A stretch of DNA of 64,000 bases. It comes from Chiloscyllium plagiosum. Its lineage: Eukaryota. Position numbers and translations under genes: made by a program. The notes under the pieces were generated by a model. The model was not told the origin of the DNA and did no database searches. It saw only the letters and a list, made by a program, of their open reading frames with translations. Where the stretch lies: contig NC_057758.1 in the NCBI RefSeq assembly GCF_004010195.1, positions 1,446,927 through 1,510,926 of the forward strand. The letters are read 5' to 3'. Positions 1 to 64,000 of the stretch are shown in pieces (the stretch's first letter is position 1; every line of letters starts with the position of its first letter).

Positions 1-423
1 AGATGGAGTTGGAACTGGAGCTGGAGCTGGAACTGAATCTGGTGCTGGAGCTGGTGCTGGTGTTGGACCTGGAGCTGAAGTTCTCGTTGGTGCTGGAACT
101 GGTGTTGGAGTTCGAGCTGATGCTGGAGTTTGAGCTAATTTTGGAGCTGGAGATAGAACTGGAGCTGTAGCTGTAGCTGGAGCTTTTGTTGGAGCTGGCG
201 CTGGTGCTGGAGGAGCTGCAGCTGGTGCTGGACCTAGCGCTGGAGCTGCAGTTGCAGCTGGTGCTTGATGCAGAGTTGGTGCTGTTGCTGGAGCTGGTAT
301 TGGAGCTGGTGCTGGAGGTGGACCTGGAGCCAGAGGTAGTGCTGGAGGTGGACCTGGAGCTGCAGATGGAGCTGGTGCTGGAGTGGTGACGTTTCGGTTC
401 AGAGTGACAACTTCCCGTTTAAT
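1..423 (-). pseudogene. Pro/Ala/Thr-rich open frame (IKREVVTLNRNVTTPAPAPSAAPGPPPALPLAPG...), running off the window; possible C-terminal tail of the minus-strand defensin-like model
   Basis: 141 stop-free codons on the minus strand built from degenerate CCAGCT/CCAGCA hexamers. A Ser/Thr-rich frame is also open over the repeat. Begins immediately at the 3' tail of a CR1 insertion. Confidence 0.4.
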
Positions 424-427
424 CTTT

Positions 428-2004
428 AGAGTCGTCGAGCCATAGTGTCCTACAGCATGGAGACAAGTCATTTGACCCAAACTGGTGCATGCTGACGAAC
501 TTGTCCAACCCACCCTAACACCATTTCCCTAACCTTAGCCCGTATACTTCTGGATCTTTCCTAACCATGTATTTGTTTAAAAGTCTTTTAAATGTTATTA
601 ATGGAGCTCCTTAAAGACTTCTGCTTGCAGCTCATTCTATATATGTACTATGTCTGTCTCAAAACAATGACACTCAGGTTCGCTACTAAACTTAAACTGA
701 TGCCCTCCAGTCCTCGATTCTCCAACCCGAGTAAAAAGAATCATTGCATTCACCCTATCCATGCATCTCATGATCTTGTACACTTCTATCAGATTCCCCC
801 CTCAGTTTCTTATGTTTTAAAGAAATAGTCCTCGCTTGTCCAACCTCTCCGTATAACGCAGACCCTCGAGTCCAGGCAACATCCTTGTAACCTTTGTCTG
901 CATACTTGCCTATTTAAATAACATCCTTTCAAAGGCAAGATGACAAAAACTCAACACGATACTCCACGTGTGGCCACACCAACGCCTTGTAAAACTGCAA
1001 CATAACTTCCCAACTTCTACACTCAATGCTCTGACTAATGGAAACCAGTATCAACAGCCTTCTCCAATGTCCTCTCTACCTGTGACTCTGAAAGAGAACT
1101 GTGCACATGAACTTCGAGATCCCTCTGTTTCACTATACTCCTTAGGGCCCCACCATTCACCATGAAACTCCTACCTTGATTTGACTTTCCAAGCTGCAGG
1201 ACCTCACACTGTCAAAGGTCTTGTTAGGGCGGCATGGCAGCTCAGTGGTTAGCACTGCTGCCTCACAGCATCGGGGAGTTAGGTTCGATCTCTGTCTCGG
1301 GCGACCGTCTGTGTAGAGTTTGTACATTCTCCCCGTGACTGCGCGGGTTTGCTCCGCTTTCCTCAGGTGAATTGGCCATTATAAATTGCCCATAGTGTTA
1401 GATGCATTAGTTAGCGATAAATATAGGGTAGGGAAAATGATCTTGGTGGGTTATCCTTTGGAGGGTTGGTGTGCACTTATTAACCCTAATGGCCTGTTTC
1501 CGTACGATGAGATGGAGGGAATATAATTTAATCAAATTGCACTACATTTGTCATTTTCTGGTCCACTTCACCAGCTGGTTTATGTCCTGCTACAATTTTT
1601 GATAACCTTCCTCACTGTCCACGATACTGCCTATTTTATTGTCATCTGCAAACGTACTAATTGTGCCTTGTACCTTTTCATCCAAATCATTGATACAGAT
1701 AACAAACAGTAATGGGCCCAACACCAATCGCTGAGGCACTCCACTGATCACAGACTCCAGGCCCAGAAGCATCCTTCCACTCTCGCCCTCTGCTTCTTAC
1801 CATCCAGCCAACTGTGAATCCAACTTGCCAGCTCGTCCTGGATTCCATACCGTCTAACCTTCCAAAACAGCTTACCAAGTGGAACATTAGCAAAGGTCTT
1901 ACTGAAATCTATATCGACTGCGTCTACTGCCCTTCCCTCGTCATCCTTGCTTGTCACTTCGTAGAAGAACTCTAAGAAATTTGTGAGACACTATCTCCCA
2001 CACA
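428..2004 (-). mobile_element. 5'-truncated CR1 LINE (RT and 3' end), interrupted by a SINE
   Basis: ORF fragments with VDAVDIDFSKTF, SGVPQ and FADDNKIG motifs; GACTCTA-like tail near 428-445. Confidence 0.9.
1227..1530 (+). mobile_element. HE1-type tRNA-derived SINE
   Basis: GGGCGGCATGGCAGCTCAGTGGTTAGCACTGCTGCCTCACAGC head, B-box-like GGTTCGATC, LINE-like tail. Confidence 0.85.
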
Positions 2005-2128
2005 ATGGGACTAACGAAGTAACATTTATGAACCAAAAACACTTATTACGGATCAAACCTTCATCGCTCTGACAAGACCCTTGTCGACATGTCCCTCCTC
2101 CAATTCTGTGACATCCAAAGATCGCACC
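1991..2128 (-). pseudogene. Candidate exon C: beta-defensin-like Cys-rich segment (GAIFGCHRIGGGTCRQGSCQSDEGLIRNKCF...)
   Basis: Strong acceptor TTCTTGTTTTCCTTTAG|G at 2129/2128. Phase-0 frame gives C-x7-C-x4-C-x10-C with GGTC and C-x3-E. An alternative frame after a T5 run gives LVHKCYFV. Truncated by CR1 at about 2004. Confidence 0.4.
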
Positions 2129-2144
2129 CTAAAGGAAAACAAGA

Positions 2145-3040
2145 ACAGTTGTGTAATAAGGCCGCACTCGTTGAAATGTGTACAATTTTAGTCTCCCTGT
2201 TATAGAAAAAAACGCAGTTAAACTGGGAAGAGTGCAAAGAAGATTGTGGATGTTGTCAGGATAACTTTGCCTGAGTAATAAAGAAAGGTGGACCAGGGTA
2301 GAATCAACTTCCTTGGAAAGTAGGAGAATGTGTGGTAAAGTTATAAGATCATGAGAGGTCATAGGGCAAATGCATAGAGTTTTTTTCTCAGGGATGGGGA
2401 ATTGAAAACTAGAGGTGAGGGGGAAAGGTTTAAGAAGGACCTGAGGAGCAACTTCTTCACAAAGAATGGGGTGCATTAATGGATAGGGCTCCCAGAGAAA
2501 GGGGTTCAGGAAGGTACAATAGTAAAATATAAAATACATTTGGATAATTAGAATCATAGAATCCGTACAGTGTGTAAACAGGACCTTTGACCCAACAAAT
2601 TCACACCCACACTCCGTAGAATAACCCACTCAGTCCCGTTCCCCATTATGCTACGTTTACCCCTGACTAATGCACCTAACCTATGCATCCATCAACACTG
2701 TTGGCATTTTAGCATGGCCAATTCACCTAATCTTCACATCTTTGTATTGTCGGAGAAAACCAGAGCACCAGGAGAAAACCCACGCAGACACGGGGGGAAT
2801 GTACAAGCTCCACACAGTCAGCTGATGCTGGAATTAAATCCTGTACCATAGCTCTGTGAGGCAGGAGTACTAACCACTGAGCCACCGTGCCGCCCTGCAC
2901 GGTAGATGGATGTGAAAGGTTTGGCGGGACATGGACCAAATCCAGACTATTGGAACTAGCCGAGTGGACACCGTGGTCAGCATGGGACAGTTTGTGCTGA
3001 AGGGTCTGTTTCGATGCTGAATTATTCAATGACTTTGTGA
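2145..3040 (+). mobile_element. CR1 LINE 3' fragment with nested minus-strand HE1 SINE (about 2548-2895)
   Basis: Degenerate [10 protein letters not shown] and YKIMRG regions; SINE head GCCACCGTGCCGCCC at about 2881-2895. Confidence 0.8.
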
Positions 3041-3049
3041 CAAATTAGA

Positions 3050-3900
3050 TGCAGCCAAGACCTCTCACTATGCTCCCAATTTGGTCCGATCGGGGAGCTG
3101 GACTAGACATTTCGCTCTGTATAATCAGAATAGGGGAGAATGGATAGAAACTGACCACTATGTTCTTAATGTGTTCTGTTAAGGGAGGGGAAGGCAGGGA
3201 GTGTACACTGTGCTCCCAGTGTGGTCTGTTAGGGGAGGATAAGGCATGGACTGCAAACTGTACCCCCAGTGTGGTCCAAATACTTCTGGTGGAGGCAGAG
3301 ACTGTGCACTGTACTGCCAGTGTGGCCAGAACAGGGCTCTTTGTTCCTAGTGTTGTTTAGAAGGGAAGATGGAGGGACGAACTGGGGATGGTGCTAGCAG
3401 TATGGGACGAGAACTGTGCACTTATTTAAAGTGTCCAAACACGGGAGATGCAGGGAGGGACAATGAACTGTGCTCCCAGTGCAGTCCAAGCAGCGGAGAT
3501 AGAGGCAGGAAATATGCATCGTGTTCCCAGTGCGGTCTTAATAGAACAAATGGTGGCAAGGACTGGACTGTGTGCTTCCAGTGCGGACTGAATAAGCGAG
3601 ATGGAGGTAGAGACTGTACACTATGCTTCCAGTGAGTTCTGAACACCGGAAATGGAGGCAGAGACTGTGCACTGCTTTCCCAATTCGGTCTGAACAGGAG
3701 TGAATGAAGGAGGGACAGTGCACCGTGCTCCCAATATGGTCTGAACAGGGCAGATGGAGGCAGGGACTGTAGACTATGTTCCCAGTGCATTCTGAACACC
3801 AGAGATGGAGGCAGAGACTGTGCACTGTTTTCCCAATATGGTCTGAACAGGGGTGATTGAAGGAGGGACTATGCACTGCACTCTTGGTGTGGCCTAACTG
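3050..3900 (-). repeat. About 51-bp degenerate tandem repeat derived from a CR1 ORF2 motif
   Basis: Minus-strand translation has a 17-aa period (RPHWEHSVQSLPP), resembling CR1 [13 protein letters not shown]. Confidence 0.75.
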
Positions 3901-3965
3901 ATGAACTCTGACACCAGAATTGTCATAATCAACAACTTCGAAGTATGCAAAAGGGTTTAACATAC

Positions 3966-4102
3966 AGACAGCTGATAACCAAGTACAAAATTGAGAACTC
4001 TATCAAATTTGGAAACAGTCTCAAACTCAGTTGGCTCATAAGTGACAGATCTCTTCATGAAGCAAGGCGAAAATCTAGAATTAAATTGGGGTGGTCTCTT
4101 AT
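3966..4102 (-). CDS. Candidate exon B (pro-region; (D)KRPPQFNSRFSPCFMKRSVTYEPTEFETVSKFDRVLNFVLGYQLS)
   Basis: Acceptor CTGCCGTTCATCTAG|AT (phase 1), donor TCT|GTATGT (phase 0), no stops; phases fit exons A and C. Confidence 0.3.
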
Positions 4103-4225
4103 CTAGATGAACGGCAGTTCTGGTACATGTGGGTAGATCATTTCTTCTCGTATCTACCAATGAATCATCAGATTGGCGATTTATCGGTTCCGTTACCCAC
4201 ATGGAGAAACCGTGTTCTCATTCAC

Positions 4226-4292
4226 CATTCAGAAGCAATGGGCTATCCCAGCACAGGAAACATACCCATACCGAGAGCAGTACTTCCCACAT
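4226..4292 (-). CDS. Candidate exon A coding part: signal-peptide-like MWEVLLSVWVCFLCWDSPLLLN
   Basis: Acceptor TCTTCTCGGTGTCTTTCAG at 4309/4308, ATG in AAGATGT context at 4292, donor ATG|GTGAAT (phase 1) at 4226/4225. Confidence 0.3.
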
Positions 4293-4484
4293 CTTCAGCT
4301 GATCTCCTCTGAAAGACACCGAGAAGACCAGATTCTACAAGCCACTTATAACAACACACATTGTCTTAGGTGATTGAACACAAGCACTTCATAAGCACTT
4401 CATCCAACTTGGGCATGTTGAATGGACAGTTGTCGAGCCAAATGATACTCCTCACAAATTTTTCCAAGCTTCTCACCAATGTTA

Positions 4485-5050
4485 TTATATTAATGTCCCT
4501 CCAAGATTGCTCAGCAGCATCTTCACAATTCACTATTCACCCTAACTAACATCCACAAGACATTTAGGGAGAATCCGCTCAACACCAACTCCAAATCAAA
4601 GCTAAGTCAAAACAAGCGATGATGCCAATACCAATCCTTGGGGAATACCACTTCAGATTGTCTCCAATTGGAGAAATGCCTGTCTATACACACCTGCTGT
4701 TTCCTAACTTTTAACAAACTGCTAATCCATGATATAAAGATCCGTCCATTCCAAATATTCCTGGCATGATAACCAATCTGCCACTTGGCACTGTATCAAA
4801 TGTTTTTTTGAAAGTTCAAAAATGCAACATTTACAGCATTCCCTCATGTTGCTATCTCTGTCACTCGTCAAACAGGTCAATCAGATTTGTCAGACATGAC
4901 CTGACCTCTGCAAATTGTCGAGTATCGATTTTTTTCTCTAAGTAAATGATTACTTTATGCCAAATTATGGCCTCCTTCAGTTTTCCCTCTATTGACGCCA
5001 AGCTGATAGCTCTATAGTTTAACCCTTTCTGAAACAACAATGTCACTTTT
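4485..5050 (-). mobile_element. Old CR1 LINE RT fragment
   Basis: NYRAISLASI, RSCLTNLIDLFDE, GIPQG and VNCEDAAEQ-like motifs. Confidence 0.8.
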
Positions 5051-5339
5051 AAAAACGTCTTTTGTTCAAGAAGCTCATTATAGAAAAAAAGATGAATGTG
5101 GCTGGATTCTGTGGAGATTATGCAGAGGTTTCCTGGTTCTGAGATCAGGTTCCTACAGCAATTACCATCTTGGTTTCTGAGAAATACGAGCCCACCCAGT
5201 GTAGAGTCCTTCTCCTGATTTTCATTGAATTTAGGGCTCTATGCAGCCACACTTAGACGAATGCTGTCTCGTTATGAAGGGAAATCGCCCTGCATTTCCA
5301 ATTTTGGCCTAAATGGTTGCTCTATGTTTGGACAATAGC

Positions 5340-5920
5340 GCACAGAATCACAGAATATTTTGGGTGCAGCAGAAGGCCGAGCGCTCCATCCTTTCTGCAC
5401 TGGCTCTTTGATAGTGCATCATGACTAAATTACAATTTTCTTGCCTTTCACTAGAACCGTGCATATCAATCCCATTCAAACCTTCACTTAATGCCTCTCT
5501 TGAAAACCTCGTTGGAACCTATCTTCACCATACGTCCAGGCAGCAGATTCTCGAACACAACCATGTGCTTTGAGAAAGAGATTCCTGTCTCACGTCATGT
5601 TTGTTGCTTTTCAAATCACTTCAAATCTATGCCTGACCCCACACCACCAGTTTGCTGTTTATTTATGAGGAAAAAACGTTTATCCTGTTCTTCTCTGTCC
5701 AACTCCTTCGTCAAGGGGAGTTCATCCTCCCCTATCAAGTCCCCCTCTTATCTTCTCCTGTGCAAAGAGAAAAATCCCACATTCTTCAATCTTCGGTAGT
5801 GACGTTTCTCACCCAGAAACCATATTTGCAAAGCTCTGTCGCATTTGTTTTGTCTCCAGTATGCCCCTATCCAGCCCAGAGTATGCTTTTCAGAACTGTG
5901 GGTAATCCTCCAGCTTAGAG
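5340..5920 (-). mobile_element. Old CR1-clade LINE 3' end
   Basis: CACAGAATCACAGAAT tail and degenerate FSLHRRRLRGDL-like segment. Confidence 0.6.
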
Positions 5921-6334
5921 GCATTAAAACAATAATGAACATGACTGGGTGTAACTATGGAACTTTACAAGTTTACCCAGAGGCAGTTACAATCCATGAT
6001 GAGAAATCTGTATATCCCTACTGCTAATAGACACAGTATCTGAATGTGTGAAGTTTCTGTTTTTATATAATCAACTCATACAAGATCAACACACATAATT
6101 TCACAATATTGACAAATCAATCCGGTTATCATCAGTATTCAATCTTTCAGATCCGAGCACTATCCCCACGGGGAGATAGTGAGCTGGTTGGTTCATATTC
6201 TGGAAGAGCTAATTCTTTCAAATTAGCGGAAGCTTTTCGGAATTGATGACGATTGGTGGGTCGCTTCAGAGATAATTTTTAACAAGTCATCAATGATTCT
6301 GCATTACTTAACCATCTGGACAGATGAATAAGGC

Positions 6335-7030
6335 AGTGTGAGAGAGACACACAAAGAGATAGCGTGAAGACAGACCGAGAGGAAAGGGAGGTACGAGAAC
6401 AGAACTATAATGATACAAAGGAAGCGAATGAGATTAAGAAGTGAAAACAACAGAGATCATGATATGGACAGAGTGGGAGAGAAGGAAGGGAGGAATCCAG
6501 CGATTAAGAGAGTCGGGAAAGAAGGAGAAATTGGAGTAAGGCGGCGCTGTGGATAGACGGGTAAAAATGGAAATGGAAAGGAGAGGGAAAGAAAGAGAGA
6601 AAAGAAGGAAATGAGACAGAGAGAGAGAGAGAGAATTGAGATAGTGGTCGAGACAAAAGTAAGTCGATGAAAGGATTAGAGAACAAGAAGGAATCATACA
6701 ATCAAAGAATCATACAGAACAGATGCAGCTATTTGGCCCATCAAGTCTGTAATGCCAATAATATGGAGAGTGTTGGAAAAATTGAAAGACAGTGACGCAG
6801 AGAGAGAGCTCAGAGAATTATTCTTGGAAGGATACGGTCTAACATCATTTTCTGTCTCAGGTTTCCAGTCCCAGAATGGCCAGAGTTCTGTGCAGAGAGC
6901 GAATTCCTGGGGAAAGGTTGTCAATGTTGCAAGTCCGCACTAACATTGTCCATCTCTCTCTCTCTCTNNNNNNNNNNNNNNNNNNNNNNNNNNNNNNNNN
7001 NNNNNNNNNNNNNNNNNNNNNNNNTCTCTC
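6335..7030. repeat. GA/CT-rich low-complexity region including a 57-N gap (6968-7024)
   Basis: Purine-rich runs; (CT)n flanks the gap. Confidence 0.8.
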
Positions 7031-7869
7031 CTCCTTCATATTAGGCCGTTCAACAGAACAGCTTGGATAAGTTCCTGGTCTCCTGCCCCATTCCACGGAT
7101 CAGTTTATGTTTATTTCAGTTGCTGGCATGTGCAGCACCTTGGGCCACTTGGTGCTTTCGCGGCATCAATAAAATTAACTTGAAAAGAGGAAATTAAATC
7201 AAAACCTAGCCTTCTATCAGATGCTGTCGGCCAAGAGCAGCAGAAGATGAGACTACAGTGGTTTAAGCAGGCAGATCACCACCATCTTCTCAAAGGCAGC
7301 TTGGCTATGCACTAAATGCTGGCCCAGACAGAGCCACCCAGATCACACTAATGAATAAAAATCGAAAATTGAATTGAACAATCAATAATCGCGCAGCTGG
7401 GACATTTAATGCAATCTCCATTTCCTATCGACTATGTTTCAATGCAGAGGATGTCAGGAGTGACATCAGACAAACCTAAAGAATTAGGGGACAACCTGCG
7501 AAAGATTTAACAGAGAAATATATGGGTTCTAAACAGTAGTAGCAGCACAGGCGAGTTATATAATGTGTGATAATCGGAGCTCTATGATACCCACACTGAC
7601 TGAATCAGAATCCCAGTCCATCCACACCTATTTGTGGGGTTTGATTACAAACCTCGAACATAGGATCAATCTCCTCATATTTCTCCATTATGAATCTGTG
7701 TCATTCCAGACCTTTTATAACAGAGACACAGCTGAAGGACTTCAGAACACGTTCTCCACCAGAAGTGTTTTCCTCATTATCCCATGGCTCCCTATGATGA
7801 ACGCAGATGTAGAGTGAGTGCACATACCATCCTTCAGAAACAGATCGCCCTCTAAGATTTCGCAGTGTT

Positions 7870-9570
7870 ATACAAAGTTAATTTTAATGGGTAAACACTC
7901 AGCTGATTGGAGTCACAACTAGCATATGGGAAGATAGTTATAATTGTTGGAATTCAGTCGCCTCAACTCCAGCACATTTCTGCAGGCTTTCCTCAGGTTT
8001 GTACCCAACGTCCAACATTCTTCAGCTGCTTCGCTAATGATCTTTACTCCATCGTAATGGGATGAACAATGTTCAGCACCATTCACGATTCCTCAGATAT
8101 TGAAATACTTATTGCCAAAATTCAGCAGAGCTGGACAATATCCAGCTTGGTCTGACAACTGGAAAGGAACATTCATGTCAAATAAGCACCAGACACTGAC
8201 CATCTCCATGAAGAAGGCATCTAACCATCGTCCGTTGACACTCAAAGGCATCACAAGCACCCACACTGTCAGCACACAGGGATAGGAAGGGCAGGAGGAA
8301 GACACCTTTGAGCAGAAAACCACACGACTCACCACTTAAATGTTGCAACAGGTGAGAGGTGAGAAATCCTATGGTGAATAGACCATCTCCAGATTCCGCA
8401 AATTCCAGACAAGGCACAAGGCAAGTCAGGAATGTCACGGAATACTCTACAAGTGATTGGGTACAGCTCCAAAATCACTCGACACCTCCACACCATCCAG
8501 GAAAAGACATCCCCAGTTAATTGTTACCTCATCCAAAAACATTCGCTCACCCTCAAACATTCCGTCCCCTGACGACTGGCACTCAGCAGCAGCAGTGTTT
8601 ACTATTTGCAAGGTGCACTGCAGAACTTCAACAAAGTTGAAACACCTTCCAAATGCATAACCACGGTCGTGGAGAACTGTAGAGAATGACCAGGAAAGCA
8701 GAGAGTTCTTCTAGAAGATGATATTTTATTTGCAAACAAAAGCCGGGACAACTAACAAGCGAAGTCTTGATTGGCCCAGAGCCTCAGGGGTCCGTTGATC
8801 TTTATATCTTTTGGTTCTCGTATTTCCTTCAAGCTTATCAATATGTCCAACAGTGTTAGTTAGGGTTATATTTCTACCGATGTTCAATAAACCAATGATG
8901 TTAGTTCCTGTCATCTCTATATTTCTGCCACTATGGTCTTTCCTACCTTCAATTAATCTTATTCTAATGTGTCACAATTAGATATTTACTATCACGTTTG
9001 CCACAATGCTCTTCAATCTCAGGCTAACCCTGCTAAATACTGATTGGATATTTGCTGTCACATTTTGCCACGATGATCTTTTGAAGCCGAGGCTGACTTC
9101 AATGTTATCTCATCCTGTCACAATGATCTTTTAGCCCCAGCCTGACTCTACTAATTGGTGCAGCAACTTTCCACGGCCCCTTTGATGAAGTCTTTCGATT
9201 TGTGTAACATTTCACAGATCCCTTGTAGTAGTCTTTATACTTTAACCCTTCCCATGACTTTATGATCTTTATTTTCCATACTATTTCCTTCGAGAAGAAA
9301 CAAGGGCAGCAGATACATGGGAAAATCACTTGCAAATTCCCCACGAAGATATTCGCCATCCTCAGTTGGAAACATTTCATTGTTTCGTCACTAACGCTGA
9401 GTCAAAATCTTGGAATTCCCTCCCTAATGGCATTATGGGTTAACCAACAGCACGTGGACGTCAATGGTTCAAGTCGGTCACTCATCCCCACTTGTCAAGG
9501 GACAGTTAGGAGAGCGGCAATACATGCTGACTCGGTGAACAGCTCTCAGTTCTCAGGCAAGAACTCATGA
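7870..9570 (+). mobile_element. CR1/L2-clade LINE 3' part, split by a solo LTR
   Basis: Degenerate FPQG...PTFFSCFANDL RT segment. The element resumes at 9281 (CAAGGGCAGCAGATACATGGGAA...). Confidence 0.75.
8665..9280 (-). mobile_element. Solo LTR, ERV-like
   Basis: Minus strand reads TATGGAAAAT...GATATAAAG (TATA)...AATAAA...CTCCACGACC. Interrupts a LINE with a degenerate 4-bp TSD (CCAC/CTAT). Confidence 0.6.
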
Positions 9571-9882
9571 CGATTGATATTCAATATTTTGGTTTTCATT
9601 TGTCCGCCCAACCGATCAACATTGAGCTGTTGCTACATGTTCTGGGATAGCCCCTTCCTTGGAACTTTGCCGAAAATTGTCAGATAGGATAGAACCGCAT
9701 GGCTTCAAAAGGTAAATATTTAACGGAGCTAACAAATCGCTTGGAATCAGAAACATTTAAATATCACGGCAGACAGATGGCCAAGGGTGATAGAGACATG
9801 GAAGGATTGCGTGGCGTTTGAAGGGGGCGGGGTCGGGGGAGGTAGAAATGGAATGATAATGATGCAGAGGCACAGTGCAAGA

Positions 9883-10582
9883 TGTTACGACACGGGATAA
9901 GCTTTCCTGCTTAATTTAAAATCAGTAGCACAGAAAAGATTTATCCCATGTAGTAATCTGTAAAGCATTAAGTGGTCAAGAACTGTGTAAAGTAAAAACT
10001 TACAACTTTATTCCTTAAAGCATAACAGAGAATAATTAACTAACCACTAGTTACAATTTCTTTCTCTACTCTATCTTTTACCTTTCTTTCTATAATACTA
10101 GTCCGATAAAACTCCCGCTTAAGATTTACAAAACAGCATTTCTTATCTCAAAACCAGGCAGTTGTAGGCCCTTGTCTTCGGATCTTCCTGCGTCTTCTTT
10201 ACTCCTTGTTAGGAATTTCTGCTTCACAGGTTATTGATCGAAAAGGTACTTTCAACATGGATTATTTTTTCAAGCAGTCTGGTACATGCTAGAATTGGCA
10301 GTTCTCCTCTCAACTGTTCAAATTTCCCCTGGTCATATGCCCCAGGTTGTGTCATTTGCATTTAAGTCGAGACACTTAATTCAAACTTGATGGGAAATTG
10401 GTATTTTATCAGGGTATAACATAAACTGATTGGCCGAAATTTATTTTTGTCTCCAGGCAACGAACTACTGGTTATTCAACCCAGTGCTACATACATTGTT
10501 AGCTTATTGAAAAACTTGGTGCTGTGTCCGGTAGGTTTTCTGCTTTTAACTTTCTAAAAGGTACACCCACATCTTCATAACA
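9883..10582 (-). mobile_element. Solo LTR (Gypsy-type)
   Basis: TGTTACGA...TCATAACA termini with 4-bp TSD AAGA/AAGG; orientation inferred from similarity to the LTR at about 13100. Confidence 0.8.
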
Positions 10583-10919
10583 AAGGAGAGGAAGAGATAA
10601 TAATTAAGGAGCAGACATGGAAAGGAGGAAGGTACTGACGTTTGGGACAGAGAAGAAATGCGATAATGGGAAAGAGGCAAGGATTCAGAACACACTTGGA
10701 GCGCTGGGCACAGTCCTGGTCTCCGTATACTTTACTTTCTAAAAGGTACACCCACATCTTCATAACAAAGGTAGAGGAAGAGATAATAATTAAGGAGCAG
10801 ACATGGAAAGGAGGAAGGTACTGACATTTGGGACAGAGAAGAAATGCGATAATGGGAAAGAGGCAAGGATTCAGAACACACTTGGAGCGCTGGGCACAGT
10901 CCTGGTCTCCGTATACTTT
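10549..10919 (+). repeat. Near-perfect 185/186-bp tandem duplication
   Basis: 10549-10733 vs 10734-10919, differing by about one indel and one substitution. Confidence 0.95.
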
Positions 10920-11278
10920 AGATAGTCCAGGCTTGGAGCGGTGTGCACAGGGCTAGTCTTCATATCCCTTAGTTAGACCACGCTTGGAACAGTTTGCAGT
11001 TCTAGTCTGCACGCTCTTCAGTTTGAAGACACTTCGACTGTGCTCATTCATGAGTTTCATATCTCTTACTTCGGCAACAGTCATAGCACTGTTCCACTCA
11101 TTTATAAAACACTGGGAGCACTGTGCACAATTCAGGTCTCTGTATTCCTCTGTTGGAATACAGTGGAAACAGAGTGCACTGTTCTGGTCTCTGTATTTCT
11201 CGGGTAGAAGACACTGGGAGCACTGTGTACTGTTCAGGTCTCTATGTCCATCAGTTAGAATAGACTGTGAACACTGTG
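10690..11278 (+). repeat. CR1-motif-derived tandem repeat (same type as 3050-3900)
   Basis: Repeated ACACTGGGAGCACTGTGCACA-like units translating as HWEHCAQF. Confidence 0.7.
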
Positions 11279-11613
11279 TGTTATGACATGGCGATAAACC
11301 CTTCTGCTAATTAAAACAAATGAAGATTTAGAGCCCCTTAAGGGGCCTTTCGGTCTGAGATCGGTCAAATAATCAACGGAATGCTATCTGTACTGACAAA
11401 CACACTGAAAAGCTCACCTTGCCTCGTAATCAGTCAAAGTATGAATGAAAGAGATCTACATAAATTCCAATATTTAAAGAAAAAAATAACAACTTTATTG
11501 TTTAATTCTAAACTTAACATTAAACAGCAATTGCTTACAACTCTAAGCCTGTATTCTCTTAAACGTTTGTCATCTACCTCCTACTCTATAACATTATACT
11601 GATCCAACAAAGC

Positions 11614-11816
11614 GGGACAAAGTGAGGACTGCAGATGCTGGAGAACAGGATCAAAGAGTGTGGTGCTGGAAAAGCACAGCCAGTGAAGTAGCATCCGAGG
11701 AGCAGGAGAATCGACTTTTCTGGCATAAGCCCTTCATCATTCTGAAACGTTGATTCTCCTGCTCCTCAGATGTTGCCTAACCGGCTATGCATTTCCAACA
11801 CAACCTCTTTCGACTA
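11614..11816. mobile_element. Short palindromic Penelope-derived element
   Basis: Inverted arms around a degenerate hammerhead motif; 14-bp TSD TGATCCAACAAAGC/TGATCTAATAAAGC. Confidence 0.7.
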
Positions 11817-11929
11817 TGATCTAATAAAGCCCCTATTAAATTTAATGCAACTCAATTTTCAGAACCAGACAGCGGCTGTCATCTCCAGTGTCGATCTTCC
11901 TGTGTTTGCAGATCTCCCTGGTTCGTCTG

Positions 11930-12616
11930 CAGTCACAGAGTCATAGAGATGGAAACATACCCTTCAGTCCAAGTCGTCCATGCCAAACAGATAGCCCAAC
12001 CCAATTTAGTCCTACCTGCCAGAACTTGGCCCATATCCCTCCAAACCCTTCCTCTTCGTACACTTATCCAGATGCTTTTTATATGTTTCAATTGTACCAG
12101 CCTCAAGCACTTCATCGGGCAGCTCATTCCATACATGTACCACCCTCTGAATGAAAACGTTACCCCATAGATTTCTTTTATGTTTTTCCCGTCTCACCCT
12201 AAACCTATCCCCTCTGGTTCTGGACTCAACTACCTCAGGAAAATGACTTTGTCGATTTATCCTATCCATGCCCCCCCATGATTTCATAAACCTCTGTAAG
12301 TTCGCCCCTCAGCCTCCGACACTCCAGGGAAAACAGCCTGTTCAACCTCTCCCTATAGCTCAAATTCTCCAATCCTGGCAACAACCTTGTAAATCTTTTC
12401 TGAAAGCTTTCAAGGTTCACAACATCTTTCCGATAGGAAGGAGACCAGAATCGCACGCAATATTCCAACAGTGGCCTAACCAATGTCCTGTACAGCCGCA
12501 ACATGTCCTTCCAACTCAATACTCTGATCAATAAGGGAAAGCATACCAAACGCCTTCTTCACTATCCTATCTACCTGCAGCTCCACTTTCAATGAGCTAA
12601 GAACCTGCACTCCAGG
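11930..12616 (-). mobile_element. CR1 LINE 3' end
   Basis: LYRTLVRPLLEYCVRFWSPSYRKDV motif and (CATAGAGT)-type tail. Confidence 0.9.
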
Positions 12617-13079
12617 TGTCCTGCTGCATAGATTTTTCGCATGAAAAAGGTACCTTTGGCAGAGAATGTTTTTGGGCAGTCTACCTGACAGTTGCAGGTG
12701 GCGCTCTTTCTGGCTTACTGTCCAAAATGCCTGCTTTGTATACTCCAAACATGGGATCATCTCTTTGGTTCAATGCTATCAAAAGAATAAAATGCAAATT
12801 CGATAGGGTTTTTTGCATTAAACTCATTGGGCAAATTCAAACTGCTGTGAAAACAACTGGTATCTAGGTTACAGTTAAAGTGTTACATCTTTTAATTTTC
12901 CAGCATACTGTGTGAAATGACAGGTGTTTGCCAGCTTCCACTCTCTCTTAAAGCTGCAGTACACGCCTTCCCTCCTTAAGAAAGAAAATGGGCAATCATA
13001 TTGTAAAGATGACTTCATTTTTTTTTCTATTTCGTAACCCCATTACCATGAAGTACTAGGACATTAATCAAGGTTCATA

Positions 13080-15012
13080 TGTAGGTCTGCGCACACATAC
13101 ATATGTGGGTGTACTGTACCTTTAAGAGGGCTAAACGCAACAGAACTACCTGACAGCGCCAAGTATTCTGATAAAGGATGTAATGTAAAATTTTGGTCCG
13201 TTAGTTACTGAAGCTGTTTGTCTGGAGACAAACACAGGTTCGAATTAGACCAATCAGTCGGGATTTGAAAAGATTTTGGCAGATTTGAATAGATTTAGGG
13301 GTACGAAGAATCCTAGCAGATTTAAAAACTTGCAGGTAAGCGTCCTAGATCTTTAAATAAAACATTAGTTAGACATTGAAACAAAAAAATCAGTGACTCG
13401 TGCTTGATTAAACTAAAAGTGAGAGAAATGTCTCTTAAAATTGCAAAAGCGATTTTGGGAATCGAAGGTGATTCTTAAATATGCCAAGAAAGTTTAAAAG
13501 GAATGAAAAAGGCTATACTTTTAGAATTAGCAAATACGTTAGTTATGGGTTTAACCAAGGATAAAAGTAAATCTCAAATTGTCAGGGAATTACTCAAACA
13601 CTTAGGTGAGTCAGAGAAACAGAAAAATGCTGCAGGGGTAGAAAAACTTGAATAACACTTGAGGAAAATGGAGTCAGAAGACAAATAAAGACAGAGAGGA
13701 AAGAGAGAAGGGGAGAGAGAAAGGGAAAGGGAGAGAAAAGAAAGAGAGAGACGAGAGAGAAAGAGAGCGCAGAGAGGGAGAGAGAGGGAAAAGAGAGAGA
13801 AAATGTTCTTGGCTCAGCAAACAATGAGAAAAGAAAGTGAGAGACAGAGAGAGAGAAGAGAGAGAAAGAGGGAAGGGGGAGAAAGAAAGAGAAGATGCTT
13901 AGCTGAGCAAAAAGAGAGAAAATTTGAATTTGGGAAGTTGCGAAAAATTGGCTCGGCAGATGGAGTGGTCCGAGGATTTACGGGTCATGTGAGTTCCGTT
14001 TAAACTGGGAGACAGAGCAAGTGAGATATTTGCCGCGCTGTCAGATGAGTTGTCAAGAGATTATGAAAGGCAAAACCCGTTATTTTAAGTGCATATGAAT
14101 TGGTTACAGAAGTATATAGATAGCGGTTCAGAAACACAAACAAGGAACCAAGTCAGACTTATGTTGAGATGGAAGGAATTAAACGCAGTCATTTTCATCG
14201 ATGGGTGTGTGCTTTGAAAATAGATAGGACCTTTGAGGAGCTAAGAGAGACAGTTCTGCTGGAGGGGTTTAAAAACTCAATTCCAGAGGTGGTAAGAATT
14301 CAAATCGAGGAAGAGAAAGTTCAGAAAGTGACAAGAACAGCAGAATGAGCAGATTAGTACATGTTGGTGCATAATTCAAGCTTCCATCCAGAATTTCGTC
14401 CTGTAAGGGATAGACGTTGGGAGATGGGAGAGGGGGATCCTACACGACGAAACCAAGTGTAGAGAGCACTGCTAAGAATTTACCACAGGATGAAAAAGAA
14501 CCCCAAGAGGGTGGACAGGAGGTGAAACGCCTCAGGTATATTTACTGTAATGAAGTGGGACGCAGAAAATCACAGTGCTGGTGGTTTCAGAAGGGCACTG
14601 GCAAAAGGTATTTTCACTGCCATAAAGTGGGGCACGCAAAATCGCAATGCTGATAATTGAAGAAAGGCGCTGTCGAAAAAGATGTGGTAAAAGAAGCTAA
14701 GCCAGTGGCATTGGTGAAAATAATAAAGAAGACCCCAAGAAGAGCTGAGGAGCTGGAGGGGAATGCACAGCCTTCGCAGGGGCTGGGAAAGGACTTGGTA
14801 CCCGATCTCTTGAAAGGATTCACCTCTGTGTGTAAAGTTTTCTCAGAAACAACAGGGAGAGAAGGATAAGAATTTATACTGTTGAGAGATACAGAATCTA
14901 ACCAGTTACTGAAAGTAAGAGATGATCGAATACGCACTCTTTCTGATCTGTTACCTGAGAGGGTGGCAATTTGTAGGATAAATGGACAGAAATTTGTAGT
15001 TCACCTATTTTG
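13080..15012 (+). mobile_element. Degenerate Gmr1-like Gypsy retrotransposon: partial 5' LTR, gag (SCAN-like capsid, two CCHC knuckles) and start of protease
   Basis: gag from ATG 13428 (MSLKIAK...). SCAN-like AYELVTEVYR*RFR...LLEGFKNSIP; knuckles YCNEVGRRKSQC and HCHKVGHAKSQC; LRDTES resembles LRDTG. Multiple stops and frameshifts. Confidence 0.8.
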
Positions 15013-15289
15013 TGTCATTCACGAACTTGGTCATGGTACATACACTTGTCTCGACGTACTGGTAAAACCTATTAATAATTGTGGCTCCAGACCTCATACC
15101 CCGCCATTCCATTAGTTCCAGGTTGCCATTCTGAAAATGACTCCTTGCTCTAACTGTTCTAAGGTACTAACTCCAACATCAGGATCCCTAACCATATTAA
15201 AACCATATTAATCGATTTTTATGGAATTAGATAGGATCCTAAAGGAGTTGATTGAAGTCGCCTTTTTTTGGAAGTAAAGGGACCTCCGG

Positions 15290-17845
15290 TAAGTGGGAGG
15301 TATTTAAAGGTGAGATAGCTAGAGTCTAAGGTCTATATGTTCCTGTGAGGATGAAGGGCAAGGGTGGCAGGAACGGGGAACCCTGGATGACAAGAGATAT
15401 CGAAGGTTTGACCAGAAAAAAGAAGGAGATATAGTTCAGGTACGGGCAGCTAAGATCATGGAAATCCTTGGAAGCGTATAAAGAATACAGGAGTCCACTG
15501 AAGAAGGAGATTGGGAGGGCGAAAAGGGTGCACAAGATAGTTTTGGCTGACAAGATTAGGGTCAATCCAAAGAGGTTCGCTAAGTATATTAAAGGAAAAG
15601 GAACAAAAGGACACTCTCAGGGTCAAAAGTGGACATGTGTGTGTAGAACCTCAGGAGATGGGCGAGTTCATCAATCAATATTTCTACTCCGAGTTTACCG
15701 TGAAGAGTTGGGAACTTTGGGAAGATAGTCGTGATATCTTGAAGGCAGTCCATTTCACAGTAGAGGAGGTGTTGGATGTATTAGAATACATGAAGGTGAA
15801 TAAATGAAGGTTTTAAGAGGATGTATGATGCGTTGGCTTTCATTCGCAGGGGTTTAAGTTTGAGTTTAAGAGCCGTGCCATTCTGCTGCAGTGCGAAAAA
15901 ACACTGGTTAGACCATACTTGGAATGTTGTGTTCCGTTCTGGTCGCAACATTAAAATAAGGATTTGAAAGCTTTGGAGAGCGTGCAGAGACGATTTACCA
16001 GGATGCTGTCTGGACATTTTATGAAGAAACGTTGAAGGAACGATGGCTTTTCTCATTGTAGTGAAGAAGGGTAGAGGCGACTTGATAGAGGCATACAAGA
16101 TAAAGTGAATATAAGATGCTTTTCTTCACAGCGTGGAAGTGGCTATCACAAGGTAGTGGGGGGATGGTTGAGGGAAGTTTGGGGGATGTCAGATGTCAGT
16201 TCCTTACAGAGCGTTTTGAGTGCATGGAATGCACTGCTAGCGGTGGTAGTCGAGTCAGGTGCATTAGGGATATTTCAGCGATTCTTGGATAGGCACATGG
16301 ATGATAATTAAATGAAGGGTACGTAGGTTAGTTTGATCTTAGAATAAGATAAAAAGATAGGCACAACATCGAGGGCTGAAAGGCCTGTACTCTGCTGTAC
16401 TATTCTATGTTCTCTGTTCTATGTTCTTTAAATCTCCTGGTCCGGACCCGATATATCCAAGAACACCACAAGATACTACAGAGGAAATTGTGGGGGCCCT
16501 AGCTTAAATTTTTGTGTCATCATTATTAGCCATGGGTGAGGTTCCGGAAGATTGGAAGGTAGCGAATGTTGTTTCCTTTGTCACGAAGGGCTGCAAAGAA
16601 AAGCCTGTGAAGTATAAACCAGTAAGCTTAGGTACGTTACTTAAGCAGATTCTTGGCGATAAGATGCATTTGGAAAAACAGGGTTTAATTAGTATGGCTT
16701 GTGTGTGGGCGATCTGGACTCACAGATCTTGAGAAGTTATTTGATGAAGTGACGAGGAAGATAGACGAGGCACGGTGGTAGATGTAGTCTATATGGATTT
16801 CAGTAAGGTCTTTGATAAGCTGTGGAAGGGCAAGCTGGCAAATTAGATACACAATTGGCTTGATGTTAGGAAGCGGAAGGTAATAGTGGAAGGATACTTG
16901 TCGAACTGGAGACCTGTGATGGGTGGAGTGCCTCAGGGGTCAGTGCTGGGCTCATTGCTGTTTGTTATCGATATCAATGATTTGGATGAAAATATACAAG
17001 GCGTGATTAATAGGTTTGCTGATGACAATAAAAATGGGCGAAAGAATACCAAATGGAATTGAATACAGACAAATGCGAGGTCCTGCAGTTTGGAAAGAGA
17101 AATCAAGATAGGTGTTTCATGATGAAAGGTAGGGACTTAGGGAGTGTAGTGGAACAGAGAGAACTTGGAGGTAAGGTGCACAGTTCCTTCAAACTGGAGT
17201 CATAGGTAGACAATACAGTGAAGAAAGTTTTGTCCTTCATCAGTCAGAGAATTGAGTATAGAAATTGAGAAGTCATATTGCAGTTGGAGCGGACGTTGGT
17301 GAGGCCGCACTTGGAGTATTCCAGTCAGTATTTGATCATCTTTCTACAGGAAAGATATTAATAAACAGGAAGAGAATGCAGAAGAAATTTACAAGGAAAA
17401 TGCCTGGACTCAATGGATGGAGACATTTGAAGAGTTTGGACAAGCTCAGATTTTTTTCTGCAGAGCAATGGAGACTGAGCGAGGAACTTATTGAAATGTA
17501 TAAGATCATGAGAAGCATGGATAGGGTGAGTGCATTTCGCTTTTCTTCACGGGGTAGAGGGCTTCAGTTTAAGGTTAGTGGGAAAAGAAGTAAAGGCAAC
17601 CTGAGGGGCAACGTTTTACACAGAGGGTGGTATGCATATGGAATGAGCAGCCAGCGGAAGTGGTTGAGCTGCATACATTAGTAACATTTAAAAGGCATTT
17701 GGATAAATACATGAACAGGAAAGTATTCGTAGGATATGAGCAAAGTGCAGGGAATGAGGTTGTCATGGATGGGCATTTTGTTTGGCTTGGACCAGTTTGG
17801 ACCAAAGAGCCTGTCTGTAGGATTCTAAGAATCTATGACTCTAAG
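15290..17845 (+). mobile_element. CR1 LINE ORF2 with a nested younger CR1 3' fragment (about 15807-16428, TAAAT duplication)
   Basis: NPKRF, VPEDWKVANV, DFSKVFD, GVPQGSVLG and FADD motifs. Confidence 0.9.
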
Positions 17846-17954
17846 TAGTCTAATGTGTGGCACATTATCACATGTCTTCTTAAAGCATGACTTTCAGAAA
17901 GCCAAGTTGAGGAACAGTGAGCTTGTGAGTTTGGTGATTTGGAGCTCAGTTTAT

Positions 17955-18465
17955 GGATCAGGTTGTAGGTAAGCTCGCTGAGCTGGTGGATTTGTTCTCA
18001 GAAATCTAGTCACCTTGCTAAGTAACATCATTGCTAAGTAACATCATCGGTGAAGCATTGGTGCCCTGCCCCGCTTGCTATTTATCTCCCTCAGTTTGTT
18101 GTGGTTGTGATATCATTTCTGGTTGTATTTCTGAGAGGCTGGTAAATAGCGTCCAAATCAGTATGCCTGTTAATGGAATTCTGGTTTGAATGCCAGACAT
18201 CTAGGATTTCCTACTCGTCACTCTGTTTAGCCAGTCCCAGGCAGGATATGTTGTCCCAGTCGAACTGGTGTCCCAGTTCGTCTGTGTATATGGATACAAG
18301 TGATAGTTGGTCATGCCTTTTGATGAGTAGTTCGTGTTCGTGTATCCTGTTGGCTATCTTCCTGCCCGTTTGTCCAATGTAATGTTTGTTGCAATCCTTA
18401 TGGGGTATTTTGAAAAGGACATTCCTTCTGCTGGTTGTGGGTACGGGGTCCTTTAACTTACTAAG
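17955..18465 (-). mobile_element. Penelope-like element 3' end with GIY-YIG endonuclease remnant
   Basis: Minus strand translates KIPHKDCNKHYIGQTGRKIANRIHEH...GHQFDWDN; degenerate hammerhead-like motif at about 18000-18055. Confidence 0.85.
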
Positions 18466-18604
18466 TCAGCAGTATTAGCAGCTTGTTTTAAGGAGCAATA
18501 CATTAACTGGAGATGCAACTTTATGCCAAACGGAAAACAGCTTTTCAGCTGAATAACAAGTTTTAGTATGGATACAGGAGTGATTCTTCGCTGAGATGTG
18601 ACAA

Positions 18605-19770
18605 TCGAGCATAGAATCATAGAAATGTTCTGCGCAGAAACAGATTCTTTGGTTCAACTCATCCATACCGATCAGATACCTAAATTAACGTCTCTCCATT
18701 TGCCAGCATTTGACCCATATCGCTCTGAACCATTCATATTCATATGGCTGCAACTACACAAAGTGTTAGTGCGGCCACACTTGGAATACTGTGTACAGTT
18801 CTGGTCGCCATATTTCGGGAAGGATGTGGAAAAGGTGCAGAGGATGTTGCCTGGTCTGGAGAGAAGGTCTTATGAGGAAAGGCTGAGAGACTTGGGTCTG
18901 TTCTCATTGGAAAACAGTAGACTAAGAGGGGATTTGATAGAGACATACAAGATGATCAGAGGATTAGATAGGGTAGACATCCTTTTTTCCTAGGATGATG
19001 TACAAGGGGGCATAACTACAAATTGAGGGGTGATAGATTTAAGACAGATGTCAGAGGCAGGTTCTTTACGCAGTGAGTGGTAAGGGCCCTACCTGGCAGT
19101 GTAGTCAACTCAGCCACACTAGGGAGATTTAAACAACCCTTGGATAAGCACATGGATGATGATGAAATAGTGCAGGGGGACAAGCTGAGAATAGTGCACA
19201 GATCGGCGCGATATTGAGGGCTGAAGGGCCTGTTCTGTGCTGTATTGTTCTATATTCTATGTACCCATCCAGATGCCTTTTAAATGTTGTATTTCTACCA
19301 GCCTCCACCACCTCCACTGGCAGCTTATTCCACACACGCACCACTCTCTACATGAAAAAGATGCCCCACAACCCCTCCCACCATAAACAAATGCGCTCTA
19401 GTTCTGCCACCGCTGCCCCCCAGGGAAATGCCTTTGTGTATTTACCCTATCTATGCCCCTCATGATTCTATAATCATCTATAATGTCATTCTTCAGCCTC
19501 CAACGCTCCGGGGAAAGCAGTCCCAGCCTTTTCAGCCTATACCTACAGCACAAACGCTCCAATCCTGGCAACATTCTTATAAATCTTATCTGAAGCTTTC
19601 CAAGGTTCACAACATCTTTCCGCTAGGAAGGAGACCAGAATTGCACACAATATTCCAAAATTAGCTAGCCAATGACCACCCAACTCCTATACTCAGGGCT
19701 CGGTCCAATAAAGGAAAGCATACCAACCGCCTTCTTCATTATCTTCTCTCCCTGCAACTGCACATTCAAA
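18605..19770 (-). mobile_element. CR1 3' end interrupted by an opposite-strand CR1 (about 18746-19260, +)
   Basis: [20 protein letters not shown] on the plus strand; flanking minus-strand CR1 halves are collinear. Confidence 0.85.
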
Positions 19771-19959
19771 GAACAGACTGGGGTAAAAGGGATAAAGCTT
19801 CCTTTCTAATTTTTATAACATCTGTTGTCCTGTGTAAGGTCGTTATTTGCCATTTTTGCACTCAAAAAAATTGCCTGTTCTTTTCTTAATCGTACACTGG
19901 CAGCATCTTGTGAATGCATTCATTGACAAGCTTTCCAAGCAATGCTTATGGATTGGGCG

Positions 19960-20345
19960 AAAGTGAGTACTGCAGATGCTGGAGATTAGAGTCAAGAATA
20001 TGCTCCTGGAAAAGCACAGCATGTCAGGCAGCTCCCGAGGAGCAGGAAAAGTGATGTTTCGGGTAAAGGTCATTCATCAGGAATGAGGCCTGGGAATCTC
20101 GGGGGTGAAGAGATAAATGGATGGGAGTGGGATTGGGGAAGGAATCTGAGAGTGCAATAGATGGAATAGAGATGGGGGTAAAGGTGATAGGTTGGAGGGG
20201 AGGGTGGGGCGGAGTAGTGGAAAGGAATATGGACAGATGAGACGGGTCATGAGGACGGTGCCGTGCTGGAAGGTTGGAACTGGGGAAAGGTGGGGGAGGG
20301 GAATTAAGGAAACTGGTGAAATCCACATTGATGCCATGGAATTGG
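19960..20345 (-). mobile_element. Penelope-like element terminal fragment
   Basis: AAAGTGAG.ACTGCAGATGCTGG end; minus-strand CTGATGA...GAAACATC motif; GINVDFTSF-type coding end. Confidence 0.7.
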
Positions 20346-20419
20346 AGAGTCGAATTCCATCTTAAAGGTACAGTACACACCTTCGACATCGTAACAGAAT
20401 GATGTTTCAATTGGTGGAA

Positions 20420-21980
20420 GAGACTAGGACCCAAGGACATAGCCTTAGTGTAAATGTAAGACCTTGTAGAATGAAGATAACGAGAAAGTTCTTCAGCCAG
20501 AGAAGTTATGTAATTCACTAGTATAGATGGCTGTGAAGCCTGGTCATTGAGTATATTTAATACTGAGATAGATAGGTTCTTAAGTATCAAGGGGTCAAGG
20601 TTTATAGGGAGAAATCTGAAGAATGGAGCTGAGAAACTTATCAGACATGATTAAGTGGTGGAGCAGACCCGATGAGCTGTTCCTATGTCTTATGGTCCTA
20701 TGGTCTAAGTAAGGAGGGGAACAACATTTATACTATTGTTGGTGGTGTTGGTGTGGGTGGGTCGGGGTTGTTTGAGGGATATGGAGGTGGTGGTGAGTGC
20801 TAGGATGCGAGTGGAGAAAAGAGGTTGAGAATTCAGATCGAGTGATCGGAATGTGAGAATGTTAAATCAATGGTGCATCTCCTGTCAGTCTAGAAAGATT
20901 CATAAAATCTTGACGGGCAAGGATAGGGTAGATAGATGAAGTCTTTTCCACAGGGTGGAGGAGTCCAGAACTAGACGGCATAGCCATAGCTACTCTAAAG
21001 GTGAGAGGGGAAAGATATAGAATAGGCCTAAGGAGCAACGTTTTCACACAGAGGGTGGTGCATACTTGGAATAAGCTGCCAGAGAAAGTGGTGGAAGCTG
21101 GTAAATTCACAAAATTTAAAAGGCATCTGGACGGTTGTATGTATAGGAAGGGTTTAGAGGGATATGGGTAAATGCTGAGAAATGGGACAAGATTAGGTTA
21201 GTCCGCATGAACGAGTTAGACCAAAGGGTCTGTTTCCATGTCTGTGTGTGTATGCTAAAATTGTTGAACCCAGTATTACGTTCAGAAGGCTGTAAAGTGC
21301 CTAGTCTGAACATGAGATGTGATTACTTGAGTTTGTGCTGTGATTCGCTGGAACACTGCAGCACACTGCACACTGTGAATATGTGAGCAGCTATGAGAAG
21401 GTCAGGGTCCTGCTTGCTGACAGATATGGGGTGTTCTGCAAAGCCATCACCCAGTGTGCATTTGGTTTCACCACTGTAGCATACACCCTATTGGATGCAA
21501 CGAACTCAATACACAAGATTGGAAAAAGTCCAGGTGAACTGCTACTTTAGCCCTTAGATGGTCAGCTGGGAGGAGGTGAAGAGGTGGGTGTTGCACTTTC
21601 TGCGGTTACATGGGAGGATGCTATGGAAGGGTTGGGGTGGTGTTGGTACTTATGGAATGGACAAGGGTATTCCAGAGGTAGCAGTCCTTGCGTAAATCAA
21701 ACAGGGAGTGTGAGGGCAAGATGTGTTTGAGTGGTAGCATTCTGCTGGGGTTATGACCACTTTGCAGTACACAAACAGGAAAGCAGCTCGCTTCATTGGC
21801 AGCGTGTCCACATCCATTCACTCCATTGTTACACTGCAGCAGTCGTGTTTGCAAGATGCACTGCAGAAATTCACCAAGACTCCCCAGGCAGCACCTTACA
21901 AACAGATTTTGACTACAATATAAAAGGACACGGTCAGTCATGATATGGCTTCACCAGCAGCTGCGACTCCCCTCCAAGTT
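20420..21980. mobile_element. Mosaic of LINE 3' ends (+) and a Penelope-like fragment (about 21255-21750, -)
   Basis: CR1 VVHTWNKLPEKVVEAG segment; minus-strand FRLGTLQP...NTGFNNF Penelope-type C-terminus. Confidence 0.65.
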
Positions 21981-22980
21981 ACATAGATTTGAATGGGATA
22001 GAATAGAGTGGGATAGCATAGAATAGAATACAGCAGGATAGAGTAGCTTTTATTGTCTCAATGAGTACAGTGAAAGTTTATACGTTGCCACTCAGTGCAG
22101 GCTTAAATACAAACGCACTGAGTGCGAAAATGCTGCCCCTTTAACAAAGCTATCATAGAATCCCTACAGTGCGGGAACAGGCCATTCGGACCAACAAGTC
22201 CACACTGACAGTGTCTGGTTCGCAGCAGGCTCTGGCTCCACAACAAACTGGCAACAAGCCATGCCAGGAGACTATTACACCACACCACGATGCCCCAACA
22301 AGAGGAGGTCACATGCCAATGCCGAGAGGCCATTGCGGGAGGCTGGAATGATGCCATGCCAATGCCAATTGGTCAACACCAGAGATTGCAGTGTTTGGCC
22401 AGGAGGATGCCATGCCAACATTGGGGGGTGGGGGGGGGGGGGTGGAGCGGGGAAGCGATGTTGGAGATTGCAGTACCAGTTCCGGGTGGTGTCACACTAT
22501 GCCAAGAAGTGATTGAGCCAGACTGAATTGCCAGGCTGTGAGAATGCCATGCTATGCTGAGGGGGAAAATGCTGGAAATTACAGTGTCAGGCCAGGAGGA
22601 TGCTACACCAATGCTGAAGGGTGATACTGGAGACTGGAGTGCCAGCCTGGGAGGATGCCACGCTAATGCCAGGAGGCCACCGCGCCAGACTGAATCACTG
22701 CACTCTGGAGTTGGGAATCGTCGCTGGAGGCCAGGAATCATTGATCACTGGAGGCCAGGGATTGATATTGGTGGCTGGGGATCATCACCAGAGGCGTCGA
22801 AGCAAAGAAAAAGAATAAGAGGGAGAAGAAAGGAAAAAAGAAACGAAGAATGGGATAAGGTGGAGCAGATGAGTTCTGGCTGGAGCATCCTCTTTTGCGA
22901 CCGTTTCAGTGTTCCTGAATTAAAAAACAGACTACATTACACACCCCGCATGCACTCTCTCTCTCTCACACACACACTCT

Positions 22981-23017
<37 letters not shown>

Positions 23018-23227
23018 CCTCACAGGCACGCACACATAGACATATGAGTCGATGGGATGAATTTGCATTTGCAGGATTTTCTTTGCAGATACATTCTGTC
23101 TTGTTCAAAATGAACACAATCTGTAGGCAGTCAATCCATGTGACATATTATAAATTCCTTCTAAGGAAATTGAATCAATCTGATTCAAGATTAGAATACA
23201 GATGGATTCTAATCTCAAATTTTTAAT

Positions 23228-25870
23228 AGAACATAGAACATAGAACCTTACAGTGCAGTACAGGGCCTTCAGCCCTCGATGTTGCGCTGACCTGTGAAAC
23301 CAATCTGAAGCCCGTCTAACCTACAGTATTCCATTATTATCCATATATTTATCCAATGACCATTTACATGCCCTTAACGTTGGCGAGTCTGCTGTTGTGG
23401 CAGGCAGGGCATTCCACGCCCTTACCACTCTCTGAGTAAAGAATCTACCTCTGACATCTGTCCTGTACCTATCACCCCTCAATTTAATCTATGTCCCCCC
23501 GTACTAGACATCACCATCCGAGGAGAAAAGGCTCTCACTGTCCACACTATCGAATCCTCTGATCATCTTGTATGTTTCTATTAAGTTACATCTGAACCTC
23601 AACTCCCTCAGCCTTTCTTTATAAAATCTTCCCTCCATGCCAGACAACAACTTGGTAAATCTTCTCTGTAGCCTTTACTGTGCTCCACATCCTTCCTATA
23701 ATGCAGCGACCCAAACTGTATACAGTACTCCAAGGATAGCCGGTCCAGAGTTTTGTACATCTGCAACATGACCTCATGGCTCCGAAACGCAATCCCTTGA
23801 CCAATAAAACCTAATGCACCGTAAGCCTTCTTAACAACCCTATCAACCTGAGTGGCAACTTTCAGGGATCTATGCACACGGACACCGAGATCTTTCTGCT
23901 GATCCATACTACCAAGAATCTTACCATTAGTCCAATACAGGTACTCTGTATTCCTGTTACCCTTTCCAAAGTGAATCACCTCACACTTTTCCGCATTAAA
24001 CTCCATTTGCCACATCTCAGCCCAGATCTGCAGCGTATCTATGTCCATCTGTAAACTGCAACATCACTATTCTCCTCACTTTTCACAACTCCACAGAACT
24101 TAGTGTTATCTGCCAATTTACTAGACCATTCTTTTACACCCTAATCCAGGTAATTTATAAACACAGAAGCAGCACTGGCCCAAAAACAGATCCTTGCGGT
24201 ACGCCACTATAAACTGAACTCCAGGACGAACATTTCCCATCAACCACCACCCTCTGTCTTCTTACAGCTAGCCAATTTCTGATCCAAACCACTAAATCAG
24301 CCTCAATCCCTTGCCTCTGTATTTTCTGCAATAGCCTACAATGAGAAACCTTATCAAACACTTTACTGAAATCCATGTACACCACATCAATCGCTTGTCC
24401 CTCGTCCACCTGTTTGGTCACCTTCTCAAAAAACTCAATAAGGCTTGTGAGGCACGATCAACCCTTCCCAAAACCATGTTGACTATCCTAATCAGTAATT
24501 CCTTTCGAGGTGATTATTAATCCTACCTTTTATAGTCCTTTCCAACATTTTACCCACAACTGAAATAATGCTCTCTGGCCTATAATTACCAGGGTTTCCC
24601 CAATCCTCTTCTTCAACAAAGAGACATTTGCTATCCTCCAGTCTTCTGCCACTATTGCTGGAGGCAATAATGGCATAAACATCAAAGCCGAAGGCTTTGC
24701 AATCTCCTGCCTAGATTCCCAGTGAATCCTAAGATAAATCCCATCCAGCTCAGGGAATTTATCTATTTTCACACTTCCCAAAATTGCTAACAACTCTTCA
24801 TTATGAACCTCAATCCCATCTCGTCTAATAGCATGTAACTCAGTATTATCCTGGACAACAGTGTCTTTTTCCAGTCTGAATAGTGACGAAAAATATTTAT
24901 TTAGTGCCTCTCCTATCTCTTCGGACTCCACTCACAACTTCCCACTACTGTCCTTGACTGGCCCTAATCTTACTTTAGTCATTATTTTTATACTTTTTCT
25001 TTCCTGACATACCTATAGAAGGTTTTAGGGTTTTCCTTGACCCTACCTGCCAAAGACTTCTCATGTCCCCTTCTTATCTCTCCTGCTTAACATGTAACTC
25101 TTAACTGCCCTAACTGAGTCTTCGTGCCTCATCCTAAACATAGACAGCATTTTTCCTCTTGACAGGAGATTCAACTTCTTTCCTAAATCACGATTTCCGC
25201 GCTCTACAACTTCTTCCCTGCCTGAGAGGTACATACTTAGCAAGGACACGCAGTCACTGCTCCTTGAACAAGCTTCACATTTCAGTTGTGCCCTGCATCC
25301 CCTGCAGTTTCCTTACCCATCCTATGCATCCTAAATCTTGCCTAATCGCCTCATAATTGCCTTTCCCCCCAGCTATAACTTATGTCCAGCAATATGTATC
25401 TTTCCCTTTCCATCGCTAAAGTAAACAGAACCAAATTGTGGTCACTATCACCAAAGTGGTCACCTGCCTCCAAATCTAACACCTGGCCTGTTTCATTACT
25501 CAGTACGGAATCCAATGCGGCTTTGCCTCTTGTGCTAAATTCATACTGTGTAAGAAAACCTTCCTGCACATACTGGACAAAAACTGACCCATCCAAGGCA
25601 ATTCCAGTCAACATTTGGAAAGTTAAAACCCCCCAGAACAACTACCTTGTTACCTTCCCTCCTATCCAGAATTATCTTTGCAATTCTATCCTCTACAGCT
25701 CTGGAACTTTTTCGTGGCCTTTAGGAAATTCCCAACAGGGTGACCTCTCCTTTCCTGTTCTAACCTCAGCCCATACTACCTCATTAGCCGAATCCTCATC
25801 AATTGTCCTTTCTGCCATCATAATACTATGGTTGACTAACAATGCCTCACTTACCCTTATTTTACCTCCT
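23228..25870 (-). mobile_element. CR1 LINE ORF2 (endonuclease remnant through RT to 3' tail), degenerate
   Basis: GDSDHN, DVVYMDFSKVFDKV, SGVPQGSVFGP and WQMEFNAEKCEV motifs; (CATAGAA)n tail. Confidence 0.92.
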
Positions 25871-26995
25871 TCTCACTCAAACACGACCTGATCAGGTGTC
25901 CTCCAGAACGCTGTGGGAAATTAGGAAAGTGATTGTTGGGCCTCTTACTGAGATAGTTGTATCATTGATAGTCACAAGTGAGGTGCCTGGAGACTGGAGG
26001 TTGGCTAAGGTGGTGCCACTGTTTAAGAAAGGTGGTAAAGACAAGCCAGGGAATTATAGACCAGTGAGCCTGACGTCGGTGGTGGGCAAGTTGTTGGAGG
26101 GAATCCTGAGCGACAGAATGTACGTAAAGGCAAGGACTGATTAAGGATAGTCAACATCGATTTGTGCGTGGGAAATCATGCCTCACAAATTTGATTGAGG
26201 TTTTTGAAGAAGTAACAAAGGGGATTGATGAGGGCAGAGCGGTAGATGTGATCTATAGTAAGGTGTTCGCTCTGGGAGACTGGTTATCAAGGTTAGATCT
26301 CATGGAATACAAAGAGAACTAGCCATTTGGATACAGAACTTGCACAAAGGCAGAAGAGAGAGGGTGCTGTTGGTGGAGGGTTGGAGGGTTGTTTTTCAGA
26401 CTGGAGGCCTGTGACCAGTGGAGTGCCTCAAGAATCGGTGCTAGCTCCACTACTTTTAATCATTTATATACATGATGTGGATGTGACCATAAGAGGTATA
26501 GTTAGTAAGTTTGCAGATGACAGCAAAATTGGAGGTGTAGTGGACAATGAAGGTTACCTTAGATTACAACGGGATCTTGTATTGTGTGCAATTATGGTCT
26601 CCTTCCTATCGGAAAGATGTTGTGAAACGTAAAATGGTTCAGAAACGATTTACAAGAATTTTGCCAGCGTTGGACAATTTGAGCTGTAAGGAGAGGTCGA
26701 ATAGGCTGGACTGTTTTCCCTGGAGTGTCAGGGGCTGAGGGGTAACCTTACAGTTGTTTATAAAATCATGAGGGGCATGGATTGGATAAATAGCCAAAGA
26801 CTTTTTCCCTGGGATGGGGGAGTCCAGAACTAGAGGTTTAGGGTGAGAGAGGAATGATATAAAACGGACCTAAGGGGCAACACTTTCATGCAGAGAGTGG
26901 TGCGTGTATGGAATGAGCTGCCAGAGGAAATGGCAATGGCTTTGACCGAAGGGTCTGTTTCCGTCATGTATATCTCTATGACTCTATGACTATTT
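25865..26995 (+). mobile_element. CR1 LINE RT and 3' end with internal deletions
   Basis: PGNYRPVSLTSVVGKLLE and FADDSKIGG motifs. Confidence 0.9.
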
Positions 26996-26999
26996 TAAC

Positions 27000-29900
27000 C
27001 TCAGAACCTGCAAAAACTGTTCCTGGCCGTGCTCTACACATGTCTCCCAAATGGCCACAACATCGAAGTCTCAGGTACCAACCCATGCTGCAAGTTCACC
27101 TACCTTATTCTGGATGCTCCTGGCATTGAAGTAGACAGACTGTAAACTACGTTCCTGACAGCTGGTGCACTTCTGCAACCTTTAAGTCTTACTCATGACA
27201 TCACTACTCCCAAACTCCTGTACACTGGAGTTATAATTCAGGTTCCTATCTTCCAGACGAATTAGTTTAAATTCTCCTGAAGAGCATTAGCAAATTTATC
27301 CCCAAGGATATTGGCACCCCTCTGGTTCAGAAGTAGACCATTCCGTTTGTAGAGGTCCCACCTACCCCAGAATGAGACCCAATTATCCAGGTATCTGAAT
27401 CCCTCCCTTCTCCACCATCCCTGTAGACACGTATTAAACTGCTCTCTCTCCCTATTCTTCGCCTCGCTAGCACGTAGCACGGGTAACAAACCAGAAATAG
27501 CAACTCTGTTTATGCGAGTTCTAAGCTTCCACCCTAGGTCCTTGAATTTCTGTCTTGCATCTCCATGCCTCTTCCTAACTATGACGTTGGTGCCTACTTG
27601 GACCACGATTGGGGCTGCTTCCCATTCCCCTTAAGGATTCCGAAAACATGATCCAAGATCTCACGAACCCTGTCACCTGGGAGGCAACACGCCAACTTCG
27701 AGTCTCTTTAATTCCCACAGAGTCCCCTGTCTTTTCCCCTAACTATGGATACCTAAATGACTAATACTCTCGCCCTCTCACTGCTTCCCTTCTGAGCAAC
27801 AGGGACAGGGACTTTGCCAGAGACTTTTGCCCCGTGGCTTATCCCTGGCCTTGTTAGTCAAGGATAGTATAATGGTGTGTAAGAGAACTTTTGACGAGAA
27901 CTCGCCTACTGAGGGAGTGTGGGCTGAGGTTGAAACAGGAGGGCAGCGGTCACACTGCTTGGTGTTTTTTATAGGCCTCCACAGAGTTCCAGGGAGGTGT
28001 AAGAGAGTAATTAGCAAACTTTATTCTGGGTAGGAGTGAAAGGAACAGGTTGGTCATTATGGGGGCTTTAACTTCCCAAACGTTGACTGGAAATGCTATA
28101 ATTCTAGTACGTCGAATGGATCAGTTTTTGTCCAATGTGTACAGAAGGGTTTCCTGACACAGTATGTCGAAGGGCAACAAGAGGGGAGGCCACATTGGAT
28201 CTGGAAGTTGGTAATGAACAGGCCAGGTGTTTGATTTAGTTGTAGGTGAGCACTTTGGAGACAGTGACCATAATTCAGTTACGTTTAGTTTAGTGATGGA
28301 AAGGGATAGGTACATGCCACAGGTCAAGAGTTATCAATGAACCAAGGGCAATTATAATACGATCAGGCAAGAATTAGGATGCATAGAATGCGGTAGGAAA
28401 ATGCAAGGGATACAGACCATGGAAATGTGGAGCTGATTTAAGGAACAGATATTGCGTATTCTTGATAAATATGTCCCTGTCAGGTAGGGAGGGAGTGATA
28501 AGGTAAGAGAACCGTGGTTTATTACAGAAGTTGCATCTCTTGTTAAGCAGAAGAAGGAGGCTTATGTATTGATGAGGCAAGATGGTTCAGTTAAGGTGAT
28601 GGAGAATTACAGATCAGCTAGGAAGAATTTAAAGAAAGAGTTAAGAAGAGCAAAGAGAGGACACAAGCAGTCTTTAGCAGTCGTCATTTTCTACAGGTTC
28701 AATACCAGAGGACTGGAGGATTGCAGATGTTGTGCCCTTGTTCAAGAAGGGCAGTAGAGATGACCCAGGTAATTATAGACCAGTGAGCCTTACTTCTGTT
28801 GTAGGAAAGGGTTTGGAAAGGAGTATAAGAGATTAGATTTTTAATCATCTAGCAAGCAACAATTTGATTTCAAATAGGCAACATGGTCTTGACAAGGGCA
28901 GGTCGTGTCTCACAAACCTCATTGAGTTTTTTGAGAAGATGACCAAGCATGTAGATGAGGGTAAGGCAGTTGATGTGGTATACATGGGCTTCACAGCCTA
29001 ACTTTAACAGCCTTTGTTAAAGTTAGGCTGTTGGAGAAAATGCAGAGGCATGGAATTGAGAGTGATTTAGTAGTTTGGATTAGAAACTTCCTTTCTGAAA
29101 GACGGCAGCGAATGGTGGTTGATGGAAAATATTCAGGCTGGAGTACGGATACTAGAGGTGTGCCACAAGGATCTGTTTCGGGACTACTGCTGTTTGTCAT
29201 TTTTATAAATGACTTAGACACAGGCATAGGTGGACACTAAAGTCGATGGAGTAGTGGACAGTTTGGAAGATTGTTACAGGTTGCAGTGGGACTTGGATAA
29301 ACTGCAGAATTGGGCTGAGTGGTGGCAAATGGAGTTCAATGCAGCTAATTGTGAGGTGATGCGCTTTAGGAAGAATAACAGGAAGGCAAAGTACTGGGTC
29401 AATGGAAAGATTCTTGGTAGTGTGGATATGCAGAGGGCCCTGGAGTCCATGTACATAGATCCCTGAAAGTTGCCACCGAGGTTGATAGCGTTGTTCAGAA
29501 GGCATGCGGTGTGTAAGGTTTAATTTGTAGAAGGATTGAATTTCGGAGCTGCAATACCATGCTGCAACTGTACAAAATGCCCTTGAGGCCACACTTGGAA
29601 TATTGGTCGCCATATTTCGGAAGGATGTGGAAGCATTGGAAAAGGTGCAGAGGAGATTTACCAGGATGTTGCCTAGATTTACCAGGATGTTGCCTGGTCT
29701 GGAGGGAAGGTCTTATGAGGAAAGACTGAGAGACTTCTGCCTGTTCTCATTGGAAAGAAAACGGCTAAGAGGGGATTTGATAGAGACATACAAGATGATC
29801 AGAGGATTAGGAAGGGTAGACAGTCAAAGTCTTTTTTCCTAGGATGATGATGTCAGCTTGTACGAGGGGGGCATAAATACAAATTGAGGGGTCATAGATT

Positions 29901-30720
29901 TAAGACAGATGTCAGAGGCAGGTTCTTTACGCAGAACGTGGTAAGGACGTGGAATGCTCTATCTGCCAACGTCGTCAACTCAGCCATATTAGGGAGATTT
30001 AAACAATCTTTATATAAGCACATGGATGATGATGGGATAGTGTAGGGGGACGAGCTGAGAATAGTTCACAGGTCGGCGCAACATCGAGGGCTTAAAGGGC
30101 CTGTTCTGTGTTATATTATTCTATATTCTATGTTCTCAGCTTCCCCGAACTGTATCCAAAGTGGTATCCACGTAATTGACGGGAATGGCCTCAGGGAATC
30201 CCTGCACCGTCTGTCGGTTCCCTTTCTGTCCAACTACCTTTTCCCTGTACCTGAGGTGTGACTACCTCCCTGTAACTCCTTGCAATTACCCCCTCTTATT
30301 TCCGAATGGTCCAAAGTTCATCCAGTTCCAGCTCCAGTTCCCTAATATGGTTTCTAGGAGCTGGAGTTGTGTGCACTTCCTACAGATGACGTCAGCGGGG
30401 ACACTAGTGGTGATCTTTACCTCCCACATTCTACAGCAGGAGTATTAAACTGCTGTACCATCCTTGGCAAAAGTGAGGACTGCAAATGTTGGAGATTAGA
30501 GTCGAGAGTTTGATGCTGGAAACGCTCAGTAGGTCAGGTAACATCTGAGGAGCAGGAAAATCGATGTTTCGAGCAAAAGCCCTTCATCAGGAAGTGCTAC
30601 CATCCATTCCCACCGTTCTGAGTTCCCAAACAGACTATATAAAAAGAAACAAGTAACCTTACCAAATTGGCACTCAGAAACGTTTTGCTTTCGTTAGAGG
30701 ATGGGTGGAAGACACTACCT
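27000..30720 (-). mobile_element. CR1 ORF1 (SGNH esterase at 27262-27606; Cys-rich N-terminus at about 30137-30450), split by a plus-strand CR1
   Basis: VGTN...ISGLLPV...FWGRWDLYKRNGLLLN esterase motifs; CCRMWE...ICRKCTQL at the N-terminus. Confidence 0.8.
27830..30136 (+). mobile_element. CR1 LINE ORF2, degenerate
   Basis: HFGDSDHNS, GVPQGSVSG and WQMEFNAANCEV motifs; TTCTATGTTCT tail. Confidence 0.9.
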
Positions 30721-30904
30721 CAGTCCTGTTTTAGGTAAAGCAACCACCCAAACATATTACCTCATTTACTCAGCTCCTATTAAGCCCCACTCCGCTTATT
30801 CACGAGGTAAGTTTTTTAACCAATTAATTTAGCTTCGCGCAGCCCCCTGGTCTTTGCTCTCACTATTCCCACCGCTCCTGCAATAATACATTGTCTGGGC
30901 TGAG

Positions 30905-31240
30905 ATTTCACTTTTTTATATATAAAACCTTCAATTATCTCGGGAATATGACTTGAACGAAGTTCTGGGATTTTCATATTGATGAATCGAATCTTGCAAT
31001 CCATTCTAAAAACTGAAAGACTTAACAGCCATCTAGATTTGTTCAATATATCACATTAGTTGTATGGCATGGTGATCTTTTGCTATAAATTCCGTGTCTT
31101 ATGACCCTGTCCCACTAGCTGACTGATGGAGGAACAGTCGTCTGAAATCTAGTATATGCAAATAAACACGTTGGACAACCTGGTGTTGTGTGAGTTCTAA
31201 TTCGGCACACCAGTCCAACACCAGCACCTCCACATCATGA
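30905..31240 (+). mobile_element. Penelope-like terminal fragment
   Basis: Similar to the right arm of 35496-36318 (...CAACCTGGTGTTGTGTGA...CCAGTCCAACACC). Confidence 0.6.
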
Positions 31241-31576
31241 ATTAGAAATACGTCAGTGCTCCTTTAGAGTCATTGAGTCAAACCCATGAAACTCCCTCCT
31301 TTTCATCATTTTGGGACTACCGAACCAAAATTCAAACAGGCAGTTCACTATCATAAGAACTGTTGAACTCGGAGCAGGAGTCTGTCATTTGACCTTTTGA
31401 ACTTTCTCCAATATTCAGTAAGATCATGGCCGATTTCGATGTGGCCTCAGCTCCACTTACCCACCCTCATCCTTGATTCCTTCATTTTACAAAACAAATC
31501 TATCCGAGCTCTAGAAAACATTTATTGATGGGCAATGAACACTGACCCAGCCATCAATTGACACATCCTATCTGTA

Positions 31577-31617
<41 letters not shown>
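31577..31617 (+). repeat. (AAT)n microsatellite
   Basis: Direct observation. Confidence 0.95.
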
Positions 31618-31619
<2 letters not shown>

Positions 31620-31814
31620 CCATAATAATAAAGTAGCTGTTGAATCAATTGGGAAAGACAGAATCAAACAGCTTCAGAAGACAATTCTGCATCCAGTATC
31701 TGGAAATAAGCAGAGACTAAGATGTTGTTATTAATTCTGACATTCAAAATAAGCAGCTGACCAAAGCCATGCAGACTGGATTGAGCATATTCTGCAAACA
31801 TCAGCTGTCGTGGT

Positions 31815-32060
31815 TTAGATTAGATTCCTTATAGCGTGGAAGCTCACCATTTGGCGCAACAAGTCCACACCCCCTGACTAATGCACCTAACACTGTGGGC
31901 AATGCAGCAAGGTCAATCCACCTAATCTGTGCGAGGAAACTTATGCAGAAACGGGGAGAATGTGCAAACTCCACAGAGGCAGTTGCCCGAGGCGTGAATC
32001 AAACTTGGGTCCCTGGTGCTATGAGACAGCAGTTCTAACCACTGAGCCACCACGTAGCCT
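31815..32060 (-). mobile_element. HE1-type SINE (internally deleted)
   Basis: CTAACCACTGAGCCACC head on the reverse strand. Confidence 0.8.
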
Positions 32061-32739
32061 ATGGCACTCATGGAATTTAGGTTGGATATGTCACTGCTGG
32101 CAGGAGATCAGATCTGCTCCTGGAAGGAGAGATTAACCTTCCGATGCGGAATACAGCATTTAAAGGATTTCATGACTCAGAATGATCACTAAAATCTGAA
32201 TGAACTTTTGTTAAACATCCCTGTCTTGTTTATTCTCCTTCCTGATTATCTTGGAAAATGAGTATCTAAAAGTTACCATTGTGGTTCAGAATGGTTCTTC
32301 CCAAAGTGGAGATTGGGATCCCAAATGTGATTGGGGCTGTGAGCTCCAAAGCAACATTGATTGCTGTGCACTTCGACCAGGTGGTAACTACTGAACTCAG
32401 GCAGATGGGCACCACCACCATGACTACCCATGTAGCTTTAGTAATGTAATCAACTAACATCGTCTTTATGTGTGCCTCCTTTTGTTTCTCTAATTCTCCT
32501 TCTCTCGGGTTCACTTTTGCAGTCAGGTTTTGTCCTCTTCAATATCTGCGAGGAGAAAGTGAGGGCTGCAGATGCTGGAGATCAGAGCTGAAAATGTGTT
32601 GCTGGAAAAGCGCAGCAGGTCAGGCAGCATCCAAGGAACAGGAGAATCGACGTTTCGGGCATAAGCCCTTTCCTCAAGAAGGGCTTAACTCAATTTAACA
32701 AGCGCTTTTTCAAGAACGGGGGCCTTTAAAATCAAATCA

Positions 32740-34900
32740 ATTAGAGTCATAGAGATGTACAGCATGGAAACAAACTCTTCAGTCCAACCTTTCCATGCCA
32801 ACCAGATATCCTAAATTAATCTAGTCCCATTTGCCAGCACTTGGCCTGTACCCCTCAAAACCCTTCCTATTCATATACCCATCCAGATACGTTTTAAATG
32901 TTGTCATTATACCAGCCTCCACCACTGCCTCTGCGAGTTCATTCCATACATGCACCACCGTATGAGTGAAAACGTTGCTCCTCAGGTCCATTTTAAATCT
33001 TTCCTCTTTCACCATAAACCTATGTCCTCTATTTCTGGACTTCCCCAGACTGGAGAAAATACCTTGTCTATTTACCCTGCATGATTTTCTAAACCTCTAT
33101 AAGGTCACACCTCATAAGGACACTCCAGGGAAAACAGCCCCAAAATATTCAACTTCTGCCTGTAACTCAAATCATCCAACAAAGAACAAAGAAAATTACA
33201 GCACAGGAACAGGCCCTTCGGCCCTCCACCAATCACGATCCTCAATCTAAACCTTCCACCAATGTTCTCAGGATCTGTATCCCACTGCTCCCTGCCCATT
33301 CATGTATCTGTCTAGATACATCTTACATGACACTACAGTGTCCATCTCTACCACCTCTGCTGGCAATGCATTCCAAGCACCCACCACCTTCTGCATAAAG
33401 AACTATCCTTAAACCTTTCCCCCTCACCTTGAAATTGTGACTCCACTAATTGACTCCCCCACTTTGGGAAAAATAGCTTCTTGCTATCCACACTGTCTTT
33501 ACGTGTTATGATTTTGTAGAACTCAATCATGTTCCACCCCCCTCAAAATCTTCTTTCTAATGAAAATAATCCTAACCTACTTAACCTCTCTTCAAACTAG
33601 CGCTCTGCATACCAATCAATATCCTGCGAACCTCCTCTGAATTGTCTCCAATGCATTCATATCCTTTGGTAAACTGGCCACTCATGCTGTTAAGAAGGTT
33701 GTTAAGAAGGCATTCGGTGTGTTAGCTTTTTATTGGTAGAGTGTTTGAGTTTTGGAACCATGAGGTCATGTTGCAGATGTACAAAACTCTCTTGCAGCTG
33801 CACTTGGAGTATTGCATACAAATCTGGTCACCATATTATAGGAAGATTACATTTTTTTTACATTACATTACAGTATATGGAAGGATATGGAAGCTTTGGA
33901 AATGATTCAGTGAAGATTAACTAGGATGTTGTCTGGTTTGGAGGGAAGGTCTTATGGGGAAAGGCTGAGGGAAATGAAGCTTTGGAGAGAAGAAGGGTGA
34001 GAGGTGACTTAATTGAGACATATAAGATAATCAGAGGGTTAGATAGGGTGGACAGTAAGACCCTGGTTCCTGATGGCTAGCTCAAGGGAACATAGCTTTA
34101 AAATGAGGAGTGGTAGATATAGGACAGATGTCAGAGGTACTTTCTTTATTCAGAGGGTAGTAGGGGCATGGAATGCACAGCCTGCAACAATAGTAGACTC
34201 GCCAACTTTATGGTGGTCGAACGTGTGGTGCTGGAAAAGACTGTAGGTAAGGCAGCACTCAAGGAGCAGGAGAATCGATGTTTCAGGCAAGAGCCCTTCA
34301 TCAGGAAACTTTAATGCCATTTAAATGTCCATTGGATAGTTAAAAATACAAAAATAGAATTGTGTAGTTTAGGTGGACTTCAGATTGGTTTCACAGTTTG
34401 GCGCAACATCGAGGGCCAACGGTCCTGTGCTGCACTGTAATGTTCTATGTTCCATGTTCTCGAACTATATGCAATATTCCAAATGTTGCCAAACCAAAGT
34501 CCTATTTAACTGCAACACGACCTGCCAACTCTTATACTCAACACCCCATCCAATGAAGGAAAGCATGCCATATGCCTTCTGGTCCATTCTATCGACCTGC
34601 AATGCCAACTTCAGGGTACAATTGACCTGAACACCCAGATGTCTGTACATCAATTTTCCCCGAGGATTTTCCATTTATCGTATAGTTCGCTCTTGAGCTG
34701 GATCTTCAATTACCCTGTAAAACCAATATCCAAACATGACCACTGTAGTTGCCCGGATTGAACTCCATCTGCCATTTCTTCGCCCCACTCTCCAATCTAT
34801 CTACATTCTGCTGCATTCTCTAACAGTTCCCTTCTCTATCTGCTACTCCACCAATCTTCGTGTCATCTGCAAACTGCAACCCTTGTAAATCTTTTCTGAA
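32740..34900. mobile_element. Three nested CR1 fragments (-, -, and + at about 33673-34460)
   Basis: Multiple CR1 3' tails and RT motifs in both orientations. Confidence 0.8.
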
Positions 34901-34959
34901 CCCTTTCAAGTTTCACAAAATGACGACTCATATAATTTCAGCCACATTGAGGTACGACT

Positions 34960-35277
34960 GCCCGTAGCATTTCCAATGTCCATCCTTTTCGCACAATGCT
35001 GCAGATTCGTCTGCCACTGGGCATTCGCGGCTGGACGTATCCACAAAGCACGATGCCTTGGAAAGCACTCGATCCGCCGCCTCAGGCGGGCGGCTAAAGA
35101 AAGGTGTCCGCGTACGCCTGAGGCGGTGCCACAGTTGATGCGTATCATCGCTGTCCAATGGGAAACCACGGAAGACCGGAAGCGGGTTGGACCTCCAGCC
35201 AATCAGAGCTCCCAGTGCCTGAATGCGGAAGTTAGACGATGCGCTGATGAAGCTGTTCATTTTTGCCTGGAGTAAGT
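34960..35277 (+). promoter_or_regulatory. CpG-rich promoter and non-coding first exon, probably of the ZNF gene
   Basis: High CpG density, two CCAAT boxes, ETS-type ACCGGAAGCG and GCGGAAGT, paired GCCTCAGGC/GCCTGAGGC, donor GGA|GTAAGT at 35271/35272. Confidence 0.7.
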
Positions 35278-35495
35278 TGCTGCTCCTCATCTTTGTCTGA
35301 ATGAAGGCTGAGCTTTCCTCAGACTGAAACATCCTACCCTCTGAAAACATCCGTGAGCATTACACTGTTTTATTTTCAGTTCCTTTCTCGTTCGGGGTTA
35401 AATTGTTGACTCGCAAGAATTGAACAATAGGGAAGTGAATCCAGGGAAGGGCCAGATTCGGGAAAGGTAGGCCCAAGATTTCCACTCTCTTGAAA

Positions 35496-36318
35496 TGTGG
35501 AGGAGCCGGTGTTGGACTGGGGTGGACTAAGTTAAAGATCACACAACACCAGGTTACAGTCCTGCAGGTTTATTTGGAAGCACTAGCTTTCAGAGCAGGT
35601 AGCTGTGGAGCAAAATCGCATGACACAGAATTTATAGCAAAAAGATCTCAGTGTCATGCAACTGATATGATGTATTGAACTACCCTAGATTGTTGTTAAC
35701 TTTCATCTTTTGGAATGAGTTGCCGGTTTCGGTTCATTAATATGTAAATCCCAGAACTTCTTTTAAATCACATTCTTAAGATAATAAGGTTTTATAATTT
35801 AAAAAGTGACATCTCAGCTCAGACGGTGCACTAAAAGTGTGAGGTTCAGTCTGTCTGTATTTCAGTCTTGAGTCAGACTGGTTCTATTTTTGTTCAAAAA
35901 AGCACAATCTGCAGGTGGTCAGTCCAAATATCATTTTATAAATTCCTACTTTGGAAATAGAACCAGTCTGATTCAAGATTGGAATACAGACAACTCAAAC
36001 CTCACATCTTTAATACATTGTCTTTTTTTAATTAAAAACAACCTGAAGCTATCTCAGGAATGTGACTTGGAAGATGTTCTGGTATTTACATTTAATGAAT
36101 CAAAGCCTGCAGCATATTCTAAAATATTGAAAGACGTAAGAGCAGTCTAGGTTTGTTCAATATATCATTTTAATTGCATGACACTGTGATCTTTTGCTGC
36201 AAGTTCTGTGTCTGATGATCCTGCCCCACTAGTTACCTGATGAAGGAGCAGCGCTCTGAAAGCTAGTACTTCCAAATAAACCTGTTGGCCTATAACCTAG
36301 TGTTGTGTGATTTTTAAC
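35496..36318. mobile_element. Penelope-derived element with long inverted terminal arms
   Basis: ATCACACAACACCAGGTTA...TAACCTAGTGTTGTGTGAT inverted arms; CTGATGAAGGAGCAGCGCTCTGAAA motif at about 36237. Confidence 0.75.
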
Positions 36319-36459
36319 TCTTAAAATCTTTCACTCCCTCAGCCTGACACCTGGTGAACAGAATGACATATTTCTTAATGTTCATAAGTAGAAGGTGTGA
36401 TTTCCAAGTAAGGGCTGACATGTGATGAGGAAGTACATTAATATAGGATTGAGATATAA

Positions 36460-36785
36460 TCATAGAATCCCTGCAGTGTGGAAACTGACCATCAGGCCCG
36501 ACAGGTTCACACTGAACCTCTGAAAAGTAACCCACCCAGAGTCATTCCCCTACCCTACATTTGCTCCTGACTAACTTACACTACGGGCAATTTACCATAG
36601 CCAATTCATCTACCCTGCACATCCTTGGATTGTGGGAGGAAATGGGAGCACCCGGAGCAAACCCACGCAGACCTGGGGAGAATGTGCAAACTCCACACAG
36701 ACAATTGCCTGAGGCCTGGAGTTGAATCTGGGTCCCTCGTGCTATGAGGCAGCAGTGTTAACCATTGAGCGATTGTGCCACACAT
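36460..36785 (-). mobile_element. HE1-type SINE
   Basis: Full head-body-tail pattern on the reverse strand. Confidence 0.85.
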
Positions 36786-37187
36786 AGTCATGGAGAAAGT
36801 GAGGACTGCAGATGCTGGAGATCAGAGCTGAAAGTGTGTTGCTGGAAAAGCTCAGCAGGTCAGGCAGCATCCAAGGAACAGGAAAATCGACGTTTCGGAC
36901 ATAAGCCCTTCTTCAGAATTCCTGAATATATTTGATACCAGCATGCTATTGTACCATTCACATGTTGTTTCCAGTCTTGAATGAGAGAATTGCTGTGAAA
37001 TTCTATATTACAGTGATGGACTCATGGCATAAGAATCCATTCAGCAATTTATATCTGCGACAACTCTCTAGCAATCCAGTCACTCTTTATTTCTCTTGAT
37101 ATATTTGACATACAGCAGGTTCATTTCCCTCAAATGCCTACCCCATTTTATTTTGAAATCTTAGTTTTAGAATCTTAGAATCTTAGT

Positions 37188-37500
37188 GGGGCGGTACGGT
37201 GGCTCAGTGGTTAGTAATACTGCCTCACACCACCAGGGTCCTGAGTTCGATTCCAGCTTTGGGCCACTGTCTGTGTGATGTTTGCATGTTCTCCCCTTGT
37301 CTGCGTGGGTTTCCTCCAGGTGCTCCGGTTTCCTCCCACAGTCCAACGATGTGCAAGTCAGGTGAATTGACCATGCTAAATTGCCTGTAGTGTTAGGTGC
37401 GTTAGTCAGGGGTTAATATAGGGGAATGGATCAACGTGGGTTGCTCCTCAGAGGGTCGGTGTGGACTTGTTGGGCCGAAGGGCCTGTTTCCACACTAATT
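37188..37500 (+). mobile_element. HE1-type SINE
   Basis: GGGGCGGTACGGTGGCTCAGTGGTTAG head and GAGTTCGATTCC B box. Confidence 0.9.
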
Positions 37501-37934
37501 TCTCTAATGTTTTAGAATTAGAATTCCTACAGTGTGGGTAGGTGGGCTCATCACTCCTGAAATATCCACTATACACCTGCTTAAAACAACGAGCAAAGTT
37601 AGAATCATAGAATCCCTACAATGTGGAAACAGGCCCTTTGGCCCGACAAGTCCACACTGACCCTCCAAAGAGTAAACAACCCAGACCTGTTCCCTATCCC
37701 ATATTTGCCCCTGACTCATGCACCTAACCGACACATCCCTGAAGACTGTCAGCATAAATCCTGTCAATTTTGAGTCAGTTGTTTGAAATAATTCTTGTCA
37801 CTTTCTCATATGTCGAGCATTCCAGGTTGTGACCAATTGCTGCCTAACATTCTTCCTTACACCCTGTTGTGTCATTAATCAAGTGTTTCAATCCTGTTAA
37901 TTCAAATATTTTTCAACTTGTAATATATCATAAA

Positions 37935-40660
37935 GAAGCTTAATGTTCCAGGGCATAGATGCTATAGGAAGTATAGAAGGGAGGGCAAGAGAGGAAGGGG
38001 AGTACCTATTTTGATGAGGGATAACATTACATCTCTACTTCGGGAGGATATTCCTGGGAATACATCTTGGCAAGTTATTGGGTCGAACTGAGAAATAAGA
38101 AAATGATGACTACCAAATTAAGATTGTTCTATGCTTCTCCCCACACAAGTCAGCCAGAAATTAAGAAACAAATTTGCAAGGAGATCTCAGTGATGTGTAA
38201 GACTAATAGGCTGGTTATGGTCAGCGATTTTACCTTTTTAAGCATAAACTGGGACTGCCACAGTGTTAGGTTTGAACGGAGAGGAATTTGTTAAGTGCGT
38301 ACAGGAAAACTTTCTGATTCCTTATGTACCTACTAGAGAAGGTGCAAAGCTTGACCTCCTGTGGGAAATAAGGCAGGACAGGTGACCGAAATGTCAGTGG
38401 GGGAGCATTTTGGAGCCAATGACCATAATTCTATCAGTTTAAAAATAGAGATGGAAAAGGATAGACCAAATCTAAAAGTTAAATCGCTAAATTGGAGGAA
38501 AGCCAATTTTGACAGTATTGGGCAAAATTTGATTGAGGGCAGATGTTCGCAGGTAAAAGGATGGCTGGAAACAGGGAAGCCTTCAAAAATGAGATACCAA
38601 GAGTCCACAGTCAGTATATTCTTGTTAGAGTGAAAGGCAAGGCTGGTCGGCGTAAGAATGTTGGACGACTGGACAAATTGTGGGTTTGGTTCAGAATAAG
38701 ATGGAAGCATATGTCAGACACAGACAGCAGGGATTAAGTGAATCCTTAGAAGAGTATAAAGTTAGTGAAACTATACTTTAGCAGGAAGTCAGGATGGCAA
38801 AAAGGCAACATGAGATAGCTTTGGCAAATAAGGTTAAGGAGAATCCAAAGAGATTCTCCAAGTTCATGAAGGACAGTAGGGTAACGAGTATAGGGTCCCT
38901 CAAAGATCAGCAAGGCAGCCTATGTGTGGAACCACGGGAGATGGGGAAGATAGTAAATGAGTATTTTGCATCAAGAGAGGGACATTGAATAAATAATGAC
39001 ATCTTAAAAAATGTCTATATTACAGAGGAGGAAGTGTTAGATGTCTTAAAACACATAAAGGTGGATAAATTCCTGGGACCTGATCAGGTGTACCCTAGAA
39101 CTTTGTGGGAAGTGAGGGAAGTGATTGCTGGGCGACTTGCTGAGATATTTGTATTCACGATAGTCACAGGTGAGGTGCTGGAAGACTGGAGGTTGGTTAA
39201 CGTGGTGCAACTACTTAAGAAAGATGGTAAGGAAAAAACAGGGAACTATAGACCAGTGGTCCTGACATTGGTGGTTGGCAATTTGTTGGAGGGATTCCTG
39301 AGGAACAGGAAAGGCAAGGATGGATTAGGGGTAGTCAACATTGTTGTGGACTACGCCAGACCACTCAAAACATTCTTAAGCAGGCAGCTCAGACCATAAC
39401 GTTGCAACGTGTTTTGGTAAGTGTACAGTGAAAATTACCTGGATTAAAAATTAGCTAGGTTGACTACTAGATTTTAACACAGACAAAATTTATTCACAAA
39501 ATGACACAATGAAACACAAGAACAGAATAAAGAACCCCTACAGAACTCAGCCTATCCAACTGGACTGAATTATGCTGTTTGGAATATACACAACAGTCCC
39601 AATAAGCAAACTCCCTTTAGAAACCTGTATAAATGGAACACATGCTTACAGGTTGAAGTTGAAGGGCAGAAATAGAGAGTTTTCACACAGCTCCCTGTTG
39701 AATTTTCAACCAATTGAAGACTGAATTAACACTGCTCAGCTAGAGAGCGGACGACTCCTGTTTCATTATACTTCTAAAGTATGACCACTTTGGCCTGAAG
39801 TCTCATTTGGTTACGTATAAACAAAAGGCCTCTCAAAATCCTTTTCATCTCTGTACCAAACCAGACTGATCGGAGCCCGGCCCGGTTCATTACTCCTCTG
39901 AATCGAATCAAGGACAAAGTATACTTGAACCAAGAAACAGCTTTTAGAAAAGAAAGGGACCAGCTTTGTGACAACATGGGGAAATCATGGTTCAGGAGCT
40001 TGATTGAATTTTTTGAAGAAGTAATGAAGAGGATTAATGAGGACAGAGCAGTGGACAAGGTCAATATGGACTTCAGAAAGGCATTCGACAAGGCTGATCA
40101 TGATAGATTGATTAGCAAGGTTAGATCTCTTGGATTACAGGGAGAATTAGCCATTTGGTACAGAAGTGGCTCGAAGGTGGAAAGATGTTGTGAAACTTAA
40201 AAGAGTTCAGAAAAAGATTTACAAGGATGTGTCAGGGTTGGAGGGTTTGAATAGGCTGGGGCTGTTTTCCCTGGAGTGTCAGAAGCTGAGGGGTGACCTT
40301 TATAGAGGTTTATAAAATCATGAGGGGCAGAGATAAGGTAAATAGACAAAGTCTTTTCCCTGGGGTGAGGGAGTCCAGAGCTAGGGGGCATAGGTTTAGG
40401 GTGAGAGGAGAAAAACTTAAAAACTCAGGGACACCTTTTTCATGCAGAGGGTGGTGAGTTTATGAAATGAGCTGCCAGAGGAAGTGGTGGAGGCTGGTGC
40501 AGTTACAACATGGATGGTGTATGAATAGAAAGGGGTTAGAGGGATATGGGCCAATTGCTAGCAAATAGGACGAGAATAAGTTAGGTTGTTGGGCTGGCAC
40601 GGATGAGTTGGACCGAAGGGTCAGTTTTCATGCTGTATTTCTCTGTGACTCTATGGCTCT
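37935..40660 (+). mobile_element. CR1 LINE ORF2, degenerate, with a nested solo LTR
   Basis: EHFGANDHNS, ENPKRF, GNYRPV and MDFRKAFDK motifs. Confidence 0.9.
39342..39973 (-). mobile_element. Solo LTR (632 bp)
   Basis: TGTTGTGG...TGTGACA termini with perfect 4-bp TSD ACAT/ACAT inside a CR1. Confidence 0.88.
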
Positions 40661-41181
40661 ATACCAAGCATACAACCATGCGGTATCGAAGAAGCTGTTT
40701 CGCCCATTGAGTCTGAACCAATAGTCAACAGAAATCCATCAATTAGCATGAAATATCGCCTTTAGAATATTTCTCGTGAATTTTTATCTTGCACTGATAG
40801 TGATGACTTTTTAATCTGCTCTTCCAGGATATTTGAAGGGGAGGATTTGAAGGAAGAATTCTGGAACTGACAAGATTTGAAATCAATCAATCTGTCAGGA
40901 TCTGAATGTCATAGATCTTTAACCATGGAAGAAGAAATATTCCTCTCATCAGTCTGCTTCACAAGGTTTAAAAAATGAATGTGACTGGAGAAAGATTGTG
41001 AGACACACATGAATGAGAGTGTTTTAGTGCTCTGACAGTGAAGAAAAGCTGTAACTAATTTAACAGCCTGAAAAAGAAATTATAGTTCACAGCAGAGAGA
41101 GGAAGAGAGACCATACGTATGTTCTGTGTGTGTGAACAAGGCTTCAACTGATTGTTAAACCCTGAGAGACACACTCTCAGC

Positions 41182-41856
41182 ATGAATAAATCCTGGAAAT
41201 GTGGACAATGTGGGGAAGGATTCCCTTCCCCATCTGCACTTGACATTCATGAGCGCAGACACACTGGAGAGAAGCCATTCACCTGTTTCATGTGTGAGAA
41301 AGGTTTCATTTCCGTCTCCAATCTGCTAAGACACCAGCAGCTTCACGCTGGCAAGCGACCATTCACCTGCTCTGCATGTGGGAAAGGATTCTGTGATTCA
41401 CACAACTTGCTGCAACACCAACGGATTCACACTGGGGAGAGGCCATTCGCCTGCTCTCATTGTGGCAAGGGATTCACACAGTTATCCAACCTGCATGTCC
41501 ACCAGCGCGTTCACACTGGGGAGAAGCCTTTCATTTGCTCTCAGTGCGGGAGGGGATTCACGCAGTTATCCAATCTGCAAACGCACCAGCGAGTTCACAC
41601 CGGGGAGAGGCCATTCATCTGCTCTCAGTGCAGGGAAGGATTCTCTCGATTATCCAACTTGCAGAAACACGAGCGAGTTCACACAGGGGAGAGACCGTTC
41701 ATCTGCTCTCAGTGTGGGAAGGGATTCACACAGTCATCCCACTTGCGGAAACACCAACAGATTCACACCAAGGAGAGGTCATTCACCTGCTCTCAGTGCG
41801 GGAAGGGATACAATCGATTCTCCAGTCTGCAGAAACACCAGCGAGATCACCAGTGA
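41182..41856 (+). CDS. C2H2 zinc-finger protein, 8 tandem fingers, 224 aa, no KRAB/SCAN domain
   Basis: Intact ORF MNKSWKCGQCGEGF... with eight CxxC-x12-HxxxH fingers and TGEKP/TGERP linkers; exon acceptor CTCTTCCAG|G at 40827/40828. Confidence 0.92.
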   Translation: MNKSWKCGQCGEGFPSPSALDIHERRHTGEKPFTCFMCEKGFISVSNLLRHQQLHAGKRPFTCSACGKGFCDSHNLLQHQRIHTGERPFACSHCGKGFTQLSNLHVHQRVHTGEKPFICSQCGRGFTQLSNLQTHQRVHTGERPFICSQCREGFSRLSNLQKHERVHTGERPFICSQCGKGFTQSSHLRKHQQIHTKERSFTCSQCGKGYNRFSSLQKHQRDHQ

Positions 41857-42049
41857 CTGCAGGAGTGTTTTCTGCTGTTAGTGTTGCTGCCCATCACATT
41901 CAGGACCAAACTATGTTGATTCTGCCAGTGGGTGAAGTGGGAGGCTCAGAGGGTTTCTTTCTGCTGGACTGGCCACCTCAGCACTTTGCATCCAATGTGG
42001 CGGATGCTTCAAATGCCATAAGGAATTGATGAATGAGAGGAAGGTTTGG

Positions 42050-42960
42050 GAGGTAGAAGTTCTTCAGTTTACATTTCATGTTCTCCACGTTGGCATGGAA
42101 ACGGTCACGATAGGCGGTAGTTTTATTTAATTGACGTGGGGATGCTTCTCACAGAAGTTCCTTGGAAATTTGTAAAGGTGGCAGCTCATTTGGAATCGCT
42201 TAGGGGGAAAAGAAGCCAGAAGGTTTGCTGAGCTTGGATCTGGAGGAAGAAATCTCCAGTAAGGCTCTCACTGAGTCATGTGGTGGCAGGAAGCTGTTCT
42301 ACATCAAACAAATGAATGAGGATCAGAAAGGCCATTCAGCCTTTCGACACTGTCTCACCATGTGACAAGATAATGATGGATCGGATTGTCACATCCACTC
42401 CCATGTTCCTGTCTGAACCCTCGAAGCGTTGTCCTGAAGATGGTCAAAACAATGGTGCAGAAGACGTAACTGAATCAATGGAACTGATCTGTTTTTACTG
42501 GTGGGACGTTTAAAGCAAATTGCTGGAGATCATGGAGTAAATCAGTGTTGATAAAAGCAGATGGTGTTTTTCCAGGCAATGTTGCACCAAAAGGGGAAGC
42601 TCCTGAGAAACTCATCCTTCCTAATGCATTTCCCACGAGCGCAAATAGTTGCGAGGGATTTGGAAGCATTTATATATTTGGGGAAGTCATTTCCAGATGT
42701 CCAAGAAGGATTTTTATTTGGAGTTGCTGGCTCAGCTGAAATCGTATGAGGGAAAGCTTTGGACCTTTTCATTGTGTTAATGCATGTTATTGCGGGGAAA
42801 TGTGTGTCGAAGATACTTGCCAGAATATTGTGAATAGTTTTGGGGCCTCTGATTGAAGGACAGATATACTGGGCATTGAGGGTGTGCACTCGGCTGGCCC
42901 TAGGCATAGAGGGGCTGCTGAGAGGGGAAGATGAACAGATTGGGCTTGTACATGTTGCAA
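42050..42960 (+). mobile_element. Possible very old L1/Tx1-like ORF2 C-terminal remnant
   Basis: Weak resemblance only (FLFGVAG...LFIVLMHVIAGKC). Confidence 0.3.
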
Positions 42961-42989
42961 AATAGAGCAATGATACAGGACCTTACAGA

Positions 42990-43340
42990 AAAGTGTCTCA
43001 GTGGTTAGCGCTGCTGCCTCGCAGTACCAGAGATCGAGGTTCGATTCCGGCCTCGGGTGATTCTCTGTGTGGAGTTGCATGTTCTGCCTGTATCTGCGTG
43101 GGTTTCCTCCGGGTGCTCCGGTTTCCCCTCTCAATCCAAAAAGGTGCAGGTTATGATGAATTGGCCATGCTAAATTGCTCCAGAGTGTTCAGGGATGAGT
43201 AGATTAGGTGCATTAGTCAGGGGTAAATGTAGAGTGACAGGGTCGGGGTATGGGTCTGGGTGAGTTACTCTTCAGAAGGTCGGTCTGGACTTGTTGGACC
43301 AAAGGGCTTGTTTCCACACTGTAGGGATTCTATGATGATT
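42990..43340 (+). mobile_element. HE1-type SINE
   Basis: CTCAGTGGTTAGCGCTGCTGCCTC head and GGTTCGATTCC B box. Confidence 0.88.
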
Positions 43341-43547
43341 CAGAGATTTGACAGGGTAGTTGTAAAAAGTTTGTTTTCCCTTGTGGGAAAGTCTAGGACC
43401 ACACTGTGCACAATCGCAGAATATTTGGTCATTTACTTGAGATAGAGACGAGGGCGAATTTCTTCTCAAAGGTTGTGAGGCTGAAATTCTTTACAAGTGA
43501 GACCTATCGGGGCTGGGTTATTACCTATGTTGAAGGCTGAGATAGAC

Positions 43548-44235
43548 TTTTTTTTAAACAAATATTTTTATTAAAGACCTTTGTAAATCTTTTACAAAAC
43601 ATCTATATACAAAAAAAAGAATAACATCAAAACATAGAAAGGTAGAGACAGTACAATGAAGTTATAACGTGACACTATTAGTAATGGACGACCTGCTATT
43701 CTACCAAAACAAACGCAATTACTTAATTTGTTTGTAGTTTAGTTTAAGTTAAATAAATATTAAATTAAACTAAATTCAAGCAGCTTAGACTAAATCTTAT
43801 ATCTCACTACTTATTCTATTTCACTTATCACACCTCCACTGAGGCTCTCATCCCTGGGACCACCAGCTATAGTACCCGCGTTCTTTTTCTCCCAGCCTTC
43901 CCCTCCCAGGCCCCCACGGCACCCATACTGATTCCCAGAGCTATACCACGGCCCTAAATAATATTACTGATAAGTCTGCATCAATATAATTTAAAAAGGG
44001 CCGCCACGTCTTGTGAAACTGCTCTGTTTTGTGGTGCGCCATATTTGTGAGGTAGTCTTGGGGGAGATGCTCCATCACCAGCCTACGCCACCCATAAGAC
44101 CTGCTGGTTTTTCCGATGTCCAATTCACTACCATGTTCTTCCTCGCACAGTGGGTAAGAATGTTACATGATCTCTACCCATGTTTCCCCAGAGAGGGCAA
44201 ATTTGGCAACCCCAAAAGAAGAAATACCAGATCCC
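43548..44235 (-). mobile_element. L1-clade LINE 3' end
   Basis: ORF2 C-terminus LLLGLPN...FHKTWRPFLNY, then 3' UTR, AATAAA and an A8 tail on the minus strand. Confidence 0.8.
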
Positions 44236-44414
44236 TTAGGTCCGTTTTATATCATTCCCTTCTCACCCTAAACCTATGCCCTCTAGTTCTGGACTCCTGC
44301 AAACCAGAGAAAAGACTTTCTTTATTTATCCTATCCATATCCCTCATGATTTTATAAACTTCTATAAGATCACCCTCAGTCTCCAATGCTCCAGGGAAAA
44401 CAGCCCCACTGCTT

Positions 44415-44990
44415 CAGGCTAACTTAATAAAGACTATATTTTAAAAATGTAATCAAGAGACAGATCTCAATAAAACGTATAATCAAGAGAGAACCCAATA
44501 CTCACTATTGGAGATCTACAGCAAGGTTACATTTAAAATTACGTATTTAACTGTTTCTGTGCTGTGACCTCTTTCAAACAAGTTCCTCCAAGATCAGTTG
44601 TGAATCTTTGAGAAAGAGCTTTGGCAATGTTAAGTATCAGAATGAGAAACTGGGGAGAAATCCCAAGTAAATTCCAGTGGGTTGTGGCATACCTTTGGGT
44701 TGAATCCTGAAGAAAGTGAATAAATCTTCCAGATTTCGTGAGATAAAGGGTGTAAAAGTAAAACTGAATTCAAATCTTTACATAGATTGTGTTAAGCTAG
44801 GATGTTTCTTTGTTTAATTTTTCATTCACACAATAAAATTTGTTTTTGTTTAGCTGTGAAATGTGGTGCCATGCAACTTTCAATTATTTAATGTAAGTTT
44901 GAATTTATTTGTACATTTTGACTGTCCTGACAAACATTGCAAGATTCTTATTCCCTGGGGATGAATGTGACCAGGGTCACTCGGTGAGAA
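44415..44990 (+). mobile_element. Partial LTR
   Basis: AT-rich U3/R-like sequence with AATAAA, ending GACCAGGGTCAC; termini not clean. Confidence 0.4.
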
Positions 44991-45039
44991 TCTCCACAGT
45001 GAGGCAGCAGAATCCAGTCAGCCTCAGAAAGTGATGACC

Positions 45040-45365
45040 AGATTAGATTAGATTACATGACATTACAGTGTGGAAACAGGCCCTTCGGCCCAACAAGTTC
45101 ACATCGACCCGCCGAAGCGTAACCCACCCATACCCCTACATTTATCCCTTACCTAACACTACGGGGCAATTTTAGCATGGCCAATTCACCTGACCTGCAC
45201 ATCTTTGGACTGGGGGAGGAAACCGGAGCACCCAGAGGAAACCCACGCAGACACGGGGAGAATGTGCAAACTCCACACAGTCAATCGCCTGAGACGGGAA
45301 TTGAACCCGGGTCTCTGGCGCTGTGAGGCAGCACTGCTAACCACTGTGCCACCATGCCGCCCACA
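45040..45365 (-). mobile_element. HE1-type SINE, little diverged
   Basis: Complete head GTGGGCGGCATGGTGGCACAGTGGTTAGC on the minus strand and (TCTAA)n tail. Confidence 0.92.
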
Positions 45366-45469
45366 AAAGCACATATTCAAGTTACAAAGTGCGTGGCCTG
45401 ACGAATTTGTTTTTATGTGACACGGAGCATTAGGTGCCGATCTCTCGTTACCCCTGAAAGGTTACAGGC

Positions 45470-45780
45470 TGCACGGTGGCAAGCACTGCTGCATTATAGC
45501 GCCAGAGACCTGGGTTCGTTTCCAGCCTCTGACGACTGTGTGGAGTTGGCACATTCTCCCCGTGTTACGTGGGTTCCTGCTGGTGCTCCAGTTTCCTCCC
45601 AAAGTGCAAAGATGTGAAGGTTAGGTGGATTGGCCATACTAAATTGCCCTTAGTGTTCAAAGATGTGTGGGTTAGGTGTATTAGTCAGGGGTAGGGGGAT
45701 AGTTCTGGGTGGGTTAGTCTTTGGAGGGTCAGTTTGGACTTGTTGGACTAAATGGCCTGTTTCCACACTGTCAGGATTGT
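45470..45780 (+). mobile_element. HE1-type SINE
   Basis: Degenerate head with typical body and tail. Confidence 0.8.
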
Positions 45781-46835
45781 ATCAAGTGATGGTGTGTCAG
45801 TCAGCTCCTTGAAGTGCTCTGGAGTCACTGTGTCTGCTTTGTGACCACTGGAACCTGTCTCTCCTACAGAATACATGTTGGTTCCTCCCTGTTTTAAAAA
45901 ATTCTCAAGGTCAGGTTCATAGGAGAGTAGTCTGACACAGAACAAACGACCAAGAGGCGAGTCTGCTAGAATATGAGCATTTTATTCCCCGCAGCGTCGC
46001 CACAACCAGGTCTCATACTTACAACGGGTCTGGCTTATACTCACTCTACATGTTACCGGAACTGGGAGCCGTCAGTTCTCGTAGAGCGGTTCCCAACAAC
46101 CCACGCTCGGCGGTTAAACGTAACCCCGGAGCAGACTCACCGAACTGGAGACTTTTCCAGCTGATATACTCTTTTCCAGATATAAACATTCATGTGAACA
46201 GCAGAGCAAGGCTAAAAAACACATTCCATTCTGGTTACATACAGATAAGAAGATTCACACGGGGAGGTGTGTAATAAGATTCACACGGGACTAAGCAACA
46301 CCTCCATTCCGGTTAGATTCACACATGTATTGGGACATAATTTTACACCACACTCCCTTAAATTGGTGTCCTTAGCTGGTAGGGTTTTAGCTGGTGAGAG
46401 GAAGAGAGAGCACAGCAGCTCGATAGTTTCGACTCCAGACTGCGAGTGTCTGAAAGACACATACAGCCACAGGCCCTGGACCTGGGATTACTCAATCTCT
46501 TGTGGGTGTTGGGGTTCCCAGAAATTGCCTGAATCAGGTGGTGAGGGGAATGTGGGTGGTATCTCGAAATGGGAGACTGCAGACTGGAGGTGGGTCTGGG
46601 AATTCTGCGAGCCCCCTCGGTCCAAAAACGTGTTGGTGCTGCTCCCTCCTCCTGCATCCACCACTGGCCACCATGGGATCTTGCTGAGTGCACTCTGGAT
46701 GCTGCCTTTCTTCTGGAGGAGATTGGGATCTCAACTTTCCAGCAGTCCTTCCCTTTTCTGGGCGCTGCCGACTCAATGGTTGCTCCCCACTGAGGAAAGG
46801 TGAACCCTGATTTCTCTCTCTGCCCACTGAGGAAA

Positions 46836-47335
46836 NNNNNNNNNNNNNNNNNNNNNNNNNNNNNNNNNNNNNNNNNNNNNNNNNNNNNNNNNNNNNNNNN
46901 NNNNNNNNNNNNNNNNNNNNNNNNNNNNNNNNNNNNNNNNNNNNNNNNNNNNNNNNNNNNNNNNNNNNNNNNNNNNNNNNNNNNNNNNNNNNNNNNNNNN
47001 NNNNNNNNNNNNNNNNNNNNNNNNNNNNNNNNNNNNNNNNNNNNNNNNNNNNNNNNNNNNNNNNNNNNNNNNNNNNNNNNNNNNNNNNNNNNNNNNNNNN
47101 NNNNNNNNNNNNNNNNNNNNNNNNNNNNNNNNNNNNNNNNNNNNNNNNNNNNNNNNNNNNNNNNNNNNNNNNNNNNNNNNNNNNNNNNNNNNNNNNNNNN
47201 NNNNNNNNNNNNNNNNNNNNNNNNNNNNNNNNNNNNNNNNNNNNNNNNNNNNNNNNNNNNNNNNNNNNNNNNNNNNNNNNNNNNNNNNNNNNNNNNNNNN
47301 NNNNNNNNNNNNNNNNNNNNNNNNNNNNNNNNNNN
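46836..47335. other. 500-N scaffold gap (round size, true length probably unknown)
   Basis: Exactly 500 Ns. Confidence 0.95.
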
Positions 47336-47904
47336 TCCTGGTGTGGAGGGGTGCGAGGAGTGAGGGGGACCGGGATGGGTCCAGGTTCAGCCATGAGGCA
47401 GTCAACCCGTTCTCATCCCATCCCGTGTTACAAAATCGTGGAGGAGCAGCACTATGTCAACTTATGTTAGAATCAGCACATGCTTTAAATGTTGGAACTT
47501 CCGAAACCAAGTCCCCAATTCGTCAATGCCCTTCCAGCCAATTTGTGTTATCGAAATGTGCCTTATAGCAGGATGCCTTGTACTTGGGTGAGCCTCTTGA
47601 AGCATCTTAATTTTCAAGGCATTGGGCCGAATGCGGGAAAGTGTGACGAGCGTAGGTCGTAGCATATTTTTGGTGCACGCTCGATGGGCTGAAGGGCCAA
47701 ATTTGGGTTGTATGATTCACACAGGAGCTACATGCACGCTCGTGCGCGCACATTCCTCACACAAGGACTGTCATGTACCCATAGCCAGCTATGCATGCAC
47801 GCGGGCATGGACACGCGAACACACATACCCTCATTCACTATCCAATTCCCTCGTCTTCCCCCATTTAGGATTGGACGGGAGTTGACTCTGCGCTCTGTTT
47901 TCAG

Positions 47905-48017
47905 ATTGCTTTGTGATGTCTGAATATCCTGCACAGCCCACCGATGGTCAGGACAAGATCTGCCTGCGTGTACGGGGAGTGGAGAGAAACTCGTTCCAGG
48001 ACATCACCATCGGGAAG
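47905..48017 (+). CDS. NFATC2IP: NFATC2IP/NIP45-like penultimate exon (start of SUMO-like domain 2); in-frame ATG at 47916
   Basis: Acceptor CTCTGTTTTCAG|AT and donor AAG|GTGAGT. Translates (D)CFVMSEYPAQPTDGQDKICLRVRGVERNSFQDITIGK, matching the recalled DCVVL...LQLRVQGKEK pattern of NFATC2IP. Confidence 0.8.
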
Positions 48018-48329
48018 GTGAGTGTGGAGGGAGGGGCTGAGGTGTAAAAGAACACTGCATTGTTCAGGCAAAGACCCTAATAGCAGGGGAACACCATCCA
48101 TTACACTTTGTCCAACAGCCACTTGGCAAGAGTGATCACACCAATGCGTTCTATTTTTATAGGAAATGGATAGCTGGAAACTGGAACAAAACTACTGCAC
48201 TGGCTGAGGCTGTCAATCAGATTCCAGTTTGTAACTCACTCCTAAGTGGCTATTATTTTATATAAACCACTCCTTAGCTCTTCAGTTCGATTTTACCCTG
48301 TAACACACTCCCCAGTAAACATTTTGACA

Positions 48330-51300
48330 CAGGATCATGGAATAGTACAGCATAAGAACAGGCCCTTCAGCCCAGCATGTCTGTGCAGAGCAGAGCTAAT
48401 CCTGGCTGCCTGCATGTGGTCCAGTTCGCTGCGTTAACATGTCTGTCGAAATGGCTCTTAAACATTGTTATTGTATCTGCTTCACCCATTTCCCCTCATT
48501 GCAGGATCTGACATCCACCACGCTCTTTGTTTTTAAAAAGAAATACTTTGCTCTTCCATCTCTTTTAAACATTTCTGTTCTTACCTTATACCAAACTCTA
48601 GTGTTTGACATTTTCACCCTGCTCGTAAGACTCCAACTATCCACCCTATCCATGCCTCTCATAATTTTATACATTTCTTTTAGGCTGCCCCTCAGCCTCT
48701 GATGCTCTAGCGCAAACAATCCCAAATTTGTCCAATCTCTTCTTTGCAGTAAATATATTCCAATCCAGGCAACATCCTGGTAAACTCTTGCATCCTCTTC
48801 AAAGCCTCCACATCCTTCCCACAGTATGGTGACTAGAACGTGTCCCCATCCTCCATAGGTGTGTCAAACTAAACTCTGACGCTGCAGAAACGTGACCTAT
48901 CAACATTAAGGTCAGCGTTCCCGACTGATGAAAGCAAGCATGTCGTATGCTGTCTTTCCCCTTATCTACTTGTCACCAATTTTTCGGGGAGCTGTTGGCT
49001 TGCACCCCAAGGTCCCTCTGTGTATCCATTCTCTTTAGAGTGCTGCTATTTACTGTATATCTTCCCGTTGCATTTCACCTCCCAAAATGCATCAAATTAA
49101 ACCGCGTCTCTCATACCTCTGCCCAGTTTTCAAACTGATGTAGGTACTGCTATACTTTTTGATAACCTGTTAATGGACCAGGCCAGACCCCCCCTCAAAA
49201 CATTTTCAGAAAGTAGTCCAACTTTGCTAGCAGGTGTTTCGTGGATATTCTGGGAGTGATGCAGTGGGCTCAATCACTCAGATTTAAACGAAACAACAGA
49301 ATTTATTTACAAGATTACTGAATGAAACAAACGAAAGAGAAGAGAATACCACATGACCTCACCGATCTGAAAAAGCAACATATCATCCCAACTTAATGAT
49401 GCTGTTCCCAATACTTGCAACAAAAATCAAGCACAGGGTCTTGCAGGAGAGAACTCTGAGAAAGAGAGAGGAGGATCAGCATGGACCTGCTTCTTTGGAT
49501 CAGGCAGCTTTTGCAACACCTGCCTGACTGCTTTCAGTGAATAGCCAGATCGAACCAAACCAGAGAGAACCTGATAAAAGCAAATTACTGCGGATGCTGG
49601 AATCTGAAACCAAAAGAGAAAATGCTAGAAAATCTCAGCAGGTCTGGCAGCATCTGTAAGGAGAGAAAAGAAGTGACATTTTGAGTCTAACTGACCCTTG
49701 AGATGTATGGCATTGAAACAGACCTTTTGGTCCCACTCATCCATGCTGACCAGATATCCTAAAGTAATCTAGTACCATTTGCCAGCACTTGGCCTATATC
49801 ACTCTAAGCCCTTCATATTTATGTACCCATGCAGATGCCTTTTCAATGTTGGAACTGTACCAGCTTACACCACTTCCTTTGGCTGCTCATTCCATGCATT
49901 CTCCGAGGAGAAAGTGAGGTCTGCAGATGCTGGAGATCAAAGTTGAAACTTTATTGCTGGAACAGCACAGCAGGTCAGGCAGCATCCAGGGAACAGGAGA
50001 TTCGACGTTTCGGGCACAGGCCCTTCTTCAGGAATAAGAAGGGCTTATGCCCGAAACGTCGATTTCCTGCCCCTTTGATGCGGCCTGACCTGCTGCGCTT
50101 TTCCAGCAACACATTTTTCATTCTCCACCCTTTGCCTGACTCTCACATTGGACAGGAAGAGCACATCACTCTTTTAAAGGCCATCTTTTCATTTTAACAA
50201 TGTACAGATCCAGAAAATAGCTGCTGGAGATGGTCATCGCCTGACCTTTGTGTGGCACAAATGTTACTTTCCACTTAGGCCAAACCTGGATATTGTCCAG
50301 ATCTTGTTGCACTTGAAAATGGGCCTGCTTTAAAAGCTGAGGAGTTGTGAATGGTCTGAACACTGTGTAACAAGATCTGGACAATATCCAGGTTTGGACT
50401 AATGGCAAGTAATATTTGTGCCACCCAAAGGCCAGGCAATGACCATCTCCAGCAGCTGGAACAATTCTTGTGTGTTCTGCAAACTTATCAAACAACAGGG
50501 GACCCTTGTGGAACGCCATTGGTCACAGCCCTCCAGTCTTCGGGGACCTCACTAGTGACTAAATATCTCTGTCCAGGTCCCAGCCATTTCCTTCCTTGTC
50601 TCCCTCAGCATCCTGGGATAGATCCCATCAGGTCTGCATGCTTTTCGAGACTTCCACGTTTTTCATTGACATGCCCTTCCCTAACATTAGCATCGGCTGT
50701 GTCCTTCTCTTTCTTCTTGAATACCAATGCCAAGTAATCATTAAGGAGGTCATCCACTTCCTTTGGCTCCTTTGTCCTTGCGTGGACCTACTCTTCCACC
50801 CTCTCGCCCGACTACCCCCTCACTCCTAATATGTGCCGAAAACGCCTTTGCATTCTCCATAATCTGAATTGTTCAGGGCATTTTATGGCCTCTTCTATCC
50901 CTCTTCATTTTCAGTTCTTTTCTACTTCCTTTATACTCTTCGGGGCCCTTGTTTGATTTCAGTGTCTGAAATCTTGCATACGCTTCCTTTTTCTTTTTAA
51001 CTAGCCTTTCAATTTCTCTTGTCATCTAAAGTTCCCGATTCTTGCCATCCTTACTTTTCATCTTCACAGGACACACGCCTGTCCTGAACTCTGATCAACC
51101 TGTCTTTAAAAGATCCAGATGTCAATGAGTATAGAGTCTTACAGCATGGAGACAGGCCCTTCGGCCCAGACTGGTCTATGCTGACCAAAATGCCCATCCA
51201 AACTAACCCCGTTTCCCTGCACTTAGCCCATATCCATCTAATCCTTTCAGGTATTTGTCCAAATGCCTTTTAAATGATGTTCATGTACCCGCATCGAAGA

Positions 51301-54300
51301 GTGTGGTGCTGGAAAAGCACAGCCGGTCAGGCAGTATCCGATGAGCAGGAGAGTCTAGTTTCGGGCATAAGCACTTCTTCCCAATGTCTTTGCCTCCGCC
51401 GCATCTGCTCCCCAGAGGACCAGTTCAACCACAGAACATCCTAGATGTCCTCCTCCTTCGAAGACCGCAATTTCCCCTCCCATGTGGTCAACAATGCCCT
51501 TTCTCCTAGTTAATGTACCAGTGTCAACCATTTCTACTGGCAGCTCATTCCATATGTGTAGCACCTTCTGTGTTTAAAAAAAAAAAAGTTGCCCTTCCAG
51601 TTCCTTTTTATTCTTTCCCCTCTAACCTGAAAATAAAGCCTTCCAGTCCTCAACTCCCCAACCCTGGGACAAAGATGAAGTATATTCACCCTACCCCTGC
51701 CCCTCACAATCTTATCCACTTCTATAAGATTCCCCCTCCGTCTCCTACGTTCTTAAGAAAAACGTCCTAGCTTGTGCAACATCTCCTTGTAACTCAGATT
51801 GTTGAGTCCTGGCAACCTCCTTGTAAATTTCTTCTGCAGTCTTTCCAGTTTAATAACATTCTTCCTGTAGCAAGGTGACCAATACTGAACCCAATACTCC
51901 AAGTGCAATCTCACTGTCACCCTGTACAACTGCAACATAACTTCCCAATTTCTATACTCAATGCCCTGACTGAAGGCCAGTGTGCCAAAGCTACCTTAAC
52001 TGCCCTGTCTACCTGTGACTCCACTTTCAGAGAACAGTGTACCTGAACGCCAAGGTTGCACTACACTCCTTAAGGCCGTACCATTCACCATGAAACTCCG
52101 ACCTTGATGTGACATTCCAAAGTGCAAGATGTTATCTATGTTAAACTCCATTTGGCATTTCTTGGCCCACTTGCACAGCTGATCAAGGCCCTGCTGTAAT
52201 TTCTGGTAACTTTCCTGGCTGCCTACGATACCACCTACTTTAGTGTCATTAAACTCACTAATCATGCCATTCTCATCCAAATCATTGATATCGATAATAG
52301 ACAGATGTATCTGATGTGGATTTACCCTCCGTTTCCCTCCCCCTCTCTAATTTCTCCTGTTCGTCCCTCATAATGTTCTTGAGTTGAAGTACTAATGGCA
52401 ACATATTTTAACCTTATCCATAACTATCTTAAAACTTCGGTAATTATGATCGCTGTTCCCACAACACTGAAATGTCGATCACCTGGCCAGGCTCATTCCC
52501 CAGTACACTGTCTCGTACAGCCCATTCACTGGTTGTACTATCTATGTACTGTTTCAAGAAACCCTCCTGGATGCACAAAAGAAATTCTGCCCCATCTCAA
52601 CCGCTGGCAGTAAGGGCGTCCCCGTTAATATCTGGGAAATTCAAACTCCCCTCGAATACAACTCTTGTCTATGACCAGCCTATGTATCTGTTCCTCTATT
52701 TCGTGCTGCCTATTGGGAGGTCTATAGTATAACCCCATCATAATGTTTGCACCTTTCTAACTCGTAAGGTCTGTCCTCCCTTATTACAGCTGTGGCATTC
52801 TTCTCTATCGGAAATGCTGCTCCCCCATGGCTTTTACCGTCCACCTCCCTCTCTCTCTCTACCTCACCTGAATCACCGAAACTCTGGAATGATGACGCTG
52901 CCCGTCCTGTCCTACTCTCGGCCACGTTTCAGTAACGGGGTAAAAACAATGACTGCAGATGCTGGAAATCAGAGTCTTGGGGCTAGGTTAGAGTGGTGTT
53001 GGAAAAGCACAACAGTTCAGGCAGCATCCGAGGAGCAGTAAAATCGACGTTTCGGGCAAAAGCCCTTCATCAAGAATACAGGCAGAGTGCCTGAAGGGTG
53101 GAGAGATAAATCTCTGCTCCTCAGATGCTGCCTGAACTACTGTGCTTTTCCAGCACCACTCTAATCTAGCCCCAAGTTTCGGTAATGACTGTCTCATTCT
53201 ACTCCCCCATACTAGTCCAGGCTCGAAGCTCATCTGCTTTACCTGTTGTAGTCCTTGCATTAAAATGAACACCCTTCAGCCCTCCAGTCCTGCTGTGTTC
53301 ATCAACCTGGCCCTGCCTGTTCTTGCTGTCAGACCTTCCTGACACAAGATCGACCTTCTCCGACACCCCTGATGCTGTGTTGCACGCCCCTCTATCACAC
53401 TAGCATAAACCCTCCCAATTGGCATTGGCAAACCCTCTTACATGGATATTTGTGACCCTTCAGTTTATGGACCATTCGGTCCAACTTGTCCACTCCAGCC
53501 AAACATTCCAATCTGACCTAGTCCCATTTGCCAACACCAGTGGCAAATGGGACTAGGTTCCAATCCTCCTTCTTAACATCAATCTGTTTGACCATGTCAT
53601 CTTGTTTCACGGTGTCATCACAAACAACAAGGCCCTCTTACAATACTGAAGCAAAGTATTCATTAAGCACTTCCCCTACCACTTCTGACTCCAGGCACAT
53701 ATTTCCTCCACTTTTCCTGATCGGCCGTCCCCTCAATGTGACCATCATCTTGTTTCTCACGTAGCATAGAATGCTTTGGGGTTTTCTTTAATCCTACCTG
53801 TCAAGCCATTCTTCAGTTCTTTCCTGGCTACCTTATAACCCTCAAGCCCTATCTGATCCTTGCTTCCTGAACCTTAAGTAAGCTTCCTTCCTCCTTCCTC
53901 TTGACTAGATATTCCACATCCCTTGTCACCCAGGTTCTATCAACCTACCATTCCTTCCTTGCCTCAGTGGGACAAACCTATTCCACACTATCAGCAAGTG
54001 CTCCCTAAACAAACTCCACATTTCTGTTGTGCATTTCTCTGAGGACATCTGTTCCCAATTTAGGTGTCCCAGTTCCTGCCGAATAGCATTGTAATTTCCC
54101 CTCCCCCAGTCAAATACTTTCCTACGTCGTCTGCTCCTATCTTCTCAATAAGTATAGGAGTTGTGATCACTATCACCTAAATGCTGTCCCACCGAGAGAT
54201 CTGACACCTGGTTCATTGCCAAGCACCAAATCCAATATGGCCTCCCCTTTAGTCGGCCAGTCTACGTTTTGTGTCAGGAACCCTTCCTGGATGCATCCGA

Positions 54301-54440
54301 CAAAAAACTGCTGCATCCAGACTATTTGCACGAAGGAGGTTCCAGCCAATATTAGAGATGTTGAAGTCACCCATGACAACAACCCTGTTACTTCTGCACA
54401 TTTCCAAAATCTGCTTCCCAATCTGTTCCTTCATAATCTA
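48330..54440 (-). mobile_element. Intronic stack of CR1 fragments, a partial LTR (from 49168) and Penelope-derived palindromes (about 49905-50120, 52936-53175)
   Basis: CR1 RT and endonuclease motifs (VVVMGDFN, LEYWVQYWSP); TSDs CATTCTCC and GTTTCAGTAA/GTTTCGGTAA around the palindromes. Confidence 0.8.
50000..50035 (-). ncRNA. Minimal type I hammerhead ribozyme motif in a Penelope-derived element
   Basis: Minus strand: AUUC CUGAAGA A GGGC CUGU GCCC GAAAC GUC GAAU, giving stem I AUUC/GAAU, stem II GGGC/GCCC, palindromic ACGU stem III and a GUC cleavage triplet. Confidence 0.7.
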
Positions 54441-54504
54441 AGGTGGGGAGAGTCCTGTCTGTGGAAGACTCTGAATAAAGTCATTCGCAAGGATATTTTG
54501 ATTT

Positions 54505-55520
54505 CTATGTCAACCCCTTAATCAGCGTACAGCCTGTGACTCTCTCTCCAGTATTTGTTTTATATGTCAGCAACCACTTCATGAGTGTAACACTCTGCCC
54601 ATCATTTTGTAAACAGTCCTCTCAATCAGAGCGTTAGCTCTAACTCACTCCCCACTATATGTGTTGTATGTCAACCTCTCAATCAGAGTGCTGTCTGTCA
54701 CTCACTCCAGTCCATGTTATTATATATAATCCCCTTGATCAGTGCAGTCTGTAACTTGCTCGTATGCATTACTTTGTGCTGAACTCCCTCTATCACAGTA
54801 TAGACTGTAGCACATTTCCCACTGTATGTTGTTTTCTATGTAAATCCTGTGATTATAGTGCAGACTGTAACTCCTTCGTTCAATAAATATTGTTTAATAC
54901 ATCAAACCCTTGGTCGAAGTATTGCTCCCTCTGTGTTGTTTTAGGTATAAGCCTCAGTTCAAACAGTGCCACAATACCTCAGTCCCCAGAAAATGGTTTT
55001 ATCTGTTTAATCCCCTTGATCAGTGCTAAGTCTGTACTGCACTCCCCAGTATATGATCAACATAAATCAGTCCAGTCTGTAAAAGGCTCCCAATTATTGG
55101 TTGTTTCATAAAACACGTGATTAGAGTATACCTGTATCACACTGCCTAGTTTAAAGTTATTTTATACATAAACATCTTTGTCGGAGTGCAGTCTCTAACT
55201 CACTCCAATTTATATTGTTTCATATATAAACCCTTTGATCAGAGTGCAGTGTGTAACTCACTTCCCAGTCTCTGTTGTTTGACATATAAACCCTTCATTA
55301 GAGTGCAGTGTGTAACTCATTCCCAGTCAATATTGTTTTATATGTATTGCCCTTGGACAGAGTGCAGTGTGGTTTTATATATATTCCTCTTCAATCAGAG
55401 TGTAATTCACTCCCTAGTCTTTTTTTTAATGCATTAACCTTTTGATCAGAGTGCAGTGGGTAACTCGCTCTCCAGTCTGTTGTTTTCTATTTTAACCTCT
55501 CGATTGGAGAGCTGTCTGTA
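54505..55520 (+). repeat. About 57-60 bp degenerate tandem repeat
   Basis: Recurring TCAGAGTGCAGTCTGTAACTCACTCCCCAGT...TATAAACCCTT units. Confidence 0.85.
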
Positions 55521-55544
55521 AGTTTGTTCTCTGTTTTGACACAG

Positions 55545-55709
55545 ACTGAGTCATTGAAGAGACTGATGGAGGATTACAAAGAGCGGATGGCTCTACAGCG
55601 ATGCCGACTGACTTTCCACTTTGACGGTGCCGAGCTATCGGAGACCAGCACTCCCCAGGACAACGAGATGGAGAACGATGATGTGATCGATGTTTGGATA
55701 TGCTCCTGA
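55545..55709 (+). CDS. NFATC2IP: NFATC2IP/NIP45-like last coding exon (SUMO-like domain 2, no C-terminal diglycine)
   Basis: Acceptor TTCTCTGTTTTGACACAG|ACT, phase 0, matching the 48017 donor. Translates TESLKRLMEDYKERMALQRCRLTFHFDGAELSETSTPQDNEMENDDVIDVWICS*, with F-x-FDG and TP...ME..D.I.VW SUMO-fold motifs. Confidence 0.85.
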   Translation, partial: TESLKRLMEDYKERMALQRCRLTFHFDGAELSETSTPQDNEMENDDVIDVWICS

Positions 55710-56124
55710 ATGTCACGCTGGGAATGCTGACAGGGAAGAGCGATTGGTGTGGGGCTGAGGGCATGTATCATACATGTTGACTCCTGCCCGTATTGTGACA
55801 GTTCCTACAGTCAAATAGCAGCCATGTTCTGGCTCCCTGTGTTGTGTTCAGACTGAACTCTTCTGTTTGTAACTAATTGTACAGAGCTTTGATGAACCCA
55901 ATTATGTGCAGCATATTGTCCTTTCGTAAAAACAAATGTCTTGGTTTGCTCCTACCACAAAATACTCCTGTCCTTTTTTTAAACTGAAGCTCTCTCTTCT
56001 GTTAAATTGAAGGTAAGGCTCCATTATCACACAGGCCCATGCTGTATGCGCGTACATAGATCCCACATTGAATGTATCAATGCATTCACTCGCACATGCA
56101 TTCTCTCTCTCAACCTTTCTGTCA

Positions 56125-56770
56125 ATGCAGCTGGGAAGCGAATGAAATATTGTCTTTCATTGTCAGAGAGCTGGTGTTTAAAAATGGGGCGATTATATGT
56201 TGCAGTTGTCTGGGGTTGCTGCTGTGGTCAGAGCTGGAGTACTGTGTCCAGTATTAGTCGTCTTACTTGAGAAGGAACATCCTGGCACTGGAGGGGCTAC
56301 TGAGGAGGATCACTGGATCAATTCTGAAATTGAGGGGGTTGACTTCTGAGGAAAGGTTGAGAAGACTGGAACTTTACTCTTTGGAATTTTGAAGAATGAG
56401 TCGTTATCATAGAAACTTATAAACAAATTTTGAAGGAGTTAGATGAGGTCACAGGAGGGTGATTGTTTCCACTGGTGGGTGAAACTAGAACGAGGGGACA
56501 TAGCCTAGGACCGAGTTGAGGAAGAAGAACTTCACTCAGATGATTGAGAGTCTGTGGAATTTCCTGTCCAATGAAGCAGTTGAGACTACCTCTTTGCATG
56601 GTTTCAGGGCAAAAATAGATTTTCTTGAACATTAAAGGAATTAAGGGTTATGATGAGTGGGCAGGAAAGTGGATCTGAGTCCATGTAAAGATCAGCTGTG
56701 ATCTTATTGAATGATGGAGCTGGGTTGATTGTGCCAGATGGCCTACTCCTGCTCCTATGACTTATATTCT
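56125..56770 (+). mobile_element. CR1-clade LINE 3' end
   Basis: ELEYCVQY motif and CCTACTCCTGCTCCTATG tail. Confidence 0.8.
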
Positions 56771-57344
56771 TAGTCTTGCACACACGCTTACACATATTCA
56801 CTTACACACACTGATATGTGCACAAAAACCAGGCACTGATACAAACATGCATTTCAACATTAAAAACAGAAACTAACTAAAGAAGAAATACTCGCAGGAT
56901 GCAACAGTGTGGAATGCCATTCCCAGAAACAGTGATCTCTGTGTGCACGTGTAGCACACAAGAAACTGTCTTTTTGCGGGCTTTTCTTGTAGATGTCATC
57001 CAGGTTATCAAATCTGCTGTACCCATTGTTTGGGGAGATACAGCGTGGTTGAGTCCTGCTGTTGGGGTCAGAATCACGCTGCCTGTCCCAAAAGCGTGAT
57101 TTAATAAATTTGATTGATTTGCTTCTAAATTTGTTTTTATTAATTTTATATAACAAAGTGTACAGGCATTCACAACCCCATCAGTGCATTTCCCCATTAA
57201 AGCTGACAGCCACCCAATCTCAGACTTGCACTCACTTTTACACACACACAGTATCATACCTAGATGCACATTTTTCACCAATGATACAGGGCCCTGGTCT
57301 CATAGTTTCTCACATATGTGTGTACAATTACCAAGTGACACAAA

Positions 57345-57630
57345 TGGCACGGTGGTTCAGTGGTTAGCACTGCTGCCTCACAGCACCAGGGTCGATTCCA
57401 GCCTTGGGTGACTGTGGAGTTTGCGCATTCTCCCTGTGTCTGCGTGGGTTTCCTCCGGTTTCCTCCCACAGCCAAGGATGTGCAGGTTAGGTGAACTTGC
57501 CATGCTAAATTACCCATAGTGTTAGATGTATTAGTCAGAGGGAAATTGGACTGGATGGGTTACTCTTCCGAGGGTTTGTGTGGACTTGTTGGGCCGAAGG
57601 GCCTGTTTCCACACTTGGGAATCTAATCAT
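57345..57630 (+). mobile_element. HE1-type SINE
   Basis: GGCACGGTGGTTCAGTGGTTAGCACTGCTGCCTCACAGC head. Confidence 0.88.
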
Positions 57631-58369
57631 GTTGAGATTTTAAAACACTAAAGCTCCCTGATGTCTAATTAACACAGGACATTCACACATCTTGGTCAGT
57701 CTCAGGACTCACCTTCCCCTGACATTGAGAGGCTCCTATTTCAAACATGGTATTGGAAGCAGATACTGTGTTTGGGAGCAGGACATGGCACAGGGGATTC
57801 GGATGATTCTTCATGTGGATGTTAAGTATCAGGAATCTAGCAGAGAGTCAAAAGAGAACAGACAGTTGCACAAAGAGGTTTGAATTTGAGTTAGTCCTGC
57901 TCTTGTTGAGAATGTTGAACCAGTGACATCAGTCAACCAGTGGTATCACAGTTAAGAGTTCAGAGATGAGTGCAGAGACAGAGAGTGTGTGTGTATGTGC
58001 ATCCAGGGAGTGTTTGATGGACACAATGTGGAGAGACATTTACCTTGTGCTTAAAAGAGTAGTAGGAGCTCTACTTGTTTTCTTGTGCTGTGCTGGGCTT
58101 ACACAAGAGGTAAGCTGACCCTGTTGTGTATGACTTGAATCTGAATGACAGGAAATCTCTTTCACAACTCTGTTTACGGTCAAGATGTTCAGAAACATTC
58201 TCGGTGTTGCACCACCATTGAGAAATGAAGAAGTGCCTTATTCAGGCAAATTGCCCACGCTCTCTGTGTAGATTCAAACTGTGTGGGGAGTGAAGGGGCT
58301 ACTTGCTGTCCTCCTGTTCCAAAGCAGCACAGAACCGTGGTAAGGACATCGGACAAGTGTGCATATATC

Positions 58370-58750
58370 TCCCTGATAGACTGGGGTTTAGAGACATCAG
58401 TCAGTGTACTGATATCTCCCTGAGAGAGACGGGACAGTGTCCCCTCTGTCTGAGAGAGATGAAACACCAGTCAGTGGACGGATATCTCGGGGGGGGGCTA
58501 CTAAGAAACACCAGTCAGTTTACAAATAACTCCCTGAAAGAGATAGAGAGAGAGGACGGAGAGATAACAACCAGTATACAGATATCTCCCTGAGAGTTGA
58601 GAGACACCAATCAGTGTACAGATATCTTCATGAGAGAGAGAGGGGGGACTGAGAGGCACCACTCAGTATACAGATTACTCCTTGAGAAACAGGGGTGAGA
58701 GACACCATTCAGTGTACAGATATCTCCCCCAGAGAGAGGGGACTGAGATA
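58370..58750 (+). repeat. About 45-50 bp minisatellite
   Basis: Repeated GAGACACCAGTCAGTGTACAGATATCTCCCTGAGAGA units. Confidence 0.85.
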
Positions 58751-61700
58751 TTTGGCATTTTTTTCTTACCTACCAGGTAATTCACTTTGCTCAGCAATCT
58801 GGTATTGGCCAATGAATTTCGGTTTCAGAAATAACCCGGGTCAAAATGTTGGAATTCCCTCCTTAAAGGCATTGTGGGTCATTGGTGGACTGCAGTGGTT
58901 CAAGAAGGCAGCTCACCACCACCTTCTCAATGGCAGCTTGGGACAGGCAATAAAATGCTGGCCAGCCAGTGACACCCACATCCCACAAATGAATAAAAAA
59001 AACAAAAATGTCATTGTTTCATAGAACAGTCTATTGAGTTAAAATGTGAAATGAAGCCCACTGCTTCATTTCCACTTGAGAATCTTTTAAACAATCTTGT
59101 GCTAAAGTCCAGGCTGCCATGAGCCCTCCGACGTGACATTCTCCCCAACAGACCTCTGATCTCATCTTCATGAATCAATTTACATTTCTATAGATTGCGC
59201 AGTGGTGAACTGTACTTGTGCACTTTCATCGCTGCACCCTGACGCAGCTGGCACTGCATGCTCTCCAATTCCAAATACCCTCCCTTCCCAGACTTCCACC
59301 CCCTCCCTTCCACTTCTCTCATCCACCCTTCCATGTAATCACCAACTGGATTCATTCCTCCCATCGACCAACCAGGTCGTACCCTCTACTTGTGTTAGCC
59401 CAGAGGACGTTGGGGAGGGTTTGTGTACAAAGTCAGTGTGGGTGGAAGCCAGAAACTAAATGGAGCAGTCACATTATTGGGAGTTTTTTACAGCACCCCC
59501 CGCCCAATAGCAACAGAGACAGGGATGAGCAGATTGTGAGGCAGATTTTGGAAAGGTGCAGAAGTAACGGTTGATATCATGGGTGACTTTAACTTCCCTA
59601 ATATTGATCGGAACCTCCTTAGTTCGAATAGTTTGGATGGAGCAGTTTTTTGGCAGATGTGTCCTGGAAGGGTTCCTAACTCAATATGGAGACAAGCCGA
59701 CTAGAGAGGAAGCCATATTGGAATTGGTACTTGGCAACGAACCAGGTCAGGTGTCAGATCTCTCAGTGGGAGAGCATTTCGGTGCTAGCGATCACAACTC
59801 CCTGACCTTTATGATACTCACCAACAGGGATAGGAACGGACGGTATGGGAAAGTATTTGATTGGGGGAGGGGGAATTACAATGCTATTTGGCAGGAACTC
59901 GGACACCTAAATTGGGAACAGATTTTCTCAGGGAAATGGACGACAGAAGTATGGAGGTTTAGAGGGCAATTGCTGATAGTGCTGGACAGGTTTGTTCCAC
60001 AGAGGCAAGGAAAGGATGAAAAGGTTGAAAGAACTTTGTGTGACAAGGGATGGGGAACATCTAGTCAAGAGGAAGAAGGAATCTTCCTTAAAGTTCAGGA
60101 GGGCAAGGATCATACAGGACCTGAGAGTTACTAGGTAGCCAGGAAGGAACTGAAGAATGGACTGAGGAGAGCTAGAAGGGGGCAAAAGAAAGCTTTAGTG
60201 GGTAGGATTAAGGAAAACCCTAAGGTGTTCTACACTTACGCGAGGAACAAGAACATGGCCAGAGAAAGGGTAGGACTGATCAGGGATAGTGGAGGGAACT
60301 TGTGCCTGGAGTCAAAGGAGGTAGGGAACCTCCTTAAAGAGTATTAAGTACTCATTATTAATTATTTATAATTAAATTAATAATAATATTAAATTAAGTT
60401 AAAAATAATAAATTAATTTAATTGATACATTATAATTCAATTATAAATTTATAACTTATAAATTATAATTCATAATTAATTATTAGTTAATTATAAATAT
60501 AAGTATAATTAGTATTCACTACTGAGGGAGACCTTGTTGTTTGAGAGGACAGTGTGATATGCTCGAACAGGTTGCTGTTAAGAAGGAGGATGTGCTGGAA
60601 ATTTTGAAAAACATACGGATGGGCCAGACGGGACATATTCTAGGTTACTACAAGAAGCGAGAGGAAGAGCATTTGCGCTTTTGGCTACGATCTTTGTGTC
60701 CCACACTGTACACTGCAGTAGTGCTAGGTGATTGGAGGGTCGCAAATGCTCTTTCCTTGTTCAAGAAATGGAATAGGGATAATGATGGGAGTTACAGATC
60801 AGTCAGTCTTACATCTGTGGTGGGCACATTATTGGAGAGGACTCTGACAGACAGGATTTATGATTACTTGGAAGACCATAGTTTGATTCGAGATAGTCAG
60901 CATGGCTTTGTGAGGGGCAGGTCATGTCTCAGAAACCTCATTGAATTCATTGAGGGTGTAGGTAGCGCAGTAGATGTGGTGATATGGATTTAACCAAGGT
61001 GTTTGATACGTTTCCCCATGGTAGGCTCATTCAGAAAGTAAGGATGCATGGAATACAGGGAAATCTGGCTGTCTGGATACAGAATTGGCTGGCCCATAGA
61101 AGAGAGACGGTGGTAGTAGATGGAAACTATTCAGCCTGGCGCTTGGTGACTAGTGGGAACTCTGCTCTTTGTGCTAGTTATAAATGACTTGGATGAGGAA
61201 CTGGAAGGGTGGGTTAGTAGGTTTACTGATGACACGAACGTTGGTTGAGTTATGGATAGTGTGGAGGGCTGTTGTAGGTTGCAACAGGACATTGACAGGA
61301 TGTAAAGCTAGGCTGGTAAGTGGCAGGTAGAATTCAACCTGTAAAAGTGTGAAATGATTCACTTTGGACGGTCGAATTTGAATGCAGAATATAGGGTTAA
61401 AGACAGGATTCTTGGCAGTGTGGAGGAACAGAGGGATCTTCAGGTCCATGTCCATAGATCCCTCAATGTCCCCACCCAAGTTGATAGAGTTGTTAAGAAG
61501 ATGTGCAGTGTGTTGCCTTTCATTGGTTTGCATTGAGTTTATGAGCCGTGAGGTTGTGCTACAGTTCTATAGAGCCCTGATTAGATCACACTTGGAACAT
61601 TGTGTTCAATTCTTGTCACCTAATTATAAGAAAGATGTAGAAGCGTTAGAGAGGTTGCAGAGATATACCAGGATGCTGCCTGGATTGGAGGGCATGTCTT

Positions 61701-61758
61701 CGGAAGAAAGGTTGAGAGAGCTAGGGCTTCTAGCACTGGAGCGAAGAAATATTATGAA

Positions 61759-62615
61759 GTTGAAGTTGTGTACTGTGCCTTTAGGACAGAGTGTGAATAC
61801 TGTTCTGAACTGAGAGATTATAAGAACCTGTGTATATGACTTGATGGCAGTCTCACAGTGTACTGGAAAATTGAAAATATGTAACATTTGGCTACGAAAA
61901 GGATACCTGAGGTTTGGTTACTATTTTGACAATAATTTGAACTTAACAAACAATCAGAGGTCTGTGTACATGGACACCAAGATCCCTCTGCTCATCCACA
62001 CTACCAAGTATCCGACCATTAGCCCAGTACCCCATCTTTGGTTACTATTTTGACAATAATTTGAACTTAACAAACAACATTTACATTATGCCCCAGGATA
62101 CCAAAACCCAATTGAGCTTGAATTTATTATTTTGCTAACATCAAACCAATGAGACGATCCTATATTGGGGATATAAAAATGCGAACGTTTTGAAAATTGG
62201 AGAGAGTGCAACTGGCATCAAGACTGACCCAAGAAATTAGAATCACTCTCTATCAAAGATACCTTTCCATATGAAACATAACAGCAGTAAAAAGGAAGAA
62301 GATAACCCACGGAGATCTCAACTGGAAGAAGAAAGACACAGAAGACATCAACGGCTGTGTGCGTTTGAAATTGATGTAATTTTAACAAGTGTCTTATTGG
62401 AACAGCATATGGTTATAGAACTGGAGGCAAGTAATAAGCAGTTAAGAGAAAGGGGGTTTAGAGTTGTGAATAATTGTCATTTATTGTTCACTTTTAAGAG
62501 TTAAACATAAATTGGCATTATTTTCTCTAAATAATGGAATTTGGGAGTTCTCTGTCACTCATTTTACCAGATTACGAGGCAAGGTGAGCTTTTCTTAGTG
62601 CTTGGCTTAATCAAT
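61759..62615 (+). mobile_element. Gypsy-type LTR, 3'-truncated
   Basis: TATTATGAAG...GTGTACTGTGCCTTTAG start like the other LTRs; GATATAAAAAT TATA at about 62170. Confidence 0.7.
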
Positions 62616-62654
62616 TGACTTGATAGAGGTGTACAAGATAATGAGAGTCATGAT

Positions 62655-62993
62655 TTGGAGGAGCCAGTGTTCAACTGGGGTGGACAAATTTAAAAATCAC
62701 ACAACACCAGGTTATAGTCCAACAAGTTTATCTGGAGACACTAGCTTTCAAAGCGCTACTTCTTCATCAGGCAGTTGTGAAGCAGGAGCATAAGACACAG
62801 AATTTATAACAAAAGCTTAAAGTGTCATGCGGCTGAAATATATTAAACAAACTAAAGATCTACACAGTAACCTTTTGCGATAAATTCTGTGTTTATGGTC
62901 CTTCTCCACAACTGCCTGAGGAAGAAGCAGCGCTTCAAAAGCTAGTGTGTCCAAATAAACCTTTTGGACCATTACTTGGTGTGGTGTGATTTT
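62655..62993. mobile_element. Palindromic Penelope-derived element
   Basis: AAAAATCACACAACACCAGG...CTTGGTGTGGTGTGATTTTT inverted arms with degenerate hammerhead motifs in both arms. Confidence 0.75.
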
Positions 62994-63419
62994 TAAAGAT
63001 GATGAGAGGCATAGATGGAGTGGATAGCCAGAGAATTTTTTCCAGGGCAGAAATGTCTATCACAAGGGGGCATAATTTTAAGGTGATTGGAGTAAGGTTT
63101 AGCGGAGGTGTCAGAGGTAGGTTCTTTACAGAGAGTGGTAGGTGATGCCAGTGATGGTAGTAGAATCAGATACATTAGGGACTTTTCACTAGGCACATGG
63201 ATTATAGTAAAATGGAGGTTATATAGGTTAGTTTGTCTTAGAGTAAGATAAAAGACTAGCACAACATCGAAGGTTGAAGTGCTGTACCAGATTCATTCCT
63301 CCCATCGACCAACCAGGTTGAACATTTTACCTGTGGTCACCTATTTACAACCCCTTTATCTGCAGCTTCACTTATACCCGCCCACAGTCCTGAAGAAGGG
63401 TACTCCCTGAAATTTTGAT

Positions 63420-64000
63420 GTCTCACTCTCCTGATGCTGTCTGGCTTGCTGTCCTCCTCCAGCCTCCTGCCTGTCTCACCCGCCTGAGGCTGCATGGCTC
63501 GCTGTGCTCTCCCTGCTCCTGCCTGTCTCGCTGTGCTCTCCAGGCTCCTGCCTATCTCATCCTGTTGCCTGTCTAACCTTCCTGGTGCTGTTTGGCTCGC
63601 TGTTCTCCTTGCCTCCTATCTGTCTCACCGTCCTGATACTGCCTGGCTGGCTCTGTTCTCCCTGCCTTCTGACTGTCTCACTCTCCTGATGCTGCCAGGC
63701 TCGCTATTTTCCTCCAGCCTCTTGTCTGTCTCACCCTCCTGATGCTGCCTGGCTCGCTGTATTCTCCCAGCCCCCTACTTGTCTCACCCTCCTGATGCTG
63801 CCCTGCTCGCTGTATTCTCCCTGCCCCCTACTTGTCTCACCCTCCTGATGCTGCCTGGCTCGTTGTGTTCCTCCAGCCTCCTGCCTGTCTCACCCTTTTG
63901 ATGCTGCTTAGCTCGCCATGTTCCCCCAGCTTCCTGTCTGTCTCACCGTCCTGATGCTGCCTGGCTTGCTGTGTTCTCCCTGCCTTTTGACTGTCTCACC
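63420..64000 (+). repeat. About 53-bp tandem repeat derived from a Penelope-like terminal sequence
   Basis: Units TGTCTCACCCTCCTGATGCTGCCTGGCTCGCTGT...CCAGCCTCCTGCC follow a degenerate hammerhead motif at about 63390. Confidence 0.85.

Follow-up and report, generated by a model that had tools for sequence, protein, structure and literature searches.

A broken beta-defensin-type gene in Chiloscyllium plagiosum and a Pro/Ala-rich repeat that probably grew in its former 3′ UTR

On the minus strand of the 64,000-nucleotide stretch of Chiloscyllium plagiosum DNA analyzed here (the window), a cysteine-rich, beta-defensin-like reading frame is separated by a LINE from a long open frame rich in Pro and Ala. 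An earlier note had joined the two into one tailed defensin-like gene, which raises the question of what the locus descends from and whether the Pro/Ala tract was ever translated. Comparison with its relatives shows a beta-defensin-type gene of two exons that is broken in this copy; the Pro/Ala repeat is probably hexamer growth in the old 3′ UTR, never translated together with the defensin. The elements of the locus are as follows.

4346–4351, minus strand: TATA-like hexamer, which precedes the ATG by 54 nt and is also present in paralogues
4197–4292, minus strand: coding part of exon 1, homologue of the signal-peptide exon (96 nt versus 94 nt in the family)
2129–4196, minus strand: intron 1, lengthened by tandem and high-copy repeats
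2011–2128, minus strand: exon 2, the beta-defensin domain, with C1–C5 present and Tyr replacing C6
427–2010, minus strand: 5′-truncated LINE, oriented like the gene and showing ~3 nt of microhomology at its 5′ end
364–426, minus strand: homologue of the stop-codon region and proximal 3′ UTR, in which the paralogues’ double TGA is not kept
1–384, minus strand: first part of a degenerate 6-nt repeat with a 900-nt core

The DNA of exon 2 (exon C of the earlier note) matches 8 other places in the genome at 72–79%, and a profile of 25 relatives finds it with an iE of 2.6e-9; the match is far beyond chance. Homology of both exons and of the flanks establishes the descent of the window copy from a beta-defensin family, while Pfam and Atlas searches with the window copy alone gave no match. 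The intact paralogues are two-exon genes for 70-aa six-cysteine precursors: a signal exon of 94 nt is followed by a GT-AG intron and by the exon with the six cysteines, in which the stop comes 3–4 codons past the last cysteine. GTAAG stands exactly 94 nt after the start codon in 13 of the 18 loci examined. Intact 70-aa precursors came from 7 of 11 loci, counts that are not copy numbers, as paralogues on small contigs may be alleles; one of the remaining four is frameshifted, one lacks the ATG and C1, and two were missed by the acceptor motif used. A run of about nine hydrophobic residues after the start forms a putative signal peptide, and exon 1 of most family members codes for a seventh cysteine.

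The fetched loci yielded 27 distinct exon-2 peptides, and the intact paralogues carry the six-cysteine motif with adjacent C5 and C6 (C-x6-C-x4-C-x10-C-x5-CC), GxC before C2 and Glu four residues after C3; the alignment row L078 lacks the first cysteine because its coordinates began late. This spacing, together with the GxC and Glu, is shared with vertebrate beta-defensins (PF00711 Defensin_beta, PF13841 Defensin_beta_2), of which hBD-2 (1fd3), hBD-6 (2lwl), mallard AvBD3 (7lzl) and crocodile CpoBD13 (7t9q) are named examples with solved structures, and in which the disulfides pair 1-5, 2-4 and 3-6. At E ≤ 1, 9 of the 25 family members match PF00711 (best E 8.9e-6) and 10 of 25 match PF13841; the first family member had no Pfam match, and L045 scored 17.8 against a cut-off of 22.2. 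The first Atlas match for the paralogues, at 0.85, is a lead only. The predicted structure of one paralogue (pLDDT 74.6) is a three-stranded sheet whose best structural matches, at weak scores, are defensins: hBD-2 came first (VIA Z 4.0, rmsd 2.5, 36 aligned), and the C-terminal defensin fold of oyster big-defensin 1 (6qbk) was among the weak matches. A PDB profile search reached defensins only at E 0.087–3.7. Foldseek with the model gave no match at E ≤ 0.001, the single-sequence PDB search gave none, and neither did word-index protein searches with the paralogue exon, which are weak evidence. From what is known of such families, the intact relatives would act as secreted, disulfide-bonded host-defence peptides.

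The family appears to be poorly described. A literature search of titles and abstract starts found no paper on shark defensins, and section 14 of a 2019 review names, for sharks and skates, only transferrin, squalamine and kenojeinin I (PMC6795676). The name beta-defensin is already carried by one public bamboo-shark protein, Chiloscyllium punctatum chiPu_0020313 (GCC16467.1; UniRef A0A401REA7), which the family profile finds with an E of 3.1e-7. Visually it is similar to the L076/L115 subfamily, which differs from that of the window copy; the protein has a 20-residue tail and no Pro/Ala repeat. In the part of PMC3978493 drawn on here, human beta-defensin genes have two exons with all six cysteines in one of them, as in the shark family; teleost beta-defensin genes, as far as the excerpts used here describe them, differ in having three exons with the cysteines split over two.

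Unlike the vertebrate beta-defensins, the window copy is broken and lacks C6. The main lesion, missed by the earlier note, is a 2-base insertion near codon 8–9 of exon 1 that leads to a TGA at 4220–4218 (codon 25), so that no open frame runs from the signal peptide to the cysteine core; with the homologous donor, itself weakened to GTAAC, the product is 24 aa. Two more stops lie in the family frame of exon 1, at 4245 and 4224. The contig of run X1 shows 0 differences from the reference letters over 3870–4500, exon 1 included. At the C6 position the reference and the contigs of runs X1 and X2, both from resequenced samples, all give Tyr, with no other letter listed, and adjacent C5–C6 are accordingly missing. 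That this is a disabled beta-defensin-like shark gene with C6 changed to Tyr and a LINE insertion, as had been proposed, agrees with the paralogue comparison. We suggest that the copy would have arisen by duplication inside the defensin cluster, and that the 2-base insertion would have ended its function at once, any transcript yielding a 24-residue stub.

Exon 2 also departs from the family by one extra base, its acceptor being in phase 0 here versus phase 1 in the family. The insertions of two bases and one base are excluded as a compensating pair: in all 12 paralogues compared, codon 25 of the shifted frame is a stop, and the two changes therefore never made a full frame. The signal peptide of the earlier note follows this shifted frame after codon 8. 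A further frame difference concerns a single position.

2030–2031, no strand assigned: single base absent in the reference, present in the X1 and X2 contigs (depth 15.2 of 15.2 and 10.3 of 10.3)

This absence is an assembly error or an allele. A base is thus indeed lacking from the reference, as the earlier note had supposed for its exon C, but it belongs behind 2030 and outside the T5 run, and adding a T to that run was rejected. The alternative frame of exon C was likewise rejected as the conserved one, since the paralogues keep the cysteine frame.

The LINE, which we take to be of the CR1 type, sits three codons after the C6 position. It is old (13–15% diverged from the majority of its closest copies), carries reverse-transcriptase fragments (RVT_1, E 6.8e-5 and 2.2e-4, both below the curated cut-off) and has a short repeat nested in it in the opposite sense at about 1227–1536. 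An insertion had been placed at 428–2004; the LINE is there, but its 5′ start lies at about 2010–2013, and the last residues before the join in the earlier tailed model are therefore LINE-derived.

The same model had two exons upstream of the cysteine core, A and B, the second encoding a pro-region with a dibasic site. The features that bear on them lie in exon 1 and in intron 1.

4220–4226, minus strand: donor of the earlier model (GT at 4225), a newly arisen GT within what is coding sequence in the paralogues; candidate donor
3966–4102, minus strand: “exon B”, intron 1 sequence and not an exon
3170–3276 and 3438–3877: 50–51-bp tandem repeats in intron 1
about 2556–2897: high-copy short repeat in intron 1
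about 2145–2550: high-copy repeat fragment in intron 1

Exon A was said to end at 4226; exon 1 of the family extends to 94 nt after the ATG, and in the homologue at this locus the end is at 4197. In all seven paralogous loci compared, “exon B” aligns to intron 1, always with indels, and none of the seven has an acceptor AG at the aligned place. Such segments are common: this intron contains 153 stop-free, phase-compatible AG..GT segments, 6 of which (“exon B” included) score at least as well as “exon B” on two crude scores. A pro-region encoded by exon B was therefore rejected. The genes of the family have two exons and no exon B, so there is no pro-region and no big-defensin-like dibasic site; unlike big defensins, the window copy has no N-terminal domain, and the supposed pro-exon is intron. 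Pfam searches gave only a sub-threshold DUF594 match for exon A and no match for exon B or the tail.

The Pro/Ala frame was described as open from 423 to 1, which is correct but too short: it continues for about 650 nt beyond the start of the window and meets its stop at G000:C49:1446278, about 1.07 kb in total. In translation, the core of the tract is 64% Pro+Ala and 16% Ser+Thr. The last 132 nt of the frame are homologous to the paralogues’ distal 3′ UTR, so that the tract is flanked on both sides by homologues of paralogue 3′ UTR; the paralogues’ poly(A)-type hexamer is missing at the homologous place. The repeat would have grown from a short CCA/GCT-like stretch already in the family 3′ UTR, before the split of the window locus and a sister locus. 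A DNA search with the tract start matched only the window locus and three sister copies. These copies have lost the defensin exon, and their tract is entered in phase 1 through a pyrimidine-rich AG; the tract holds stops and 1–2 frame switches, with a stop after about 21 codons, and 2 of the 3 copies keep an open phase-1 exon 1.

The tail had been placed in frame with the defensin. When the LINE is removed, all 48 scoring settings place the best-fitting junction out of frame with the tract, although this hangs on a single ambiguous base (71.1 for the best junction versus 68.4 for the same left end, with 69.6 for the best in-frame option). Of 24 LINE copies examined, 19 have that end unit, and in 14 of these the disputed A is the base with which the LINE itself continues. 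None of the 7 short paralogues compared has the homologous box in frame with the defensin. Change at second codon positions of the tract amounts to 20%, versus 19% simulated for neutral decay, and third-position G/C is 4% versus 8.5%; judged by codon position, the decay looks neutral. One finding counts against an untranslated origin: an open frame of ~1.07 kb with neither stop nor frameshift has a joint chance of about 0.03–0.04 under LINE-level neutral decay, with an indel rate taken from only 3 events, and no recent internal duplications explain it (block identities 0.72–0.85).

Among 4 matches in 1.84 billion protein representatives none was a tailed protein. We discounted P0001 and P0003, repetitive proteins whose matches cover 11–15 positions; a further match, P0004, is to an unnamed protein with six cysteines. 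A “360-aa open frame” at locus L069 was rejected as a tailed paralogue owing to an N gap.

How far could the tract nevertheless have been coding? It is possible, though unlikely, that the ancestor of the window and sister loci was a real tailed defensin, in which the stops were lost, hexamer growth was kept as a ~355-residue Pro/Ala/Thr stalk, and both descendants died later. Coding extension would require the loss of both stop codons and the poly(A) hexamer, as found here; the length of the repeat unit is divisible by three, the long frame is open, the tract is shared by the sister locus with its open exon 1 copies, and giving a single base to the host would suffice for an in-frame junction. 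The junction preferred in every setting and the frame of the box in all short paralogues argue against it, as does the absence of an amino-acid-level constraint signal; moreover, no intact tailed relative was found in the DNA search or among the protein representatives, and should the death of the gene have roughly coincided with the LINE insertion, an open frame is just as improbable here as under the untranslated history. Such a gene would resemble the mammalian DEFB126, DEFB127, BBD119 and SPAG11B, which, in the part of PMC11521603 used here, have a long, potentially O-glycosylated C-terminal tail past the cysteine core; the DEFB127 tail given there is 45 aa, versus about 355 aa for the tract. 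Unlike the mammalian tails, the tract lies in 3′ UTR homologues, and its in-frame link to the core is only putative.

Current or recent expression of the tract without the defensin, as a secreted Pro/Ala-rich protein spliced from a phase-1 exon 1 donor to an acceptor at the LINE 3′ end, seems improbable. On the reference letters alone, joining the donor at 4226 to the AG at 451–450 (10 of 14 pyrimidines) opens a frame of 388 aa whose N-terminus is hydrophobic, the sister copies offer a comparable AG, and no other account predicts a frame still open today. Against this, the donor would have to be new, the leader frameshifted and the exon-2 acceptor, which is the stronger one (13 of 14 pyrimidines), passed over; phase 1 follows by construction for every AG of this repeat, the sister tracts stop early, and a word-index search with the 44-aa unique C-terminus, itself weak, matched no protein. 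RNA read mapping covered the unique exons and 3′ end of the window copy. In X5 (single-cell poly(A), tissue unknown, about 2 in 100 reads sampled) depth fell only on repeats, as did the read pieces of X7, and this weak test thus saw no reads on unique exons or the 3′ end and none across the junctions proposed earlier (4226/4102 and 3966/2128). The same result weighs on the least credible account, in which the three-exon gene is live and a new donor, an exonised intron piece and a shifted acceptor yield a five-cysteine pro-defensin. We reproduced its three translations, GT/AG dinucleotides, phases and 113-aa product on the reference letters; its phases add up, its frame is open, and the donor at 4226 fits 7 of 9 positions of the donor consensus, versus 5 of 9 for the homologous donor. 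It nonetheless relies on an exon B with neither acceptor nor frame conserved in the seven loci, has lost C6 and, with the X1/X2 allele, runs into LINE sequence. We retain untranslated hexamer growth beside a broken defensin as the probable history.

On its own, the pseudogene is of little weight; it adds another case to the birth and death of genes within a large family of shark beta-defensins. A bolder proposal, which we regard as rather unlikely, is that a shark beta-defensin gained its ~355-residue stalk de novo, by loss of stops and growth of a hexamer in its own 3′ UTR, and that the stalk may have outlived the defensin as a secreted Pro/Ala-rich protein. Should the tail have been coding at any time, the locus would make it possible to trace how a UTR became a defensin stalk of great length, in convergence with the sperm-coat defensins of mammals. 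The two-exon layout, common to the shark and human but not the teleost genes, bears on the ancestral structure of the vertebrate gene.

The exon from position 2128 on the minus strand (exon 2), in which the defensin cysteines lie, has DNA matches of 72–79% at eight other places in a DNA search of the 3.56-Gb genome. Of 55 candidates from a protein search with one paralogue, 48 matched at E ≤ 10; these lie on six or more large contigs. The fetched loci contain 27 distinct six-cysteine exon 2 peptides. An alignment of 25 exon 2 peptides shows invariant columns G10, C12, R13, C17, C28, C34, and C35; 9 of the 25 aligned family members match PF00711 in Pfam and 10 match PF13841. In an Atlas search the top-ranked entries were defensin clusters (0.85, no more than a lead), and the predicted structure of one paralogue has three strands, its closest structural matches being defensins at weak scores. 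By itself, the window exon 2 has no match in Pfam or Atlas; against the profile of 25 relatives it scores an iE of 2.6e-9. The closest named protein match comes from a bamboo shark, which points to a shark genome. The earlier note's assignment to the defensin family stands, and the exon is real.

The fetched loci show further diversity. Exon 1 of L031, L033, L034, L041, L044, L046, and others ends in a conserved seventh cysteine and an RGR motif, possibly an inter-chain disulfide or processing site. Short C-terminal tails of 20–25 residues occur in the subfamilies at L130, L115, and L129, one of which lacks C1; modest tails thus do occur within the family. At two places on contig C49, a second-subfamily gene lies about 4.3 kb from the short-type gene and faces it, and these neighbors are a duplicated gene pair. 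Further broken copies (L050, L131, L043, L125, L126, L039, and L040, with frameshifts, stops, or lost ATG or cysteines) are consistent with frequent gene death.

L051 3423-3536 (+) and L050 6444-6557 (-): second subfamily, additional cysteine next to C3
L121 3744-3857 and 4127-4240 (+), contig C46: near-identical defensin exons, spaced only 383 bp
L113 2746-2859 (-), about 17 kb ahead of the window: intact, acidic six-cysteine exon
L113 743-817 (+): decayed exon
L130 4430-4519 (+) and L115 3672-3839 (+): tailed subfamilies

Genes of this family consist of two exons. GTAAG follows the start codon at 94 nt, in phase 1, in 13 of the 18 loci examined, and 7 of 11 loci encode intact 70-aa precursors with GT-AG introns of 409–887 nt. 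The earlier note had proposed three exons; its translations, splice dinucleotides, and 113-aa product could all be reproduced on the reference letters, but the three-exon model itself falls. Its middle exon aligns to intron 1 in 7/7 loci, with indels and without the acceptor AG. Intron 1 of the window copy holds 153 stop-free, phase-compatible segments, six of which, this one included, are as good or better by two crude scores.

Whole window: G000:C49:1446927-1510926
Window 4292-4197 (-): exon 1 homologue, 96 nt
Window 4102-3966 (-): intron 1 segment once taken for an exon
Window about 427-2010: CR1-type LINE
Window 423 to G000:C49:1446278 (-): Pro/Ala open frame
Window 41152-41853 (+): open frame of 234 aa in which an 84-bp tandem array resembles C2H2 zinc fingers
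Window 6968-7024 and 46836-47335: N gaps, together 557 bases

The exon 1 region matches the paralogues at about 70%. With 96 nt against 94 nt in the family, its reading frame is shifted from about codon 9. The shifted frame meets a stop at codon 25 in the window copy and in 12/12 paralogues; the 2-base insertion must therefore have inactivated the gene immediately, with no rescue from the additional base that precedes exon 2 at its acceptor. The family frame of this exon contains two more stops. Since the contig of the resequenced sample X1 is identical to the reference over 3870-4500, these lesions are not assembly errors. The frameshift previously described in exon 2 is present on the reference and disappears in the X1 and X2 contigs (two samples, one study): each has one more base behind 2030, supported by the full read depth and in agreement with the paralogues. 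The reference at 2030 is an error or an allele. The C6-to-Y change persists despite this base.

The LINE, a high-copy element with RVT_1 fragments, interrupts paralogue homology, which breaks off at 2011 and restarts near 426; about three bases at its 5′ end are common to element and host. The insertion is old; compared with the majority letters among its closest copies, the element is changed at 62/464 and 113/762 sites and carries three frameshifting indels in 1226 nt.

Behind the LINE, the tract core is a 900-nt hexamer repeat (108 Pro, 85 Ala, 27 Thr, and 20 Ser among 300 codons) followed by 44 unique codons. Sequence ahead of the core matches the proximal 3′ UTR of paralogues, and sequence past it the distal 3′ UTR. 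An ATTAAA hexamer is found in 3/3 short paralogues and is absent from the window copy and all three sister copies. The sister locus at C49:6762964 (L038), to which two small contigs (L039 and L040) are nearly identical, matches part of intron 1 at 78% and carries the same repeat with stops and frame switches. Its Gly-rich exon 1 is open with a phase-1 donor in two of three copies. With the defensin exon lost from this locus, a pyrimidine-rich AG opens directly onto the Pro/Ala repeat, whose frame stops after about 21 codons. A DNA search, by a method that skips simple repeats, revealed no copies of the tract start beyond this locus and its sisters.

These features suggest that the tail is a 3′ UTR repeat, which we consider a good deal more probable than a coding stalk. 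The best LINE-free junction (71.1) is out of frame and reaches a stop within 10 codons past C6, whereas the in-frame junction with the same left end scores 68.4 and that of the earlier note 66.5; the out-of-frame class was preferred in 48/48 scoring settings. Of 24 LINE copies examined, 19 have the terminal unit, and in 14 of these the disputed junction A comes next. Against a neutral model, in which an ideal repeat decayed with the mutation spectrum of the LINE, second-position change is 20% versus 19% simulated and third-position G/C 4% versus 8.5%, values that give no sign of protein-level constraint.

Continued coding of the tract, a less likely reading, is the only account that would explain why the frame is still open, and the reference does hold a 388-aa open frame when donor 4226 is joined to the AG at 451-450. 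Under neutral decay, the probability of no stop is 0.26 and of no frameshift about 0.11–0.15, jointly 0.03–0.04, in a post hoc test with a wide indel-rate interval; the core's Ser/Thr frame has stayed open as well. RNA runs gave no supporting reads in a weak test, and none of four matches to the family profile in a representative protein set is a tailed protein. An ancestral coding tail that died together with the gene is also less likely, and leaves the long open frame unexplained too. Recent internal duplication does not account for that frame.

According to PMC3978493, human beta-defensin genes have two exons with all cysteines in one, and teleost genes three. The shark family resembles the former, unlike the latter. 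Tailed defensins are known from mammals (PMC11521603). The list in the portion of one review drawn on here names no shark defensin (PMC6795676), and a shark skin proteomics paper confines the word “defensin” to its references (PMC10707392). The window locus, with its probable 3′ UTR repeat, is a pseudogene within a real, under-described shark beta-defensin family.
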